Part shown: in pieces, positions 1 to 64,000 of the stretch
Layout: each line of letters begins with the position of its first letter
Position numbering within the stretch: the first letter of the stretch is position 1
Assembly: GCA_002716355.1 (NCBI GenBank)
Contig: PBAU01000003.1
Span: forward strand, 8,597-72,596
DNA length: 64,000 nt
Source: a bacterium
Lineage (GTDB): Bacteria > UBP7 > UBA6624
Direction: 5' to 3'
Program-made: the position numbers and the translations under genes
The notes under the pieces: model-generated
The model's input: only the letters and a program-made list of their open reading frames with translations
Told to the model about the DNA's origin: nothing
Database searches by the model: none

Positions 1-1026
1 TCTTATTCGGAAGGAAATAATTCTTTTGAGTTGATGCTGACTGATGACGGTGAGATTGATTCAATGTGGTTCTCTTTAGGCAAGGGAGATAATGGAAAAT
101 ATAAAATTTGGACTAATGAATCTTTTATTGAATCATGGGAAAGAAATGCAGGTGAATTTTATGACGAGGAAGTTAATTTGAATTATGTCTCCATGACTAG
201 GGCCAAAAAGACATTGCATGCAGTTTCTAATGGTTTGTACCACCCTCAAAAGACTAGAAGAGGAGATCTTTTTTCTGTTATTTACCGTTTGATTTTAGAA
301 GATTTTGACAACTCATTTGAAGCTTTCTCTAATTCTTCTTTAGATGAGGTTAGTGTTTCGATTCCTGAAAAATACACCCAAGGGCAAGGCTACAAGGAGG
401 ATTCTTGTGTTAAGTATTTGTTCCCTCACTCAAGAAAGCTCCAAGAAAAACATAGGATTTTAGACAGAAGTTTATTGAGTCCTGACTCAGAAAATTATAT
501 TTTGAATAAGAGATCACAAAAGGAAGTGCCATTAATTGTTTCGCATACTGATGAATCAGCAAGAGGAGATGCCCTTCATAAAGTACTTGATGTTTTTGGT
601 CCTCCTATGGAGGATTCATGGTTAAATAATGTTCAAAGCAGCAATGTAAGGCAAATTTTTAATCTAGAAAAAGATAATTTTGACAATCTTGTGCGTAACT
701 TTTCAGAAAACCTACAAAATAATAAAAAATGGCTTGATTTTGCAAGTGGTTTTTTAAATATGTGGACAGAGTATCCTTTATGTGGATCAGGCAATAAACA
801 GTTTCAGAAAATAGATCTACTTATTGAGCTAAAAGAAAAATTTGTTATTATCGATTGGAAAACAGGTCAAAAGTCTGATGAAAAAAATGATCAATATTCT
901 TTGCAGATTAACGGCTATAAAGATATTCTTTCTGATTTTTTAAAACAAAAAAATATCAACAAAGGTATTGAGTGTTACATAGTCTGGGTCGATCAAGATG
1001 GTTTGATTTTTGATGAGGTTCTTTGA
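1..1026 (+). CDS. C-terminal fragment of a UvrD/AddA-type helicase with a RecB-family (PD-(D/E)XK) nuclease domain. The N-terminus lies outside the window.
   Basis: The frame is open from nt 1. It contains the UvrD_C motif VSMTRAKKTLH and RecB-nuclease motifs (IIDWKTGQK = hhhD-x-K, then QINGYKDIL = QxxxY). Confidence 0.6.
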   Translation, partial: SYSEGNNSFELMLTDDGEIDSMWFSLGKGDNGKYKIWTNESFIESWERNAGEFYDEEVNLNYVSMTRAKKTLHAVSNGLYHPQKTRRGDLFSVIYRLILEDFDNSFEAFSNSSLDEVSVSIPEKYTQGQGYKEDSCVKYLFPHSRKLQEKHRILDRSLLSPDSENYILNKRSQKEVPLIVSHTDESARGDALHKVLDVFGPPMEDSWLNNVQSSNVRQIFNLEKDNFDNLVRNFSENLQNNKKWLDFASGFLNMWTEYPLCGSGNKQFQKIDLLIELKEKFVIIDWKTGQKSDEKNDQYSLQINGYKDILSDFLKQKNINKGIECYIVWVDQDGLIFDEVL

Positions 1027-2018
1027 CCATGAGCTTTAGAAAACATTTGTTTTTAGGTTTTGAAGGTCTGGAATTGAATTCTGAACTGAAAGATTATTTA
1101 ATGTACTTCAAAGCAGGATCATTGATAGTGTTTTCAAGAAATTGGGACTCTCCAAAACAGTTCAAGGAACTATTGAGATCAATCAGAGCCCTTTACAGGA
1201 ATAATGGCATAGACAAACCTTTGATTGGTGTTGACCAAGAGGGAGGCAAGGTCCAAAGGTTTAAAAGTGGTTTTATGGATTTTCCTTCATTTCATTCATT
1301 AGGACAAAAGTTTAAAAAGGACGGTTTGTTAGATTATGTTTATGACTTGGCTAAAGAAAAAGCTAGGATGTTAAAAGATCTTGGGGTAGATATAAATTTT
1401 TCTCCCGTTTTAGACGTTGCTAGAAATAAAAATAATCCGATAATTTACCAACTAGAAAGATCTTTTTCTGAGGATGAAAGAATTGTTTCATTATTAAGTG
1501 CAAGTTATTCAAAAGGTTTGATGGATTCTGGAATTATTGCTTGTGGCAAGCATTTTCCAGGACATGGAGGCACTGATGAAGACAGTCATTTGGAGCTTCC
1601 TGTGGTTTTGGATCATCCAGAAAAGATGTTCTGTGACCTTGTGCCTTTTTCATCTTTTATCAATAAAGGTTTCAGCATGATAATGTCTTCACATGTTCTT
1701 TACCCTTTAATCGATCCTGACAGACCAGCAACATTAAGCAAAAGGATCAATAAGGGACTTTTGCGAAATGGTCTTGGCTTTAAAGGTGTTTTGGTCAGTG
1801 ATGACTTATGCATGAAAGCTCTTTACAGCAAAAAGCTAAAAGAAAGATTTAGCATCAATGATCTGTTTTTAGAGGCATTAAACGCAGGTAATGATATGGT
1901 TCTTGTTTGTCACGAGCAGTATGCTAAAGAGCTAAATTTGAAAATGCTCCATAGAAAGACGAAAGAAAAATTTAGAGATTCAAGAATGAGAATCGATTCT
2001 TTAAAAAGTTTAACCTAG
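1023..2018 (+). CDS. nagZ: beta-N-acetylhexosaminidase (glycoside hydrolase family 3, NagZ-like)
   Basis: GH3 signatures IGVDQEGGKVQRF and KHFPGHGGTDEDSH. It overlaps the upstream gene by 4 nt. Confidence 0.85.
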   Translation: MTMSFRKHLFLGFEGLELNSELKDYLMYFKAGSLIVFSRNWDSPKQFKELLRSIRALYRNNGIDKPLIGVDQEGGKVQRFKSGFMDFPSFHSLGQKFKKDGLLDYVYDLAKEKARMLKDLGVDINFSPVLDVARNKNNPIIYQLERSFSEDERIVSLLSASYSKGLMDSGIIACGKHFPGHGGTDEDSHLELPVVLDHPEKMFCDLVPFSSFINKGFSMIMSSHVLYPLIDPDRPATLSKRINKGLLRNGLGFKGVLVSDDLCMKALYSKKLKERFSINDLFLEALNAGNDMVLVCHEQYAKELNLKMLHRKTKEKFRDSRMRIDSLKSLT

Positions 2019-2021
2019 TTT

Positions 2022-2966
2022 TTAGCTTTTGGGCGGTTCAATGATTTCTTTTTTTGGAATTTCTCTGATTAGTCTGAATCCAATAAGTATATGTTTTGTA
2101 TTTTCATCCCACTCTCTAAAAAAAGCAGTTCTGCATGTTTCAGGAATTGAATTCCATGAGCATCCTTTAGTTATTGTTTTTGAAATTATGTTTTTGTCAT
2201 TTGTTTCTGATTCTGTTGCTGTCCATTCCATCACATTTCCCATTGCATCAAGTAGTCCGTAAGGGTAGGGGCTTTTATCTTTTTCATATTCTCCTACCTT
2301 GCTGGTTCCATTCCAATTTCCCGAATTTAAATAACTTGCATCCCATTTGTTTCCCCATGGATAAGTCCTTCCATCTTTTCCTCTGGTTGCTTTTTCTAAT
2401 TCATCAGCTGTCGGTAATCGATATTTGCAACCATCTTGACTTGATAGCCATTCAGCATATTTTTCAGCATCTTTTTTGCTAACTAATACAACAGGGTGTT
2501 CTCCGAGATTTTCAGGAAATCTGGCTCCAGGCCATATGTATTTTTCAACTTTGTCAAAAGTGAAATTTGGTGATATTTCAAATTCAAAAAACTTTTTTTG
2601 TTTTTCCCATTCTTCCATTGTTATTGAAGGAGATCTGTGTCCTGTCCATCTTACAAACCATCTATACTCTGCTTGAGTCACTAGTTTTTTGCTTATTTCA
2701 AACTCTAAAGTTTCTTTTTCATGAAGGTCAGGTTCTCTTTCAAAAATATTCAGAACACCTGCAATCTTTGGTTTTATTTTTTGTTTTTCTTCAAGAGATG
2801 AACCTGATTTGAATTTTCCAGCTTCTATTTTTGCATAGTTCTTATCTAACTCTGGACAAATGCGTTCTCTTTCCTCATATCCTTCATCAGCAAGAATATT
2901 TAATGTGAAACCGAACAAAAGAGTGAGAAGTGTAATTTTTTTTATCATATTAATGAAATGATACAT
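2022..2966 (-). CDS. Formylglycine-generating-enzyme (FGE/SUMF1) domain protein, secreted. The likely true start is the Met at about 2948 (MIKKITLLTLL signal peptide).
   Basis: C-terminal FGE-sulfatase domain motifs (GNVMEWTATE, GCSWNS, RTAFFREW). There is an N-terminal hydrophobic signal. Confidence 0.75.
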   Translation of the reverse strand: MYHFINMIKKITLLTLLFGFTLNILADEGYEERERICPELDKNYAKIEAGKFKSGSSLEEKQKIKPKIAGVLNIFEREPDLHEKETLEFEISKKLVTQAEYRWFVRWTGHRSPSITMEEWEKQKKFFEFEISPNFTFDKVEKYIWPGARFPENLGEHPVVLVSKKDAEKYAEWLSSQDGCKYRLPTADELEKATRGKDGRTYPWGNKWDASYLNSGNWNGTSKVGEYEKDKSPYPYGLLDAMGNVMEWTATESETNDKNIISKTITKGCSWNSIPETCRTAFFREWDENTKHILIGFRLIREIPKKEIIEPPKS

Positions 2967-2981
2967 TATTTTTTAAATAAT

Positions 2982-3977
2982 TTATTCTGAAATGGCATCA
3001 AACTTTCCGTCTTTGACAAGTCTAGAGAAAAGCATGACTAGTTCTGAGTCAAGTTTTCCTGCTTGAGCTTCTTCCTGAAGTATTCTTATTGCCGTTTCTG
3101 GACTCATTGATTTCTTATAGCTTCTTGTAGTTGTTAAAGCGTCATATATGTCTGCAATAGCCATTATCCGTGATTCTTTAGTTATCTCATCACCTTTTAA
3201 CTTGTCTGGATACCCAGATCCATCCAGTTTTTCATGATGATGAAGGACTATATCTACAACAGCCTTAAGTGATTTTAGATCTTGAAGAATATCTGCACCT
3301 ATTGATGGATGAAGAAGTATATGCTTCCATTCCTCTTCAGATAATTTTCCTTCTTTGTTTAAGACTGCATCTGGTACAGCAATTTTTCCAAGATCATGAA
3401 GCAAGGCTCCCCTTTTCAGGTTTCTTAAATCCCATTCCTCCAAACCAGCAGCTTCTCCTAGTTTTACGGCATATTCTGTAACTCTTTCCACATGACCCTC
3501 TGTATATTTGTCTTTTGCCTCAATTATTTTTGCAGTCATTGCTATTACAGCATCAACACTTTCAAGTTCATCTAAAAGATTTTTACCCCTTAGTAGATTT
3601 CTAACTCTTGCCATAAGTAATGATTTGTTGAATGGTTTTGTTATAAAGTCATCAGCACCAAGCTCAATACCTTTAACATTACTATCTATATCTGATAGTG
3701 CTGTTAGTAGTATTATTGGAATGAGCTCTGTTTCCTTGTTCGATCTGATTTCTTCTAGAACTTGGAAGCCATCTATTTTTGGCATCATAATGTCTAGAAG
3801 AACTAAATCTGGATGTTTCTCCCCAATTTGCTTAAGGGCTTCTTCTCCATCTCTTGCCACTCTTACATCATGCCCTCTGCTTAACAACAAGGCTTCTAAT
3901 ACTCTTACATTCATCTCATTGTCGTCAACAACAAGAATATCTGCTTTTGGCATTGGCATATTTATCATTCTAATCAT
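2982..3977 (-). CDS. response regulator, receiver domain fused to an HD-GYP c-di-GMP phosphodiesterase domain (RpfG-like)
   Basis: REC motifs (ILVVDDNE, LVLLDIMMP, KPF). The HD-GYP domain shows HHEKLDGSGYPDKL. It is divergent from the histidine kinase. Confidence 0.85.
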   Translation of the reverse strand: MIRMINMPMPKADILVVDDNEMNVRVLEALLLSRGHDVRVARDGEEALKQIGEKHPDLVLLDIMMPKIDGFQVLEEIRSNKETELIPIILLTALSDIDSNVKGIELGADDFITKPFNKSLLMARVRNLLRGKNLLDELESVDAVIAMTAKIIEAKDKYTEGHVERVTEYAVKLGEAAGLEEWDLRNLKRGALLHDLGKIAVPDAVLNKEGKLSEEEWKHILLHPSIGADILQDLKSLKAVVDIVLHHHEKLDGSGYPDKLKGDEITKESRIMAIADIYDALTTTRSYKKSMSPETAIRILQEEAQAGKLDSELVMLFSRLVKDGKFDAISE

Positions 3978-3998
3978 TGGATTAGGATAAGCATAAGC

Positions 3999-5849
3999 AT
4001 GTCAATAAGAGCACGTTTGTTATTACTTTTCCCTTTGCTTTTTGTTTTGGTTATAGGTATATCTGGAAGCATAACTTTGAAAAAAATAAATGACAACATA
4101 GCTCGTTCTCAAGAAACAACAATTAATTCTCAAACACTTCTGCTCAAAAGATTTTTTAGAAATTATGGATCCAAAACAAAAGATTCCTCTGCTTCCATAG
4201 CTGCTGATATGGGTCAGGCCGAGGAACCTTTAGAAAGATGGGGAAGGCTGAGCACTAAAACTGTAAAAGAAAATTTTGACTTGGTAGTTTTTCATGATCT
4301 TTCAAACAACACCTTCGCCTCTTGGGAAAAAAATGATTGGTTAGGTTTTGAAAAAAAGGATCAAACTTTCATATCAGACCTTTCAGAGCAGCCTGTTTAT
4401 GGTTGGGACTATTTCATGTTAGGCGATGAGCCAGTAGCAGTAGGCTATGCTCCTGTTTTTGATATCCCTGGTGGCGTGTCTCAAAAAGATTATGAAGAAT
4501 GGCTTGAAGGCGGTTTGGACAAGGTAAAGCTAGAAAGAATAGGTACTTTGGTTTTGGGCGTAAGAGTTAAGAGCACCATGATTCCGGAAGCTTTTAAGTA
4601 TCTGACTGTCGAAGATATCCTTTACTTTAATAAAAATGAAACTCCAAAATCTTTTAAATCTTTTGAGATAGAGGAGCTTATAGGCGAGGGTCCCGGTTCT
4701 GTTTCGGAATTTATTCAAGAAGAAATTGTTCAAAATGGTAAATGGGCAATAACTTATGACAACCCTTATGCGGTCCAGGGTTTTCCTTTGGTGGGTCCAA
4801 ACAGTGGTGATAGTAAAGGTGCAGTTGTTATTGTGAGCAATATGTCACAAGACATATCTATAGGGGAGGAGCTTTTTGCAGGAATGCAAATGCTTCTCGT
4901 TATTACGGTTTTAATAGCTGTAATAATCGCAATAATTTTAGGAAGGTCGATATCTAGGCCGATTAGAGTTTTGGCAGATGCTGTAGAGGATATGAAGCCA
5001 GGAAAGGATATGAATATTTCTATAAATAATAAGGCAAAAGATGAAATATCAATATTGGGTCGTTCTGTTTTTTCAATGCATAAAAGGATAGAAAGCCAAG
5101 TTAATGAACTTGAAACATTAAATGAGCAGGTTTCATCTGCATATGAGTCAAAATCTAGATTTTTATCAACAATGAGCCATGAGTTAAGAACACCATTGAA
5201 TGCAATAATAAATTTTTCAGAAATTTTGAAAGAGAAAAGTTTTGGGCCTCTTAAAGAAAGACAAGAAGAGTTTGTTCAAAATATTAATGAAAGTGCAAAT
5301 CATTTGTTGGCTTTGATTAATGACATTTTAGATCTTTCAAGATCTGAGGTTGGAAAAACTAAATCAAATCCAGAAAAAATACAAGTAAGAGAAGTTCTAG
5401 AAAGTGTATTAAAGGAACTTGAGGTTATAGCAGACAAACAAAAAATAGCAATATCTTCAGAAATTGAAGGACCAGGTGAGTTGTGGTTTGACCCTAGGCA
5501 TGCAAGGCAAATATTGACAAATTTGATAGGAAATTCAATTAAATATAACAAAGATGGCGGGAAGGTAGACATTAAAATTTACCCGAATGAAGATCCTAGG
5601 TTTATGACTGTTAGTGTTCATGATACTGGTTTAGGGATACCGGAAGAGGAGCAATCATCTATTTTTGAAGCTTTCACCAGGGCGAAGTCTACCGATAGAT
5701 CAGCTATATCTGGAACAGGTTTAGGTTTGGCTCTTGTAAAGCAGCTAGTAGAATTGAATCAAGGTGATGTTTATTTAACTTCTTCTTCTGATGAAGGTAC
5801 TGAGTTTAATTTGATACTTCCTGTTTTGGATGTTAAAAAGGGTAGGTGA
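3999..5849 (+). CDS. sensor histidine kinase with a large periplasmic sensor region, a TM helix, HAMP, HisKA and HATPase_c
   Basis: H-box MSHELRTPLNAI, plus N/G-box motifs (NLIGNSIKYN, GTGLGLALV). Hydrophobic segments lie near residues 5-25 and 295-315. Confidence 0.9.
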   Translation: MSIRARLLLLFPLLFVLVIGISGSITLKKINDNIARSQETTINSQTLLLKRFFRNYGSKTKDSSASIAADMGQAEEPLERWGRLSTKTVKENFDLVVFHDLSNNTFASWEKNDWLGFEKKDQTFISDLSEQPVYGWDYFMLGDEPVAVGYAPVFDIPGGVSQKDYEEWLEGGLDKVKLERIGTLVLGVRVKSTMIPEAFKYLTVEDILYFNKNETPKSFKSFEIEELIGEGPGSVSEFIQEEIVQNGKWAITYDNPYAVQGFPLVGPNSGDSKGAVVIVSNMSQDISIGEELFAGMQMLLVITVLIAVIIAIILGRSISRPIRVLADAVEDMKPGKDMNISINNKAKDEISILGRSVFSMHKRIESQVNELETLNEQVSSAYESKSRFLSTMSHELRTPLNAIINFSEILKEKSFGPLKERQEEFVQNINESANHLLALINDILDLSRSEVGKTKSNPEKIQVREVLESVLKELEVIADKQKIAISSEIEGPGELWFDPRHARQILTNLIGNSIKYNKDGGKVDIKIYPNEDPRFMTVSVHDTGLGIPEEEQSSIFEAFTRAKSTDRSAISGTGLGLALVKQLVELNQGDVYLTSSSDEGTEFNLILPVLDVKKGR

Positions 5850-5855
5850 AAATGC

Positions 5856-6044
5856 ATGAAAGATCATGATGAGATTTTTGCAAAAATATTAAAAAAAATT
5901 GATCAAAGGTTTTTGTCTGGAGACTTAAATAATATTGAATCAGCTTTACATCTTTTGCTACACAATGTTAGAGATGTCCCTGACAGGCCATGGAAAAATA
6001 TAGTAAATTTTTTAGAATCTGAATACCTTTCTGATGAAGATTAG
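5856..6044 (+). CDS. small hypothetical protein (62 aa) immediately downstream of the kinase
   Basis: ORF only. It lies 7 nt after the kinase stop and overlaps the next gene. Confidence 0.3.
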   Translation: MKDHDEIFAKILKKIDQRFLSGDLNNIESALHLLLHNVRDVPDRPWKNIVNFLESEYLSDED

Positions 6045-7179
6045 CCTTTTTGCATTATTATTTTTTTCTTTTTCGGCTTTTGAGTCAGTGGCTATTAATC
6101 CTTGTGACTTAAAAATTGATCCAGTAGATATTTTAGACTTCTTCAACAAGGACCAAAGCTTTAGCGCAAGACAAGAGCTCTGGAAAGAGTTTCGTTACGG
6201 AGAGGAAGATTACAAAGGTTCTGTGGAGCAGAATTACAGACTTTCTAGATCCCTTTTGGGTAATGTTGAATATTTAAATTTCGAAGAGCCTGATTCCGTT
6301 GTTGAGTTTTTAGATCTTTTAGGTATCGATTCAAGTTTTTCATATCGTTCAAAATTGTATTCTTTTTATGTTAAAAAACGTGATTTGTATAGAGGTGAAA
6401 AAAATCAAAATCAAGACATTATCAATCAGATTTTGAAAGCTGTTTATGAGGTTAGGCCAGTAGAAGAGGATGTAGAGGTTAAGCTTTACAAGCAAGGGGT
6501 AAGCTTGCCAAATGAAAACTCTTTACTTGAAACTCTCTGGAAGAGAGCTTCTGATGAAAAATGGGAAAAAGGAGACGCGGAGCAGAAGAGAGAGCTTGAG
6601 ACAATACTGAAGAACAGATTGTTAGAAGGAAATTTTGATTTTTCTAAACTAAAAGATGTTATGCTTTATTTGGGCTTTGTCGAAAATATTCAAAATAAAG
6701 ATATCCTTTGGAGAGAGATGAGAAGGTATTATCCTCTTTATAGAAATAAAAATTATAGGAAGAGCATTAAGAACGATAAACTTTTGCTCAAATGGCTAAA
6801 AGAGAAGTATATGGTTGGTCAAAATTCTTCTTTTTTTACAGAGGTTTTAATGACTGCATATAATCCTTTACCTGAGCAAACTGACTCAACACCTTTTGAG
6901 GCTGCGTCAGGAAAAATCGTTAGAGAAGGTTATGTTGCTGTTAGCAAGGATCTTGAGTCTAGGTTTCCTTTAGGTTCTTTCATTGAAATTGTTATTGTTT
7001 GTGAAATTAATCAAGAAGGTGATTGTCTTGGTTCCGAGTCTCAAGAAAAGGGTGATTTTTTCCGTTTAAAGATTGAAGACAGGATGCATCCTAGAAAAAA
7101 GAATCAAGTTGATATTTTCTTCATGTGCAAACAAGATGCAGTTAAATTTGGCAGAAGAAAAGCCTTATTGCTCTTTTAG
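6034..7179 (+). CDS. secreted protein with a C-terminal 3D (MltA/YuiC-like) domain
   Basis: N-terminal signal peptide. The C-terminus (VAVSKDLESRFPLGSFIEI ... VDIFF ... FGRRKALLLF) matches the 3D-domain pattern (conserved Asp residues, FGRRK..V.I). Confidence 0.6.
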   Translation: MKISLFALLFFSFSAFESVAINPCDLKIDPVDILDFFNKDQSFSARQELWKEFRYGEEDYKGSVEQNYRLSRSLLGNVEYLNFEEPDSVVEFLDLLGIDSSFSYRSKLYSFYVKKRDLYRGEKNQNQDIINQILKAVYEVRPVEEDVEVKLYKQGVSLPNENSLLETLWKRASDEKWEKGDAEQKRELETILKNRLLEGNFDFSKLKDVMLYLGFVENIQNKDILWREMRRYYPLYRNKNYRKSIKNDKLLLKWLKEKYMVGQNSSFFTEVLMTAYNPLPEQTDSTPFEAASGKIVREGYVAVSKDLESRFPLGSFIEIVIVCEINQEGDCLGSESQEKGDFFRLKIEDRMHPRKKNQVDIFFMCKQDAVKFGRRKALLLF

Positions 7180-7617
7180 AAAATCTAAATTTCTTTCTTC
7201 TTTTTCTATCGATAAAACTATGCTTGTATTTGTGCTTTCGATATTTCTATCATTCAGCAGTTCTTTTATTTTTTTGTTCATGGTTTTTCTGTTTCTGAAT
7301 TTGCCCATGGTAGCAATGTCATACTCGCCAGTTATTTCATAAACAAACTCAAGAGATCTGTCCTTTTTTAAAGATTTAACAATTCGTCTAATATGTGGCC
7401 CATTTGCTTTTATTAGAAAAAGAGCAATAAGGTCAAAGCCTAATTTTTCTAGGTTTATATCAGCCTTGTAACCTTTTACCACATTCTCTCTCTCCATCTC
7501 TTTTATTGCTTTTTGAACACTTGATGTTGAAAGTCCTACTTTCTTGCCTATTTCCGCATAGGAAGCTTTGCCGTCTGTTTGAAGTATGGATAGTATTTTT
7601 AAATGTGTTTTTTTCAT
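7165..7617 (-). CDS. Lrp/AsnC family transcriptional regulator
   Basis: N-terminal HTH (LKILSILQTDGKASYAEIGKKVGLSTSSVQKAIKEME) plus a C-terminal RAM domain. It is about 150 aa. Confidence 0.85.
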   Translation of the reverse strand: MKKTHLKILSILQTDGKASYAEIGKKVGLSTSSVQKAIKEMERENVVKGYKADINLEKLGFDLIALFLIKANGPHIRRIVKSLKKDRSLEFVYEITGEYDIATMGKFRNRKTMNKKIKELLNDRNIESTNTSIVLSIEKEERNLDFLKEQ

Positions 7618-8570
7618 AAGTAACGATCATCTAATGCTCTCGGTTTAAGATTTAAAGATATCCTTAGCTCTCCAACACCATAGCGAAATATTAATAATTC
7701 AATAGTATTTGGATAATCAAGGTTGTCAACAATTTCAAAAGCTTTATTTTTAGAGTTAACAGGATTTCCATCTATTGCAAGAATGATGTCATTTTTTTGG
7801 ATTAGTTTTTTTGCTGATTGAGACATGTTTGTGATTTTTATAATTTTTTTCATCGAATCAATATCCTGATTGATGTAGTCTTCTTTAATTTCTAATCCAA
7901 TCATTGGGTGAATTGCTTTATTTTCTAGAATTTTTTCACTCCAGTAAATAATTTTATCTATTGGGATTGCAAAATTTATATTTTCAACTTCTCCAGCAAG
8001 CTTCCCTGAGGTCATGCCTATCAAGTGTCCTTGGCTGTCAAACATTGGGCCTCCTGAATTTCCAGGATTTGTAGCCACATCAGTTTGTATCAGGCCCCAT
8101 TTAAGATGGTTTTTGGTGTCCAAAAACCTATCTACTGCACTGATAATCCCTTTCGACACAGAGGATGAAAGTCCAAAAGGATTTCCTATAGCCATAACTT
8201 CTTCGCCAGGCAATAGTTTTTTGTTTTTAAGATTTCTGAACTCAAGTGGTTTTTGCCAAAACTGAGTTGGTATTTTCAGTATTGCGATATCTAAAATCGG
8301 ATCACTGCCTATTAATTCTGCAGAAAAAACAGTTCCATTTTCCGAAGAGACGATTATTTGATCTGAATCTGCAACAATATGGTGATTGGTTATTACTGAG
8401 CCTTCGATTTTAAACATAAAGCCTGAACCTTCAGAATGATTATTCGTCCATGGATTTTCATTATTTTTTTTTAAAGAGACGATATGCACAACTGTTTTTT
8501 CTGCTTTTTGAACAAGTTCGGTCCATTTGTTTTCAAAGCTTAGAGCAAATATCAAAATTATTTGAAGCAT
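7614..8570 (-). CDS. htrA: HtrA/DegP-family serine protease (trypsin-like domain + PDZ). Start trimmed to the Met of MLQIILIFALSF.
   Basis: Catalytic motifs TNHHIV, DIAILK and GNSGGPMFD. There is a C-terminal PDZ-like region. The track ORF start at 8729 would overlap the next gene and is probably an over-extension. Confidence 0.8.
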   Translation of the reverse strand: MLQIILIFALSFENKWTELVQKAEKTVVHIVSLKKNNENPWTNNHSEGSGFMFKIEGSVITNHHIVADSDQIIVSSENGTVFSAELIGSDPILDIAILKIPTQFWQKPLEFRNLKNKKLLPGEEVMAIGNPFGLSSSVSKGIISAVDRFLDTKNHLKWGLIQTDVATNPGNSGGPMFDSQGHLIGMTSGKLAGEVENINFAIPIDKIIYWSEKILENKAIHPMIGLEIKEDYINQDIDSMKKIIKITNMSQSAKKLIQKNDIILAIDGNPVNSKNKAFEIVDNLDYPNTIELLIFRYGVGELRISLNLKPRALDDRYL

Positions 8571-8601
8571 ATATAAATTGTACAAAGGATAGGATATTGG
8601 T

Positions 8602-10101
8602 ATGTGTGAAAACATGTCTGATCCAGGATCTCCACCTTTTGTTAGGGGAATATATAAAGATATGTATAAAAAAAAACCATGGACAATGAGGCAGTATTCA
8701 GGCTTTAGCACTGCAGAACAAACAAACAAAAGATTTAAAAATTTATTAAAAAATGGTCAGACTGGATTGTCTGTTGCTTTTGATCTCCCTACACAGATGG
8801 GCCTTGACAGTGATAACGCTTTATCAATTGGAGAGGTGGGGCGAGCCGGTGTTGCAATAGACACAATTGAGGATATGAGGATATTGTTGGATGGAATACC
8901 TTTAGATAAGGTAAGTATATCTATGACAATTAATTCTCCTGCTTCAATAATATGGGCAATGTTGCTTGTTGTGGCCGAAGAGCAAAATGTTTCTTGGAAA
9001 AATATAAGGGGAACTATACAGAATGATATATTGAAAGAATACGTTGCTAGAGGGACGTACATCTTTCCGCCAGAGCCTAGTATGAAATTAACAAAAGATA
9101 CTTTTGAGATGGTTGAAAATGTTCCAAACTTCAACCCTATTAGCATTTCGGGGTACCACATAAGGGAGGCAGGTGCCAGTGCGGCTCTCGAGCTTGGTAT
9201 AACATTTTCTCATGCTATTGCTTATTTAGATGTTGCAAAAAATACAAATTTAGATTTTGAAAAAGTTGTCAAAAGGTTTTCTTTCTTTTTCGGCTGTCAT
9301 AATGATATCTTTGAAGAAGTAGCAAAGTTTAGAGCTGCAAGATGGATTTGGAATGATATCCTTGAAGACTACGGTGTGAATGATTTGAATGCAAGAAAAT
9401 TAAGATTTCATACTCAAACTTGTGGTTCAACATTGACAAGAAACCAACCTTTGTTAAATGTTGCAAGAGTTGCATTGCAAGCTTTGGCAGCAACATTAGG
9501 GGGAACTCAGTCATTGCATACTAATGCATATGATGAAGCAATTGGTTTGCCAACTGAAGAATCCGCGCTTATTGCCTTGAGGACCCAGCAGATTCTTTAC
9601 CATGAAAGTGGGCTTTCAAGAGAGGTTGATCCGTTTGGTGGTTCCCAGTTCATTGAAAATGAAACATGCAGGATAAGAAAAGAAACAAATCAAATTATTG
9701 ATTTAATAAAAAAATCCGGAGGTGCAATTAAGTCTGTTGAAAATGGCTTGACCTCATCTTTGATACATGAAGAAAGCCACAAATACCAAAAAGAAATTGA
9801 AAACAAAGAAAGGTTGATAATTGGGGTGAATTCTTTTGAAGAAAATTCATCAGAGATTCCAGACCCTCAGTTGATACCAGAAAAAACTAGAGAGAATCAA
9901 ATAAAAAAGTTAAACCACATAAAAAATTCAAGAGATGATAATCTGGCTAAAGAAGCTTTGCAAGCTTTATCTAAAAGTCAAAAAAGAAATGATAATTTAA
10001 TGCCCTGTATATTAAGTGCTGTTAAGAAAAAATGCACGATTGGTGAAATTTGCGCTGAACTTGGTCGATTTTGGGGAACACATTCGCAAATATCATCATA
10101 A
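8602..10101 (+). CDS. methylmalonyl-CoA mutase family, substrate-binding (catalytic) large subunit. No B12-binding domain is present.
   Basis: N-terminal signature PWTMRQYSGFSTAEQTNKRFKNLLKNGQTGLSVAFDLPTQMGLDSD. About 495 aa, the size of the acyl-CoA mutase catalytic domain only. Confidence 0.85.
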   Translation: MCENMSDPGSPPFVRGIYKDMYKKKPWTMRQYSGFSTAEQTNKRFKNLLKNGQTGLSVAFDLPTQMGLDSDNALSIGEVGRAGVAIDTIEDMRILLDGIPLDKVSISMTINSPASIIWAMLLVVAEEQNVSWKNIRGTIQNDILKEYVARGTYIFPPEPSMKLTKDTFEMVENVPNFNPISISGYHIREAGASAALELGITFSHAIAYLDVAKNTNLDFEKVVKRFSFFFGCHNDIFEEVAKFRAARWIWNDILEDYGVNDLNARKLRFHTQTCGSTLTRNQPLLNVARVALQALAATLGGTQSLHTNAYDEAIGLPTEESALIALRTQQILYHESGLSREVDPFGGSQFIENETCRIRKETNQIIDLIKKSGGAIKSVENGLTSSLIHEESHKYQKEIENKERLIIGVNSFEENSSEIPDPQLIPEKTRENQIKKLNHIKNSRDDNLAKEALQALSKSQKRNDNLMPCILSAVKKKCTIGEICAELGRFWGTHSQISS

Positions 10102-10111
10102 AATCTACCTT

Positions 10112-11680
10112 ATGCCAATTCCAATAGCTGACCCAAACAAAATACTTAATTTAATGAATGATCTTGTTGAGATTAAAAGTCCAACTGGTTCTTATGGAGA
10201 AGATGACATTCTTGATTTCATAGAGTCTTATGTAAAAAGGAAATCTGAGGGCGGTATAGATGTATTATCTTATGGTTATGAGATCGAAAAAAATGAGAGT
10301 TTTACAGAGGAAAAAAGATCCATTGCATTAGTCAAAAAAGGAAAAAGCAAGAAGGCGGTGTTGTTTGTAGCTAATGTTGACACTGTAGGAACTTCTGATT
10401 ATTCATATCTTGAACCCGTCTCTACTAGTCCAGATAAGCTTCTTAAAAGTTTAAGTGTTGAGGTGAAAGAGTCAGCTAAAGCTGGACAAATGGATGATAG
10501 AGCTCCATTGTCAGAGATTGCAACAAAACATGTAAAGACAAAGGATTGGATATGGGGCAGGGGAACTTTAGACATGAAGGGAAGTCTGGCTGCCTTGATT
10601 GAAACTATTCTTGCATGGGAGAATGAGGATGCAAGCTTGGTTTTGCTTATCTGTCCTGACAGGCATGGTGACTCAGAAGGCATAAAGAATGCACTTCCCA
10701 AGCTAGGCCAGGAGATCAGAAAAAGAAAAATGAGTATTGTTGGCATGGTGGGAACAGATGCTTGGGAACCATCAGCTGAAAATTCTGTCAGAGATGTACA
10801 TATGTCTCTTCTAGGCAAGGCTTTGGTTTGCATTTATTATAGGGGTCCTACAGGAACAATTTCATCAAATAATGGTTTTCCTTCAGCGTTAGCTATGGGT
10901 TCAGACATTGTTAATGAATTGGATTGCGCAGAATATTTAATAGAGGAAAAAGATGGAGTAAAAACCCCCAAGTCTTTATTTCTATCAGCTAGAGATTTGA
11001 AAGATTCATACAACACTCAGGTTCCTGGTGAGTTTTGGGGCTTCATGCATATTCCTACTTTTAAAAAGCCAAAAGAGGTTTTAGAAGTTATCAAAGAGAA
11101 GGTTGCTGCTGTAATAGAAAAGAAAGTTTTAGAGAGGTCGAAAAAGTTTGGATTTGATGTAGTTGATGTTCCTATGCTTGACACTCTTGATCTTGTTGAA
11201 AAACCCTACATAGTTCCCAAAGGTCAAAATTTAAGAGAGTTATGTAGGGATAAGTTCCTTGCAAGTGCCCTTTACAAAAAGATTAAATCACCTTGGTGTA
11301 TTGTTTCCATGATCCCTCCTTATTACCCAGGTTACTCTTGGAAAACCTCTAAAAAAAGTGATTTTGAAAAAGCGTTAGACAAAGCTTTGAAGAAATCTGC
11401 TAAAAAGTTTGAAATTGAATATGAGAAACAGCCTTTCTATAAGGATGTTTCTGAACTTTCTCTAATTCCAGCAAGTAGAGATTATTGGATAGAGTTCACT
11501 CCTCAGCAACCTCTTAAGCTAACGTCTTCAAAGGGTGTAGGCGTTCAGGATATACCATATGTGAACATTGGGCCGCTGGGATACGGAGCTGCAACTCATG
11601 AAGAGAGAGTTTTAAAGGCGGATATTCTTGAAAGGGTTCCTTTTACTCTGTCTGCCTTGATTAAAGAATTTTTATCTTAA
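10112..11680 (+). CDS. M20-family metallopeptidase / deacylase-like protein with an extended C-terminal region
   Basis: M20 metal-binding signature context (VANVDTVGT ... WGRGTLDMKGSLAA). Start moved to MPIPIADP to remove the overlap with the upstream gene. Confidence 0.55.
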   Translation: MPIPIADPNKILNLMNDLVEIKSPTGSYGEDDILDFIESYVKRKSEGGIDVLSYGYEIEKNESFTEEKRSIALVKKGKSKKAVLFVANVDTVGTSDYSYLEPVSTSPDKLLKSLSVEVKESAKAGQMDDRAPLSEIATKHVKTKDWIWGRGTLDMKGSLAALIETILAWENEDASLVLLICPDRHGDSEGIKNALPKLGQEIRKRKMSIVGMVGTDAWEPSAENSVRDVHMSLLGKALVCIYYRGPTGTISSNNGFPSALAMGSDIVNELDCAEYLIEEKDGVKTPKSLFLSARDLKDSYNTQVPGEFWGFMHIPTFKKPKEVLEVIKEKVAAVIEKKVLERSKKFGFDVVDVPMLDTLDLVEKPYIVPKGQNLRELCRDKFLASALYKKIKSPWCIVSMIPPYYPGYSWKTSKKSDFEKALDKALKKSAKKFEIEYEKQPFYKDVSELSLIPASRDYWIEFTPQQPLKLTSSKGVGVQDIPYVNIGPLGYGAATHEERVLKADILERVPFTLSALIKEFLS

Positions 11681-11727
11681 TTTAGTTTTTGTTAAAAATT
11701 TCCAATGATTTTTTTATTGATCGTTTA

Positions 11728-11796
11728 TTAGAGTGAAAGTTACTCTATTTTTTTTTCTTGGAATAAAATTCACTCTATCTAGTATTTTTAGAGTAA
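11728..11796. promoter_or_regulatory. putative operator: repeated inverted half-sites TAGAGTG/CACTCTA upstream of the wHTH regulator gene
   Basis: TTAGAGTGaaagtTACTCTA at 11728-11747, then CACTCTA at 11771-11777 and TTAGAGTAA at 11788-11796. ATG at 11807. Confidence 0.4.
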
Positions 11797-11806
11797 AATA
11801 TATCCT

Positions 11807-12280
11807 ATGTCGTTAAAAAAGATATTTGGTTCAAAGCTTAGAGCGGATATACTTCTCGAGGTTTTTTCAAATCCTGAGCAAGATTATCATGTTAGAAAGC
11901 TTGCTGCTATAGTTAATGGACATAGCACAAATGTCTCAAGGGAACTCAGGATGTTGGAAGAAATTGGCATACTTGTTCATAGGAAAGTTGGGAGAAAGGT
12001 TGTCGTAAGTTTGAAAAAAGATGATCCTTCAATAGAACTTTTTGGCAAATGGATCAAAGAGTGGAAAAATCCTATAAGCAGAATTACAAGGTATGCATCA
12101 AAAAATAATCTTTCGTTAAGGTCTGTGGATAGGCAGGATGAAAAAGGTGACAGTGTTTTGGTTATCCTGGAAGGAAGCGACACTCCCTCTGATCTTGAGG
12201 ATTATGTTGACATGATAAATTCAGATAAGCAAAAACCTTTTTTAAAAGCTCTTTATGTTTGGGTTCCTTTAGGAAATTAG
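11807..12280 (+). CDS. winged-HTH transcriptional regulator (ArsR/MarR-like fold), function unknown
   Basis: N-terminal wHTH pattern (RADILLEVFSNPEQDYHVRKLAAIVNGHSTNVSRELRMLEEIGILVHRKVGRKVVVSL). Confidence 0.5.
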   Translation: MSLKKIFGSKLRADILLEVFSNPEQDYHVRKLAAIVNGHSTNVSRELRMLEEIGILVHRKVGRKVVVSLKKDDPSIELFGKWIKEWKNPISRITRYASKNNLSLRSVDRQDEKGDSVLVILEGSDTPSDLEDYVDMINSDKQKPFLKALYVWVPLGN

Positions 12281-12843
12281 CCATTAAAAAAATAACCCAT
12301 CATCGCTAAGCCTTGAGCGCCATTTTTCTTTGCTTCTTCCATATCTGAAATTGACATTCCCCCCAAGGCATAAGTTGGCTTTTTTATTTTTTTTGCTAAC
12401 CTTTTGAACTCCTTCCAGCCCAAAGGTTTGACTTGATTTCCTTTTGAAGGTGTGTTTTTGACTGGAGACAGTAAAGCTGCATCAAATTTAAAGTTTTTAA
12501 ATTTAATCAATGAATTTGTGTTGTGTATGGATGTAGTAAGAAACAAATCAGAGTTAACCCTATAGCTTTCAATCCATCCTTTTGAAGGCTCTAAGTCAGG
12601 CATATGCAATCCTTCAAATCCAATATCTGCAGCTATTTGAGGTTTGCCATTCAGTATTAAGAATAATTTTGGAAATTCTTTTCTTATTTTTTTTGAAATT
12701 TCTACAAGTTTTTTTTGATTGATCTCTTTGTCTCTCACCTGTAAAGCATCCATCCCGCGATCAAGTGCAATTTCTATTTTTTTTAGAATTTTTTTTTCAT
12801 TTTTGATAGATGGAGTTATGCCAATTGTTTCAATTATTTTCAA
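12277..12843 (-). CDS. thiE: thiamine-phosphate synthase
   Basis: TMP-synthase fold motifs (ALQVRDKE ... LILNG ... GFEGLHMP). Operon context with thiG and thiS. Confidence 0.8.
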   Translation of the reverse strand: MKIIETIGITPSIKNEKKILKKIEIALDRGMDALQVRDKEINQKKLVEISKKIRKEFPKLFLILNGKPQIAADIGFEGLHMPDLEPSKGWIESYRVNSDLFLTTSIHNTNSLIKFKNFKFDAALLSPVKNTPSKGNQVKPLGWKEFKRLAKKIKKPTYALGGMSISDMEEAKKNGAQGLAMMGYFFNG

Positions 12844-13610
12844 CTTCCAGGAACGCCTTTTGTCGGGCTTGAAGGGTCTGCAGAAAATTTCCTCGGCATC
12901 CTGCCAGCATCAAATGCTAATTTTCCAGCAATAACTGAATGTTTCATTGCTTCAGCCATTTGAATTGGCTTTTTTGCTTCTGCTATAGCAGTGTTCATTA
13001 GTACACCATCTGCACCTAATTCCATCGCAACAGCTGCATCGCTAGCCGTTCCAACACCTGCATCAACTATCATTGGCACATTGTTTATGGCTTTTCTGAC
13101 TATTGACAACGTTTCTCTGTCCTGTATTCCAAGACCACTTCCTATAGGTGAGGCAAGTGGCATCACTGCATGACAGCCAATTTCTTGAAGCTTCCTGGCT
13201 CCTACTGGGTCAGGGCCGCAGTATGGCATTACAACAAAGTCGTCTTGAATTAATATTTTTGCAGCTTCTATAGTTTGCTCCATATCAGGCCATAAACTGA
13301 ATTTATCCCCAATAACCTCTAGCTTGATAAGATTAGTTTTTAATGCCTCTCTTGCAAGTTTTGCTGTCAGTATTGCATCTTCGACATTAAAGCATCCAGC
13401 TGTATTTGGCAACAAGCTGAATCTTTCAGGGTCAAGAAAATCCAAAAGACCCTCTCCCTTTGGGGCATTTAAATCAATTCTTCTAATTGCAACTGTTACC
13501 AAGTCAGTGCCGCTAGCTTCTAAAGATTTTTTCATTGTTTCAAAATCTTGATATTTTCCTGTTCCCAGAACAAGTCTTGAATGAAATTTATAAGGTCCTA
13601 TATTTAACAT
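12840..13610 (-). CDS. thiG: thiazole synthase
   Basis: Strong similarity to ThiG (LNIGPYKFHSRLVLGTGKY; lysine Schiff-base region). Confidence 0.9.
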   Translation of the reverse strand: MLNIGPYKFHSRLVLGTGKYQDFETMKKSLEASGTDLVTVAIRRIDLNAPKGEGLLDFLDPERFSLLPNTAGCFNVEDAILTAKLAREALKTNLIKLEVIGDKFSLWPDMEQTIEAAKILIQDDFVVMPYCGPDPVGARKLQEIGCHAVMPLASPIGSGLGIQDRETLSIVRKAINNVPMIVDAGVGTASDAAVAMELGADGVLMNTAIAEAKKPIQMAEAMKHSVIAGKLAFDAGRMPRKFSADPSSPTKGVPGS

Positions 13611-13808
13611 TTATCCTCCTGGGGCTGCTTTGACAAACTCTAGAGTATCCCCTTCTTTTAATTCGATGCAGTCTCTTTCGTGACGGTGAACTATCTCTCT
13701 GTTTAAGGCTACTGCAACAAAATCTGGAGATATCTTCAGTTCTCTTAAAAGATGATTTACAGTTCCGCCTTTAAAGCTTACGAATTCACCATTTACTTTG
13801 ATTTTCAT
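13611..13808 (-). CDS. thiS: sulfur-carrier protein ThiS
   Basis: 65 aa, ends in Gly-Gly, directly upstream of thiG. Confidence 0.8.
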   Translation of the reverse strand: MKIKVNGEFVSFKGGTVNHLLRELKISPDFVAVALNREIVHRHERDCIELKEGDTLEFVKAAPGG

Positions 13809-15781
13809 AGGTTGTTTTTAAACCAGTTAATCAACAATCTCAATCTTTCCATTTTTCTGTTTGGAGAGCCAGATCTTGACAATTCGTGTGTTTCGTTTGG
13901 AAACCGTGCAAAGGAAACTTTTTGGCCTAGCATTTTTAGCGAAATAAAAAGTTGTTCTGCTTGCTCTATTGGACATCTTAAATCTTGTTCACTGTGTATT
14001 ATCAATGTAGCAGCTTTCATGTTTTCAACATAGGTTATAGGGCTTTTTTCCAGATACACTTTAGAATTTTCCCAAGGTGTTTTGCCGATTTGTTCAATAT
14101 CAAAAAAATAACCAATATCACTTGTTCCAAACATTGATGTAAAGTTTGATATACCTCTTTGTGTAACTGCAGCTTTAAACATGTCAGTGTGTCCTATTAT
14201 CCAATTTGTCATAAAGCCCCCATAAGAGCCCCCACACACGCCAAGTCTTTTTTCATCAATTTGCTTGTGCTTTTTGAGGCTTTCTTGAACTGACTCAATA
14301 AGATCTTCGTAATCTCTTTCACCATACTTTTTGAAAACACTATGAGCCCAATCAACACCATATCCATCAGAGCCTCTAGGATTTCCGTATATAACTGCAA
14401 AACCTTCTCCTGCAAGCATTTGGAATTCAAGCATAATTGCGTTGCCATAAACTGTTTTTGGGCCTCCATGAATTTCCAATATTGCTGGTACTTTTTTCTT
14501 GTGTGTTAGTCTCGGTTTTATGATCCAGGCATCCACTAAAGTTTTATCAGAAGCTTCAAAAGTCATTTTTTCTGGCTTAAAGAATCTCCTCTTGCTTGCA
14601 AGATTGTCATTGTATTTTGTTATCTTTATAGCTTTTTTATCGTCATCAACAAACCATAATTCAGGAAAGGATATAGGTGAGGTTCTGAGTTCAATTCGGG
14701 ATTTTCCGTCTTTTGATTGAGAGTAACCAATTACAGAGTGTCCTGCATCAGAAATGTATTTCCAAGTTTGTTTTTTGATATCTAGTTCAACAAGTCGTAG
14801 AGATTCCTTGACGGTTGCAACAAATCTTGCTTTGTTGAGGCTGCTTGAGACCCAAACATCACTTCCTGATGGAAACCTTGTATCGCAATTCATTGAATCT
14901 CCTATTCCAAATTCAAAATCACCTGTTATTTTTTTTAATTTCTTGTTTTTCTGAACCTCATAAAGGCTGTCATTGGATGCCCAGGATTTTTTCATATCAT
15001 TTGCAATAACATAAATTTGACCTCCTGAGACAATAGGGGTATGCAGTCTTTTGCCAAATGATGTAATCTTTTTCTCCTTTCCGCCCTGTAGAGATATTGA
15101 GTAAAGTTCTGATGACATTGCTTGATCCATGTCGTTTTCAGGATTTGGAGTTCTTGAATACAGAACTTTATCATCTTGTGCATACCAAGATCCAACACTC
15201 CATTTTCCAGATGTTATTTTTTTGGATTTTTTGCTTTTGATCTTCTGTACAAATAAGTGATTTCTTTTTCTCAAAAATGAACCCTGCCCATTGAGTCTCC
15301 AAAATGCTGAATCGATAACTTCAACATCATCTGCAAAAGAGTCTTTGTATTTAGATTTTTCTGGATCATCAAAAGATGTAAATATTATCGATTTTCCATT
15401 TGGTGAAAATTTAAAAGAGTTAATTCCGTTTTTTTGCTTTGTGAATTTTCTTGCCTCTCCTCCCTCCATGTCAAGTAGATAAATTTGATAGTGTTCATCT
15501 TTTGTCCTCTTCGAAAGAAAAGCAAGTGTTTTTCCGCTTGGTGACCATTTGGGTGAAAATGCATCAAATTCCTCAGAAGAAATTCTTTTGCTTTTAAATG
15601 TTTTCAAATCTGTTATTGCAATTTCAGATTTCCAGCAATTTTTTTTAGTATTCTTGTGAGCTTTTTTTAAAACATAACATACGTTATTTTTCTTGGGGTT
15701 AATAACAGGGTCCGAAACGTGGATTATTTTTCTTATATCTTTTATTGAAAAGTTTTTTAGTTCTTTTTTCATCATTACCAA
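13805..15781 (-). CDS. S9-family serine peptidase (prolyl oligopeptidase / acylaminoacyl-peptidase-like) with an N-terminal beta-propeller
   Basis: C-terminal alpha/beta hydrolase nucleophile elbow GGSYGG. Propeller-like repeats in the N-terminal half. Confidence 0.85.
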   Translation of the reverse strand: MVMMKKELKNFSIKDIRKIIHVSDPVINPKKNNVCYVLKKAHKNTKKNCWKSEIAITDLKTFKSKRISSEEFDAFSPKWSPSGKTLAFLSKRTKDEHYQIYLLDMEGGEARKFTKQKNGINSFKFSPNGKSIIFTSFDDPEKSKYKDSFADDVEVIDSAFWRLNGQGSFLRKRNHLFVQKIKSKKSKKITSGKWSVGSWYAQDDKVLYSRTPNPENDMDQAMSSELYSISLQGGKEKKITSFGKRLHTPIVSGGQIYVIANDMKKSWASNDSLYEVQKNKKLKKITGDFEFGIGDSMNCDTRFPSGSDVWVSSSLNKARFVATVKESLRLVELDIKKQTWKYISDAGHSVIGYSQSKDGKSRIELRTSPISFPELWFVDDDKKAIKITKYNDNLASKRRFFKPEKMTFEASDKTLVDAWIIKPRLTHKKKVPAILEIHGGPKTVYGNAIMLEFQMLAGEGFAVIYGNPRGSDGYGVDWAHSVFKKYGERDYEDLIESVQESLKKHKQIDEKRLGVCGGSYGGFMTNWIIGHTDMFKAAVTQRGISNFTSMFGTSDIGYFFDIEQIGKTPWENSKVYLEKSPITYVENMKAATLIIHSEQDLRCPIEQAEQLFISLKMLGQKVSFARFPNETHELSRSGSPNRKMERLRLLINWFKNNL

Positions 15782-17202
15782 GCTCTTGAAAATAATGCTT
15801 TTATCTTTGTTTTTGAGCCATCTTGAGCAACGCTTTCATCTGTAGGATTTAGGCATCTTATAGTAGCTTTTGTTTTTTCTTTAATTTCGGCTTCAAGATC
15901 TTTGTTTTCTGGATTCCATGGAATCCATATTGCTTTTTTGGAGTCGATTGCTTTTTTGATTTCTTCAGTCTTTTTTCCCTCCAGTATTCTGCTTTCCATT
16001 TTGTTTTTTGCACTTTCAAAAAGGTTTTTCTGGATGTCTGATTTTAAAAATTCACAAGTTTCAGAAATATTTTCAATTTTTATTTTTTCTTTAGAGCCCT
16101 TGTCTCTTCTTGCTACCATGCATGAATTTTCTTCCAGGTCTCTTGGTCCTATTTCGATTCGTATAGGCACACCCTTTAGCTCCCAGTCATTGAATTTGAA
16201 TCCAGGTCTTAAGTTTTCCCTGTTGTCATAAGTGACCTTGAATCCTTTTTCAACAAGATCGTCTTTAATTTTTAAGCTAACTTCATTAACTTTAGGATTT
16301 TTCTCAGCAGCAATAGGAACTATTACTATCTGGATGGGTGCGATTTTTGGAGGGAGTATTAAGCCTTTGTCGTCACCATGGGTTAAAACAAGTCCTCCGA
16401 TAAGCCTTGTTGAAACACCCCATGATGTTTGAAAAGGGTGCTTTCTTGTTTTGTCTTTATCTTGAAACCATATGTCAAATGCTTTTGCAAAGTTTGTTCC
16501 AAGGTAATGGCTTGTGCCCATTTGTAACGCCTGCCCATCTGGCAAGATCGTTTCTATAGTGTGAGTCTCTACCGCTCCAGCAAATTTTTCAGATTCAGAT
16601 TTTTGACCGTAAACCAAAGGCACAGCAAGAAAGTCTTGAACTGTATCTTTGTAAACTTCAAGCATCAACAATGTTTCTTTTAATGCTTCTTCTTTGGTTG
16701 CATGGACAGTATGTCCTTCCTGCCACAGGAATTCAGTAGTGCGTAAAAAAGGCCTTGTTGTCTTTTCCCACCTCATTACATTTGCCCATTGGTTTATCAG
16801 TATTGGAAGGTCTCTATATCCATTTATCCATTTAGCGTACATGTGACAAATCATCGCTTCGCTCGTCGGGCGAATTGCAAGCCTTTCTTCAAGGGGTTCG
16901 CTACCAGCTGTCTCAACCCATGCAACTTCAGGAGCAAAACCTTCAACATGTTCTGCTTCTTTTTTTAAAAAAGATTCTGGTATCAATAATGGGAAATAGG
17001 CATTTTGATGACCTGTTTCTTTAAACCTTCTATCAAGTTCTTTTTGTATTTGTTCCCATAAGGCGTAACCATGAGGTTTGATAACCATTGATCCTCTAAC
17101 TGGAGCATAGTCAACAAGTCCTGCCTTCAGTACTGTATCAGTGTACCATTGAGATAAATTTTCATCCCTTGAGGACACGCCTAAATTTTTTGATTTGTTC
17201 AT
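15775..17202 (-). CDS. proS: prolyl-tRNA synthetase, archaeal/eukaryote-like type (no INS editing insertion)
   Basis: Class II aaRS motifs. N-terminus WYTDTVLKAGLVDY...HGYALWE is typical of short-form ProRS. 475 aa. Confidence 0.9.
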   Translation of the reverse strand: MNKSKNLGVSSRDENLSQWYTDTVLKAGLVDYAPVRGSMVIKPHGYALWEQIQKELDRRFKETGHQNAYFPLLIPESFLKKEAEHVEGFAPEVAWVETAGSEPLEERLAIRPTSEAMICHMYAKWINGYRDLPILINQWANVMRWEKTTRPFLRTTEFLWQEGHTVHATKEEALKETLLMLEVYKDTVQDFLAVPLVYGQKSESEKFAGAVETHTIETILPDGQALQMGTSHYLGTNFAKAFDIWFQDKDKTRKHPFQTSWGVSTRLIGGLVLTHGDDKGLILPPKIAPIQIVIVPIAAEKNPKVNEVSLKIKDDLVEKGFKVTYDNRENLRPGFKFNDWELKGVPIRIEIGPRDLEENSCMVARRDKGSKEKIKIENISETCEFLKSDIQKNLFESAKNKMESRILEGKKTEEIKKAIDSKKAIWIPWNPENKDLEAEIKEKTKATIRCLNPTDESVAQDGSKTKIKALFSRAW

Positions 17203-17224
17203 CTTTTCATATCGTACTATTTAT

Positions 17225-18031
17225 TCAACAATCTATTCCCCAAGATTTCATGAAAGACAGAGTTTCTTTTACATCATGTACGCGAATCAGCCTAGCTCCA
17301 TTCAAAATGCTCCAAAGCGCAACAAACAATGAGCCTTCAAGCCTTTCTTCAATATCTTTTTTTGAAAGCTCCCCAATAAGGGATTTTCTGCTCACTCCAA
17401 TTGCTATATTTTTGTTTATTTTTTTTAGCATTTCAAGATTGTTAATTATTTCTATATTGGCATTTTGAGTTTTGCCAAAGCCTATACCAGGGTCAAGGTA
17501 GTATTTGTCTATGTTGAAATCCTGAAGCTTTTCAGATGCTTCTTGAAAAAAAGATATCAGCTTAAGCATAACTTGAGTTTTATTTAATGGTTTTGCTTGC
17601 ATTTTATTTGGAGGCCATAAAGCATGACTGACAATTAAATGTAATTTTTTTTGACAGATTATCTTTAAAGCTTTTTCGTTAGGCATCCCAGAGGGATTGT
17701 TGATCATGCTTATTTCAAAATTAGATATCTTCTTGATATTTTCAGAGTGGTATGTATCTATGCTTATTTTTGTTTTTTTTGTATTTATCTTCCCTTCTAA
17801 GCTCATAAGAAAAGGCTCCAGCCTTTTCCATTCTTCACCATGGCTTAATTGCATTGATCCAGGTCTGGTTGATTCTGCCCCTACGTCTATCCATTTTGCA
17901 CCTTGATCAGACATTGCGATGCATTCATCCACAGCTTTATCGTTTTCATATCTGCTGTTTACCCAAAATGAATCTGGCGTAATGTTGATGACGCCCATGA
18001 CTTCAATGGATGATCTTGTTTTAGTTTTCAA
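17225..18031 (-). CDS. folP: dihydropteroate synthase
   Basis: Pterin-binding domain start MGVINITPDSFW. DHPS length. Confidence 0.85.
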   Translation of the reverse strand: MKTKTRSSIEVMGVINITPDSFWVNSRYENDKAVDECIAMSDQGAKWIDVGAESTRPGSMQLSHGEEWKRLEPFLMSLEGKINTKKTKISIDTYHSENIKKISNFEISMINNPSGMPNEKALKIICQKKLHLIVSHALWPPNKMQAKPLNKTQVMLKLISFFQEASEKLQDFNIDKYYLDPGIGFGKTQNANIEIINNLEMLKKINKNIAIGVSRKSLIGELSKKDIEERLEGSLFVALWSILNGARLIRVHDVKETLSFMKSWGIDC

Positions 18032-19067
18032 TTATGACTTTGCCACTGCCGTTATTTGAAATTTCACCAATTTTCCAAGAAGGATAGGGTAGTTCAGATA
18101 AACACTTCAGGCATTCTTGTTCTTTTTCTTTTGAAATGATTATCCCAAAACCAATTCCCATATTGAATGTTTTATAAGCTTCTTGATCACTTATACCAGA
18201 CCTGGAGACAAGCCAATCGACAATAGTTGGCCTCGAGAAAGAAGATGGCTTTATTAAGCAGTTTACATTCTCAGGTATTATTCTTTCGAAATTTCTAACC
18301 ATGCCTCCACCAGTGACATGCGAAAAACCTTTTATTCCGCTGATTGAATTGCAAACCTTTTTTGTTAATGGCCAGTAAAGTCTTGTTGGTTCCGATAACT
18401 GAACTCCTATAGGTGTGGATGAGCCTTTGCGAGGTTGCTTAATGTCTATTTGCATTTCTTCTATTATTTTTCTGACAAGAGAAAATCCATTACTGTGAAA
18501 ACCAGACGAGGAAACACCTATCACTATATCTCCAGGCTCTATTTGCTCATGAGGATCTAAGAGTTTGTATTTGTCTGTAAATGAACCAAGCCCAAATCCA
18601 ACTATGTCAATTTCTCCTTTTTCGTAAAAGCCAGGCATTTCTGCTGTTTCTCCACCTAAAAGTACAGTTTCAGAAATGGAGCAGGATTCAGCAATGCCTT
18701 TTATAACTTTGTAAAAAACTTCTGTATTTAGTTTCCCGGTAGCGTAATAGTCCAAAAAAACATCTGGTTTAGCACCGCTTGCACATATGTCATTTAAAAC
18801 CATGCCAACACAATCTTGACCAGCCCAGTTTTCAGTACCCATTTCTAGATGAAGCAATGTTTTTGTGCCCACACCATCGCATGAAAGTGCAAGGTTTCTG
18901 TCCGATATTTTGACTATTCCAGAATAACCTGCTTTGTTGGGAACGTACCTTTTGTCATGTGTTGCTGACACTAAGGATTTTATTTTCCTCAAGGAATCTT
19001 CAGCTTTTTCTATATTTACGCCTGAGTCTTTGTATGTAATTTTTTTTCTTTCCATGCTTTTTATCAA
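18021..19067 (-). CDS. purM: phosphoribosylformylglycinamidine cyclo-ligase (AIR synthetase)
   Basis: PurM N- and C-domain signatures. About 345 aa. Confidence 0.9.
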   Translation of the reverse strand: MIKSMERKKITYKDSGVNIEKAEDSLRKIKSLVSATHDKRYVPNKAGYSGIVKISDRNLALSCDGVGTKTLLHLEMGTENWAGQDCVGMVLNDICASGAKPDVFLDYYATGKLNTEVFYKVIKGIAESCSISETVLLGGETAEMPGFYEKGEIDIVGFGLGSFTDKYKLLDPHEQIEPGDIVIGVSSSGFHSNGFSLVRKIIEEMQIDIKQPRKGSSTPIGVQLSEPTRLYWPLTKKVCNSISGIKGFSHVTGGGMVRNFERIIPENVNCLIKPSSFSRPTIVDWLVSRSGISDQEAYKTFNMGIGFGIIISKEKEQECLKCLSELPYPSWKIGEISNNGSGKVIIEN

Positions 19068-19111
19068 GTATATATGTAGATTCTAATTTTTTTCAATCTA
19101 GAATTTAAATA

Positions 19112-20101
19112 ATGGATAGAGATTTCTGGTCATGGTTTGTGACTTGCCTATTTGGCTCTTTTGTTTTGACGTGTTTCATTGTTGTTTTAACAGATAAGCC
19201 TTTGGTTAGATCCGAAATAGCCCCTAAAAAATCAAATCAATCTATTGACATCAGTGAAGATTTTGTGACAGGCGCTTATCTTCCACAAAGTGAATCTTAT
19301 GTTTTGCTAGGCGATGTAAACCTTTCTGAACCTTATGGTTTTTACAGGGATTCTGATTATCTTGTTGTTGCTGATCCTCATAGATCTTCAGGCAAAGGCT
19401 ATGTGCGTTTTTATGACATTCAAACAAAACAAGAAAATGAAGAAATGAGGCATGTGGCAAAATTTCCTGCACAGGTTTTGGATTTCGGGAAAAAGCAAAT
19501 TCTTGTAGATAATGGTTCAGGAGGCTCTGTTAAGGTTATTCAGGGTTCTGTTACTTTGTCAACATATGATGGAGTGAACGATCCTAAAGATGGTTTTTTT
19601 GATTTTGAAAACAGCTTAATTTACATTGCAGATCGTGGAAATAAAAGAATTTTAGTTCTTGATACAAATTTAGAAGTTGTTGCCGAGTGGAAGCCTTCCA
19701 ATGTTAATTTTGAGCCAAATGGTTTGACCATGGGTAAAAATGGAATGCTTTATGTGACAGACAAGATCGCTAAGAAGGTATGGGTTTTTGATAAAGGTAA
19801 AATTGTTGATTCGTTTGTGCCTGAAAGTCCAGAAAAATTTCTTTACCCTGGAGGCATTGTTACTGACCCTTGGGGTAGGGTTTATGTTTCTGATTACAGT
19901 GCTGACAAAATTTATGTATTTGATGCTGAGGGTGTTTATTTAAATCTGATAGATAAGAATTTAATAGATGATCCATCTTTTAAAAAACCTAGAAATTTAT
20001 TTTTTGATAAAAGCAGTGGGAGGCTTTTGGTGTCTGCTGGTGACAGGTTGACAAATGCAGGGAGAATATGGAGCGTACCAGTTCCTCTTTTAGAAAAATG
20101 A
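19112..20101 (+). CDS. membrane-anchored NHL-repeat beta-propeller protein
   Basis: N-terminal TM helix. Repeated NHL motifs (LIYIADRGNKRILVLD, MLYVTDKIAKKVWVFD, RVYVSDYSADKIYVFD). Confidence 0.75.
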   Translation: MDRDFWSWFVTCLFGSFVLTCFIVVLTDKPLVRSEIAPKKSNQSIDISEDFVTGAYLPQSESYVLLGDVNLSEPYGFYRDSDYLVVADPHRSSGKGYVRFYDIQTKQENEEMRHVAKFPAQVLDFGKKQILVDNGSGGSVKVIQGSVTLSTYDGVNDPKDGFFDFENSLIYIADRGNKRILVLDTNLEVVAEWKPSNVNFEPNGLTMGKNGMLYVTDKIAKKVWVFDKGKIVDSFVPESPEKFLYPGGIVTDPWGRVYVSDYSADKIYVFDAEGVYLNLIDKNLIDDPSFKKPRNLFFDKSSGRLLVSAGDRLTNAGRIWSVPVPLLEK

Positions 20102-20226
20102 AAAATTCCGAAAAGTTAAAAGGCAAGAGCTTGAGCCTGTTTAGCGCTTTGCTTCTTTTGTTTGCAATCTGGCTTGGCGTCAAGCTTGCTTTGGTTTTTA
20201 TGCTCTGGGTAACCGTGGTTAATTAA
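20098..20226 (+). CDS. 42-aa single-pass membrane micro-protein (MKNSEKLKGKSLSLFSALLLLFAIWLGVKLALVFMLWVTVVN), not in the ORF track
   Basis: The ATG overlaps the NHL gene's TGA (ATGA). Its TAA overlaps the ATG of the next gene (TAATG). Hydrophobic core, no internal stops. Confidence 0.45.
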   Translation: MKNSEKLKGKSLSLFSALLLLFAIWLGVKLALVFMLWVTVVN

Positions 20227-21470
20227 TGGTATCTAGATTTTACGGTAAGCAATCATTTGATTTTGAATGGCCTCGTGGTTGGAATGTTGAAACAATGCTT
20301 CCTCAAGAAAGGCCTTTTGTCCTGGATGAATTTGACATTCTTGAAGATGCTCTTGAGCAGCCTGTTGGAACAAGGACTCTTGACAAGGTAGTTAACAAAA
20401 AAGACAAGATATTAATTATTGTTCCTGATTCAAATAGAGAATTTAGATACGAGCTCGTGCTAAATTCCATCATTCGAAAAATATCAAAAATAAACAAGGA
20501 CATTGTTTTTATGATTGTCGGAACCGATATGAATGAACTTTATGTAGAGGATCAATACATAAAGTTCATTAAAGGATTGGATGGTGTCAAAAAAGTCATA
20601 CAGTATTCACCTGAGGATAAGTTTGACTCTAGCGGAAAGACAAAAGCAGGAACTCGTATAAAAACGAACAAGTATCTAAATGCTTTTACAAAAATAATTA
20701 CAATCGATCAGATAAACTTTCATGATTTAGTTGGTTATTCTGGAGGGCCTGAGACGCTTGTAAACACATGCAGTATAGAAACAATTACAAAAAATAGATC
20801 TCTTGTTTTCAATAAGGATAAAACTAGAAATCCAAGATGTTCAGCTGCAAGATTAAAGGGAAACATAATTTATGAAGACTTGATAGAGATATCAGCAAAC
20901 CTGAAACCACATTTCAATATAAATATTTTGCTTGATGAAAACAAAAAGATCGCAAGGGTTTTTTGTGGTGATTTTAGCTACTGCCATATGGACGGCTCAA
21001 AAGTTGTAATGGGATTTTATAGAGCTCTTGTTCCCAGGCGTAAAGTTTTAATAGCAAGTGCAGGTGGAGCTCCTTTTGATAACACTTTATCAGAAGCTCT
21101 GAAAGGTATTTTGTTTTGGTATAAAACAGTTAGCCCAAGAGGCGCGTTGTTTTATTCTGCTGAATGTTCATCAGGCTTTGGCAATAAAGAAATATTTAAA
21201 TGGGCAGCTTATCCTGCTGAGGTCTTGAGACAGAAGATAATTGATGACTTTAGTCCCGCTGCTTACAATGTTTTGAGGCTAAAAGAGGCTCAAAGACACT
21301 GTGATATATTCATCAACTCTTCACTTCCGAATGATGAATTGGAATTTCTTGGATTTAAGCCAGTGTCCAATTTTCCTGAAGGTTTGCTTAAGTTGAGAAA
21401 ATACTCTGAGGGCCTCCCTGAGCTTGCATGGATTCCAAATGCTTGTCAGGTTTTGGGTATTCCAGGATGA
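20226..21470 (+). CDS. LarA-like (lactate racemase N-terminal / DUF2088) family protein
   Basis: Size (414 aa) and motif FHDLVGYSGGPETL resembling the H-x-x-G-(F/Y)-S-G-G nickel-pincer-binding motif of LarA. No larB/C/E are nearby. Confidence 0.5.
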   Translation: MVSRFYGKQSFDFEWPRGWNVETMLPQERPFVLDEFDILEDALEQPVGTRTLDKVVNKKDKILIIVPDSNREFRYELVLNSIIRKISKINKDIVFMIVGTDMNELYVEDQYIKFIKGLDGVKKVIQYSPEDKFDSSGKTKAGTRIKTNKYLNAFTKIITIDQINFHDLVGYSGGPETLVNTCSIETITKNRSLVFNKDKTRNPRCSAARLKGNIIYEDLIEISANLKPHFNINILLDENKKIARVFCGDFSYCHMDGSKVVMGFYRALVPRRKVLIASAGGAPFDNTLSEALKGILFWYKTVSPRGALFYSAECSSGFGNKEIFKWAAYPAEVLRQKIIDDFSPAAYNVLRLKEAQRHCDIFINSSLPNDELEFLGFKPVSNFPEGLLKLRKYSEGLPELAWIPNACQVLGIPG

Positions 21471-21925
21471 AGGTTTTCTCAACAAACAAGAAAGCACATT
21501 ATCTATATGAAATTTCAGAAAAGTTTGAAGCTGGAGTTTCTCTTGAAGGTTGGGAGGTCCGCTCCATAAGGGAGGGTAGGCTGAACCTAAATCAAGCTCA
21601 TGCAAAAATCAAAGATGGAGAATTGTGGATCATAGGGTCACACATAGCTCCACTTCCCCAATCTTCTGAAAGTCAGAATTCAACAAGAGACAGGAAGCTT
21701 TTACTCAAGAAAAAGCAGATACTTGACATTGACAGGAAGATAGAACCTAAAGGTGTGACCGTTGTTCCGCTCAAAGCTTACCAGTCTCGAGGTAGAATAA
21801 AGATGGAAATCGCCATTGGGAAAGGAAGGACCAAGGCTGACAAAAGGTCAAGGATTCTTGAAGAACTTGACAGGAGAGATGCAAAAGAGTCAGTCAAGAG
21901 GGCCATGAGGGGAGGCGATTACTAA
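21467..21925 (+). CDS. smpB: SsrA-binding protein
   Basis: Conserved SmpB core (KKAHYLYEISEKFEAGVSLEGWEV...LLLKK). The start at MKVF overlaps the upstream stop by 4 nt. tmRNA lies immediately downstream. Confidence 0.9.
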   Translation: MKVFSTNKKAHYLYEISEKFEAGVSLEGWEVRSIREGRLNLNQAHAKIKDGELWIIGSHIAPLPQSSESQNSTRDRKLLLKKKQILDIDRKIEPKGVTVVPLKAYQSRGRIKMEIAIGKGRTKADKRSRILEELDRRDAKESVKRAMRGGDY

Positions 21926-21936
21926 GATATAGATTT

Positions 21937-22265
21937 GGGGGCGACTGGCTTCGACGGAAGTTGGAACAGTCGGGTTGCAAGCAGGTTTGTCATATCCCTT
22001 GATTGTGACAAAAAAAGTAAACGGCAAAAACGCTTACGCATTTGCTTAATTTAATTTAAGCAAGCTCCTCCTTTCAAGTCCATGTGAGAAAGGGTAGGGG
22101 CTCAGAAATCATGGAACGGCTCCCGGACCGTTATTCGGGGTTTTTGCTTTGAGGCCTGCCGTTTGATTGTTTAGGGTAGGTTGAGCATTTAAAACAATCT
22201 AAGCTTGTAGACACTCGTCTCAATAAGACAACCGGACCCGGGTTCAATTCCCGGCGCCTCCACCA
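21937..22265 (+). ncRNA. ssrA: tmRNA (ssrA), standard one-piece form
   Basis: 5' GGGGGCGACUGGCUUCGACGG and 3' GGACCCGGGUUCAAUUCCCGGCGCCUCCACCA. The acceptor stem carries G3:U70. T-arm GGUUCAAUUCC. Encoded CCA. Internal tag reading frame at 22022-22048 (GGC AAA AAC GCT TAC GCA TTT GCT TAA = GKNAYAFA*). Confidence 0.9.
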
Positions 22266-22291
22266 ATCCTGCTAGTTGGTTAGAATCATCA

Positions 22292-22759
22292 TTGATGAAA
22301 AAAAGGCAGATCAATTCGTTCCTTGTAATCATGGTGTCGATTGCAGTTGCTGTCTTTGTCACACAGATACTTGAATCATTGGGTCATTTTGCATTCTCAA
22401 GGGATCTCATAGAGGAAATCAGTGCGTTTGAAGATCCTGATGAGATGAAAGAGGCTTATGTGTCAATGGTTGAGAAGATGTCCTTTCCAGCAAAGCTTTC
22501 GGTTTTGATTTCGTGGTTTCTCGGAGCCATGAGCGGAGGTTTCATTTCAAGTCTCATGTCCTCAACGAATAAGGTGTTCCATGCAAAGATGATTGGCTAC
22601 ATATACCTTTTCTTCACGATATTGACACTCTTGAACATCCCGCATCCATGGTGGATGTGGCTTTCCGTCTTTCTCATAATCCCGGCTTCCTTTATAGGCA
22701 GCAGCTTCATTCCCGCCAAGGCAAAAGATTCTGAAGAGCCTGAGATCATAGAACCCTAG
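22292..22759 (+). CDS. hypothetical integral membrane protein (about 4 TM) in the GC-shifted segment
   Basis: Hydrophobic segments. Codon usage visibly richer in G/C-ending codons than flanking genes. Confidence 0.45.
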   Translation: MMKKRQINSFLVIMVSIAVAVFVTQILESLGHFAFSRDLIEEISAFEDPDEMKEAYVSMVEKMSFPAKLSVLISWFLGAMSGGFISSLMSSTNKVFHAKMIGYIYLFFTILTLLNIPHPWWMWLSVFLIIPASFIGSSFIPAKAKDSEEPEIIEP

Positions 22760-22803
22760 AAACTTTCAGGCACCTTTACAGGTAAATCTATTTAGGTGTA
22801 GCC

Positions 22804-23070
22804 ATGATTACTGATCCCTTTGTCATCCTTTTCGTGCTGGGGCTTCCGCTTTTCTTCCTGGCTTTCCTGATAAGGGATTGGAGTAAGGGCAAGCGAAATC
22901 CTGCATTTCTCATATTCTTCTTGCCTTGCCTGTATTTCATGTGGAACGGATTTGTTTCGGATGCCTGGGACTATATCGAGGCTGCAAGCTCTGTCGCTTC
23001 GGTTGCAGGGATCATCTACATGATAAAGAGGGCGGAATCGACTGACCTCAAACCTAGAATAAAAGACTGA
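22804..23070 (+). CDS. hypothetical small membrane protein (88 aa, 2-3 TM)
   Basis: ORF with hydrophobic helices. Same compositional shift. Confidence 0.4.
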   Translation: MITDPFVILFVLGLPLFFLAFLIRDWSKGKRNPAFLIFFLPCLYFMWNGFVSDAWDYIEAASSVASVAGIIYMIKRAESTDLKPRIKD

Positions 23071-23256
23071 AAGTCAACAAAATGACGCTGATGCAATATT
23101 TTCCATATCCCTTGCTGAACCAGGGAGGGGCCGGCTTGATTATCGTATTCTTTTGGATAGCGATTCCTATTGTTGCAACCTGCCTTTGTTTCTTGTGTAT
23201 TTTGCATACAGGAAAGGAAGGGCAAAGAGTTAGGGCTAGATGTTATAGTATTCAGG

Positions 23257-23754
23257 ATGAATAAAATATTTTTTGCATTGTTCCTGACATTGCTGTACTG
23301 GGTGTTCAAGAGTTGGATATTCTTGATGTGGCCCATGATTCCCCTGTACCTTTCTGTGTTTATTGCTCTCTTCTGGAAAGACCTAAGAAAAGACTGGATT
23401 GCATTCCTGAAGAGGCCAGCATTTTCACTGCCTCTCACGCTCTATCTTTTTGCAAGGCTTCATGGAGGCCCTGTTGGAGAGGTTGTTTCAGCTTTTGAGT
23501 CACTTTGGTTTGTATTTGCGCCACTCTGGTTTTACATTGTTGTTGAAGATGTGAAGGCCCGTCCTGAGAAAACTGAACCAGAAAAGGTCAACCCTGTTGC
23601 GAATGGCTTCAAGTGGGCGCTTTTCGCTTTCATTGTCACTTTCGGCGCTCTTTTTGGGGCTCCAAATGAAAATGCAGTTGCAGTATTGGCAATGATATGG
23701 ATAGGATTCGGATTGATCGGTTATGCAAGGGCTGGAGGCTTTAAGAGGAAATAA
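23257..23754 (+). CDS. hypothetical integral membrane protein (about 5 TM). The track ORF starts at 23170, but the likely start is MNKIFFALF.
   Basis: Hydrophobic segments, W/F-rich. Same compositional shift. Confidence 0.45.
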   Translation: MNKIFFALFLTLLYWVFKSWIFLMWPMIPLYLSVFIALFWKDLRKDWIAFLKRPAFSLPLTLYLFARLHGGPVGEVVSAFESLWFVFAPLWFYIVVEDVKARPEKTEPEKVNPVANGFKWALFAFIVTFGALFGAPNENAVAVLAMIWIGFGLIGYARAGGFKRK

Positions 23755-23763
23755 AATAGCACT

Positions 23764-24480
23764 ATGAGAGTTGATGGACGAAAATTTGATGAGCTTAGGC
23801 CAATTGAGATCATTCCAAACTGGACAGAGAACCCTGATGGTTCCGTTTTGATAAAGTGGGGCAGGACATGGGTTTTGTGCACGGCCTCAGTTGAATACAG
23901 GTCTCCCATGTGGCAAAAGGAAAAGGATGAAGGGTGGGTTACCGGTGATTACGGAATGCTCCCAGGTTCGACTGACACAAGGAAGAGAAGGCCTGGCCTG
24001 AAGCCAGACAGCAGAGGCACTGAGATAAAAAGGCTTATAGGAAGAAGCTTGAGAGGTGCATGTGACCTTTCTGCGATACCTGGATGGACCATATCCGTTG
24101 ATTGTGATGTGCTTCAGGCAGACGGAGGAACGCGTGTTGCATCAATTACAGGCGGAATGATAGCTTTAAGCATCGCAGCTGAATCAATGGTTGAAAAAGG
24201 CCTTCTGGCTTCTGTGAGCAAACTCATAACAGAGCCAGTGATAGCGATTTCATTAGGGATAGTTGGTGAAGACGCTGTTCTTGATCTTAACTATAAAGAA
24301 GACTCGACTGCTGAGGTTGACTTGAACCTTGTAGGGACATTGAATGGAAAATGCATTGAGGTTCAAGGCACATCAGAGGGAAGGGCGATGGAGAAAGAGG
24401 ATCTTGACAACCTTTTGGATTTAGGCTTTAAAGGTCTTTCCAAGGTTTCTGAAATAGCAAAGCCCTTCATTAACGTTTGA
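23764..24480 (+). CDS. rph: ribonuclease PH
   Basis: 238 aa. Strong RNase PH motifs (MRVDGR...LRP, VLCTASVE, GWVTGDYGMLPGST, TRKRR, DCDVLQADGGTR, ASITGG). Confidence 0.9.
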   Translation: MRVDGRKFDELRPIEIIPNWTENPDGSVLIKWGRTWVLCTASVEYRSPMWQKEKDEGWVTGDYGMLPGSTDTRKRRPGLKPDSRGTEIKRLIGRSLRGACDLSAIPGWTISVDCDVLQADGGTRVASITGGMIALSIAAESMVEKGLLASVSKLITEPVIAISLGIVGEDAVLDLNYKEDSTAEVDLNLVGTLNGKCIEVQGTSEGRAMEKEDLDNLLDLGFKGLSKVSEIAKPFINV

Positions 24481-24489
24481 TAGCGATTT

Positions 24490-24714
24490 ATGCTCTATAA
24501 CCTATTCTTTGTGCTGACATGCCTATGCATCGCTTACCTATCAGGAGCTAGAAGCGGAATGATATTCCTTTGGTTCATCCCTTTCCTTTTGATTAAGTTT
24601 GTCAATCTTTCGACCTATTCGTTAGCTGGCATCTTTCTGATCCTCTTTGTTGTTTGCGTCAGGATAATGCAAAAAGGCACCTATGGTGACACTTGGGGCG
24701 AAAAGGATGTTTAA
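24490..24714 (+). CDS. hypothetical small membrane protein (74 aa)
   Basis: ORF with two hydrophobic helices. Confidence 0.35.
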   Translation: MLYNLFFVLTCLCIAYLSGARSGMIFLWFIPFLLIKFVNLSTYSLAGIFLILFVVCVRIMQKGTYGDTWGEKDV

Positions 24715-24830
24715 CGAGTGGGGCACTTTTAACTCTATATAGGTATTTCCGATAATCAAGATTATGTTACATAATTAATAAAACAGAGGGAATGCTGTTT
24801 TATTAAAGCTTTAAATCCTTTATTATTAGC

Positions 24831-25040
24831 ATGATGAAGAAGTTCCTTTTAGCTTTATGTGCTCCAGTACTTGGCTTAGCCAGCCTGAATGGCTTAATCG
24901 CTATAGCATGCTCTTTTATTGCATCTAATCTTTTTGATAGCTTTTGGCTCGGGAAAGGCTTATGGATATTGCCTATTTCTTTTTATTTATTTTTTTACTA
25001 CCTGATTGCTTTTGTGAATTTTAGAAAGCAGACCGGTTAG
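24831..25040 (+). CDS. hypothetical small membrane protein (69 aa)
   Basis: ORF with two hydrophobic helices. Possible signal peptide. Confidence 0.3.
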   Translation: MMKKFLLALCAPVLGLASLNGLIAIACSFIASNLFDSFWLGKGLWILPISFYLFFYYLIAFVNFRKQTG

Positions 25041-25531
25041 AAAGCTGCACTTCTAAAGGTGAAGTTTTTTAGATCTTTTAAGAATTCTTTTGGTGTTTGT
25101 TTTTTAATGTCAGGAAAACCTCGGAATTTATGATTGTTAAAAGTGACTATCCTTTTGATGTCATTGTTTTTAATGGTCCAATACAGGTTAGCCTCTTCGA
25201 CATCAGATGTATAGAACCTTTCTTCTTCCATTTTTTCAAGACCTTTATCTAACTCGTATGCTGACATATGAAATATACGCATGTTGCCAAATGATTCAAG
25301 TTCTTTCACTATGCTATTCATGAGGTTATGTTTGAATGGAGGATATATTATGGATGGATTTGATAGTTTTGTAAACAGCTCTCCTATATGGTAGCCTGAT
25401 ATGATGCCCTGCACGTCACCATACTGACACCTCTCCCCTTTAAGTGAACTTAGAAGCTCCCTGCATTCATCTGTCTCTGGACATCTTATGAATGTTGCAA
25501 CAAGTGGGCCTTTATCAATCAAAAATCTCAT
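25037..25531 (-). CDS. hypothetical 164-aa protein, possibly a PIN-like nuclease (toxin candidate)
   Basis: Acidic residues are spaced like the PIN catalytic D/E/D/D pattern (FLIDKG near the N-terminus, YELDKG near residue 95, TSDVEE near residue 110). It overlaps the upstream HTH gene by 17 nt. Confidence 0.3.
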   Translation of the reverse strand: MRFLIDKGPLVATFIRCPETDECRELLSSLKGERCQYGDVQGIISGYHIGELFTKLSNPSIIYPPFKHNLMNSIVKELESFGNMRIFHMSAYELDKGLEKMEEERFYTSDVEEANLYWTIKNNDIKRIVTFNNHKFRGFPDIKKQTPKEFLKDLKNFTFRSAAF

Positions 25532-25826
25532 GCTTTAACCTTATTTCAACTGTTGCTATTGGTAGATTCAGCAGCCTGTGATCCCCTTTTGTCATAGGGT
25601 CTGGAGATGATTCGACTTCGTATTGAAGCACCGCAGAAGGCTTTGATTTTGTTTCAGACATAAATTCTGTAATGCTTGATTTGTGAAAATAAATCCTCTT
25701 TCCTCTCTTTATCCCAGATATCTGACCTTCCCTATAGTACTTTCTTACTGTAAAGGGTTTAACTGAAAGTAGCTTTGCAACTTCTTCTACAGTTAAAAAA
25801 TCGTTGTTTGATCCTTCTGGTAACAT
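25515..25826 (-). CDS. excisionase/MerR-like (HTH_17) DNA-binding protein, antitoxin or regulator candidate
   Basis: LTVEEVAKLLSVKPFTVRKYYREGQISGIKRGKRIYF matches the Xis/HTH_17 helix-turn-helix pattern. Confidence 0.55.
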   Translation of the reverse strand: MLPEGSNNDFLTVEEVAKLLSVKPFTVRKYYREGQISGIKRGKRIYFHKSSITEFMSETKSKPSAVLQYEVESSPDPMTKGDHRLLNLPIATVEIRLKHEIFD

Positions 25827-26063
25827 ATACGCATAAATATTAACATAAAATAACTATTAAACAATATATAACAACATAAAAAATGCTTCAAATCAGTTAA
25901 AAAACAAACTGTAAAAAAGATATCTAGTTAATTTTCAGTTAATAAAATAACTAAAAAAAAACTTATCAAACTACCCTAATCCTTCCTTTTTTGACGTTTT
26001 TGATCATTTGCGATGCTGGCTTCATAAATATTGTTTTTTGATTATTTTTTTTAAAATGGGTAT

Positions 26064-27458
26064 ATGGATACAGGTTTGATTGTTTTTTTGGTCTATGTTT
26101 CTTTTATGTTCTTTCATGCGTGGACAGGAAATAAAAAGATTAAAAACTCTGTTGATTTCAATGTTGCTGGCAGAGGTTTGTCTGGTTTTGTTATAGGTTT
26201 GTCCTTTTATGCTTCTTTTATGAGCACTAATTCTTTTCTTGGCCTGGCTGGAAGGTCTCACTCCTGGGGTTTTTCTATATGGGGATCAGGTATTCTCTTT
26301 ATTATTTTTGCATGGGTTTCATGGAGGTTTATTGCACCTAAGCTTAGGCTTCGCACAGAAGAGTTAGGCGCCCTAACCCTATCGGACTACCTTGGATATG
26401 CTTTTAAGAGTAAAAGTTATGAAAGAGCAGCTTGTTTGGTTATATTGCTTGCAAGCATACCGTTCATGCAAGCTGTCTTCAAGGGTGTGATGCTGGTTGT
26501 TTCACAAATGACGGGACTCTCATCAACGACATCTTTGGCTTTGGCATGGTTTATTATCGTTGTTTACACTGTTGCTGGTGGCTTTCATGCTGTTGCAAAA
26601 ACTGATGTGGTTCAAGCGTTCATAATGCTTATTGCTTCTTTGTTCCTACCCTTTTCAATGCTTAGGTCTTATGGAGGTATTCAGAATCTTGTTCAATCTT
26701 CTTCTCTGGATGCAGGAGTTGCTGTTTCTGATATATGGGCGATGGCTCCGCTTGGAGCTGTTATAGGGATTGGTTTAGCAGGAGGCTTTAAGATGATGTC
26801 TGAGCCGAGGCAGATTTCTAGATTTTTTGCAATAGATAATAAAGAAATAAAAAAAGGAGAGAAGATAGCTTTGTGGACTTTAGCAGTTTCCTATCTTTTT
26901 ATACTGCCTGTAGGGTTTTTGTCTAGAGGTTTTTTAAATTCTTATGAGGGTGATCTTGATGCAATTGTTCCAACATTACTATCAATGCCAGAGGTTGTTC
27001 ATCCTTTTTTGGGTTATGTTTTTCTTGCAGCCTTCCTTGCTGCTGCTATGAGTAGTTTAGATTCAATATTACTTGCTGTTTCAGGAAGTGTTCAGAGAGG
27101 CTTTTTTCACAACAAAACAAGAAATGAATTGTTTTCAACAAGAGTTATTGTTGTAGTTTTAAGCATACTTCCTGCTTTTTTGGTTTTGTATAATCCTGCA
27201 GAGATAATTGCATTAACAACTTTATCAGGAGCAGTTTTTGGAGCGGCATTCCTTCCTTCTCTGATTCATTCTCTCTATAGTAAAACTGTACCAATCAAAG
27301 CAGCATGGGTATCGCTTATTGCGGGCTTTTCTTCAGTTTTGATCTGGAAATTTTATATTATTGCAAATTGGCCAAGTTTTAAAATGATTCATGAGGTTGT
27401 AGCAGGAACTTTAATCTCCTTCCTTCTTTTTTATTTAGTTAAAGGTAGAGATGATTAA
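26064..27458 (+). CDS. sodium:solute symporter family (SSF) transporter
   Basis: About 13 TM segments. SSF-like topology and length (464 aa). Confidence 0.7.
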   Translation: MDTGLIVFLVYVSFMFFHAWTGNKKIKNSVDFNVAGRGLSGFVIGLSFYASFMSTNSFLGLAGRSHSWGFSIWGSGILFIIFAWVSWRFIAPKLRLRTEELGALTLSDYLGYAFKSKSYERAACLVILLASIPFMQAVFKGVMLVVSQMTGLSSTTSLALAWFIIVVYTVAGGFHAVAKTDVVQAFIMLIASLFLPFSMLRSYGGIQNLVQSSSLDAGVAVSDIWAMAPLGAVIGIGLAGGFKMMSEPRQISRFFAIDNKEIKKGEKIALWTLAVSYLFILPVGFLSRGFLNSYEGDLDAIVPTLLSMPEVVHPFLGYVFLAAFLAAAMSSLDSILLAVSGSVQRGFFHNKTRNELFSTRVIVVVLSILPAFLVLYNPAEIIALTTLSGAVFGAAFLPSLIHSLYSKTVPIKAAWVSLIAGFSSVLIWKFYIIANWPSFKMIHEVVAGTLISFLLFYLVKGRDD

Positions 27459-27933
27459 GGATATCAAGATAAGAGTTGCTGCTATAGTCAGCCATGAAAA
27501 CAAGATACTTTTTAACAGGCAAGAGATTCCTGGTAAAGCGTGCGTTTATTCACTGATGGGAGGACATCTTGAATTTGGAGAATCTGTTAAAAATTGTTTG
27601 GTGCGAGAGTTCAAAGAAGAGCTTGAGTGGGATATTGAAGTTCAGAATCTTCTTTATGTTTGCGAGAATTCATGGCTTGAAGAGGACCCTGAAGATTTTA
27701 ACTTTAATCAAAAAATGCATGGTGTTGAATTGTATTTTTATGCAAAATTGAAAAAAAAATTAATTGGCAAGGATCCTAAGACTGAAGAGGAACATCTTTG
27801 GCCAGGATGGTTTTCGAAAAAAGATATAGAAAAAGATGGAAAGATTGTTCCTTCTTTTTTAGAGGAAAGGCTTTTTGAGGATATGGAAAAAGGGTTCTCT
27901 TCGAAAGTTAAATTCTTTACAGCTGGTTTTTGA
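27451..27933 (+). CDS. NUDIX hydrolase
   Basis: Nudix box GGHLEFGESVKNCLVREFKEELEW. Confidence 0.8.
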   Translation: MIKDIKIRVAAIVSHENKILFNRQEIPGKACVYSLMGGHLEFGESVKNCLVREFKEELEWDIEVQNLLYVCENSWLEEDPEDFNFNQKMHGVELYFYAKLKKKLIGKDPKTEEEHLWPGWFSKKDIEKDGKIVPSFLEERLFEDMEKGFSSKVKFFTAGF

Positions 27934-27934
27934 T

Positions 27935-28348
27935 TTATTGGTTTTTTATTTTTTCTTTTACTCTTTGAGACACTTTATCAATTTCTTTTGATATTTGGCA
28001 TTCCCAAAACCTCATAACAACCCATCCTTCTTTTTTAAGCCTTATGTTCGTTTCTGCATCTCTTTTTTTATTTTGCTTAAGCTTTTCATCCCAGTATTTT
28101 TTATTTGAAGATGGTTTTTTGTAACAGGATGGACACCCATGCCAAAAACATCCATCAACAAAAATTGATATTTTTTTGCCAACATAGCAAATATCAGGTT
28201 TTCCAGGTGCTTTGATGTAGTTTAACCTGTAACCTCTATATCCTGAATGCCAAAGATTTTTTCTTAGAGTTATTTCAGGCTTGGTATTTTTCCCTCTTAT
28301 TCGAGACATTATCTTGGATCTTGTTTTCTTGGAAACCCTATCGGTCAT
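27935..28348 (-). CDS. vsr: very-short-patch-repair (Vsr) T:G mismatch endonuclease
   Basis: Near-canonical Vsr motifs (RSKIMSRIR, PGKPDI, FVDGCFWHGC, YW..K...N..RD, WECQ). Confidence 0.9.
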   Translation of the reverse strand: MTDRVSKKTRSKIMSRIRGKNTKPEITLRKNLWHSGYRGYRLNYIKAPGKPDICYVGKKISIFVDGCFWHGCPSCYKKPSSNKKYWDEKLKQNKKRDAETNIRLKKEGWVVMRFWECQISKEIDKVSQRVKEKIKNQ

Positions 28349-28635
28349 TTTGAGTTCATAATGAAAGACATTGCTCCAAGTGAAGCATTGCCTTTCTCGT
28401 CATGGTTTTTTATGTCTGTTACCCTTTTGTCTTTTTCAAGTGTTTTTTTGGTCATTTCTCTCAAGACCCCCCCACTCTTCCCATGAATGACTGTTGCTTT
28501 TTTGATCTCATGTAAATCCAGGTCGTCAAGCCAGTTTAAAAGCATGTCCTCAGCTTCTTCAAATCTTTTTTTGCGAATGTTGAGTATTTTTGAAGGAGGA
28601 GATATCTCTGGAGATTCCCATGATGCACCCTTCAT
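28345..28635 (-). CDS. Smr (small MutS-related) domain protein
   Basis: Smr motif LHEIKKATVIHGKSGGVLRE. 4-nt overlap with vsr. Confidence 0.75.
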   Translation of the reverse strand: MKGASWESPEISPPSKILNIRKKRFEEAEDMLLNWLDDLDLHEIKKATVIHGKSGGVLREMTKKTLEKDKRVTDIKNHDEKGNASLGAMSFIMNSK

Positions 28636-28982
28636 CCATCCTCCGGGAATAAAAATTTACCTGGATCATTAAAGAAATCAGCTCTAAACACACAATTAAA
28701 ACCTTTTTTCTTCCACACTGGGATTATTCTTGCATCTCTATGTGTTACTAATCCAATTGTTTTTATTGATTGTGGTAAGTCAGGAAATTTGTCAATGGAT
28801 TTTGGATTTTGGGCCCCTAAGTCGACAATTACGAAATCCCATTTTTTTTCTGAAATCCTTTCAGGAACATCCTTTGGTTCAACATGTTCAACTTCATAAC
28901 CAGTTGCATTTAATGAAACTTTTATGTGTTCTCCTAGCAGTAAGTTAGGTATGCTCAGCAGGACATCTTCATTTATTTTCAT
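28632..28982 (-). CDS. stand-alone receiver-like (pseudo-receiver) domain protein
   Basis: Aligns by eye to CheY-like REC: conserved phospho-Asp position (FVIVDLG), Thr (LVTH), Lys/Arg region. The N-terminal DD acidic pair is replaced (LLSIPN). Confidence 0.35.
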   Translation of the reverse strand: MKINEDVLLSIPNLLLGEHIKVSLNATGYEVEHVEPKDVPERISEKKWDFVIVDLGAQNPKSIDKFPDLPQSIKTIGLVTHRDARIIPVWKKKGFNCVFRADFFNDPGKFLFPEDG

Positions 28983-30930
28983 GAATTGGTATTTTTTTCC
29001 ATAACGATTTAATGATTAAAAATCCTATTAAGCCCATTATTGCAAATGGCAATAAGTTTGTTGGCGCTTCAGGCGATAAGACATCTCCAAATAGATTATT
29101 TTTAGCAAGCATGATTGATATAGCATTTACAAGACAATGCATCAGTGCGCTATACCATATGGTTCCAGTTCTTAATGTAATCATTGCAAAAATAACCCCA
29201 AGAACAAAGGTGTACAGGAACCTTGAAGGATCTAGATGCATAAGCGCAAAAAGAGATGAGCTTATTAGTATTGCCCTACTGTTTCCAAGTTTTTTAAATC
29301 CATGTAGAAGAAAGCCTCTGAAAACCAACTCTTCAGCTATGCCTGGCATTACTGCAACTATAAATAACAAGGAAATCAATGAGTTTTCATCAAATATCAT
29401 CTGCATTATTTTCGTAAACTCCTCACCCATTGGCCAAATTGATTCTCCAATATATCCAAAAAGCATTCCGAAAAGCCAAGCACCTATACTTATAAAAAAT
29501 AACCATGGCTTGGGTTGAAATCTTTTCAAAGAGGTAATATAGTCATTTTTTAAACCTAAGAATTTGTTTATAAAGTGAGGAAGCATTACAAGTGCTGTTA
29601 TTTGTGCAAGAAAGGTTCCATAAAGTATTGATTTCCCCTCTGACATACTCGGGCTTAACCGGGCTTCAAATACAAAACTGAATATCGCAAAGGCTATAAA
29701 TATCAATATAAATGAGATTATTGATTCAGAGCTCGTTGCATACCTTTCTCCTTTTCTCTGTTTGTTCCACCATTGCTTCCAGTTTATTCCGCCCACACCA
29801 AGTATTGTATTTTCAGATTTGAATTGTTCTGCAGCTAAGTTTAAAAAAACAAAACCAAGAAAAGTTGTCCATGCCGCGGATATCCAAGATATCAATGTTC
29901 CTGATGCGGTAAGCCATGATTTTAAGGATATCCCAGCTCCAATTCCTGGTATCCAATTCATCCAACTAGACGGACTGTCTGTGCTTAGGCTTAAAAAAGC
30001 TCCTATCATGAAAATCAAAACAAACGGATGAAGGTAACTGCTTGCTTCTTTTGTAGATTTTGAAGATCCTGCAATGTAAAGAAGAGCTCCACTGAAAAAT
30101 ATTATCATTGGTATCGAACCTAAAACCGTAAGTAGGAAATGAGAGTAAAAACTCAAACCCATTTGTCCTTGGGATATTATGTTTATCGAAAGCATCAAGA
30201 GCCCTATATTTAATGCAATTGCAAATATTGCAAGAGATGCAATTACAAGAAATTTTCCAAATATTATTTCTTTAGATGTTATAGGGAGAGCTAAAAGGCT
30301 TTCTGCAGTACCTCTTTCTCTTTCACCTGTCATTGAGTCTATTGCCGGGTGAGCTAAAAGATTAATGACCATTAATAAAACTATAAGTGGCAAGAATTGA
30401 GCAAGCTCAAAGCCTGAGATTTCTTCTTCAGGGGCTATATTGATAATCTTTATATCTGGAGGATTGAGTATTTCTTCAGCGATATTGTTCGCTTTCAGTG
30501 TGTTTTTGATTTTTTCTAAATTCCAATTTTTTACATAGTCTTCAAGCAGGGTTTTCGCTCTTTGAGACCTTCCATCACTTCTAGCCCCGTCAAAATGTAT
30601 TTCAAATTCATCATTATTAAGTTCAATATACGCATCAATATTTTTGCTTTTGAGCGCATCTAGCAAATCTGATTTTGAGATTTTTTTGAATTCAACATTA
30701 TTTTCTTCAGACTCAAAGGGAATCTCATTTGAAAAACTTTCAGTAACGCCTATCGTGTAATTTTCTTCCAGCCTTTTGTTTGATGTTTGTGCTTCTTGTA
30801 TCCCAGCTATAAGTAAAAAAAGTGGCACAAATACTGCAGGCAATATAACCATTGCGATAATAGTTCTAATATCACGTATCAGCTCTGTCCCATCTTTGAT
30901 GAAAATTGCTTTAACTTGATTCCATCTCAT
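28969..30930 (-). CDS. ABC-2 type transporter permease fused to a C-terminal CPBP (CAAX protease/Abi) intramembrane metalloprotease domain
   Basis: N-terminal ABC-2 permease with a large extracytoplasmic loop and 6 TM. C-terminal CPBP motifs EELVFRGF and FALMH. Confidence 0.7.
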   Translation of the reverse strand: MRWNQVKAIFIKDGTELIRDIRTIIAMVILPAVFVPLFLLIAGIQEAQTSNKRLEENYTIGVTESFSNEIPFESEENNVEFKKISKSDLLDALKSKNIDAYIELNNDEFEIHFDGARSDGRSQRAKTLLEDYVKNWNLEKIKNTLKANNIAEEILNPPDIKIINIAPEEEISGFELAQFLPLIVLLMVINLLAHPAIDSMTGERERGTAESLLALPITSKEIIFGKFLVIASLAIFAIALNIGLLMLSINIISQGQMGLSFYSHFLLTVLGSIPMIIFFSGALLYIAGSSKSTKEASSYLHPFVLIFMIGAFLSLSTDSPSSWMNWIPGIGAGISLKSWLTASGTLISWISAAWTTFLGFVFLNLAAEQFKSENTILGVGGINWKQWWNKQRKGERYATSSESIISFILIFIAFAIFSFVFEARLSPSMSEGKSILYGTFLAQITALVMLPHFINKFLGLKNDYITSLKRFQPKPWLFFISIGAWLFGMLFGYIGESIWPMGEEFTKIMQMIFDENSLISLLFIVAVMPGIAEELVFRGFLLHGFKKLGNSRAILISSSLFALMHLDPSRFLYTFVLGVIFAMITLRTGTIWYSALMHCLVNAISIMLAKNNLFGDVLSPEAPTNLLPFAIMGLIGFLIIKSLWKKIPIHENK

Positions 30931-31634
30931 TGTTGCACACCAGCTATCTTTAAAAATGATTTTGAAAGACTTTGTTCAGGCCATTGGTTTTTTTTCCAGC
31001 TTGCTACAGACTTGCCATCAGATAGAACAACTATTGAGTCTGCTATTTTTTCAGCAATCCAAACTTGATGAGTTGAAATCAGTATCCCTCTGCCTTCAGC
31101 CTTAGCTTGGTTTAAATCTTGGATTATCTTAGTTGTTGCAACTAGATCAAGTGTCGCAGTAGGTTCATCTAGTATTAAATAATCAGTATTTCTTGCAAGG
31201 GCTCTAGCGATAAGAACTCTTTGTTTATTTCCCGTAGAGAGTGTTTCCATTCTTTTTTCTGCATACTGTTCAATACTTAATGCTTTTAAGTATTTTTCAG
31301 TTTGGTTGATTGCTTTTTTTTCAGTGAGGCCCTCTGCTCGTAATGAGAACAATATATGCTCTTTTGCAGTTAATCTTTTGTATGTGCCTGCATCCGCATG
31401 AACATAAGCTAAAGATTGACGAAGCTCTAATGAGCTTGTTTCCTTGTTGTTTAAAAGTATCTTTCCGGAATCTGGCTTAAGCAATCCTATTAAGGTTCTT
31501 ATTGTTGTTGTTTTCCCTGCTCCATTAGCTCCAAGAAGAGCTACAATTTCACCTTTTTTTATGTCTAGAGAAACATTTTTACAGGCTTGTGTTCCCTCTA
31601 TAGTTTTTTGAATATTTTTTAAAGATATGCTCAC
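30927..31634 (-). CDS. ABC transporter ATP-binding protein (partner of the ABC-2/CPBP permease)
   Basis: Walker A GANGAGKTT, signature LSTGNKQR, Walker B ILDEPT. Confidence 0.9.
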   Translation of the reverse strand: MSISLKNIQKTIEGTQACKNVSLDIKKGEIVALLGANGAGKTTTIRTLIGLLKPDSGKILLNNKETSSLELRQSLAYVHADAGTYKRLTAKEHILFSLRAEGLTEKKAINQTEKYLKALSIEQYAEKRMETLSTGNKQRVLIARALARNTDYLILDEPTATLDLVATTKIIQDLNQAKAEGRGILISTHQVWIAEKIADSIVVLSDGKSVASWKKNQWPEQSLSKSFLKIAGVQQ

Positions 31635-33505
31635 ATTCTTGAAGGTACTGATATCCCAAAGATTTTTAATGTCTCTTCTAGTGTTTTTAATGTGCAGTAG
31701 GCCAAGTTGATCCTAAATTTTTCTAATTCAGGATCTTTATTAATGATTGGGCTTGAATGGTAAAAGTTTGAAAATGCTTTTGACAGCCTGTGAAGTGACT
31801 CTAGCAAAGGAGTTGGGCTTATGGTTTCAAAAGATCTTTTTAATTCATTTTGGATAGTAAAAATGTTAAAAATAAGAGTTTTTTCATCTTTATTCATTTT
31901 TGTTTTTTCAAATTTAAGATTAGGCTGTATTCCGCTTTTTTCTATGACTCTTTTACATCTAACCGCAGCATATTGCAAATAAGACCCTGTTTTTCCCTCA
32001 TTAGACAGTACCTCTTCCCATTTGAAGGATATTCTTTTATTGAAGTCTCTTGAGAACATTAAATGTTTTAAAGCTCCTGTTGTTACTTTCTCAAGATCTT
32101 TTTTTGAAATTTTTTGACTTGATTTTGATTTTGTAAATTTTTTAGCTTCTTCCCATAATTCAGAAAAAGCAACAATGTTTCCTGACCTACTTGACATTTT
32201 TCCCTCAGGCAAATCAACCATTTCATATCCAATATGAATCAATTCTGACAGCTTTTTATCTTGTTCTAGTATTTTAAAAATCTGTTTGAAGTAAAAGCTT
32301 TGTGGAGCACCTACAACATAAAAAGACTTATTTGTTTTGTATTGGTTTTGTTTCAATTCTGCTAATGCAAGATCTTTTGCTGAGTACAGAGGCAATCCAT
32401 CAGATCGTAACAGTGGCAATACATCTAATTTATTGCTGTTGTATGGTTCTTTTTTAAAGTCAACCAAAACAGACCCGCCTTCTTTTTCAGCTAAGTTTTT
32501 GTTTACAAGTTTATTTGATATTCGAATTGCATCTTCCTCTACATCTGATTCATAATATATTTTTTCAAAATCAACATCGAGAAGTCGGTATATTTTTTCA
32601 AAGGCATCCATGCACCATTTTTTTGTTTTCTTCCAGTCTTTTACGAGTTCTGGATCCTTGTTTTTCCACCTTTCTGCAATTTCATTCTGCAGATCCAAAT
32701 CTTTTTTCCAGTTGATTGCAGATTTATTTAGGTTTTTAAAATTTTCTGAATGAAGGCGGCCATCAGTTGATTTTTTCAAGATTTTGCTGATTAGAAATTT
32801 GTTTTTTTTGAATTTTTTAAATTTTTCACCTATTTCAAAATCTGAATCTTGATTAAGTAGATCTTTTACACTCCATGCTTCTTTAATAAAATTTTCCCTC
32901 GATCCTGATTCTCTTTGTGCCCATTGTGAGTAGTATTCACCAAGCCATCTGGAGAGATCAAGGTTAGGTTCTTGCTCTAGTGTTGGCGGTTTTGGCTTTC
33001 CAGCTAGCTCCCAACCTAAGAGAGCCTTAAGGACATGGGTTCCTATATCACCTATATAGTTTGCTGGAATAACATTTATTCCAAATTTTCTTGCTATCCT
33101 AACTATGAAATCGCCAGTAACAACATTTCTAAAATGGCCTATATGGAATGCTTTGTGTGTGTTTGGTTGAGAGTATTCAACAATCCATTTTTGTTCATCT
33201 CTCTCTTGGTCAAAAACATTTTTATTTGTTGAGTAGAAGTTAAAGATACTTTCTGCAAGTTCCTCATAGTTTGGTTCAATTTTGAGTGATTTGTTTTCAT
33301 TGGTTACAGATTTGATAAGTTTTGTTTTTCTTATTTTTTTTAAATCACTTTCTTTTGAGCCTCCCCATCGAATTGAATTGGTGCAAACAAATGTTAGGCT
33401 CTTGTCCTCTCTTCTTAATGAAGCAGCATGTTTTTCTCCGGGCTTTATTTCCGAAAGCATGTCATTGACATTCATTGTGAAGATATCCCAAGGGTGTTTA
33501 TTCAT
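31631..33505 (-). CDS. argS: arginyl-tRNA synthetase
   Basis: HIGH-type motif FHIGHFRN, KMSSRSG, C-terminal DALR anticodon-binding domain ending in a conserved Met. Confidence 0.85.
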   Translation of the reverse strand: MNKHPWDIFTMNVNDMLSEIKPGEKHAASLRREDKSLTFVCTNSIRWGGSKESDLKKIRKTKLIKSVTNENKSLKIEPNYEELAESIFNFYSTNKNVFDQERDEQKWIVEYSQPNTHKAFHIGHFRNVVTGDFIVRIARKFGINVIPANYIGDIGTHVLKALLGWELAGKPKPPTLEQEPNLDLSRWLGEYYSQWAQRESGSRENFIKEAWSVKDLLNQDSDFEIGEKFKKFKKNKFLISKILKKSTDGRLHSENFKNLNKSAINWKKDLDLQNEIAERWKNKDPELVKDWKKTKKWCMDAFEKIYRLLDVDFEKIYYESDVEEDAIRISNKLVNKNLAEKEGGSVLVDFKKEPYNSNKLDVLPLLRSDGLPLYSAKDLALAELKQNQYKTNKSFYVVGAPQSFYFKQIFKILEQDKKLSELIHIGYEMVDLPEGKMSSRSGNIVAFSELWEEAKKFTKSKSSQKISKKDLEKVTTGALKHLMFSRDFNKRISFKWEEVLSNEGKTGSYLQYAAVRCKRVIEKSGIQPNLKFEKTKMNKDEKTLIFNIFTIQNELKRSFETISPTPLLESLHRLSKAFSNFYHSSPIINKDPELEKFRINLAYCTLKTLEETLKIFGISVPSRM

Positions 33506-34400
33506 AGTTGCTAAGTACCATCATAAGAAACTTTTCGAAACCTAAGCCTGCTTTTTGCGCACTTAAGGGCAAAAGGCTTAAATCTGTCATTCCCGGTATT
33601 GTATTTGTTTCAAGGTACCATATATTCTTATTATCGATTATGAAATCTGATCTCGAGAAAGACCTGCAGCCAAGTGCTTTATGAGCATCTAATGCATACT
33701 TTTTTATTTTATTTCGAATTGCTGTTTCTAAATTTTTTGGTTTTTTTATATATTCCGTTTCTCCAGATGTATATTTTGATTTATAGTTATAAAAAGATTC
33801 TTTTTTTGGCTTTATTTCTATAATGCCTAATGGTTTTGTTTTTTTATTTGTTTCTATAACGCCAACTGTTAGCTCCCTACCTTTTATGTATGGCTCAACA
33901 AGGCATTTTTTTGATACTGATAAATTTTCCCAATCTTCGTCTGTTTCAACTAATGTGGTGTCTATGCTGGAGCCTTCATTTATTGGTTTGACTATTAACT
34001 TGTTATCAAAGTCCTTGAATTTAGGCTTTTTATTTTTGTCATATATTTTTTGTGGAAGAACAGGAATTCCTTTTGAGGTCATTAATTTTTTTGTTTTTAC
34101 TTTATCTAAAGCAAGGGAGCTTTGTTTTGCTTTGGATCCAACGTATTTGATTTCATGCAATTCTAAAAATGCTTGAATTGCACCATCTTCACCCCCTCCT
34201 CTCCCATGAAGGCATGGAAAAATCAGTATGTTTTTTAAATCCTCTTCAAGCAAGGTAAGGAGATTGTCTGCGATTTTTATATCTTTTTTTTCCGTACGAG
34301 AATGAAAGCTTTTTATTGCTTTGTAAGTTTGAGCCATTGAGTTTAAGCTCACATCTCTTTCGGTAGACCAGCCCCCTCCAAGGACAATTATTTTCTTCAT
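33498..34400 (-). CDS. ddl: D-alanine--D-alanine ligase (start trimmed to MKKIIVLGGGWS)
   Basis: ATP-grasp Ddl signatures (IVLGGGWSTERDVSL, ENGAIQ, E.N..PG). Confidence 0.85.
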   Translation of the reverse strand: MKKIIVLGGGWSTERDVSLNSMAQTYKAIKSFHSRTEKKDIKIADNLLTLLEEDLKNILIFPCLHGRGGGEDGAIQAFLELHEIKYVGSKAKQSSLALDKVKTKKLMTSKGIPVLPQKIYDKNKKPKFKDFDNKLIVKPINEGSSIDTTLVETDEDWENLSVSKKCLVEPYIKGRELTVGVIETNKKTKPLGIIEIKPKKESFYNYKSKYTSGETEYIKKPKNLETAIRNKIKKYALDAHKALGCRSFSRSDFIIDNKNIWYLETNTIPGMTDLSLLPLSAQKAGLGFEKFLMMVLSNYE

Positions 34401-35188
34401 TTGAATATTATTGAAGGTTTCTTTGACCACAATTCGCAATCCGTAAGGATCATTGGGGGGTCATTGACAACTACAGTATGTTCATAATGCGCTGTTAGAG
34501 AGTGATCTTGAGTTACAACAGTCCATCCATCAGATTTTGTATATGTCTTTGTGTTTCCTTGAGATGCCATTATTTCTATTGCTATACATTGATTGCTAGA
34601 CAGCGTTTCTCCCGTTCCTTTTGTTCCAAAATTTGGAATAAGAGGTTCTCCATGCAGTATTGTTCCTATACCATGTCCAAAAAGCTCTGCACTAGGGTTG
34701 TAGCCTTTTCTTAACAATACTTCTTGTGTAGCAAAGCCTATATCGCCAGTTTTTTTTCCAGGTTTTGCTTGTTCTATTGAGCTGTAGAGAGAGTCCCACA
34801 CACAGTCTAGAAAGTCCATGTTTTTTTGAGATATTTGACCAACTGGATATGTGTATGCAGAATCAGAGTACATCTTTTCAAAAATGACTCCAAAATCAAC
34901 TGTAACGATGTCGCCCTCAAGAAGTATTCTGTCCGAAGGGAAACCATGCACAAAGTCTTCATTGACGCTTATGCATGTAGCAAATGGGTAGTTGTTGTAG
35001 CCTTGAAAAGCAGGTTTTGAGTTTCTTTCTTTTATTTCTGCTAAAACCATATTTTCAATCTCTATTGTTTTTATTCCAGGTTTTATAAACTGTTTTAATG
35101 CTAGCAGCACTTCGCCAGTTATTTTTGCGCTTTGCTTAGATTTGTTTAATGATTTTTTATCAAGTATTTGTATGTTTGATTTATTCAT
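34397..35188 (-). CDS. map: methionine aminopeptidase, type I
   Basis: Pita-bread fold metal-ligand motifs (D..D, FGHGIGT.LHGEP, E). Confidence 0.9.
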   Translation of the reverse strand: MNKSNIQILDKKSLNKSKQSAKITGEVLLALKQFIKPGIKTIEIENMVLAEIKERNSKPAFQGYNNYPFATCISVNEDFVHGFPSDRILLEGDIVTVDFGVIFEKMYSDSAYTYPVGQISQKNMDFLDCVWDSLYSSIEQAKPGKKTGDIGFATQEVLLRKGYNPSAELFGHGIGTILHGEPLIPNFGTKGTGETLSSNQCIAIEIMASQGNTKTYTKSDGWTVVTQDHSLTAHYEHTVVVNDPPMILTDCELWSKKPSIIFK

Positions 35189-35939
35189 GATTTTTAATCT
35201 CGCTAAATTTTATCAATTTTATTGATGAATCTTCTTTGAAAAACATTTTTAATTTTTCATTTATAAGTGTAGATAATTCAATTTCTCTTTGCCATGAGTA
35301 TTGACAGCCCTCTATAACTTTTTTATTTATCGATCCAGGCCTGCAAGGCATGTCTGTAATTCCATTTTTTAAATTTTTTAAAATTTTTAAAAAACCTGGG
35401 AGCGTGATTGATGGCTCGTCATAAAAGTCTTCAGAGAGGTTGTCAGGTGTGTTTACGCTTCGTGCTTTAGCTGCATCTTTCTGCCAAGGGAAGAAGGTTC
35501 TAATTGGAATTTTTTCTAATCTTGCAATATCTAAAGCAATTTCAAAAATTTTTGGATTATTTTCCATTTCATCTGAGCAACATATCCATTTAGGAACAAA
35601 TGACTCTTTCGCTTTTTTTAACTGAGCATAAAATTCCTTTTCAAGTTCTTTTGTTTTAGCATTAAGCATCAGCTCCCTTCCGCTTCTTAAAAAATCACCT
35701 TTATTGTCGATTAAAGAATTGATTCCACTTTGCAAAATCGGCTTGCCCTTTGTTGCATTTAGCTGGATTCCCAATTCGGTTTTTGTTTTCTTTAAGGCTT
35801 TTAGGAATTTTGATTTTTTTGATGTGTTTATGATTGCTACATTTTTGAGAATGCCTTCTTTGCAGGCTCTTATTATGCCTTTGTCTATAGCTTCAAACAA
35901 TCCAAAGTCATTTGCTGCAAGGATGAGTTTTTTACTCAT
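35181..35939 (-). CDS. YdjC/ChbG-family carbohydrate deacetylase-like protein
   Basis: N-terminus LILAANDFGLFEAIDKGIIRACKEGILKNVAI matches the YdjC pattern (ADDFG...N.GI). Confidence 0.6.
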   Translation of the reverse strand: MSKKLILAANDFGLFEAIDKGIIRACKEGILKNVAIINTSKKSKFLKALKKTKTELGIQLNATKGKPILQSGINSLIDNKGDFLRSGRELMLNAKTKELEKEFYAQLKKAKESFVPKWICCSDEMENNPKIFEIALDIARLEKIPIRTFFPWQKDAAKARSVNTPDNLSEDFYDEPSITLPGFLKILKNLKNGITDMPCRPGSINKKVIEGCQYSWQREIELSTLINEKLKMFFKEDSSIKLIKFSEIKNHE

Positions 35940-37149
35940 TAACTGTTTGGATGTTTCTATTCCACCATTCCTCTGGAAAATTCCATATTATTCCAGATTT
36001 TGAAAATTGAACAATTGATTCGTTTGGATAAAAAATAACATTAAGCTCAAAATTGTTTTCAGTACACCTGATAGCCAATGATACCTTTTTTGTTAAGTTT
36101 GTTACATTGGCTGGTCTTGCACCTTCTGGCCAGGTTTCAGAAAACACCTGAGTCCATTTTTCTTGACTTTCTGAAGAAAGTGATTCTCCGTTTTTTTCAA
36201 AATCACATTGTTTTGAATCTTCTAGTTCCAAAAAAACATTTCTATAAATGGTTTCGTTTGTTTTCAAAATCAAATCTGGCTTCCAGTCTTTTTCCATATA
36301 GAAGCCACCAAATGAATCCCCCCAAGAAGCCCAGTAATCTTCGTAAGGGTTTAGCATTATCTCGAGAGGTTTTTCATCATCATATTTTTTTATTGAAATC
36401 TTGACAGCCGGGTCACTTAGAAAGTCTCTATAGTTTAATCTTTCCCCCTCTGTCGTTCCAATTGTTTCAATAATTTTTTGAACCTTGTTTCCCGAAACAG
36501 GCAAGTCTGTGCTTAAATCTTGCCATTGATTGCCTTCTGTTCTTTTTAGATCCCATAAAACTATTTTCTCAAAATCACTAAAGCCCGGTATGTTTAGATA
36601 TTTTGTGTTCACATGAGCAGAAATGCTTTCCACCTCATCAGGTTTTATTTTCGTCAACCTTTTGTCAACCCATGACTCAACCTTGCCAACAAAGGATTGA
36701 TAGATGTCAAAGTCAATGAGGTGAATTGTTTTGTCATTTTGAAACTTTAAATAAGCTTTCTCAGATGATTCTGGAGATCCGATATAAAAAATTGATTCCC
36801 TGTAATTGGATCTCACGGTAATCTTGATTGCATTTGGGCCCAATCCATATTCTTCATATTTCTCAATCGGTTCAAAAGAGTCAAGTGCTTTTATTTCTTT
36901 AAGTGACTTAAGTGCTATATTTAGTTTTGTTTTTTCGGGACTGTATCCATTTGGGAAGTTTAAGACCCACTTATCCGTGTAATTCATGAAATGAACCTCT
37001 AGGTCATCTGATTGTTTTTGCAATAGCAACTCTTGATGCTTCAGGTTGTTTATCCATTTTAGGGTGTTTGGTTTTGGCTTCATGAATTGGATGCTGAAAT
37101 AAGCAAGTATTGGAAATGTCAAAAATATTAAAAATTTATTATTTTTCAT
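35932..37149 (-). CDS. secreted hypothetical protein (DUF4340-like accessory of GldG-type ABC systems)
   Basis: Signal peptide. Positioned directly downstream of the gldA/F/G-like genes, as DUF4340 genes often are. Confidence 0.4.
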   Translation of the reverse strand: MKNNKFLIFLTFPILAYFSIQFMKPKPNTLKWINNLKHQELLLQKQSDDLEVHFMNYTDKWVLNFPNGYSPEKTKLNIALKSLKEIKALDSFEPIEKYEEYGLGPNAIKITVRSNYRESIFYIGSPESSEKAYLKFQNDKTIHLIDFDIYQSFVGKVESWVDKRLTKIKPDEVESISAHVNTKYLNIPGFSDFEKIVLWDLKRTEGNQWQDLSTDLPVSGNKVQKIIETIGTTEGERLNYRDFLSDPAVKISIKKYDDEKPLEIMLNPYEDYWASWGDSFGGFYMEKDWKPDLILKTNETIYRNVFLELEDSKQCDFEKNGESLSSESQEKWTQVFSETWPEGARPANVTNLTKKVSLAIRCTENNFELNVIFYPNESIVQFSKSGIIWNFPEEWWNRNIQTVNE

Positions 37150-38603
37150 TTCGATTTTCTTTTCACCTGAGTTACTATCACCTGAGACAAAACAGCAAGG
37201 ATCAAGCCAAGATAAAGCATGACCACTTTTAGAATTTCTTGTTTATTGATTGAAATTGGATTCAGGTCTCTGTTCTTTGAAGGCACAGCTATCATTTCTT
37301 CTCTATCCGAAAGCCAATTAACAATATTTAATATGAAGTTATTGCTAATCGGTAATGCTTGTTGAATTATATTATCTGCTATGTCTGAATCCGAAACAAT
37401 AACTCTTTTTTTGTTTTCTTCAATATTTTCTTGAGCAAGAGCTATAAGAAACGGTCCATGCTTTTCAAATTCATCCTTTTTTTCATTTCCATTTTCTTCA
37501 ATCCAGGTTTGGATGCCACTGTATACTAAATTTGAATCTAGCCATTTTGGACTTTTGGATATTATTGATTTAGCAGTTGAGAAAAGCATAAATTCATCTA
37601 TGTTTTCAACTATTGGATGTGAGGTCAAGTTGTTTGGAGATGAAAGTATTATCAATGGGTCAAAATCTTCTTCAAATGAATCGTTTATATAGTTTTTACT
37701 AATTTCTATCCCCTCTTCCTCAAGCCATTTAGAAAGAGCGCTCTGCTCGGATCCTTCAAATATTACTAAAAGGTTTTTGATTGTTGATATCTTTTCTATT
37801 TCTGAATTTAAAAGATTCCCACTGCCCCCAACTATTGCAACAATTTCACAATCAGATTCGTTTTCTTCATAAAGATTCAATGTTTTTATTTTGTAGGCTC
37901 GATTGAGCAGTGAATTTTTTATTGCCGTGATTCCTTCTTCTCCATAAAGTTCTTTTTCTCCATGCCCTTGCACAAAGCATACATTTTTCACATCTTTAGA
38001 GAAACCATAAAGAGCATTAACTAAACCTTCTTCATCATTTGTATTCATGATTATCTGTTTGTCGCCTTGCACTATGTATATTTGATTTTCTCTAGCATTG
38101 AACCTTAATGCTGCAGATGGCTCCCTATTGGGATTTATGAATTTGTAAGTAATTAATTTATTTTCTTTGCTTAATTGTTCAAACATGCTTTCAAGATTTG
38201 CTTTATTCGCAATTTGTTTTGTTGTTTTTTCATAAGGGTCATCAAAGAAAGCAAATATTTCTGTTTTTTCATTTATTTCTTTTGTTATTTTTTTTGCTTC
38301 CTCTGAAATTGATCTGATTTTATTTCTTGTCAAATCAAGTGGTTTAAGGTTTACTTTTGCAAAAATAAAGAGTCCAGAAAATACAAAAAGAGTCAGTATT
38401 ATTGAGGGCAAATGATCTTTCAGGCTATCTTTTTTCTTTGTTGTTAGTTCCTTTATTGTCAATGCAAGAACAAATGCAAAAAAAGAAATTAAAACTTTAG
38501 GTTCTTGAAGATTTTTTTCAAGCATGGTTGTTGTTGCAAAAGCTATTCCTGACAAGGCTAAAAAAAGTGATGTTAATTTTATTTTTTTAATATTTTTTTT
38601 CAT
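37146..38603 (-). CDS. GldG-like ABC-transporter-associated protein (ABC-type uncharacterized transport system, auxiliary component)
   Basis: N- and C-terminal TM anchors with a large central domain. Operon with ABC-2 permease and ATPase. Start trimmed to MKKNIKKIKL. Confidence 0.6.
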   Translation of the reverse strand: MKKNIKKIKLTSLFLALSGIAFATTTMLEKNLQEPKVLISFFAFVLALTIKELTTKKKDSLKDHLPSIILTLFVFSGLFIFAKVNLKPLDLTRNKIRSISEEAKKITKEINEKTEIFAFFDDPYEKTTKQIANKANLESMFEQLSKENKLITYKFINPNREPSAALRFNARENQIYIVQGDKQIIMNTNDEEGLVNALYGFSKDVKNVCFVQGHGEKELYGEEGITAIKNSLLNRAYKIKTLNLYEENESDCEIVAIVGGSGNLLNSEIEKISTIKNLLVIFEGSEQSALSKWLEEEGIEISKNYINDSFEEDFDPLIILSSPNNLTSHPIVENIDEFMLFSTAKSIISKSPKWLDSNLVYSGIQTWIEENGNEKKDEFEKHGPFLIALAQENIEENKKRVIVSDSDIADNIIQQALPISNNFILNIVNWLSDREEMIAVPSKNRDLNPISINKQEILKVVMLYLGLILAVLSQVIVTQVKRKSK

Positions 38604-39340
38604 TTCCAGCCTTTCAACTCCATTGTTTTTTTTGTCAAAAGAAACCAAAATAATCCAAAAAATATAAAGTAAAGAACATTTTCAGGGTTTACTATACCTT
38701 CAGAAAAATTAGCTAATTTTTTCTGAAAGCCTAATTCTGCAAGTCCCTGAAGGAGCGCGTTGGTATTTGTGTTTTCCAAGAAGCCAATAAACCAAAAAGA
38801 AAGAAATACTGGAAAGGATATTGAAAATGCAGCTGTCAGATTCTCTGTGATTGAAGATATGAATACTCCAAGCCCTGACAATGCAAAAGAAAGCAATATT
38901 AAACCTATCAGGCCACTTAGGTAATGGCCATAATCAATGACGCCAAACTTGCCCAGCCAGACAATTCCTATTGTTGGGAGGGATAAAATAGCAAAAATTA
39001 AAATTGTAGAAGCTATAAGCTTTCCAAGGATTATGCTAGATGCTTTAATCGGTTGTGAAAGAAGAAATTCAAGAGTGTTTTCTTTTCTTTCAAGGCATAT
39101 TGTTGATATTGTTATGAACGGTGAGAAGAGAACCCCTAGGAAACAAGAGTCAAGAAGAAGGACTGTCATTGGGCCATCATTCCAGTTTCCAGGTGTGGAA
39201 AATGGATCTGAATAATTCATAAGGTTTAGAGTTAAAAAATAACCCTGAATCAACAGAAGGCCAATCAATCCAATCCAAACACTGACCCCTTTGTTGTGGC
39301 CCTGCAGCTCTTTTGTGATTATTTTTTTAACTGTGTTCAT
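38600..39340 (-). CDS. ABC-2 family permease (GldF-like)
   Basis: 6 TM ABC-2 permease topology, 246 aa. Confidence 0.75.
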   Translation of the reverse strand: MNTVKKIITKELQGHNKGVSVWIGLIGLLLIQGYFLTLNLMNYSDPFSTPGNWNDGPMTVLLLDSCFLGVLFSPFITISTICLERKENTLEFLLSQPIKASSIILGKLIASTILIFAILSLPTIGIVWLGKFGVIDYGHYLSGLIGLILLSFALSGLGVFISSITENLTAAFSISFPVFLSFWFIGFLENTNTNALLQGLAELGFQKKLANFSEGIVNPENVLYFIFFGLFWFLLTKKTMELKGWK

Positions 39341-40035
39341 TTTTCTTTTATTGTTTTCAGGTAAATTTTTTTAAGGTTTTTGTCTTTTATCTCTGAGTCA
39401 AATTTTATTTTTCCACCAGAAAGGATGAACGCTCTAGAGCATAGTTGCTGAATTATTTCTAACCTATGGCTAGACATCACAAAAGAAGTGCCTTCTTGAT
39501 TCTTGATATCTTTGATAGTTTTTTCAAAATTTACAATTTGTTCAGGGTCTAGTCCGGTTGTTGGTTCATCTAGGAATACTATTTCAGGCTTGCCTATTAA
39601 TGATAAAGCCAATGCAACTCTTTGCCTGAAACCTCTTGAAAGAAATTTATTCAATCTATTAGAAATTTTTTTTATTTTTGTCAATTCAGCAACTCTTTCG
39701 TATTCTTGTTCAGGGTTTTTTATTGAGTGTAGATTGATTGCTAGAGATATTTGTTCACGAGGTGTCATGTTTGAGTAAAGGGGTAATTTTTCTGGCAGGT
39801 ATCCAATTTTATTCTTAATTAGATGGCTGTATTCTGAATAATTTTTATCTTTAAATTGAATCTGACCATTATCCTGCTTAAGAAAGCCAGACAAGATTCG
39901 CAATGTAGTTGTTTTTCCTGCTCCATTTGGTCCGAGAAAGCCCACAATACTGCTTTTTGGAATTTTAAAATTCAAGTTATCAAGTATTTTTTTACCTGAA
40001 AAGCTTTTAGTTAAATTATTAACAGTTAGCAACAT
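39337..40035 (-). CDS. ABC transporter ATP-binding protein (GldA-like)
   Basis: Walker A GPNGAGKTT, signature LSRGFRQR, Walker B FLDEPT. Confidence 0.9.
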   Translation of the reverse strand: MLLTVNNLTKSFSGKKILDNLNFKIPKSSIVGFLGPNGAGKTTTLRILSGFLKQDNGQIQFKDKNYSEYSHLIKNKIGYLPEKLPLYSNMTPREQISLAINLHSIKNPEQEYERVAELTKIKKISNRLNKFLSRGFRQRVALALSLIGKPEIVFLDEPTTGLDPEQIVNFEKTIKDIKNQEGTSFVMSSHRLEIIQQLCSRAFILSGGKIKFDSEIKDKNLKKIYLKTIKEK

Positions 40036-40095
40036 AATGCTTATCTTAAAACTATTACTTATATTCCTGATTGAGAAATTAGAATATTTCCAAGT

Positions 40096-40917
40096 ATGCT
40101 AACAGTTCCAAAAATCAAAAACTTTTCAAAAGATGAAAAATTGATTGCTTTGACGGCTTATGACAGGCCTTCTGCCATTTCTGCAGACAAGGCGGGCGTG
40201 GATATCGTCTTGGTTGGAGATTCTCTTTCTAATGTTATTTTGGGTAATGAAAATACAACCTCAATAGGCATGAAAGAAATGACTTATCATGTTACTGCTG
40301 TTTCTAAATTTATTAATAGCAGTTTAATTGTTGCCGATCTTCCTTTTGGTTCAGTTCAGTCTGGTTTACAGGTTGCTTCTGGACATGCGTGTGAGTTGAT
40401 TAGATGTGGAGCTAATGCAATAAAGATTGAAGGTGGAGAGGAGGTTCTAGAGCTAGTTGAGCATCTAACAAAGCATGGCGTTCCTGTTATGGGTCACGTG
40501 GGTTTAACGCCGCAAAAAGTAGAGCAGATTGGAGGGCATTTGGTTCAAGGAAAGACAGCAAAAGACTCAAAAAGAATTTATAAAGAAGCGAGATCTTTGG
40601 AGAGTTCAGGTGTTTTTTCGATTGTTCTTGAGTGTGTTCCTATGCAGTTAGCGAAAAAGATAACTTCAGATACGAATGTTCCAACTGTCGGTATAGGGAG
40701 TGGTCCTTGTTGCAATGGTCAAATTCTTGTATTCCATGATTTAATTGGATGGCATCAAGGGAAATTTAAATTTTTGAAAAAACCTTTTGGTGACGTCTCG
40801 AGAGAGATCAATAATGCTATAAGCTCTTTTTCAGAGTCTGTAAAAAAAGGCTCTTATCCAAGTGCTGATGAATCTTGGTCCATTTCAGAAGACTTAATTG
40901 AAGATCTCGAACAATGA
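40096..40917 (+). CDS. panB: 3-methyl-2-oxobutanoate hydroxymethyltransferase
   Basis: PanB signatures (LTAYDRPSA, VLVGDSL, IKIEGG). Confidence 0.9.
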   Translation: MLTVPKIKNFSKDEKLIALTAYDRPSAISADKAGVDIVLVGDSLSNVILGNENTTSIGMKEMTYHVTAVSKFINSSLIVADLPFGSVQSGLQVASGHACELIRCGANAIKIEGGEEVLELVEHLTKHGVPVMGHVGLTPQKVEQIGGHLVQGKTAKDSKRIYKEARSLESSGVFSIVLECVPMQLAKKITSDTNVPTVGIGSGPCCNGQILVFHDLIGWHQGKFKFLKKPFGDVSREINNAISSFSESVKKGSYPSADESWSISEDLIEDLEQ

Positions 40918-41690
40918 AAAAGAAAATTTTCGTGCCCACTATGGGAGCATTGCATAAGGGTCATGCTTCACTAATAAAGGAAGGTTCAAAAATTGGCGAT
41001 GTTATTGTCTCCATATTTGTTAACCCAACACAATTTGGAGCAAATGAAGATTTTGACAGTTATCCGAGAAGGAAGGAGGATGATTTTGCTTATGCTATTT
41101 CTTCAGGAGCGAAAGAGGTATGGTTCCCTACCTTGGATGAAATTTACCCAGATGGTCCTTTTATAAGTGAGAGCTCTGGTGAGCTCGGATCTATCCTAGA
41201 GGGTTCTTTCAGGCCAGGTTTTTTTGACGGAGTTCTAACTGTTGTTAAAAAGTTATTTCAGATTGTTGAACCTGATGTTGCCATTTTTGGTGAGAAAGAT
41301 TGGCAACAGCTAGTTTTGGTTAAAGAGTTTTCAAAAATGTTTAATGGTCCTGAGATAATGAGCGTTAAAACAAAAAGAGACAATAATGGTCTTGCTCTGT
41401 CTTCTAGGAATTCCTATCTGTCTAAAGACGGATATAGTCAATCTTTATACATTCCAGAAGCTTTATTGAAAGTGAAAACCGCCTGGAGTGAAGGTTTAAG
41501 AGACGTAAGGACTCTAGAAGCAATTGGTATTGACTTTTTATCAGAAAAAATTAGTAAAATTGACTATTTAGAAGTAAGGCCCAGTTTTTTGTTGCCAAAA
41601 TTGGACATCTTGAATCAGGATGCTAGAGTTTTGGTAGCGGCTTGGGTTGAAGGAACAAGATTGATAGATAATGAGGAGTTGACTTTATGA
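40914..41690 (+). CDS. panC: pantoate--beta-alanine ligase
   Basis: VPTMGALHKGHASLI HIGH-like motif. 258 aa. Confidence 0.9.
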   Translation: MKKKIFVPTMGALHKGHASLIKEGSKIGDVIVSIFVNPTQFGANEDFDSYPRRKEDDFAYAISSGAKEVWFPTLDEIYPDGPFISESSGELGSILEGSFRPGFFDGVLTVVKKLFQIVEPDVAIFGEKDWQQLVLVKEFSKMFNGPEIMSVKTKRDNNGLALSSRNSYLSKDGYSQSLYIPEALLKVKTAWSEGLRDVRTLEAIGIDFLSEKISKIDYLEVRPSFLLPKLDILNQDARVLVAAWVEGTRLIDNEELTL

Positions 41691-42058
41691 GAGAGATGCT
41701 TAATTGCAAAATTCACGGAGGATATGTAACTAATTCCGATCTTGATTACGAAGGTTCTTGTGGCCTTGGTCCTGATTTGCTTGAAGCTTCAGGCATTCTT
41801 CCTTTTGAGAAGATATCGGTTTTGAACATTTCAAATGGAAAAAGGATTCACACTTATGTTATCAAGGAAAAAGAAGACAAGGCTATAACTTTAAATGGAG
41901 CTGCGGCTCATTATTTTAAAAAAGGTGACAAGGTCATTATTCTGTGTTATAAATTACAGGGTGAACATTGTATTAAAAATCATAAGGCGAGGATTGTTAT
42001 TCTAGATTCAGATAATTCTATAAAATCAAATTCTTTAAGAGGCCTTGACTATGAGTAG
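41687..42058 (+). CDS. panD: aspartate 1-decarboxylase (pyruvoyl-dependent)
   Basis: MLNCKIHGGYVTNSDLDYEGSC: conserved K9 and the Gly-Ser self-cleavage site. Confidence 0.9.
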   Translation: MREMLNCKIHGGYVTNSDLDYEGSCGLGPDLLEASGILPFEKISVLNISNGKRIHTYVIKEKEDKAITLNGAAAHYFKKGDKVIILCYKLQGEHCIKNHKARIVILDSDNSIKSNSLRGLDYE

Positions 42059-43034
42059 CTTTAAAGAGGCCGCTAAAAGGGTTATGTTGGCTGAGTCAAA
42101 GGCAATCCTTTCTGCTGCTGACCTTCTAGACAAAGGTTTTGAAGATGCTTTCAATATTGTTATGGCATCTTCTGGGAGTTTTGTTATTTCAGGTATAGGA
42201 AAATCAGGATTAATTGGCAGAAAGATATCATCTACACTTGCCAGCCTGGGAACACCTAGTGTTTTCATGCATGCTGGAGAAGCTTTGCATGGTGATTTGG
42301 GTCTAATTTCAGAAAATGATGTAGCGATGTTGATTTCAAACTCTGGAAATACAACTGAAATTCTTGGTTTGATACCTTCTTTAAAAATGAGAAAAATACC
42401 TATTATTGCACTTACAGGCAATTTAAGTTCAACACTTGCAAGAGAAGCAGATGCTGTTTTGAACTCTTTTGTTTCAAGGGAGGCTGATCAGCATGATCTA
42501 GCACCAACCTCATCTACAACCGTAATGATGGCTTTAGGAGATGCTTTAGCTGTAGCCTTAGCTGAAGAAAGAAACTTTACCCCATCAGACTTTGCGATGT
42601 ATCACCCTGGAGGCTCTCTCGGCAATGCTTTATCGAAGGTTCATCAATGGATGGTTAGGGATGATTTACCAATAGTTGATCCGGATGATACTTTGCAGTC
42701 TTGTGTTATAAGGATGTCAGCTGGGAATCTTGGAGCTGTAATTTTGGTCAAAGGGGACAAGGTAGAGGGCATATTCACAGATGGCGACCTGAGAAGACTT
42801 TTTGAAGGAAATGATTCTTTGGATAATTTGGTGTCTCAAAAGATAGTAAATATTGCTAACAAAAATCCAAAAATAATAAATAAAAATGATTTAGCCAGCT
42901 CAGCATTAGAAAAAATGGAATCAAATGCAATAACTGTAATGCCGGTTGTTGATGGGAGTTCTAATTTAGTAGGTGTTATTCATTTGCACAATCTTGTTCA
43001 AGCTGGAATGGGAGTAAAGAAAAATGGAAAATAA
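42045..43034 (+). CDS. kpsF: arabinose-5-phosphate isomerase (KpsF/GutQ family; SIS + tandem CBS)
   Basis: SIS domain (FVISGIGKSGLIGRKISSTLASLGTPS) plus two C-terminal CBS repeats. Confidence 0.85.
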   Translation: MTMSSFKEAAKRVMLAESKAILSAADLLDKGFEDAFNIVMASSGSFVISGIGKSGLIGRKISSTLASLGTPSVFMHAGEALHGDLGLISENDVAMLISNSGNTTEILGLIPSLKMRKIPIIALTGNLSSTLAREADAVLNSFVSREADQHDLAPTSSTTVMMALGDALAVALAEERNFTPSDFAMYHPGGSLGNALSKVHQWMVRDDLPIVDPDDTLQSCVIRMSAGNLGAVILVKGDKVEGIFTDGDLRRLFEGNDSLDNLVSQKIVNIANKNPKIINKNDLASSALEKMESNAITVMPVVDGSSNLVGVIHLHNLVQAGMGVKKNGK

Positions 43035-44376
43035 ATTGAAATCTGTAGCGGAAAAAATGTGGAAAACTAGAGCTTCTAATGTTAGAGAGAGTTTGTCAAA
43101 GAGCATTTTGGTAGATGGTTACCATCTTGTCTTAGATCTTGAAAAGAGCAAAGGTTCGATCCTGGTTGACGCTTCAGACAACAAGGAGTACATAGATCTT
43201 TTTAGCATGTTTGCGAGTCAGCCAATTGGTGTTAATCATGAATCTTTTCTAGATGATGATTTTTTGTTGAAGTTAGGTGTTGTTGGTTCCCATAAGCCTG
43301 TTAATTCAGACGTTTACACTCAACCATATGCTGATTTTGTAACTGCTATGTCGAGAGTTGTGACAAATGAATATCCACATCTTTTTTTCATAGAGGGAGG
43401 TTCTTTGGCTGTTGAAAATGCCTTGAAGGTAGCTTTTGATTGGAAGATGCGTAAGAATCTTGAATCAGAAAAAGAAGTTCATGAAAACCTTCTTTCAATT
43501 GCCCATTTGGAAAAATCCTTTCATGGCAGGTCAGGATACACTTTAAGCTTAACCAACACTGCAGATCCAAGAAAAACAATGTTTTTTCCTAAGTTCGACT
43601 GGCCTAGGCTACCCTGCCCTTCTAGAACTTTTCCAGAGACAGAAAGCTCCCTGGCTTCTTTGATTGAAAAAGAGAAAGATTTCATAGACAAGCTTGACTC
43701 CTTTGAAAAAGAGCACCCAAATCAAATAGCAGCTGTTCTAATGGAGACTATCCAGGGAGAAGGTGGAGACAATCATTTTCGAAATGAATTTTTAGCAAAA
43801 GTTAGATCTTGGTGTGATTCAAATGATGTTTTGCTTATTTTCGATGAGGTTCAAGTTGGAATGGGCATAACTGGTAATTGGTGGGCTTGGCAAGGTACGG
43901 ACGTTAAGCCGGATATTTTTTCTTTCGGAAAGAAATCTCAAGTTTGTGGAATAGCTGCTAGCAGTCGGATTGATGATGTTGATAATTGTTTCAAGGTAAG
44001 CAGCAGGATAAATTCAACATGGGGTGGAAATTTAGTTGACATGGTTAGGGTTACAAAATATATAGAAATCATTGAAAAAGAAAATTTGCTTGACAATTGC
44101 AGTCAAGTGGGTGCCTTTTTACTTCAGGGTTTAAAAGATATGGCTAAAGATTTTGATGACCTGGTTAGTAATGTTAGAGGTGCTGGCCTTATGTGCGCTT
44201 TTGATCTACCTAACGAAGAAATTAGAGATACTGTACGGTCTCTCCTTGTTGAGGAAGGGGTTTTGATATTAGGTTGTGGAGATAGATCCTTGAGGTTTAG
44301 ACCTGTATTGGATGTTTCAAAAGATGTTATAGCTAAAGCTTTAAATTTGATAAGAAAGGTTTTGAATAAAGTTTGA
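43024..44376 (+). CDS. class III PLP-dependent aminotransferase (lysine epsilon-aminotransferase-like)
   Basis: DEVQVGMGITG motif and Schiff-base lysine context FGKKSQ. 450 aa. Confidence 0.75.
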   Translation: MENKLKSVAEKMWKTRASNVRESLSKSILVDGYHLVLDLEKSKGSILVDASDNKEYIDLFSMFASQPIGVNHESFLDDDFLLKLGVVGSHKPVNSDVYTQPYADFVTAMSRVVTNEYPHLFFIEGGSLAVENALKVAFDWKMRKNLESEKEVHENLLSIAHLEKSFHGRSGYTLSLTNTADPRKTMFFPKFDWPRLPCPSRTFPETESSLASLIEKEKDFIDKLDSFEKEHPNQIAAVLMETIQGEGGDNHFRNEFLAKVRSWCDSNDVLLIFDEVQVGMGITGNWWAWQGTDVKPDIFSFGKKSQVCGIAASSRIDDVDNCFKVSSRINSTWGGNLVDMVRVTKYIEIIEKENLLDNCSQVGAFLLQGLKDMAKDFDDLVSNVRGAGLMCAFDLPNEEIRDTVRSLLVEEGVLILGCGDRSLRFRPVLDVSKDVIAKALNLIRKVLNKV

Positions 44377-44939
44377 AAGTAAAGTCTGAAAAGTTTTATG
44401 TAATTATTGTTCTAATTTGTGTTTTGTCGTTTTTTGTGATTGATGTCTCTTCCGGAATTCTAGAACATCCTGAAAATGAAAAGACATTAATTGCTGAGAA
44501 CCCTACTTCAAATTGTCATCTGAGTGATTTTGGTTATTCTGACTCTGGTTTTTTAAAAGATTTTAAAGAATGCTTGTCGTTAGTTTATGGATATGCACTT
44601 ACCCATTCCGATAAGATTACTTTTTTTCTTGATCAAGGTGTTGGCTTGCAAGGCACACCATCTTTGATAAAGGCTGAATACGGTAAAAGACTAACTGTTT
44701 CAAGAGAGCTAAAAAGCGATGAGGGCATTGTTTTTGTTCAGGATGATTTTGAAATATATTTTTTTAATTCTGATGAAAATTTGAATTTTGCCAATAATCA
44801 ATTAATGAATTGGGAAAGTTTAAATGCTGTTTTTATACCATTAAAATTTTTTAATCTAGAAAAACGAATCCTTCTTCTTGGTTCAAACAATGACCCTCTG
44901 GTTCTTTCTAAAAAAATAAAAGATCTAATTGAAAATTAA
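44373..44939 (+). CDS. hypothetical exported protein
   Basis: N-terminal TM/signal. No recognisable domain. Confidence 0.35.
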   Translation: MKVKSEKFYVIIVLICVLSFFVIDVSSGILEHPENEKTLIAENPTSNCHLSDFGYSDSGFLKDFKECLSLVYGYALTHSDKITFFLDQGVGLQGTPSLIKAEYGKRLTVSRELKSDEGIVFVQDDFEIYFFNSDENLNFANNQLMNWESLNAVFIPLKFFNLEKRILLLGSNNDPLVLSKKIKDLIEN

Positions 44940-45977
44940 TTTAGCAATTTTTTCACCAGCTCTTAAGCCTTTACTTTGAGGGTTTTTTAGTTTTTTTATT
45001 TTTTTCAAAGTTTTTATAAATAATGTGCAACTTGCATCTTGTGAAAGAACTTCAGCCGTATATTCTGCAGCATGCTCTTCGGCATTTGCAAACTGATGAT
45101 TGTCTTTTGTTTTTAAAGGTATCAATATTGATTTTTTACCAAGTGCTTTTATTTCTGCGAGAGTGCATGCCCCTGCTCTGCAGATTACAATGTCAGAAGC
45201 GCACATCCATTCATCCAAACTATCTGTGAATTTGTTTACTTTGTAGGGGATTTTTTGGTTATCTAAAGATTTTTTTATTTCTTCTGAACCTGATCCGCAT
45301 TGCCAAAAAATGAAAATTTGAGAAAATGTTTCATTTATCATCTTTAGGGACTCTGTTATCATTTTGTTGATTTTTTGCGAACCTTGACTTCCTCCTGTTA
45401 CACATAGCACAAACATATTTTCTTTTATGTTGAGCTTTTTTCTGATTTCTTCTTTTTTGAACTGTTTGTATTTCTTATAAACCGGAACGTTAATCCCTAT
45501 TGCTTTTTTACCAAAATAGTTTTGAAGTTTCTTTGAGCAGAATATTTTGTTTGCGATTCTTTTCAAAATTTTATTTGCCCAGCCAGGCTTGGCATTAGGT
45601 TCTATTAATATTATTTTTTTATTCATGATTTTTGCAGCTATCAAGCCTGGGAAGCTTGCATAGCCACCAGTCCCTATGACTATTTCAGGGTTGAAATCTC
45701 GAATTATCTTAAAAGTTTTTGTTAATGCTAGAAAATGAAAGAATGCACTTTTGAAATTTCTTCCTGATTTTAAATTTTGATTGATGTGTTTTATTTTCTT
45801 GCTTTTTAAAACAATGGAATCTATTCTGTCTGTGCCTAGCCACAAAAGATCATGATCCACATTTTCTAGAATTGCTAGAGCTGGTGTCACATGGCCTATT
45901 GTTCCGCCTCCGCAAACAAGAACTTTTGTTTTGATTATTTTGTGACCTCGTTTTTCCACATATAAATAATTGAGCAT
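44925..45977 (-). CDS. murG: undecaprenyldiphospho-muramoylpentapeptide beta-N-acetylglucosaminyltransferase
   Basis: VLVCGGGTIGHVTPALAI glycine-rich N-motif. GT28 C-terminal domain. Confidence 0.85.
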   Translation of the reverse strand: MLNYLYVEKRGHKIIKTKVLVCGGGTIGHVTPALAILENVDHDLLWLGTDRIDSIVLKSKKIKHINQNLKSGRNFKSAFFHFLALTKTFKIIRDFNPEIVIGTGGYASFPGLIAAKIMNKKIILIEPNAKPGWANKILKRIANKIFCSKKLQNYFGKKAIGINVPVYKKYKQFKKEEIRKKLNIKENMFVLCVTGGSQGSQKINKMITESLKMINETFSQIFIFWQCGSGSEEIKKSLDNQKIPYKVNKFTDSLDEWMCASDIVICRAGACTLAEIKALGKKSILIPLKTKDNHQFANAEEHAAEYTAEVLSQDASCTLFIKTLKKIKKLKNPQSKGLRAGEKIAKLIFN

Positions 45978-47476
45978 GCAGATATTGCAGCTTTTATCCA
46001 GTGTAAGCCATTCCCCAAATATAGAAAGGTTGTTATCATCATCAATAAGGTATTAAGCCAATTCGCGTCTTCAAAAAAAGAAACTGCCACTAAGGAAAAG
46101 AAGGGCAAAAAGAATGAATCTTGTTCAAAAAGAATGAAAAAAAAGAAAATGCCAATAAGGTATTTTTTTGTTTTTTTGGAAATGCTGAATATGTTTTTGT
46201 TTTTAATTTCGAATTCTTTTCTCAACAGAAGCACTCCAATTGAAACTGAGACTATAGAGGAGAGAGGAACTGCAGAAAGTTTATTCTCTAAATTTCCGTA
46301 GAAAAAAAATGCAAGAAAAGCTAGACAGCTTAAGAATTGTATTAATTTGATTTTTATGAGTTTTTTGTGTATGTTTTTAGCATAGCAGGCTTTCGTGAGT
46401 ATTGATTCAGATATGACTAAAGGAAGGGATATTGCTAGTATTTTAAATATCGCAGCAACTTGAGCTGTGTCATTATTTGTGAATTTTCCATATTGGAAAA
46501 GCAGCTCTGTAAAGAATTTTGATTCAAAGAAAAAATATATTGTCATCGGTATTGCCAATACAAAACCTATCCTTAATGCCTTTTCTAGCTCTCTTGAAAA
46601 ATTTGATTTTGAAATTATCGAAAGTTCTGGAAGTGAGGCTTGTGCGATACAGACACCAATAAGAGAGTTAGGAACCTGTATTAGCCTTGTTGAATAGTAT
46701 AGCCATGATATGGATCCTGAGCTTAATAAAGTTGCATAATAGCGTGTTGCAATTAAAGTTAGACTTGGGAAGATGCCTACACCAACACCTTCAAGGTATC
46801 TTTTGTCAAATTGTTCTTGGTACTTGTTTTTCCAATTTATCTTAGGCCATCTTTTGCCAAGCCCAAATGCATAAAATTGAAAAACAACACCTATCCAAGC
46901 GCCCCATCCTGCTCCCCATGTTAATGTTTCAATAGGATCTTTTTTCAAGAATAAAACACATGCAATTATTGATAAGTTTAATATTATTGGGGTTAATGAC
47001 GCAGCCAGCATCCTTCCCTGGCTTCTTAAAACACAGCTAGCCCATATGCTAATTACTGCACCAGAAATATATCCTAAAAGTCCTTTTATAAGGCTTGAAA
47101 GCATTTCAAGTTCAATATCTGACGGTTTATAGGCTGTTAAAAAGGTTGCAATGCTGCCAGAAAAGAGAGAAAGCATTACGAGAGTGGGAACCAACACTAA
47201 TACAATTTTCGTTAAAAGCGATCCGCTTGCAGACTGGTGCTTTTCTTTGTCTGCAGCAATTTTTGACATAGCCGGAATCGATATTGACTCCAAAGGGGTT
47301 TCTGCTAAAGCTGTTTTTAATGATGTTAATATTTGAAAACTTAAAGCCCAAGCATCCATTATGGAGTCACTTCCAAATTTTGAGGCCAAAAGAAGATCTC
47401 TTATGTATCCTGTTGCTTTACTAAATGATATTCCTAAAAAATTTTTAAAAGTTCTTATTTCTAATTTTTTTTTCAA
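45935..47476 (-). CDS. murJ: lipid II flippase MurJ/MviN
   Basis: N-terminal MurJ pattern (ATGYIRDLLLASKFGSDSIMDAWALSFQI). About 14 TM, 513 aa. Confidence 0.75.
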   Translation of the reverse strand: MKKKLEIRTFKNFLGISFSKATGYIRDLLLASKFGSDSIMDAWALSFQILTSLKTALAETPLESISIPAMSKIAADKEKHQSASGSLLTKIVLVLVPTLVMLSLFSGSIATFLTAYKPSDIELEMLSSLIKGLLGYISGAVISIWASCVLRSQGRMLAASLTPIILNLSIIACVLFLKKDPIETLTWGAGWGAWIGVVFQFYAFGLGKRWPKINWKNKYQEQFDKRYLEGVGVGIFPSLTLIATRYYATLLSSGSISWLYYSTRLIQVPNSLIGVCIAQASLPELSIISKSNFSRELEKALRIGFVLAIPMTIYFFFESKFFTELLFQYGKFTNNDTAQVAAIFKILAISLPLVISESILTKACYAKNIHKKLIKIKLIQFLSCLAFLAFFFYGNLENKLSAVPLSSIVSVSIGVLLLRKEFEIKNKNIFSISKKTKKYLIGIFFFFILFEQDSFFLPFFSLVAVSFFEDANWLNTLLMMITTFLYLGNGLHWIKAAISACSIIYMWKNEVTK

Positions 47477-47477
47477 A

Positions 47478-48704
47478 TTAATCTCTTCGTAAAGCGACGA
47501 TTGGATCCAGTTTAGAAGCTTGATTTGCTGGAATTAATCCAAATATCAAGCCTATAGCCATTGAAACTGATGCCGATATGATAAAAACTTGAACATTGAA
47601 TATTGGCTCTCCAGGAAAGTTAGGTATTCGGGAAATACCGTTTATCCCAGCATAGCCAAGAAGCATCCCTAAAAGCCCACCCATGAAAGCTAGCGATACC
47701 GATTCAATTAAGAATTGAATTTGTATGTCTCTATTTAATGCACCCAACGCTTTTCTAAGTCCGATTTCACTTGTTCTTTCAGCGACAGTGACAAGCATGA
47801 TGTTCATGATGCCAATACCACCTATCAACAAAGATATGCTTCCAATTGCAAGAAGAAACATATTGAACCCGTTGATGAAGCCGCTAACTGTATTCACTAT
47901 TTCTCCTGAATTGAATATTCCAAAATCATTTCCTTCAGAAAATTTTATATTGTGTCTTTTCCTTAGAAGTTCGGTGATTTCTTGTTCTGTAAGAGCTATA
48001 TCTTTTAGCGATTTAGCTTCTACATTTATCGTGTTTACACCTTTTCCTCCCGAGAAAAATGATTTTGCTGTTGTGATCGGTATTAAAGATATTTCATCAG
48101 CACTTGAGAAACCTCCATCATCTCTCCCTCCCCCTTCTTTTGCGCTAAGGACACCGATTATTTCGAAAGATATGCCCCCTAAGATGATTTTTTCACCTAT
48201 TGGATCTTGTCCAGGTAGTAATTTTTTCCATAATTCAGGACCTATAACAGTAACTCTTTTTTTGCCTTCGACATCTAATGGTGATAGAAACCTGCCCTTG
48301 TCTATTTCGTAAGATCTGACTGATGAGTATGCTGGCGTTACCCCTCTCACATCAACGCTTAGATTTCTATTGCCAACTCTTGCGATTTCTCGAGCACCAA
48401 CCTCAGGCGCTGCAAAGTTTACATGAGGAAGTTTTTCTATTTCCTCAGCATCTTCTATAGTTAAGGGTTGTACTTTCTTCCTGGTTTCAATTGAGCTGTC
48501 ATAATTTCTTCCAGGCCATACAACCAAAAGATTAGTTCCAAGTCCGGCCATGCTGTCTTCAAAGTTCTTTTTAAAACCTTCACCTACACCAGTGACTATA
48601 ACAACAGAAGCAACACCAAAAGTAACACCTATTAGCGTGAGAACGGATCTAAGTGGTTTTGAAAAAATTGCTCGTATTGCAAATTTTAAATTTTCAATAA
48701 TCAT
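47478..48704 (-). CDS. ABC transporter permease, MacB/FtsX-like
   Basis: N-terminal TM, periplasmic MacB_PCD-like domain, C-terminal FtsX 3-TM bundle. Confidence 0.85.
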   Translation of the reverse strand: MIIENLKFAIRAIFSKPLRSVLTLIGVTFGVASVVIVTGVGEGFKKNFEDSMAGLGTNLLVVWPGRNYDSSIETRKKVQPLTIEDAEEIEKLPHVNFAAPEVGAREIARVGNRNLSVDVRGVTPAYSSVRSYEIDKGRFLSPLDVEGKKRVTVIGPELWKKLLPGQDPIGEKIILGGISFEIIGVLSAKEGGGRDDGGFSSADEISLIPITTAKSFFSGGKGVNTINVEAKSLKDIALTEQEITELLRKRHNIKFSEGNDFGIFNSGEIVNTVSGFINGFNMFLLAIGSISLLIGGIGIMNIMLVTVAERTSEIGLRKALGALNRDIQIQFLIESVSLAFMGGLLGMLLGYAGINGISRIPNFPGEPIFNVQVFIISASVSMAIGLIFGLIPANQASKLDPIVALRRD

Positions 48705-49369
48705 TTAACAATGTTTCCATCTAAGATTTTTATTGTTTTGTCGGTTCTTTTTGATATCTCAGGATCATGAGTTACAAGAATAACAGTAATGCCTCTTTGT
48801 TTTTGTTCTTCTAGTATCTTTAATATCTCTTCACCGGTTTTGCTATCAAGGTTACCTGTAGGCTCATCAGCAAGTATTATTTCCGGATCATTAACTAAAG
48901 ATCTTGCTATTGCAACTCTTTGCATCTGTCCACCGGATAATTCATTGCTTTTATGGCTTGCCCATCTTTTTAGCCCGACTAAATCTAAGTATTTCATTGC
49001 TTTCTCTTTTTTTTGCTTATTATTTTTCCTTGAATAAGCAAGAGGCAATGCGACGTTTTCCCAAGCCGTGCTTCCCTGCAGGAGATGAAAGCTTTGAAAG
49101 ACAAAGCCAATTTTTTGATTCCTTAAAACAGCTAGCTTGTTGCTGTTGTGTCTGTTTATGTTCTTTCCATCTAAAAGATAGTTTCCTTTTGTTGGCTTGT
49201 CTAAAAGGCCTATTATGTGCATTAAAGTGCTTTTCCCAGATCCTGAAGGGCCTATGATGGAAAGGCTTTCACCTTTTTCTATCTTTAGGTCAACACCCCT
49301 AAGAGCTTCAAAAGATATTTTTCCTGTTTTGTAAGTTTTTGATATTCCTTCAAGCTCAATTAGAGACAT
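48701..49369 (-). CDS. ABC transporter ATP-binding protein (MacB/LolD-like)
   Basis: Walker A GPSGSGKST, signature LSGGQMQR, Walker B ILADEPT. Confidence 0.9.
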   Translation of the reverse strand: MSLIELEGISKTYKTGKISFEALRGVDLKIEKGESLSIIGPSGSGKSTLMHIIGLLDKPTKGNYLLDGKNINRHNSNKLAVLRNQKIGFVFQSFHLLQGSTAWENVALPLAYSRKNNKQKKEKAMKYLDLVGLKRWASHKSNELSGGQMQRVAIARSLVNDPEIILADEPTGNLDSKTGEEILKILEEQKQRGITVILVTHDPEISKRTDKTIKILDGNIVK

Positions 49370-49374
49370 TGCTT

Positions 49375-50544
49375 TTAACGTCCGCGTCTTTTGCTTCCGG
49401 ATCCAATCATTTTCATTTCTAAATCTGCGGGAGGCCTGTTGACGACTTCGTCACCAATTTCCAAACCAGATAAAATTTCAACATTTTCATCACCAATTTT
49501 TCCCACAGTGACAGATTTTCTTTCAACAATGCCCTCTTCGTTATATTTCCAAACAAAAGTTTTAGACCCTTCAAATATGAGTGCAGTGTCGGGAAGTCCA
49601 ATTGCTTCAACTGATGAAACTACAAATCTTGCTTCTCCAGTCATCTTGGGAAGAAGCTTTTTTTCTGAATTGTCTATTCTCACTTCTATTTCATAATTAA
49701 TTATGCCCCCAGACTGAACACCCATAGGGTAAATTCTGTATAGAAAGCCATCAAAGGTTGAATCTGATTGGCTTTGAACCTGTATGCTGCATTTCATGTC
49801 TTCTTTAACGCTGCTGACTTCAGTTTCATCAACCAAGCCTAAAAATTTCATTGTTTTCATGTTTCCTATCACCAATAAGCTTGTTCCTCCGCCCATGCCA
49901 CCTGTTGCAGATGATACAGCAGAACCTTCTTCTATAAGAAGATTAAGCACGGTTCCGTCTACTGGAGCATATATAGTTGCGTTGTTTAGTTCTTCCTGAG
50001 CTTCATTGACCCTTTCTAGAACTTCTTGCAAATTTGCTTCTTGGATCTTTAGAGACAATCCTGCTCTCTTGAATCTCTCTTCAGCTTGAAGGAGCTCTTC
50101 TTCGGTTCCAAAACCCTTATCAACTAATTCTTCTGTTCTTGACAGGTTTCTCCTTGCTGATTCGAGTTCTAATTTTGAGGATTCCAAACTTGCTTCCGAT
50201 GAGGTTTTTGTTGCCAAGGCTTGATTCAGTCTTGAGTTTAAAAGTTTTTGGTCAAGTTTTATAAGCTCTTGGCCTTTTGTAACATTATCTCCTTTTTCAA
50301 CAAGAACCTCTGAGACAAGCCCAGAGGCTTCACTCTTCACTTCAACTTGAACAAGTGGCTCGATTGAGCCATATGCAACAACTGTTCTTTCTAAAGAGAT
50401 GTTTTCAACAGGTATTTTTTCAAGTGTAGAGAAATCAAAACTTTCTCCTTTTTCCCACGGGCTTGAGCATGACGACAAGGCTAAAATAAAAATAATAAAT
50501 AGTTTATTTCTCATTTTAGGGAACGATAATTTTTCTCTCTCCAC
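49375..50544 (-). CDS. HlyD-family periplasmic adaptor (membrane fusion protein) of the MacAB-like efflux system
   Basis: Lipoprotein-like N-terminus (LALSSCSS), long coiled-coil hairpin, beta-barrel C-terminus. Confidence 0.8.
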   Translation of the reverse strand: MEREKLSFPKMRNKLFIIFILALSSCSSPWEKGESFDFSTLEKIPVENISLERTVVAYGSIEPLVQVEVKSEASGLVSEVLVEKGDNVTKGQELIKLDQKLLNSRLNQALATKTSSEASLESSKLELESARRNLSRTEELVDKGFGTEEELLQAEERFKRAGLSLKIQEANLQEVLERVNEAQEELNNATIYAPVDGTVLNLLIEEGSAVSSATGGMGGGTSLLVIGNMKTMKFLGLVDETEVSSVKEDMKCSIQVQSQSDSTFDGFLYRIYPMGVQSGGIINYEIEVRIDNSEKKLLPKMTGEARFVVSSVEAIGLPDTALIFEGSKTFVWKYNEEGIVERKSVTVGKIGDENVEILSGLEIGDEVVNRPPADLEMKMIGSGSKRRGR

Positions 50545-50914
50545 CCTCTTTCATTCCTTCTTCTATGCTTTTGTTTACCTTTTGCATAAGTTTTTCGAAG
50601 TTCATTTGGGCAGCAATGAATTGCTGGTAAATTGGCTTTGCTTCAACTTTCATTTGAACGGCTTCCATTTTTTTCTTCAATTCTTCCGGTATTTCAGTAC
50701 CTCTAGACCTCATTCCAACAGCCTGATCCTGAAGAGCTTGCATCTGTCCTAGTAAAGCTTTCAAGTCCTCATCTTTCGACAATGAATCTTGTGCTCTCCT
50801 GATGCTTTTTGCTTCTTCAGACTGACCTAAGTTTATACCTAGGTTTTTTGCTTTTTCAAAAATCATATCCATAATTTGTTTATCATAATCTCTATTAGGA
50901 TAAAAACATGACAA
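50516..50914 (-). CDS. hypothetical protein, possibly YlbF/YmcA (UPF0342) family
   Basis: Helical, Q/E/K-rich pattern resembling YlbF (GTEIPEELKKKMEAVQ...VNKSIEE). Weak. Confidence 0.3.
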   Translation of the reverse strand: MSCFYPNRDYDKQIMDMIFEKAKNLGINLGQSEEAKSIRRAQDSLSKDEDLKALLGQMQALQDQAVGMRSRGTEIPEELKKKMEAVQMKVEAKPIYQQFIAAQMNFEKLMQKVNKSIEEGMKEGGERKIIVP

Positions 50915-52314
50915 CTGATATTAGATTTGGAACCGATGGGTGGAGAGCCGAGATAGGTTTTGGTTTTAATGAGGACAATCTAAAGAGGTTAATGCATTCG
51001 GTTGGGAAGAGAGTCAATGACATGGTTGATGGAAGGGCTCATGTCTGTGTTGGATATGACACTCGTTTTCAGGCTAAGGAATTTGCCTCTATCGCTGTGG
51101 AATGTTTGATTTCGGAAGGATGTCATGCTTTGCTGTCTCAGAATTTTTGCCCCACTCCAAGTTTGTCATTGGCTGTTATAAAAACTGAAGCAGATTTAGG
51201 TGTTCAGATTACAGCGAGCCATAACCCGCATACTTATTTGGGAGTCAAGCTGAAAGGCTCAAATGGAGGGCCTTTGCAGACAGGTATAGTTTCTCAAATA
51301 GAGTCTGAGATCGAACCAGAAGTCTTTGAAGACCCAGAGAAAAGATTAAGGCCCCATGTTCCAAAAGACTTTAATCAAATATATAGGGAAACAATAGAAA
51401 ATTTAATTGATTTTGATTTTTTGAAAAAAGATAAAAAGAATATTTATGTTGATTTTATGCATGGAGCTCAAATAGATTTATTTAAAAATATTTTTATAAA
51501 CTCGGGAAATATGAATATTTTCTATCTTAGAGATTCATTAGATTCAACTTTTGGTAATATCACTCCAGAGCCAATTCCATCAAATTTAAAAGTATTGTCG
51601 GATTCTGTTCTTGCTTCAAGAAAAGAGTCAATTGGCTTAGCTTTTGATGGTGATGGGGATAGATTTGCTTTTTGTGATGAGAGAGGTGAGGTTTTATGGC
51701 CACAGGAAACATTTGCAATTGTTGCTGATATTCTGATGAGGGAAGAAAAAGGTAATATAGCAAAAAGCCTTCCAACCTCTATCTGGCTGAACAGGTTAGC
51801 TAAAAAGTATAAAGTCGATATTTATGAGACACCTGTTGGTTTTAAATATCTTTCTGACTATCTTGACACAGGAAAGGCTTTAATTGCTGGAGAGGAGTCA
51901 GGTGGAGTTGGTTTCAGTTTTCACATTCCTGAAAGAGATGGTCTTTTAGCGTCTTTGAAGATAATTGAATATTTGGCTAAAGAGAAAAAAACATTGAGGT
52001 CTTTAAGAAAAGAGTTAAGAGCAAATCATGGTGATTTTCATTATGAAAGAAAAGATATGAAAGTTAGTGACTCTATTGTCGAGAATATAAAGAAGGATCC
52101 TGAGCAATATCTTTCGAAACTTTCAAAAGAATTTGGGGTTTCAAAAAAAGAAATAAACACTTCAGATGGGATTAAGTTAAATTTGAAAAATGATAATTGG
52201 GTTATGGCAAGAGCAAGTGGAACTGAACCTGTTTTAAGGCTTTATTGCGAGTCTGAGAAGAAAGACAATATATCTTCGATTTTTTCAAGATTGGAAAAAG
52301 TTTTATTTGAATAG
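50908..52314 (+). CDS. phosphoglucomutase/phosphomannomutase family protein
   Basis: Active-site phosphoserine motif ITASHNPHTY. Four-domain length (468 aa). Confidence 0.85.
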   Translation: MTTDIRFGTDGWRAEIGFGFNEDNLKRLMHSVGKRVNDMVDGRAHVCVGYDTRFQAKEFASIAVECLISEGCHALLSQNFCPTPSLSLAVIKTEADLGVQITASHNPHTYLGVKLKGSNGGPLQTGIVSQIESEIEPEVFEDPEKRLRPHVPKDFNQIYRETIENLIDFDFLKKDKKNIYVDFMHGAQIDLFKNIFINSGNMNIFYLRDSLDSTFGNITPEPIPSNLKVLSDSVLASRKESIGLAFDGDGDRFAFCDERGEVLWPQETFAIVADILMREEKGNIAKSLPTSIWLNRLAKKYKVDIYETPVGFKYLSDYLDTGKALIAGEESGGVGFSFHIPERDGLLASLKIIEYLAKEKKTLRSLRKELRANHGDFHYERKDMKVSDSIVENIKKDPEQYLSKLSKEFGVSKKEINTSDGIKLNLKNDNWVMARASGTEPVLRLYCESEKKDNISSIFSRLEKVLFE

Positions 52315-52983
52315 CCTGGCTGTTTCTAACTCATGCCAGTTTTCAAAGTCATCGTTGATACTTGAATGAAGCCAAAGAATTTTTTCTTCTGTGATTTTTA
52401 TTATGCTCGAAGAGCTTTTCGGCATGTAGTTATTTTTAAGGCTGCTTAAATCGAGGTTTTTTTTCATTTTTGTAACAAAGTTTGAAGATGTTAACTTTGA
52501 GCATTTTTCGGACATTGCCTTTATTCTTTTTGATTTTTTATCATTAATAAAACTGTTTGAAAGAAAATGCCTTCCCTTTTTTAAAATGGTTACCTTATCG
52601 CTTGTATTGTTTTTATAAAAAACATCTTTTAGGTTTCCAACAATTAAATTAAATCCGCCATATGTATTATTTTTTGTTTCTTCCTCAAGGTGCTTCAAGC
52701 AATCAGTGATGTTTTTTCTTGCAAGCATTTCTAAAACTAAAGTTCCTCTAGATTTTATTTTTGATTTACTTGACTCTCTGTTTGTCACAAGGCAAAAAAT
52801 TTTATTTTCATTTATGCCAAGCCATGTACCACCTTTCAGGCTGTCTATGCCAGCTATAATTTTTGTATTTCTGTGTATAAAAAAATCAGGATCTTTAAAG
52901 CTTCTTGAGGCAAGCTCTTCTCGATTAAATGCTATTGATATCGAATTGTCTAAATCTTTTATGAAGATTGTCGATATGCACAT
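52303..52983 (-). CDS. NRDE-family (TANGO2-like) protein
   Basis: Starts MC... with an N-R-E-E motif near residue 20 (IAFNREE) and GTWLGIN, typical of PF05742. Confidence 0.45.
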   Translation of the reverse strand: MCISTIFIKDLDNSISIAFNREELASRSFKDPDFFIHRNTKIIAGIDSLKGGTWLGINENKIFCLVTNRESSKSKIKSRGTLVLEMLARKNITDCLKHLEEETKNNTYGGFNLIVGNLKDVFYKNNTSDKVTILKKGRHFLSNSFINDKKSKRIKAMSEKCSKLTSSNFVTKMKKNLDLSSLKNNYMPKSSSSIIKITEEKILWLHSSINDDFENWHELETARLFK

Positions 52984-52985
52984 TT

Positions 52986-54683
52986 TTACAATTCATTCCA
53001 GCCTGGAACACCCTCTTGTGAAATATTGTTAATTGTTTTATTTATCTTATCGATTGTTTTTAGCCTGTCTTTCTTGGCTGACATTGAAACAATCCTTCTT
53101 TCCTCTTTTAGGTTTTTTAGGATTATCATTTTGATGATCTCTTCCATATCATATAAAGTTGTTTCTCTTTCAGATATTAGGCATTCTGCTATAAAGGATT
53201 TTTCTTCTCCTTCAAATTGTTTCATGATTAACTCTGGATCTGCTGAGTCAATTGTATTCATTACAAAATATATGTTTTTTATTTTTTGGCTCTGGAATTC
53301 ATTTACTTTGTATTTTTTAAAGATTTCAGAAACTATCTTCCATTTTGTTGGATTTTTGAAAAGGTATCTAAAAACTTCTTCCTCTTCTACGAGGAATTTG
53401 TTCTTTGTTGCTGTTTTGTTTTTTTGGTCATTGCTAGCTGATGTTTCTATCTCTGTTGTTACGAGATGTTTTGGCAGCATGAATTTTTGTGAGATTTTTT
53501 CTATTATTTGCTGTTTTGAAATCGATTCGTTCATATCCTTTATTAGTGGTTTTATTTTTTCAATTGCTCGTTGTTTCGAGATTTCAGTTTTTAGATTGTT
53601 TTCTTCTTCTATTATCTGGTTTAAATAAAAATCCAATGCATCTTGTTTTGTTGCTAGATCCCATCCCTTTTTACCCTCCTCTTTAAGCCATTCATCAGGA
53701 TCTTTTTTTCGTGGAGGTATGACCACAAGTGGCTCTATTCCAGCCTTGAGCAGTCTTCCGATTGCTTTGCTTGCTGCAATCAGGCCTTTGTCATCTCCAT
53801 CCATAACAACTACAGCTTTATCTTTGACCCTCTTCACCATGTAGGCATGATCTTCAGAGAATGCTGTTCCCATCGATGCAACAGCGCCTTTTATTCCCTC
53901 TTTTTCAAACCTCAAGACATCAGACTGGCCTTCACATAGTATCAATGGCCCTTTGCTTTTTTTGGCATTATGCCAGTTGTATAAAAGTTGACTTTTTTTA
54001 AATATTTCAGATTCAATTGAATTTTTGTATTTTGCTATTTTTTTGTTTTTATCGTTTAATATTCTTGCGGAAAATCCACGTATCCTGCCAATATTATCTC
54101 TTATCGGAAAAGATATTCTTCCAGCAAGTGGCTCCCATTTATTTTTTGCCTTTGAGATTAAGCCGACTTCCAGGAATATTTTTTTTTCTAGGTTTGTTTT
54201 TTTAAGAATGTAACTTTTTAATAATTGCCCTTGTGGAGGAAAGGCTCCAATTCCATATTCTTTACACCACTGATGATCAAAACCTCTTTTCTCCATATAG
54301 TCTCTAAAGGGTTTACCATAATCTGAATCCTGGAACACCTTAATCAACCAATCATTTAAATTTTCAAGAACTTCAAAATATGACTTTTTTGATTTTTCTC
54401 TTTTCCCCGTTAGTTGAATATTGTGTTTTTCAGCTAGATAATGTAAAGCTTCACTAAAGTCAAGATTTTGTTTTTCTTGTATAAATTTGAATATATCACC
54501 AGAGGCGCCACATGCAAAGCAGTTGTACAAACCTTTATCCTCGCTTACTGAGAAAGAAGGATTTTTATCATTATGGAATGGACATAGTCCAGTCCAGCTA
54601 GAGCCTGTTTTTTTTAGTTTGGTATATTCGCTTATTGTGTCAACAATAGAAACTTCATTACGAATTTTTTCTCTATCGTCCAT
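52986..54683 (-). CDS. dnaG: DNA primase
   Basis: CHC2 zinc finger (CPFHNDKNPSFSV...CFACGASGD). TOPRIM (EGQSDV, DGDDKG). Confidence 0.9.
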   Translation of the reverse strand: MDDREKIRNEVSIVDTISEYTKLKKTGSSWTGLCPFHNDKNPSFSVSEDKGLYNCFACGASGDIFKFIQEKQNLDFSEALHYLAEKHNIQLTGKREKSKKSYFEVLENLNDWLIKVFQDSDYGKPFRDYMEKRGFDHQWCKEYGIGAFPPQGQLLKSYILKKTNLEKKIFLEVGLISKAKNKWEPLAGRISFPIRDNIGRIRGFSARILNDKNKKIAKYKNSIESEIFKKSQLLYNWHNAKKSKGPLILCEGQSDVLRFEKEGIKGAVASMGTAFSEDHAYMVKRVKDKAVVVMDGDDKGLIAASKAIGRLLKAGIEPLVVIPPRKKDPDEWLKEEGKKGWDLATKQDALDFYLNQIIEEENNLKTEISKQRAIEKIKPLIKDMNESISKQQIIEKISQKFMLPKHLVTTEIETSASNDQKNKTATKNKFLVEEEEVFRYLFKNPTKWKIVSEIFKKYKVNEFQSQKIKNIYFVMNTIDSADPELIMKQFEGEEKSFIAECLISERETTLYDMEEIIKMIILKNLKEERRIVSMSAKKDRLKTIDKINKTINNISQEGVPGWNEL

Positions 54684-56008
54684 TAAAAAGTTATATTACC
54701 ACTATTTCTGTTAAGCTCTTCCCCTTCTAAAAATTCAAGATTTGTTTTATGGCTATTTATACCGTTTAGCATTACCTCTAAACTTTCAACTGCGTCTAAG
54801 GATGAGAGCATTCTTCTCAGCTTCCATATTTTCCTTAATTCTTCATCTTGGTAAAGCAACTCTTCATGCCTTGTTGAGGATTTGTTGATGTCAACAGCTG
54901 GATAAAGCCTTCTGTTCGCTAATCCTCTATCGAGATGAACTTCAAGGTTTCCAGTTCCTTTAAACTCTTCATATATTATGTCGTCGAGTTTAGAGCCGGT
55001 ATCAACAAGAGCTGTTGCAATTATTGTTAAAGATCCTCCGTTTTCTATGTTTCTTGCAGAGCCAAAAAATCTTTTTGGCTTGTAAAGACTTGCAGGATCC
55101 AAACCACCAGATAGTGTTCTTCCACTTGAGTTGACTGTTAGGTTATAGGCTCTTGCTAGTCTTGTTATTGAATCAAGCAGTATCACAACGTCTTTGTCCT
55201 GTTCAGCAAGACTTTTAGCGTGTTCTATTACAAGTTCAGCAACATGGGTATGGTTTTCAGGCCTTTCGTCAAATGTGCTTGATATCACTTCACCATCTAT
55301 CGATCTTTCAAAATCTGTAACCTCTTCAGGTCTTTCGTCAATAAGTAATGCAAAAAGCTTTACATTTGGATGATTTTGAGATATTGAATCAGCTATGTCC
55401 TTAAGTATTGTTGTTTTTCCAGCTTTTGGAGGTGATACTATTAAGGCTCTTTGCCCTAGGCCTATAGGTGCAATAATGTCAATGATCCTAGCTGTAGTTT
55501 TTAAAGGAGTTGTTTCGAGTCGAATTCTTTCATTTGGATAGATAGGTGTAAGTTTTTCGAATGTTTTTCTGTTTTTAATGTATTGGTATGGAGATGATGA
55601 TCCATTTATAGAAACTATATCAATTGCAGCAGCATGTTTTTCTTTTTTCGCTCTTCTTGGAGGAGTTACTTTCACTTCTACAATGTCACCTGTTTTTAGT
55701 TTAAATTTATTTTTTATTAATTGAGGAATGAATACGTCTTCTGAGCCTTGATTCCATTTGTTAACTCTTATAAAACCATGCCTTTCTGTCAAATCAACAA
55801 TGCCAGTTCTGTTTTTCAAAGGTTCAATTCTTTTTTCTTCCTTTTTAGTCTTTTCTTCCTTTTTAACTATCATGCTTTTGTTTATTTCTTTGATCAATTC
55901 AAGCTTGGTAGCTTTTTTGTCATGTTCTATATTTTTAGACTCTGCAATGGCTTTTAGTTCCGAGACTTTCATTGATTCAAGTTTTTCTTTATTGAAATTT
56001 TCTTCCAT
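54683..56008 (-). CDS. rho: transcription termination factor Rho
   Basis: N-terminal RNA-binding domain. RecA-like ATPase with Walker [17 protein letters not shown]. Confidence 0.9.
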
Positions 56009-56009
56009 A

Positions 56010-56537
56010 TCATTTCCTCACTTTTTGTAAATGTCTTATTTCTTTTAGGTTTCTAAATTTTTGATTGATATCAAGGCCATATCCAACTAGGTAATTATCC
56101 TTTATTTGAAAACCTTGGTAGTCAATTTTTATATTCTCTTTTTCTATACTGGATCTCTTAAGAAAACAGGCAATTTTTACCGAAGCTGGACCTCTCGCAA
56201 GTAGCATTTTTTTCAGGTAATTTAGCGTCAAGCCCGTATTTGTTATGTTTTCTAGAAGGATTACATGCTTCCCCTCTATGGAGATGTCAATATCTTTTTT
56301 TATTTGAACTTGGCCCGTAGAGCTTTTGCCTTCAAATTCTGAAATTGATAAAAAATCCATTTCGCAGTCAGGTTTTATCTGCTTCATGAGATCTGAAGCA
56401 AACATGAAGCTTCCCTTCAATATGGATATAAAGCATATGTTTTTATTGACGTAATCATTATTTATCTCCTGAGCAATATCATTAACTCTTTCTAGTATCT
56501 CGCTTTCAGAAAAAAGAACTTCGCCAATTTTATTCAT
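56010..56537 (-). CDS. hpt: hypoxanthine-guanine phosphoribosyltransferase
   Basis: PRPP-binding motif VILLENITNTGLTL. 175 aa. Confidence 0.85.
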   Translation of the reverse strand: MNKIGEVLFSESEILERVNDIAQEINNDYVNKNICFISILKGSFMFASDLMKQIKPDCEMDFLSISEFEGKSSTGQVQIKKDIDISIEGKHVILLENITNTGLTLNYLKKMLLARGPASVKIACFLKRSSIEKENIKIDYQGFQIKDNYLVGYGLDINQKFRNLKEIRHLQKVRK

Positions 56538-56681
56538 GGTTTTTTATGTGTTAAAGGTGGTAAACGTAGTGTTTATTTTTTTTGATGTATCTATATTCTA
56601 CATATAAAAGCTTCAAACTTCTATAAAGCCACATCTTAGCAAGTATTCAAAAGTTCGATCATAAAATTTTGGAAGCCTTGT

Positions 56682-58241
56682 TTACTCCCACTCGATAGTT
56701 GATGGTGGTTTTGTTGACACATCATATACGCAGCGATTTATGCCGTTTACCTCATTCATTATTCTGCTTGACATTTTTCTTATAAGGCTCCATGGAAGCT
56801 CTGGAAAGTCACATGTCATACCATCAACGCTTGTCACGGCACGTATGGCGCATAAGTGTTCATATGTTCTGCCATCACCCATTACGCCTACTGTTTTCAG
56901 GTCTGTAAGAACTGCAAAGTATTGCCAAACTTCTTCTTCAAGTATTGTGCTTTCTATTTCTTTTCTTACTATCTCATCAGCCTCTTGCAGGATTCTTAAT
57001 TTTTCATTCGTTATTTCGCCAATAATTCTTATTGCAAGGCCAGGGCCAGGAAAAGGTTGCCTGTATGCCATTTCTTCTGGTATTCCTATCTCTATTGCAA
57101 CCTTTCTAACCTCATCTTTGAAAAAATACCTTAAAGGTTCAACTAATTTAAACTTCATATCTTCTGGAAGCCCACCAACATTGTGGTGAGTTTTTATTGT
57201 TGAGCTTGGTCCACCTTTAGGGTCAAAAGATTCAATTACATCAGGATATAGCGTTCCTTGTGCAAGGTATTTTATATCCTGTCTTTCTTTTGAAAAATCC
57301 TCAAACACCCTTATAAATGACTCTCCAATTATTTTTCTTTTTTCCTCTGGATTGGTTATCCCTTTTAGTTTAGATAGAAATAATTCTGATGCATCAATAA
57401 CATTTAATTCAATATTGAAAAACTTAAATGCATTTTCGACCTCTTGCCTTTCATTTTTTCTGAGCAGGCCATGATCTATAAAAACACATGTTAGATTGTC
57501 TCCAATTGCTTTATGTATTAGCACCGCTGTTGTCACGCTGTCCACACCACCAGAAAGAGCGCATAAAACTTTTTCATCTTGGACTTCTTTCTTTATGTTT
57601 CTGATTGCCATCTTGCTTACTGATTCAGGAGTCCATGTTTTTTTACATCCTGCAACTTCTGAAGTGAAATTTTCAAGCAGATCTTTTCCCCAGACTGTAT
57701 GTGTTACCTCTGCATGAAATTGAATTCCATAAAGTTTTTTCTCTTTATTCTCAAAAGATGCAATAGGTATGTTTTTTGACCTTGCTAATGTTTCAAAACC
57801 TTCAGGAAGTCCTTTTACAAGATCTTTATGGCTCATCCAGCATACAAGATCTTCTTGAAGACCCTCAAAGAGTTTGTTTTCTTTTGTGACATTGATCTGG
57901 GTGCTTCCGTATTCGCTTTTTTCTCCAGGCTCAACAATCCCGCCCATTTCTTGTGCCATAAGTTGCATCCCATAGCATATTCCGAGTATAGGTATGTTTA
58001 GACTCCAGATATCTTTGTCGATTTTTGGGGAATTCTTTTCATGGACAGAGTCAGGGCCTCCTGAGAGTATTATGGCCTTTGGGGATCTTGCAGTGATTTC
58101 TTTTGCGGAGATCGTGTGTGGTTTTATTTCACAATATATATTTTGCTCTCTGATTCTTCTTGCTATCAGTCTTGCATACTGCGCCCCAAAGTCAATGATG
58201 ATAACCAGATCGTCAATTGGTTTTTTGTCCTGAATCTTCAC
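56682..58241 (-). CDS. guaA: GMP synthase (glutamine-hydrolysing)
   Basis: GATase1 (GICYGMQ), PP-loop SGGVDS, conserved C-terminal dimerisation domain ending ...TIEWE. Confidence 0.95.
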   Translation of the reverse strand: MKIQDKKPIDDLVIIIDFGAQYARLIARRIREQNIYCEIKPHTISAKEITARSPKAIILSGGPDSVHEKNSPKIDKDIWSLNIPILGICYGMQLMAQEMGGIVEPGEKSEYGSTQINVTKENKLFEGLQEDLVCWMSHKDLVKGLPEGFETLARSKNIPIASFENKEKKLYGIQFHAEVTHTVWGKDLLENFTSEVAGCKKTWTPESVSKMAIRNIKKEVQDEKVLCALSGGVDSVTTAVLIHKAIGDNLTCVFIDHGLLRKNERQEVENAFKFFNIELNVIDASELFLSKLKGITNPEEKRKIIGESFIRVFEDFSKERQDIKYLAQGTLYPDVIESFDPKGGPSSTIKTHHNVGGLPEDMKFKLVEPLRYFFKDEVRKVAIEIGIPEEMAYRQPFPGPGLAIRIIGEITNEKLRILQEADEIVRKEIESTILEEEVWQYFAVLTDLKTVGVMGDGRTYEHLCAIRAVTSVDGMTCDFPELPWSLIRKMSSRIMNEVNGINRCVYDVSTKPPSTIEWE

Positions 58242-59395
58242 TTAGCCTGGCCGACACCATCTACAAATTGATAATGTTTGCCTTCATCTTTTAGTGATGG
58301 ACAATGGACCACAGTTGCTTTTTGCATTTCTTGAATATTTATAGCCCCCACCATACCCATCGAATTTTTCAAACCGCCTATAAGGTTTAATGTGCCATCA
58401 TCCCTATCGCTTGGGCCAAAGAATAATTTTTCAAGTTCAACCATGTTTTTAACAGAGACTCTTGTCCCTCTAGGTAGATTGGGGTCCTGTGTCGCCATTC
58501 CCCAATGGTATCCTTCTCCTGGGGTTTCTTTTAAACCGCTAAAGCAGCTTCCTAACATTACAGCGTCTGCACCAGAAGCAATAGCTTTTGATATTTCCCC
58601 ACCTTTTCTCATGCCTCCATCAGTGATTATGGATACATATTTTCCTGTTTTTTCAAAATGAACATCTCTTGCTTTGCAGCAGGACATTGTTGCTGTGACT
58701 TGCCCAACCCCTACTCCAGTGACAGCTCTTGTAGTGCATGCTGCACCAGGCCCTATACCAACTAATATTCCGGCAGGCCCTGTTTGCATAAGTTCATAAG
58801 CTACATCCTGAGTCACACAGTTTCCTAGCACAACAGGAATTTCTATTCTTGCTATAAAGTCTTTGAGGTTCAAAGAGATTTTACCTCTATGGTTAGAGCT
58901 TATTACTGTTGCTTGTATGAAAATAACATCAGCACCTGCATCTCTTGCTAAAAAACCCAACCTTTCTGCATTTGCTGGTGTTACGCTAACTGCTGCATCG
59001 ATTCCTTTGTTTTTTAGCTCTTGCACCCTTAATGAAACAAGTTCTTCCTTTATGGGTTCAGCATAAAATTTTTGAATCACCTTTATGGCCTCTTGTGAAT
59101 TGCATGAGGTTATTTTGTTGAAAGCTTCAGTTGGATTTTCGTATTTTGTCTGTAAGCCTTCAAGGTTTAAAACGCCCATTGAGCCAACTTTAGATAGCCT
59201 TGAAGCAAAATTAACATCAACAGCTGAATCCATGGCGCTTGCAATTATTGGGATTTTTAATTTTGATTTGCCGATTTTTACAGAGGTGTCAACGTCTTTT
59301 GGATCCAAGGTGCTCAATCCTGGAAGTATTGAAACATCATCAAAACCATAAGTTGCTTGAAGTTGTGGTAAGAAGCTTTCTTTTAAATTTTCCAT
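58238..59395 (-). CDS. guaB: IMP dehydrogenase family protein lacking the CBS subdomain (GuaB-like)
   Basis: Catalytic loop VGIGPGAACTTR and GGMRKGGEISKA. 385 aa. Confidence 0.8.
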   Translation of the reverse strand: MENLKESFLPQLQATYGFDDVSILPGLSTLDPKDVDTSVKIGKSKLKIPIIASAMDSAVDVNFASRLSKVGSMGVLNLEGLQTKYENPTEAFNKITSCNSQEAIKVIQKFYAEPIKEELVSLRVQELKNKGIDAAVSVTPANAERLGFLARDAGADVIFIQATVISSNHRGKISLNLKDFIARIEIPVVLGNCVTQDVAYELMQTGPAGILVGIGPGAACTTRAVTGVGVGQVTATMSCCKARDVHFEKTGKYVSIITDGGMRKGGEISKAIASGADAVMLGSCFSGLKETPGEGYHWGMATQDPNLPRGTRVSVKNMVELEKLFFGPSDRDDGTLNLIGGLKNSMGMVGAINIQEMQKATVVHCPSLKDEGKHYQFVDGVGQAK

Positions 59396-59468
59396 ATTTA
59401 TAAAAATCCGAGACGCACTAACTCTTGTTTTTGGGCAAGTGCTATGATTTTCTAGATTATATATTGAT

Positions 59469-60545
59469 TTAGTTTAAATCCAAAACAAATATATCCCAAT
59501 TCCAGTGTTGCTTATGACTGGTTGCGATAACTGCAATTTTTTTTCTGTTTGGGCTAATTTGAATGTTTTTTAACTTGTCCATTTTTGCTACGGTTTTAAA
59601 ATTTTGATTTTCTATATTCCATTTTGTAAGGTGTATTTGATTTGTTTGTATATTGATTGACGAATTAATCCAGTTTTGTTCATCTAATGCCCATTGATAA
59701 ACTTGCATAAAGTGGCCTTCTTCAGGTTCAAAACATATTGTTTCAAGATTGCTAGATGCTTTGATGGTGCAGAATTTTTGATTTGTTTGATTGCTTTTTT
59801 TTGGATTCATCCTCCATCCAATATTCATTCCACCATATATTCCAATGGTATAAGTTTCTGTCCATGGAACTAATGTTCTTGTTTTCTTGTCATTTTCAAT
59901 TATTTTTAGCTGACTTTCATTATTTTTTGTTTCTAGCACAATTAGATTTGAATGTTTGTCACTAGTGAAGTCTAAAATTTTTGCACCCTCTTCTGTTGAG
60001 TATATATTTTCTGCACCCTCTTCTGTTGTTTTTTTAATTACGTTGTTTTTTAGATGGTAGACAGAATCCTTTGATGAGATTGCTGGTTGTGATTTGTTAT
60101 CGAGCAAATAGGTTTCCTCATTGAGCCAGCCCCTGATCCAAAGTTTTTTGTCTCCCACCCATGCAACTTCTTTGGATGTGATTTTGTTTTGAGATTCTGC
60201 AATAATTTTTTCTTGTCCTATTTCTCCATACCATATAAGGCTTGAGCCTGGCATTTTTTCATCCATCCAAAGTATCTTGTTGCCGTTTGTTGAAAGTATT
60301 TTTCCAATTGATTTCTTAGAAAAAGAAATACCATTTTTGCTTATGTCGACATGTTTAACCATTTTTTCAAACGGAGGAAAGGCGTTTTCTTCAAGGAATA
60401 TAAAACTTTCATCATCAAGCCAGTTTAAATCTTCAATTTCTAAACCTTGCCCCCATGGTCCAGTTAGCTTATATTCACTTTCTATCTTGTCTGATTGAAA
60501 AGTACTTGCACACATTAAAAACAGAATGTAAATTTCTTTTTTCAT
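59469..60545 (-). CDS. hypothetical secreted protein (beta-rich, W-rich; possible beta-propeller)
   Basis: Signal peptide. It contains an in-frame 30-nt tandem duplication (TEEGAENIYS / TEEGAKILDF). Confidence 0.4.
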   Translation of the reverse strand: MKKEIYILFLMCASTFQSDKIESEYKLTGPWGQGLEIEDLNWLDDESFIFLEENAFPPFEKMVKHVDISKNGISFSKKSIGKILSTNGNKILWMDEKMPGSSLIWYGEIGQEKIIAESQNKITSKEVAWVGDKKLWIRGWLNEETYLLDNKSQPAISSKDSVYHLKNNVIKKTTEEGAENIYSTEEGAKILDFTSDKHSNLIVLETKNNESQLKIIENDKKTRTLVPWTETYTIGIYGGMNIGWRMNPKKSNQTNQKFCTIKASSNLETICFEPEEGHFMQVYQWALDEQNWINSSINIQTNQIHLTKWNIENQNFKTVAKMDKLKNIQISPNRKKIAVIATSHKQHWNWDIFVLDLN

Positions 60546-60572
60546 ATGATAGATATGATACTATTATCAGCC

Positions 60573-63500
60573 ATGTCTTTCTCTCATTTGCATTTGCACA
60601 CAGAATATTCAGTTCTTGATGGCGTATGCTCTCCAAAAGAAATTTTAACCTATGCAAAAGAGTGTGGCCAGAAATCAATAGCAATTACTGATCATGGTGT
60701 TATGTACGGGGTTCCATCTTTTGTAAGAGAGGCTCGTGATTTAGGCTTAAAGCCTTTGGTTGGATGTGAAGCTTATATTTACGATGATTTTGAATTTCAT
60801 GACAGAGGTAGAGATACCATGAAATCAAATCATATAACACTATTGGCAATGAATAAAAAAGGTTATTCGAATCTTTCAAAACTTATAACAAAAGCTCACC
60901 TTGAAGGCTTTTATAGAAACCCTAGAATAAATCTCAGCTGGCTTGCAGAAAGGAATGAGGGGATAATAGTCCTTTCTGGGTGCATTCAAGGTATCTTATC
61001 AAGGGCTATTATCGATGGCAATTTAACACATGCTGAAAATCGTGTTGATTGGTTTAAAGAAATTTTTGGAGATAGGTTTTTTCTTGAAATTATGAATCAT
61101 GGGATCGAAGAAGAAGATGTCATATCCAAACAGCTTATTGAATATGGCAAAAAGAAAAAAATTAAAGTTGTAGCAACAAATGATGTCCACTTTTTAAAAA
61201 AGGGTGATCATGTTGTTCAGGATCTTCTTTTGGCAATAAGGAGCAATCAATTGATTGATGATCCAACAAGATTTAAGGCAAAATGGTCCAATTTGCACCT
61301 TGCAACAGAGGCTGAAATGTTAAAGCTTTTTGAAGGCAATGAAGAATGTGTGGAAAATACAGCCCTTGTGTCAGATATGATTGATGATTTTTCAGATATT
61401 TTCTCGAATGCAAAACCGATATTTCCTGTTGTTCAGGTTCCAAAATCCCATAATAATTCAAATGATTATCTGAGGTATCTTGCCGAAGAAGGCTTGAAAG
61501 AGAGGTACAAGGGAAATATCGAAGAAGCAAGATTGCGACTCGAGAAAGAGATGGATGTAATAGAGGAACTGGGTTATCCTGATTATTTTTTAGCTGTAAG
61601 GGATTATGTCAAATATGCTAAAGATAATGATATTCCAGTTGGACCTGGGAGAGGATCTGGGGCTGGGTGTCTTGTTGCTTACTGTTTAGACATAACGACT
61701 ATAGACCCGCTTAAATATGGTTTGATTTTTGAAAGGTTTTTAAACAAGGGAAGGAAATCTTTGCCTGATATAGATATGGACTTTTGCACAATGGGAAGAG
61801 ATGATGTTATTAAGTATATTAGAGAGAAGAATGGAGCAAAAAAAGTATCTCAAATTATCACTTTCAACAGGCTGAAGGGAAAACTTGCTTTTAGGGATAT
61901 AGCAAGATTATCAGGAATTCCAGAGCCACGTTTCAGCTTGGTCGCAAAAGCTTTATCCGATGGGGAAAGCCTTCAGGAGGCTTCAGAAAACAATATCATT
62001 AAAGATATTGTTAACAGGGATCCTGATTGCGAAGATGCTTTACAGAAGGCAACATTGATAGAAAACACGATAAGAAACAAAGGTGTCCATGCAGCAGGAT
62101 TAGTGATTTCAAATGAAAATCTTTCTGGATTAGTTCCTTTGGCAAAAGGTAAAAATGGGGAGGTCGTGAGTCAGTATGAAATGGGAGATCTTGAAAGCAT
62201 GGGTTTGGTCAAGATGGACATTTTAGGCATAAGAAATTTAACATTTTTAAATGAAGCGCAGAAAAAAATTCAGGCAAATGGTCATGAGTGCAACATATAT
62301 GACCTCAATGATAAAGAGCACGATAAAAAAACTTACCGATTACTTGCAAAGGGTCATACAGACGGTGTTTTTCAATTTGAATCTTCAACAGCTGTCAGCC
62401 TTTTGAAGAAAATTAAACCTAAATCAATAGAAGATTTAGCTGTGATAAATGCTTTAAATAGGCCTGGTCCTCTTAACTCTGGGTTAGCTGACAGTTATGT
62501 TAAGAGAAAACTTGGAAAAGAAAAACCAACGCCTCCCCACCCCGCTCTAAAAGAGGTTTTGAAGGAAACTTTAGGTGTTATGGTTTATCAGGAGCAGGTT
62601 ATGAGGATAGCTCAAGAGCTTTCAGGTTATTCCTTAATTGAAGCGGATGATCTTAGAAAAGCTATGGGTAAAAAAATTGAATCGCTAATGAAGACTCAAA
62701 AGAAAAGATTTATTGATGGTGCAAAAAAGGTTGGAAAGATTAGCAAGCCAGAAGCTTCAAAGATATTCGCTCAAATAGAAGAGTTTGCACAGTATGGTTT
62801 TCCAAAATCACATTCTGTTGCGTATTCAGTTATAGGTTTTCAATGTGCTTTTTTAAAAGCTCATTTCCCATCTTTTTTTCATGCAGCCTGGCTTTCAAGC
62901 TATGCAGGTAACGCTGACAAGGTTGGAGATTGCGTGTCAAGATTAATCAGTTGGGGAAAAGATGTTTTACCACCTGATATAAATACCAGCGAGGATCTTT
63001 TTAGTGTGAACAAAGAAAATCAAATAGTTTACGGACTTGCAAGCATTAGAAATGTTGGAGAGGCAGCTGCCAGTGACATAGTTTCAGAAAGAAAAAAAGG
63101 TGGAGATTTTTTGGATTTGCAAGATTTTGTTACTCGTTGCCAGAAAATAGTCAATACTAGAGCTTGTGAGACTCTTGCGGCCGCAGGGGCTTTTGATCTT
63201 TTTGGTCTTGACAGAAGGCACTTGCAGGTAGTTATAAAAAATATCTATAAAGAGGTTGAAAGGTTATCAAGGTATAAAGGGCAAGGTTCTCTTTTTGGTG
63301 AAAAAACATTAGTTAGCATTCCTGCTATTGCAGATGTTGACATGTCAGAGGTTCCATCTGTTTCTAAGCTTGAATTTAATGCATTAGAGTCATTTGTTAC
63401 AACCTCGCCAATTTCAGAAAAGCATGATGTTTTGTTAGGAATGGGGATTAAGAAGTTAAGCAATTTGAAAACTGGATCAAAGGTTGATGCGATTGGGTAT

Positions 63501-63971
63501 CTTTCTTCTTGCAAGATTAGGAAAACTTATGCTGGAAAAAGGTTTGCTGAGGGCGTGATTCAGGATAAAGGTTTTAGGTTCCCTGTCTTTTTTTACGAAA
63601 GATTTTTAGATCAAATTGACTCAAGCCATCTTGCAGATGGAACTGTAGTTATAAGGGGTCGCACCAGAAAAGGGAAGGACGGACAGGTAAATTTTTATGG
63701 AGAATATATTTGGCCTGAAGGGTCAGGTTACCATCCTCAAGAAAATTTAATAGACAATCAACCCTTGAGAGAAAGTGTGGTGCTGGACATGCATGGTTTG
63801 CTGAAAAAAGAAAACTTGAGTTCTTTGCAGGATGTGCTCAAAACTTTAAAGCCTGGAAATGTTGAAGTTTATATAGATTTTGGTGATAAAAAATTTAGAC
63901 TTAAAGATAAATATGATAGAAGTTGCAAAAAAATACTTTCAAATTGGAAAGAAAAGCTAGAAAAAAAATAG
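60573..63971 (+). CDS. dnaE: DNA polymerase III alpha subunit
   Basis: PHP domain MSFSHLHLHTEYSVLDG. Polymerase core and OB-fold regions. Start set at the MSFSHLH Met rather than the ORF-track Met. Confidence 0.9.
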   Translation: MSFSHLHLHTEYSVLDGVCSPKEILTYAKECGQKSIAITDHGVMYGVPSFVREARDLGLKPLVGCEAYIYDDFEFHDRGRDTMKSNHITLLAMNKKGYSNLSKLITKAHLEGFYRNPRINLSWLAERNEGIIVLSGCIQGILSRAIIDGNLTHAENRVDWFKEIFGDRFFLEIMNHGIEEEDVISKQLIEYGKKKKIKVVATNDVHFLKKGDHVVQDLLLAIRSNQLIDDPTRFKAKWSNLHLATEAEMLKLFEGNEECVENTALVSDMIDDFSDIFSNAKPIFPVVQVPKSHNNSNDYLRYLAEEGLKERYKGNIEEARLRLEKEMDVIEELGYPDYFLAVRDYVKYAKDNDIPVGPGRGSGAGCLVAYCLDITTIDPLKYGLIFERFLNKGRKSLPDIDMDFCTMGRDDVIKYIREKNGAKKVSQIITFNRLKGKLAFRDIARLSGIPEPRFSLVAKALSDGESLQEASENNIIKDIVNRDPDCEDALQKATLIENTIRNKGVHAAGLVISNENLSGLVPLAKGKNGEVVSQYEMGDLESMGLVKMDILGIRNLTFLNEAQKKIQANGHECNIYDLNDKEHDKKTYRLLAKGHTDGVFQFESSTAVSLLKKIKPKSIEDLAVINALNRPGPLNSGLADSYVKRKLGKEKPTPPHPALKEVLKETLGVMVYQEQVMRIAQELSGYSLIEADDLRKAMGKKIESLMKTQKKRFIDGAKKVGKISKPEASKIFAQIEEFAQYGFPKSHSVAYSVIGFQCAFLKAHFPSFFHAAWLSSYAGNADKVGDCVSRLISWGKDVLPPDINTSEDLFSVNKENQIVYGLASIRNVGEAAASDIVSERKKGGDFLDLQDFVTRCQKIVNTRACETLAAAGAFDLFGLDRRHLQVVIKNIYKEVERLSRYKGQGSLFGEKTLVSIPAIADVDMSEVPSVSKLEFNALESFVTTSPISEKHDVLLGMGIKKLSNLKTGSKVDAIGYLSSCKIRKTYAGKRFAEGVIQDKGFRFPVFFYERFLDQIDSSHLADGTVVIRGRTRKGKDGQVNFYGEYIWPEGSGYHPQENLIDNQPLRESVVLDMHGLLKKENLSSLQDVLKTLKPGNVEVYIDFGDKKFRLKDKYDRSCKKILSNWKEKLEKK

Positions 63972-64000
63972 AATCGTTCTTTATGACAAATCAAAAAAAC

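Follow-up and report, generated by a model that had tools for sequence, protein, structure and literature searches.

The GC-rich DNA around the tmRNA gene (ssrA) in this bacterial stretch is a conserved, syntenic block and not an insertion, and it probably acts as an ssrA-anchored hotspot of homologous recombination framing a hypervariable small-membrane-protein locus. The window that we analyzed is the whole 64,000-nucleotide stretch of DNA, and all positions refer to it. The original prediction was of an integrase-less genomic island inserted directly 3' of ssrA; its observation was partly confirmed and its interpretation is partly supported.

We placed the tmRNA gene at 21937-22265 on the + strand (ARAGORN; Rfam RF00023, 139 bits; tag peptide GKNAYAFA), so that the predicted segment does lie directly downstream of it, and a scan in 1-kb windows confirmed that this segment is richer in G/C than its flanks. 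GC was 0.440 at 22266-24714 compared to a window mean of 0.356, and six successive 1-kb windows in the scan of the 64 kb were >2 SD above the mean. The sole other 1-kb window >2 SD above the mean was at 58001-59000. Its genes are ordinary in GC3 (0.28-0.30) but raised in GC1 and GC2, indicating that this second deviation is not a synonymous-site shift. The shift around ssrA sits at synonymous sites, and synonymous codon usage differs as had been described: GC3 was 0.42-0.56 in the six ORFs of the block and 0.279 ± 0.032 in all other ORFs (z = 4.3-8.8; GC3/AT3 contingency test, chi2 = 142, p = 1e-32). Both G-ending and C-ending codons were used more often in the block than in the rest of the window (fractions for AAG, 0.53 vs 0.21; AGG, 0.60 vs 0.27; TTC, 0.52 vs 0.22), and the TTA fraction dropped from 0.28 to 0.05.

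The shift does not start at the last base of ssrA, as had been proposed. GC was 0.443 at 21428-22265, which includes DNA upstream of and within ssrA, and smpB (21467-21925; Pfam SmpB, E = 5e-46) already has a GC3 of 0.42 (z = 4.4). The true extent of the GC-shifted block is ~21.45-24.77 kb, or ~3.3 kb. Its left arm is smpB, the start of which overlaps the stop of a LarA-like gene (20226-21470). ssrA is followed by TM155 (22292-22759; GC3 0.53), a small membrane protein with four hydrophobic segments (4 TM) that is kept across the genus; TM88 (22804-23070; GC3 0.56, z = 8.8), also a small membrane protein; TM165 (23257-23754; GC3 0.44), a genus-restricted multi-TM protein that begins the right arm; rph (23764-24480; GC3 0.42; Pfam RNase_PH and RNase_PH_C), the housekeeping gene for RNase PH; and the tiny membrane protein TM74 (24490-24714; GC3 0.51), the block's final gene. 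The ORFs listed originally were confirmed, as was the multi-TM character of the membrane proteins. All genes of the block are on the + strand and tightly packed, with spacers of 9-44 bp except for a 186-bp region (23071-23256) between TM88 and TM165. Among 5.8 billion proteins, TM155 had only four clusters at ≥75% identity; TM165 likewise had only three clusters. A profile search with TM155 gave 354 weak relatives and no Pfam family. The nearest homolog of rph outside the genus is 67% identical.

The plateau stops where the genes are first separated by a sizeable AT-rich gap (24715-24830), and the low-divergence, GC-rich tract has its right-hand limit at 24715-24774. There were zero differences from L021 or L051, representing two other species, at 24627-24774, and differences were dense from 24774 on. 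The possible extension of the shift to 25.8 kb did not hold up. TM69 (24831-25040, + strand; GC3 0.37), a tiny membrane protein, lies outside the block and is 83-86% identical to its L021 and L051 counterparts, like the flanks. Next come a 164-aa ORF (25037-25531, - strand; GC3 0.34), for which we sought family matches and found none, and a gene for an excisionase-type wHTH protein (25515-25826, - strand; HTH_17 and TIGR01764 above cut-off; GC3 0.29). This pair had been counted as island cargo. Its GC3 is normal, its divergence (91-92% identity) is like that of the flanks, and it adjoins rph in all species, even in the GC-rich outgroup L043/L044; the two genes are core neighbours and not cargo.

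Five related marine lineages at species level, with flanks 75-93% identical, share this gene string and its GC3 bump in the same position, including L021, L050/L051/L055, species C (L024, L037, L038 and L056) and species D (L047, L048 and L057). The block is thus not an inserted island. Each of the five species-level relatives found had it in collinear order and with an equal GC3 shift. In species C we saw no homologous ORF at the position of TM88 (ORF lists of L037 and L038). The LarA-like gene upstream also has raised GC3 in species C and in L023. The outgroup is a deeper relative (rph 67% identical) with a genome-wide GC3 of 0.5-0.6, and even there rph keeps its synteny with the core genes downstream. 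ssrA was 97.6-100% identical across lineages with flanks just 75-89% identical.

Divergence between species was sharply reduced in the block. Identity between the window and L021, L050 and L051 (independent assemblies) was 94-99.6% across the block and 86-90% across its flanks. Compared with two other species, dS was 0.02-0.19 in the block and 0.41-0.77 in the flanks, a 4-6-fold fall that occurred only inside the block. For individual genes, dS to L021 was 0.19 for smpB (again vs 0.41-0.77 in flanks), 0.09 for TM165 and 0.14 for rph; TM155 was 96.8% identical to that of L021, vs 87% in flanks, and TM74 was 99.1-100% identical across three species. At the left edge, divergence dropped gradually over 21420-21680. 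The block is not simply slow-evolving, because its dS between the window and species C was 0.8-1.55, near saturation, and because smpB and rph were as divergent as the flanks between species C and D (dS 0.88). The C-D comparison was a mosaic: dS was 0.06 for TM189, the ortholog of TM165 in these species (flank median ~0.9), 0.25 for TM76 and 0.43 for TM155.

The membrane-protein genes had near-equal divergence within and between species. TM88 was 94-97% identical within species and 96% between species. For TM88 and TM165, the distance of the L021 alleles from window-species strains did not exceed the distances among those strains, with the TM165 allele nesting inside window-species diversity (95.5-96.9% vs 95.8-99.4%). 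Within the window species, the TM genes were 94-98% identical, vs 98.5-99% elsewhere. The share of four-gamete incompatible pairs was 11-17% for the block and 1.8-9% for the flanks. Two assemblies (L015 and L058) had a recombinant haplotype, with a window-species backbone, a species-D cassette and a crossover at 22159-22212, within ssrA; all genomes compared are metagenome assemblies, and some mosaics could be chimeras formed via the conserved ssrA. The view of this locus as acquired stands in that it is horizontally exchanged; the exchange is by homologous replacement between species and not by insertion.

Gene content varied at two places. Slot A (22266-22291), a 26-bp spacer, starts at the base that follows ssrA; in the window it carries no cargo. 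Strains of species C that are ~99% identical split exactly after ...CTCCACCA, and all resume at the start of TM155. Between these points are 16 bp in L038, 965 bp with a GT2/GT92-like glycosyltransferase gene (GC3 0.28) in L037, and ~400 bp with a 123-aa ORF (GC3 0.22) in L024 and L056. We looked for ssrA repeats flanking this cargo in species C and found none. The ssrA 3' end had been proposed as an insertion site; strain-specific genes do occur there in species C, but not in the window. Slot B (23078-23224), between TM88 and TM165, contains only a truncated 60-aa ORF (23082-23264) in the window, and L007 and L008 span this join. Other strains and species have ORFs of 248 aa (L012, L020), 264 aa (L015, L047, L058), or 135 or 126 aa (L021, L050), one with a lysine-rich C-terminus (L002), and a different one again in L057. 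Many independent assemblies break at 23033-23388. GC3 was 0.22-0.28 in slot A cargo and 0.31-0.46 in slot B cargo, compared to 0.42-0.61 in the conserved arms, indicating that the cargo is not the GC-rich part.

These patterns are probably produced by a block that acts as a recombination cassette. Homology arms would be provided by the near-invariant ssrA and adjoining conserved genes, and DNA from other strains or species of the genus would replace the block, wholly or partly, by homologous and not site-specific recombination, swapping non-homologous cargo in slots A and B. Diversifying selection, e.g. by phage or grazers, may drive the turnover of membrane-protein cargo. A fixation bias linked to recombination is the most likely cause of the GC3 plateau: frequent recombination may keep GC3 high through GC-biased heteroduplex repair (gBGC) or by making selection for GC more effective where it is frequent. 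A GC3 excess of ~0.2 seems large for a recombination-linked effect in bacteria. Polarised changes in the block gave S->W to W->S counts of 31:11 for the L021 and L051 branches and 25:12 among window-species strains (total, 56:23). These recent changes are AT-biased, so GC-biased fixation is not visible at this timescale, and they equally fit decay after import.

Repeated import of all or part of the block from an unsampled GC-richer relative into each AT-rich species by homologous replacement, followed by amelioration, would make the GC of the block that of the donor. The AT bias of recent substitutions (~2.4-2.8:1) is close to the ~2.3:1 expected for decay of GC3 from 0.47 to 0.28, GC-rich kin exist, as the outgroup demonstrates, and the genes with the lowest inter-species dS (TM74, TM88, TM155 and TM189) tend to have the highest GC3. 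We nevertheless consider import unlikely. No GC-rich genome with TM155 or TM165 was found among the 5.8 billion proteins, GTDB representatives and JGI contigs, and the flanks were AT-rich in all retrieved contigs that extended far enough to reveal them. In addition, smpB and rph have a GC3 of 0.41-0.52 even where dS is saturated or flank-like, so import would need several separate GC-rich donors, and the strain-specific cargo that really was brought in is AT-rich. It is less probable still that smpB, ssrA, the TM genes, rph and TM74 form a single operon whose high transcription is driven by expression of ssrA, with GC3 kept high and substitutions kept low by codon selection or transcription-coupled repair. 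The plateau does coincide with the co-directional string up to the 24715-24830 gap, and we found no convincing terminator downstream of ssrA. However, G-ending codons (AAG, GAG, CAG, AGG) rose as much as C-ending ones, a pattern that translational selection does not usually leave in AT-rich genomes. The dS values of smpB and rph refute a uniform rate reduction, the TM genes are more diverse within species than the flanks, not less, and the LarA-like gene outside the string can be GC3-raised too. The window has no ribosomal-protein genes for calibration of GC3.

A degraded island or acquired membrane module at the tmRNA 3' end would account for the atypical composition next to ssrA, the orphan membrane proteins and the strain-specific inserts of species C. 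This explanation is largely refuted and very improbable, because the block is syntenic and core in the relatives: it straddles ssrA, with the shift beginning in smpB, it holds rph, and its supposed HTH/164-aa cargo is core. The predicted lack of an integrase and of an att or ssrA 3'-end repeat was borne out in both the window and the relatives. Equally hard to credit, if not harder, are cross-species chimeric contigs made in assembly or binning via the conserved ssrA. Many contigs end at ssrA or slot B, a TARA scaffold has an N-gap at slot B with 55-bp overlapping ends, and the L015-type mosaic switches within ssrA. Against this, at least 10 assemblies, made independently in different projects and with different assemblers, run unbroken across both block edges, and the edges are not at ultra-conserved sequence. 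Block alleles are also reproducible (L050 vs L051, 99-100%, with TM88 at 96%; L021 vs L052, 98%), and chimeras could not produce a GC3 bump in every species.

The favored recombination hotspot shares features with known systems. Some genomic islands and prophages target ssrA, for example the ssrA-GIs of Dehalococcoides (PMC3146451, PMC2764846). Here too, variable strain-specific genes are directly downstream of a single-copy tmRNA gene, and species C strains diverge from the base after ...CCACCA. Unlike this locus, ssrA-GIs have a site-specific integrase module and, at their far boundary, a direct repeat of ~20 bp from the ssrA 3' end, and the GC-shifted DNA here is a conserved block of which ssrA and smpB are part. 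Aquatic bacteria also have replacement-type flexible genomic islands, which are exchanged through homologous recombination in conserved flanking regions (Lopez-Perez et al. 2014, PMC4033161). Like them, the locus has a chromosomal site fixed in all strains, non-homologous gene content, no mobility genes, elevated within-species substitutions beside the variable part, and alleles common to lineages. O-antigen and capsule loci are similar to such islands. In contrast, the locus here is very small (0-1 kb of cargo), its cargo is mostly tiny membrane proteins and not polysaccharide clusters, a structural RNA gene makes up one of the arms, and the arms have a GC3 excess of ~0.2 and are exchanged between species with flanks only 87-89% identical.

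Higher GC3 is associated with recombination in bacteria, which has been attributed to gBGC (Lassalle et al. 2015, PMC4450053) or to recombination-enhanced selection (PMC11879095). As in those cases, GC3 here is higher exactly where recombination is detectable, and G- and C-ending codons are raised generally, not as a preferred subset. The differences are that there is a single sharp plateau at one locus, conserved in five species, that recent substitutions are AT-biased, and that the bias itself is inferred. The effect on GC3 also looks larger than in genome-wide contrasts. On its right side the plateau ends sharply, and GC3 shows no clear gradient with distance from the slots; in this respect the plateau resembles a discrete unit more than it does diffuse recombination tracts.

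The mean GC content of the window is 35.6%. Six successive 1-kb windows spanning 21.0-24.5 kb had a GC content of 41.8-45.2%, each over 2 SD higher than the mean. A single further 1-kb window in the 64 kb exceeded this limit, and the genes there had GC3 (GC at third codon positions) of 0.28-0.30 and raised GC at the first and second positions. The GC-rich tract, referred to here as the block (~21.45-24.77 kb), contains smpB, ssrA, rph and genes for small membrane proteins named by their length in amino acids (TM155, TM88, TM165 and TM74). GC3 was 0.279 ± 0.032 across 57 ORFs outside the region, compared to 0.42 for smpB (z = 4.4), 0.53 for TM155, 0.56 for TM88, 0.44 for TM165/194, 0.42 for rph and 0.51 for TM74 (z = 4.3-8.8 for the six genes). 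Both G-ending and C-ending codons were more frequent in the block across nearly all amino acids, with fractions in the block versus the rest of 0.53 vs 0.21 for AAG, 0.60 vs 0.27 for AGG and 0.52 vs 0.22 for TTC, and a fall of TTA at 0.05 vs 0.28 (contingency test, chi2 = 142, p = 1e-32).

The original prediction described a GC-shifted segment with altered synonymous codons, starting at the last base of ssrA and extending to 24.7 kb or possibly 25.8 kb. Sliding GC, per-gene GC3 and codon usage all indicated that the shift is real at synonymous sites, and the difference in codon choice from the flanks was as described. The boundaries were not. The shift begins upstream of ssrA, at smpB (the GC content of 21428-22265 is 0.443), and ends after TM74, at ~24.75 kb. 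Beyond TM74, GC3 is ordinary or nearly so (TM69, 0.37; 164-aa ORF, 0.34; HTH gene, 0.29).

We located the tmRNA gene, ssrA, at 21937-22265 on the + strand with ARAGORN and Rfam (RF00023, 139 bits, gathering score 47). The smpB product matched the SmpB family (Pfam, 156 bits), and the rph product matched RNase_PH (97.6 bits) and RNase_PH_C (40.8 bits). Based on these matches, all above the thresholds of the curated models, the core genes are assigned to tmRNA, SmpB and RNase PH. Pfam and NCBIfam also identified an upstream LarA-family racemase and an excisionase-type wHTH protein. The 164-aa ORF had no match in Pfam, NCBIfam, PDB sequences, PADLOC or PHROGs.

Many contigs from Tara and other marine metagenomes encode proteins of the window, and we recovered four more species-level lineages beside the window species. 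Flanks of the L021 species (loci L021 and L052) are 87-89% identical to the window. Those of the L051 species (L050, L051 and L055) are ~87-89% identical to the window and ~91-93% identical to L021. Flank identity to the window is ~75% for species C (L024, L037, L038 and L056) and ~70-76% for species D (L047, L048, L049 and L057), and species C and D are ~83% identical to each other. The gene order is the same in all lineages: NHL, LarA, smpB, ssrA, TM155, (TM88), TM165/189, rph, TM74/76, TM69, the 164-aa ORF, HTH, SSF, NUDIX, Vsr and Smr, with TM189 and TM76 the counterparts of TM165 and TM74 in species C and D. In species C we saw no ORF for TM88. In all lineages there was a GC3 bump over the same genes, with flanks at 0.24-0.37 and mostly at 0.26-0.33. 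A deeper relative (L043/L044), with an rph 67% identical and a genome-wide GC3 of 0.5-0.6, retains synteny of rph, an HTH/169-aa pair, NUDIX, Smr, ABC2, ArgRS and Ddl.

Several features of individual loci were apparent in these comparisons. The LarA-family gene (nickel-pincer cofactor 2-hydroxyacid racemase; 20226-21470) overlaps the start of smpB by 4 bp. Its closest matches are malate-racemase subfamilies, at scores far under their cut-offs, and its GC3, normal in the window at 0.29, is raised in species C and at L023, another related locus (0.36-0.41). The rph of L051 (10508-11223) is broken into ORFs of 78 and 143 aa, through either an assembly error or a frameshift that made it a pseudogene in a single strain; L050 and L055, which are nearly identical, have a whole rph. 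The tag peptide called by ARAGORN for ssrA of species C (L024, L037 and L038), AQKSWNGSRTVIRGFALRPAV, is implausible and unlike the GKNAYAFA of the window, despite 97.6% identity between the two ssrA genes. Tag calling is thus unstable for this lineage. At L044 79-537, upstream of rph and a gene for a TPR protein, a 152-aa ORF with GC3 of 0.30 is a compositional outlier in the opposite direction, and could represent a foreign gene in the corresponding position.

These comparisons show that the segment is not, as had been proposed, a genomic island inserted 3' of tmRNA. All five species have the same string of genes with the same GC3 bump; the genes in 22266-24714 are present and collinear in 5/5 lineages, and only the cargo of two slots (see below) is polymorphic. 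Given this synteny, the segment is core in its relatives, an outcome that the original prediction had itself named as evidence against an island. The HTH/164-aa pair, proposed as cargo, is also core, and its synteny is kept even in the GC-rich outgroup. As had been noted from the sequence, there is no recognizable integrase or recombinase, either among the ORFs of 20226-25826 (Pfam and NCBIfam) or among the called genes of the wider neighborhood (precomputed Pfam). The sole integration-related match, a stand-alone wHTH of excisionase type, belongs to the core of all relatives. The reported lack of a clean direct repeat of the tmRNA 3' end also held: searches with the 26-mer and the 15-mer of the ssrA 3' end, allowing up to 3 mismatches, found no second copy in the window, and there was no repeat family of note. 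The repeat was absent from 11 related loci, except for a 12-mer match with one mismatch in species C, on the opposite strand and upstream of ssrA. An integrase-mediated island targeting ssrA or a tRNA gene therefore fails on integrase, att repeat, presence/absence and composition at the 3' end. Islands that target ssrA, such as those of Dehalococcoides (PMC3146451), resemble this locus in location only. IMG/VR viral contigs contained no relative of TM155 and no ssrA 3'-end 26-mer, and a phage carrier was rejected on this basis. Counts in a promoter and terminator scan were at chance level and uninformative.

Horizontal exchange at the locus is nonetheless real, as is a variable slot next to ssrA; what does not hold is that the GC-rich segment was itself inserted. 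Homologous replacement moves the block between strains and between species, and the cargo of two slots is exchanged. In a sliding comparison of the window with L021, identity was 85-90% in the flanks and 94-99% in the block, and the same jump was found with L050 and L051, independent assemblies from another species. The low-divergence tract has a gradual left edge, across 21420-21680, and a sharp right edge at 24774. Synonymous divergence (dS, Nei-Gojobori) between the window and L021 was 0.41-0.77 in 12 flank genes and 0.02-0.19 in 6 block genes. Between the window and species C, dS in the block was 0.8-1.55, near saturation and close to that of the flanks. Species C and D are a mosaic in this respect: dS was 0.88 for smpB and rph, within the flank range of 0.35-1.7, and was 0.06 for TM189, 0.25 for TM76 and 0.43 for TM155. 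Within the window species, identity is 98.5-99.2% in the flanks and falls to 94-98.9% in TM155, TM88 and TM165. A uniformly low mutation rate or synonymous constraint is eliminated by the flank-like dS of smpB and rph in the C/D pair, together with the hyper-diversity of the TM genes within the window species. The TM88 and TM165 alleles of L021 are no more distant from strains of the window species than those strains are from each other, and among informative site pairs, four-gamete incompatibilities affected 11-17% in the block versus 1.8-9% in the flanks.

In two assemblies (L015 and L058), the backbone of the window species carries a species-D cassette (TM155 and a 264-aa ORF) whose identity to L047 is 99.6-99.8%. 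The switch point is at 22159-22212, within the 3' third of ssrA. Since ssrA is 97.6-100% identical among all these lineages, this haplotype could be an assembly chimera formed through the conserved gene, although the identical runs at the junction are just ~52-56 bp and two assemblers concur. We had downgraded L015 as an inter-species import, and L058, with the same crossover interval, strengthened it again, so that this interpretation is partly rehabilitated.

The two slots have a constant position in all strains and non-homologous gene content. In species C, strains that are ~99% identical part right after the last base of ssrA and rejoin at the start of TM155 (slot A). This interval is 16 bp in L038, 965 bp in L037 (locus positions 7910-8877), encoding a 302-aa GT2/GT92-like glycosyltransferase with GC3 of 0.28, and ~400 bp in L024 (10797-11198) and L056 (1658-2058), with a 123-aa ORF of GC3 0.22 that matched no family. 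There was no flanking ssrA or att repeat around the slot A cargo of species C. In the window, slot A is an empty 26-bp spacer (22266-22291). Slot B (23078-23224), between TM88 and TM165, contains a truncated 60-aa ORF in the window and elsewhere ORFs of 248, 264, 135 or 126 aa, or other variants (GC3 0.31-0.46). It is the end point of dozens of contigs from independent assemblies. The Tara scaffold L001 has a 100-N gap at 9322-9421 (window 23185-23239) whose sides overlap by 55 bp, and L013 and L003, contigs from one SPAdes assembly, overlap by the same 55 bp; this overlap is an assembly-graph branch from co-occurring slot B haplotypes. L007 and L008 span the configuration of the window itself. 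GC3 of the non-homologous slot cargo is not elevated, unlike that of the recombining segment, where the rise spans codon families. The truly foreign DNA at this locus is thus the AT-rich cargo, and the GC-rich plateau belongs to the conserved frame.

What maintains the GC3 plateau? The plateau lasts in five species despite saturated synonymous turnover, indicating a long-term force. It coincides with the recombining tract, and a recombination-linked fixation bias would be the most economical cause. Candidate biases are gBGC (PMC4450053) and recombination-enhanced selection (PMC11879095). We infer that ssrA would act as a homology anchor, providing 329 bp of near-identity between otherwise diverged genomes, and that smpB and the TM155-rph segments would be co-converted alongside it. 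Repeated conversion would keep the segments similar and so sustain further exchange. It is possible, though in our view doubtful, that this tmRNA-anchored conduit between species has itself raised GC3 from 0.28 to ~0.5 over 3.3 kb in every species, through GC-biased heteroduplex repair. An orphan T:G mismatch endonuclease of the Vsr family (27935-28348; Pfam Vsr, 81.9 bits) is encoded directly upstream of a small Smr-domain gene (pair at 27935-28635, - strand), with no cytosine methyltransferase near it. The pair is kept in the AT-rich relatives and the Smr gene in the GC-rich outgroup. Vsr-family enzymes function in repair of T:G to C:G, and it is conceivable that this one, 3 kb from the block, is a source of such biased repair.

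Recent changes in the block are AT-biased. Polarized changes, which are recent differences between single genomes and reflect a short timescale, comprised 56 from GC to AT and 23 from AT to GC (31:11 for the branches leading to L021 and L051, 25:12 inside the window species), and so lack the excess toward GC that a gBGC signature requires. This bias means that there is no local GC-biased mutation. It fits a mutation bias acting over short timescales, and it also fits amelioration of GC-rich DNA imported from a GC-rich donor, although none of the collections searched yielded a GC-rich genome carrying these genus-specific genes. Polarity of flank substitutions was left unused because dS to the outgroup is ~0.6, and an apparent excess of changes toward GC in the flanks is likely a parsimony artefact. 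A shared transcription unit would account for the boundaries of the block, but is at odds with the codon usage, the dS mosaic and the hyper-diversity within the window species. Translational codon selection is unlikely, since the rise is as large in G-ending as in C-ending codons; the window contains no ribosomal-protein or EF-Tu genes for calibrating such selection. If GC-biased heteroduplex repair is indeed responsible, this uncultured, AT-rich marine genus would provide a natural signature of bacterial gBGC that is resolved to one locus and unusually strong.

The locus fits the replacement-type flexible genomic islands (PMC4033161), whose exchange proceeds by homologous recombination in the flanking DNA. 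It shares with them a fixed site with non-homologous content and recombination in conserved flanks. It differs in being miniature, in having an RNA gene as one arm and in the unusual addition of a sharp, genus-wide GC3 plateau on the arms. The locus has the textbook look of a tmRNA island, with a GC shift by ssrA and orphan membrane genes, yet it is conserved core, and composition-based island calling would misfire here. The findings suggest that ultra-conserved RNA genes can be homologous, and not just site-specific, entry points for cargo in streamlined marine genomes. The link between recombination and GC content is debated, with gBGC (PMC4450053) and selection (PMC11879095) as the opposing explanations. 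A plateau that matches a species-crossing tract and is repeated in five species is a compact system in which to test recombination as a driver of GC content, and the main value of the locus is as a clean natural test case for this link.

The cargo consists of small multi-TM proteins and one glycosyltransferase, and neither the membrane proteins nor the cargo had matches in PADLOC or PHROGs. A word-indexed search across 5.8 billion proteins placed TM155 and TM165, which have 4 and 4-5 predicted TM segments, in this genus only. With a full HMMER profile, TM155 had 354 weak relatives (E = 1e-11 to 1e-3), membrane proteins of ~135 aa without a Pfam family. The slot B cargo (L047 792-1586, L021 11660-12067 and L050 9570-9950), TM88 (22804-23070) and TM165 (23257-23754) have a short common motif after the first TM helix, approximately KDW-x-KG-x-K-x-P followed by LWFVF. 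Overall identity among the motif-bearing proteins is only ~25%, and the shared motif suggests that the slot B cargo, TM88 and TM165 are small membrane proteins of one paralogous family that is diversifying.
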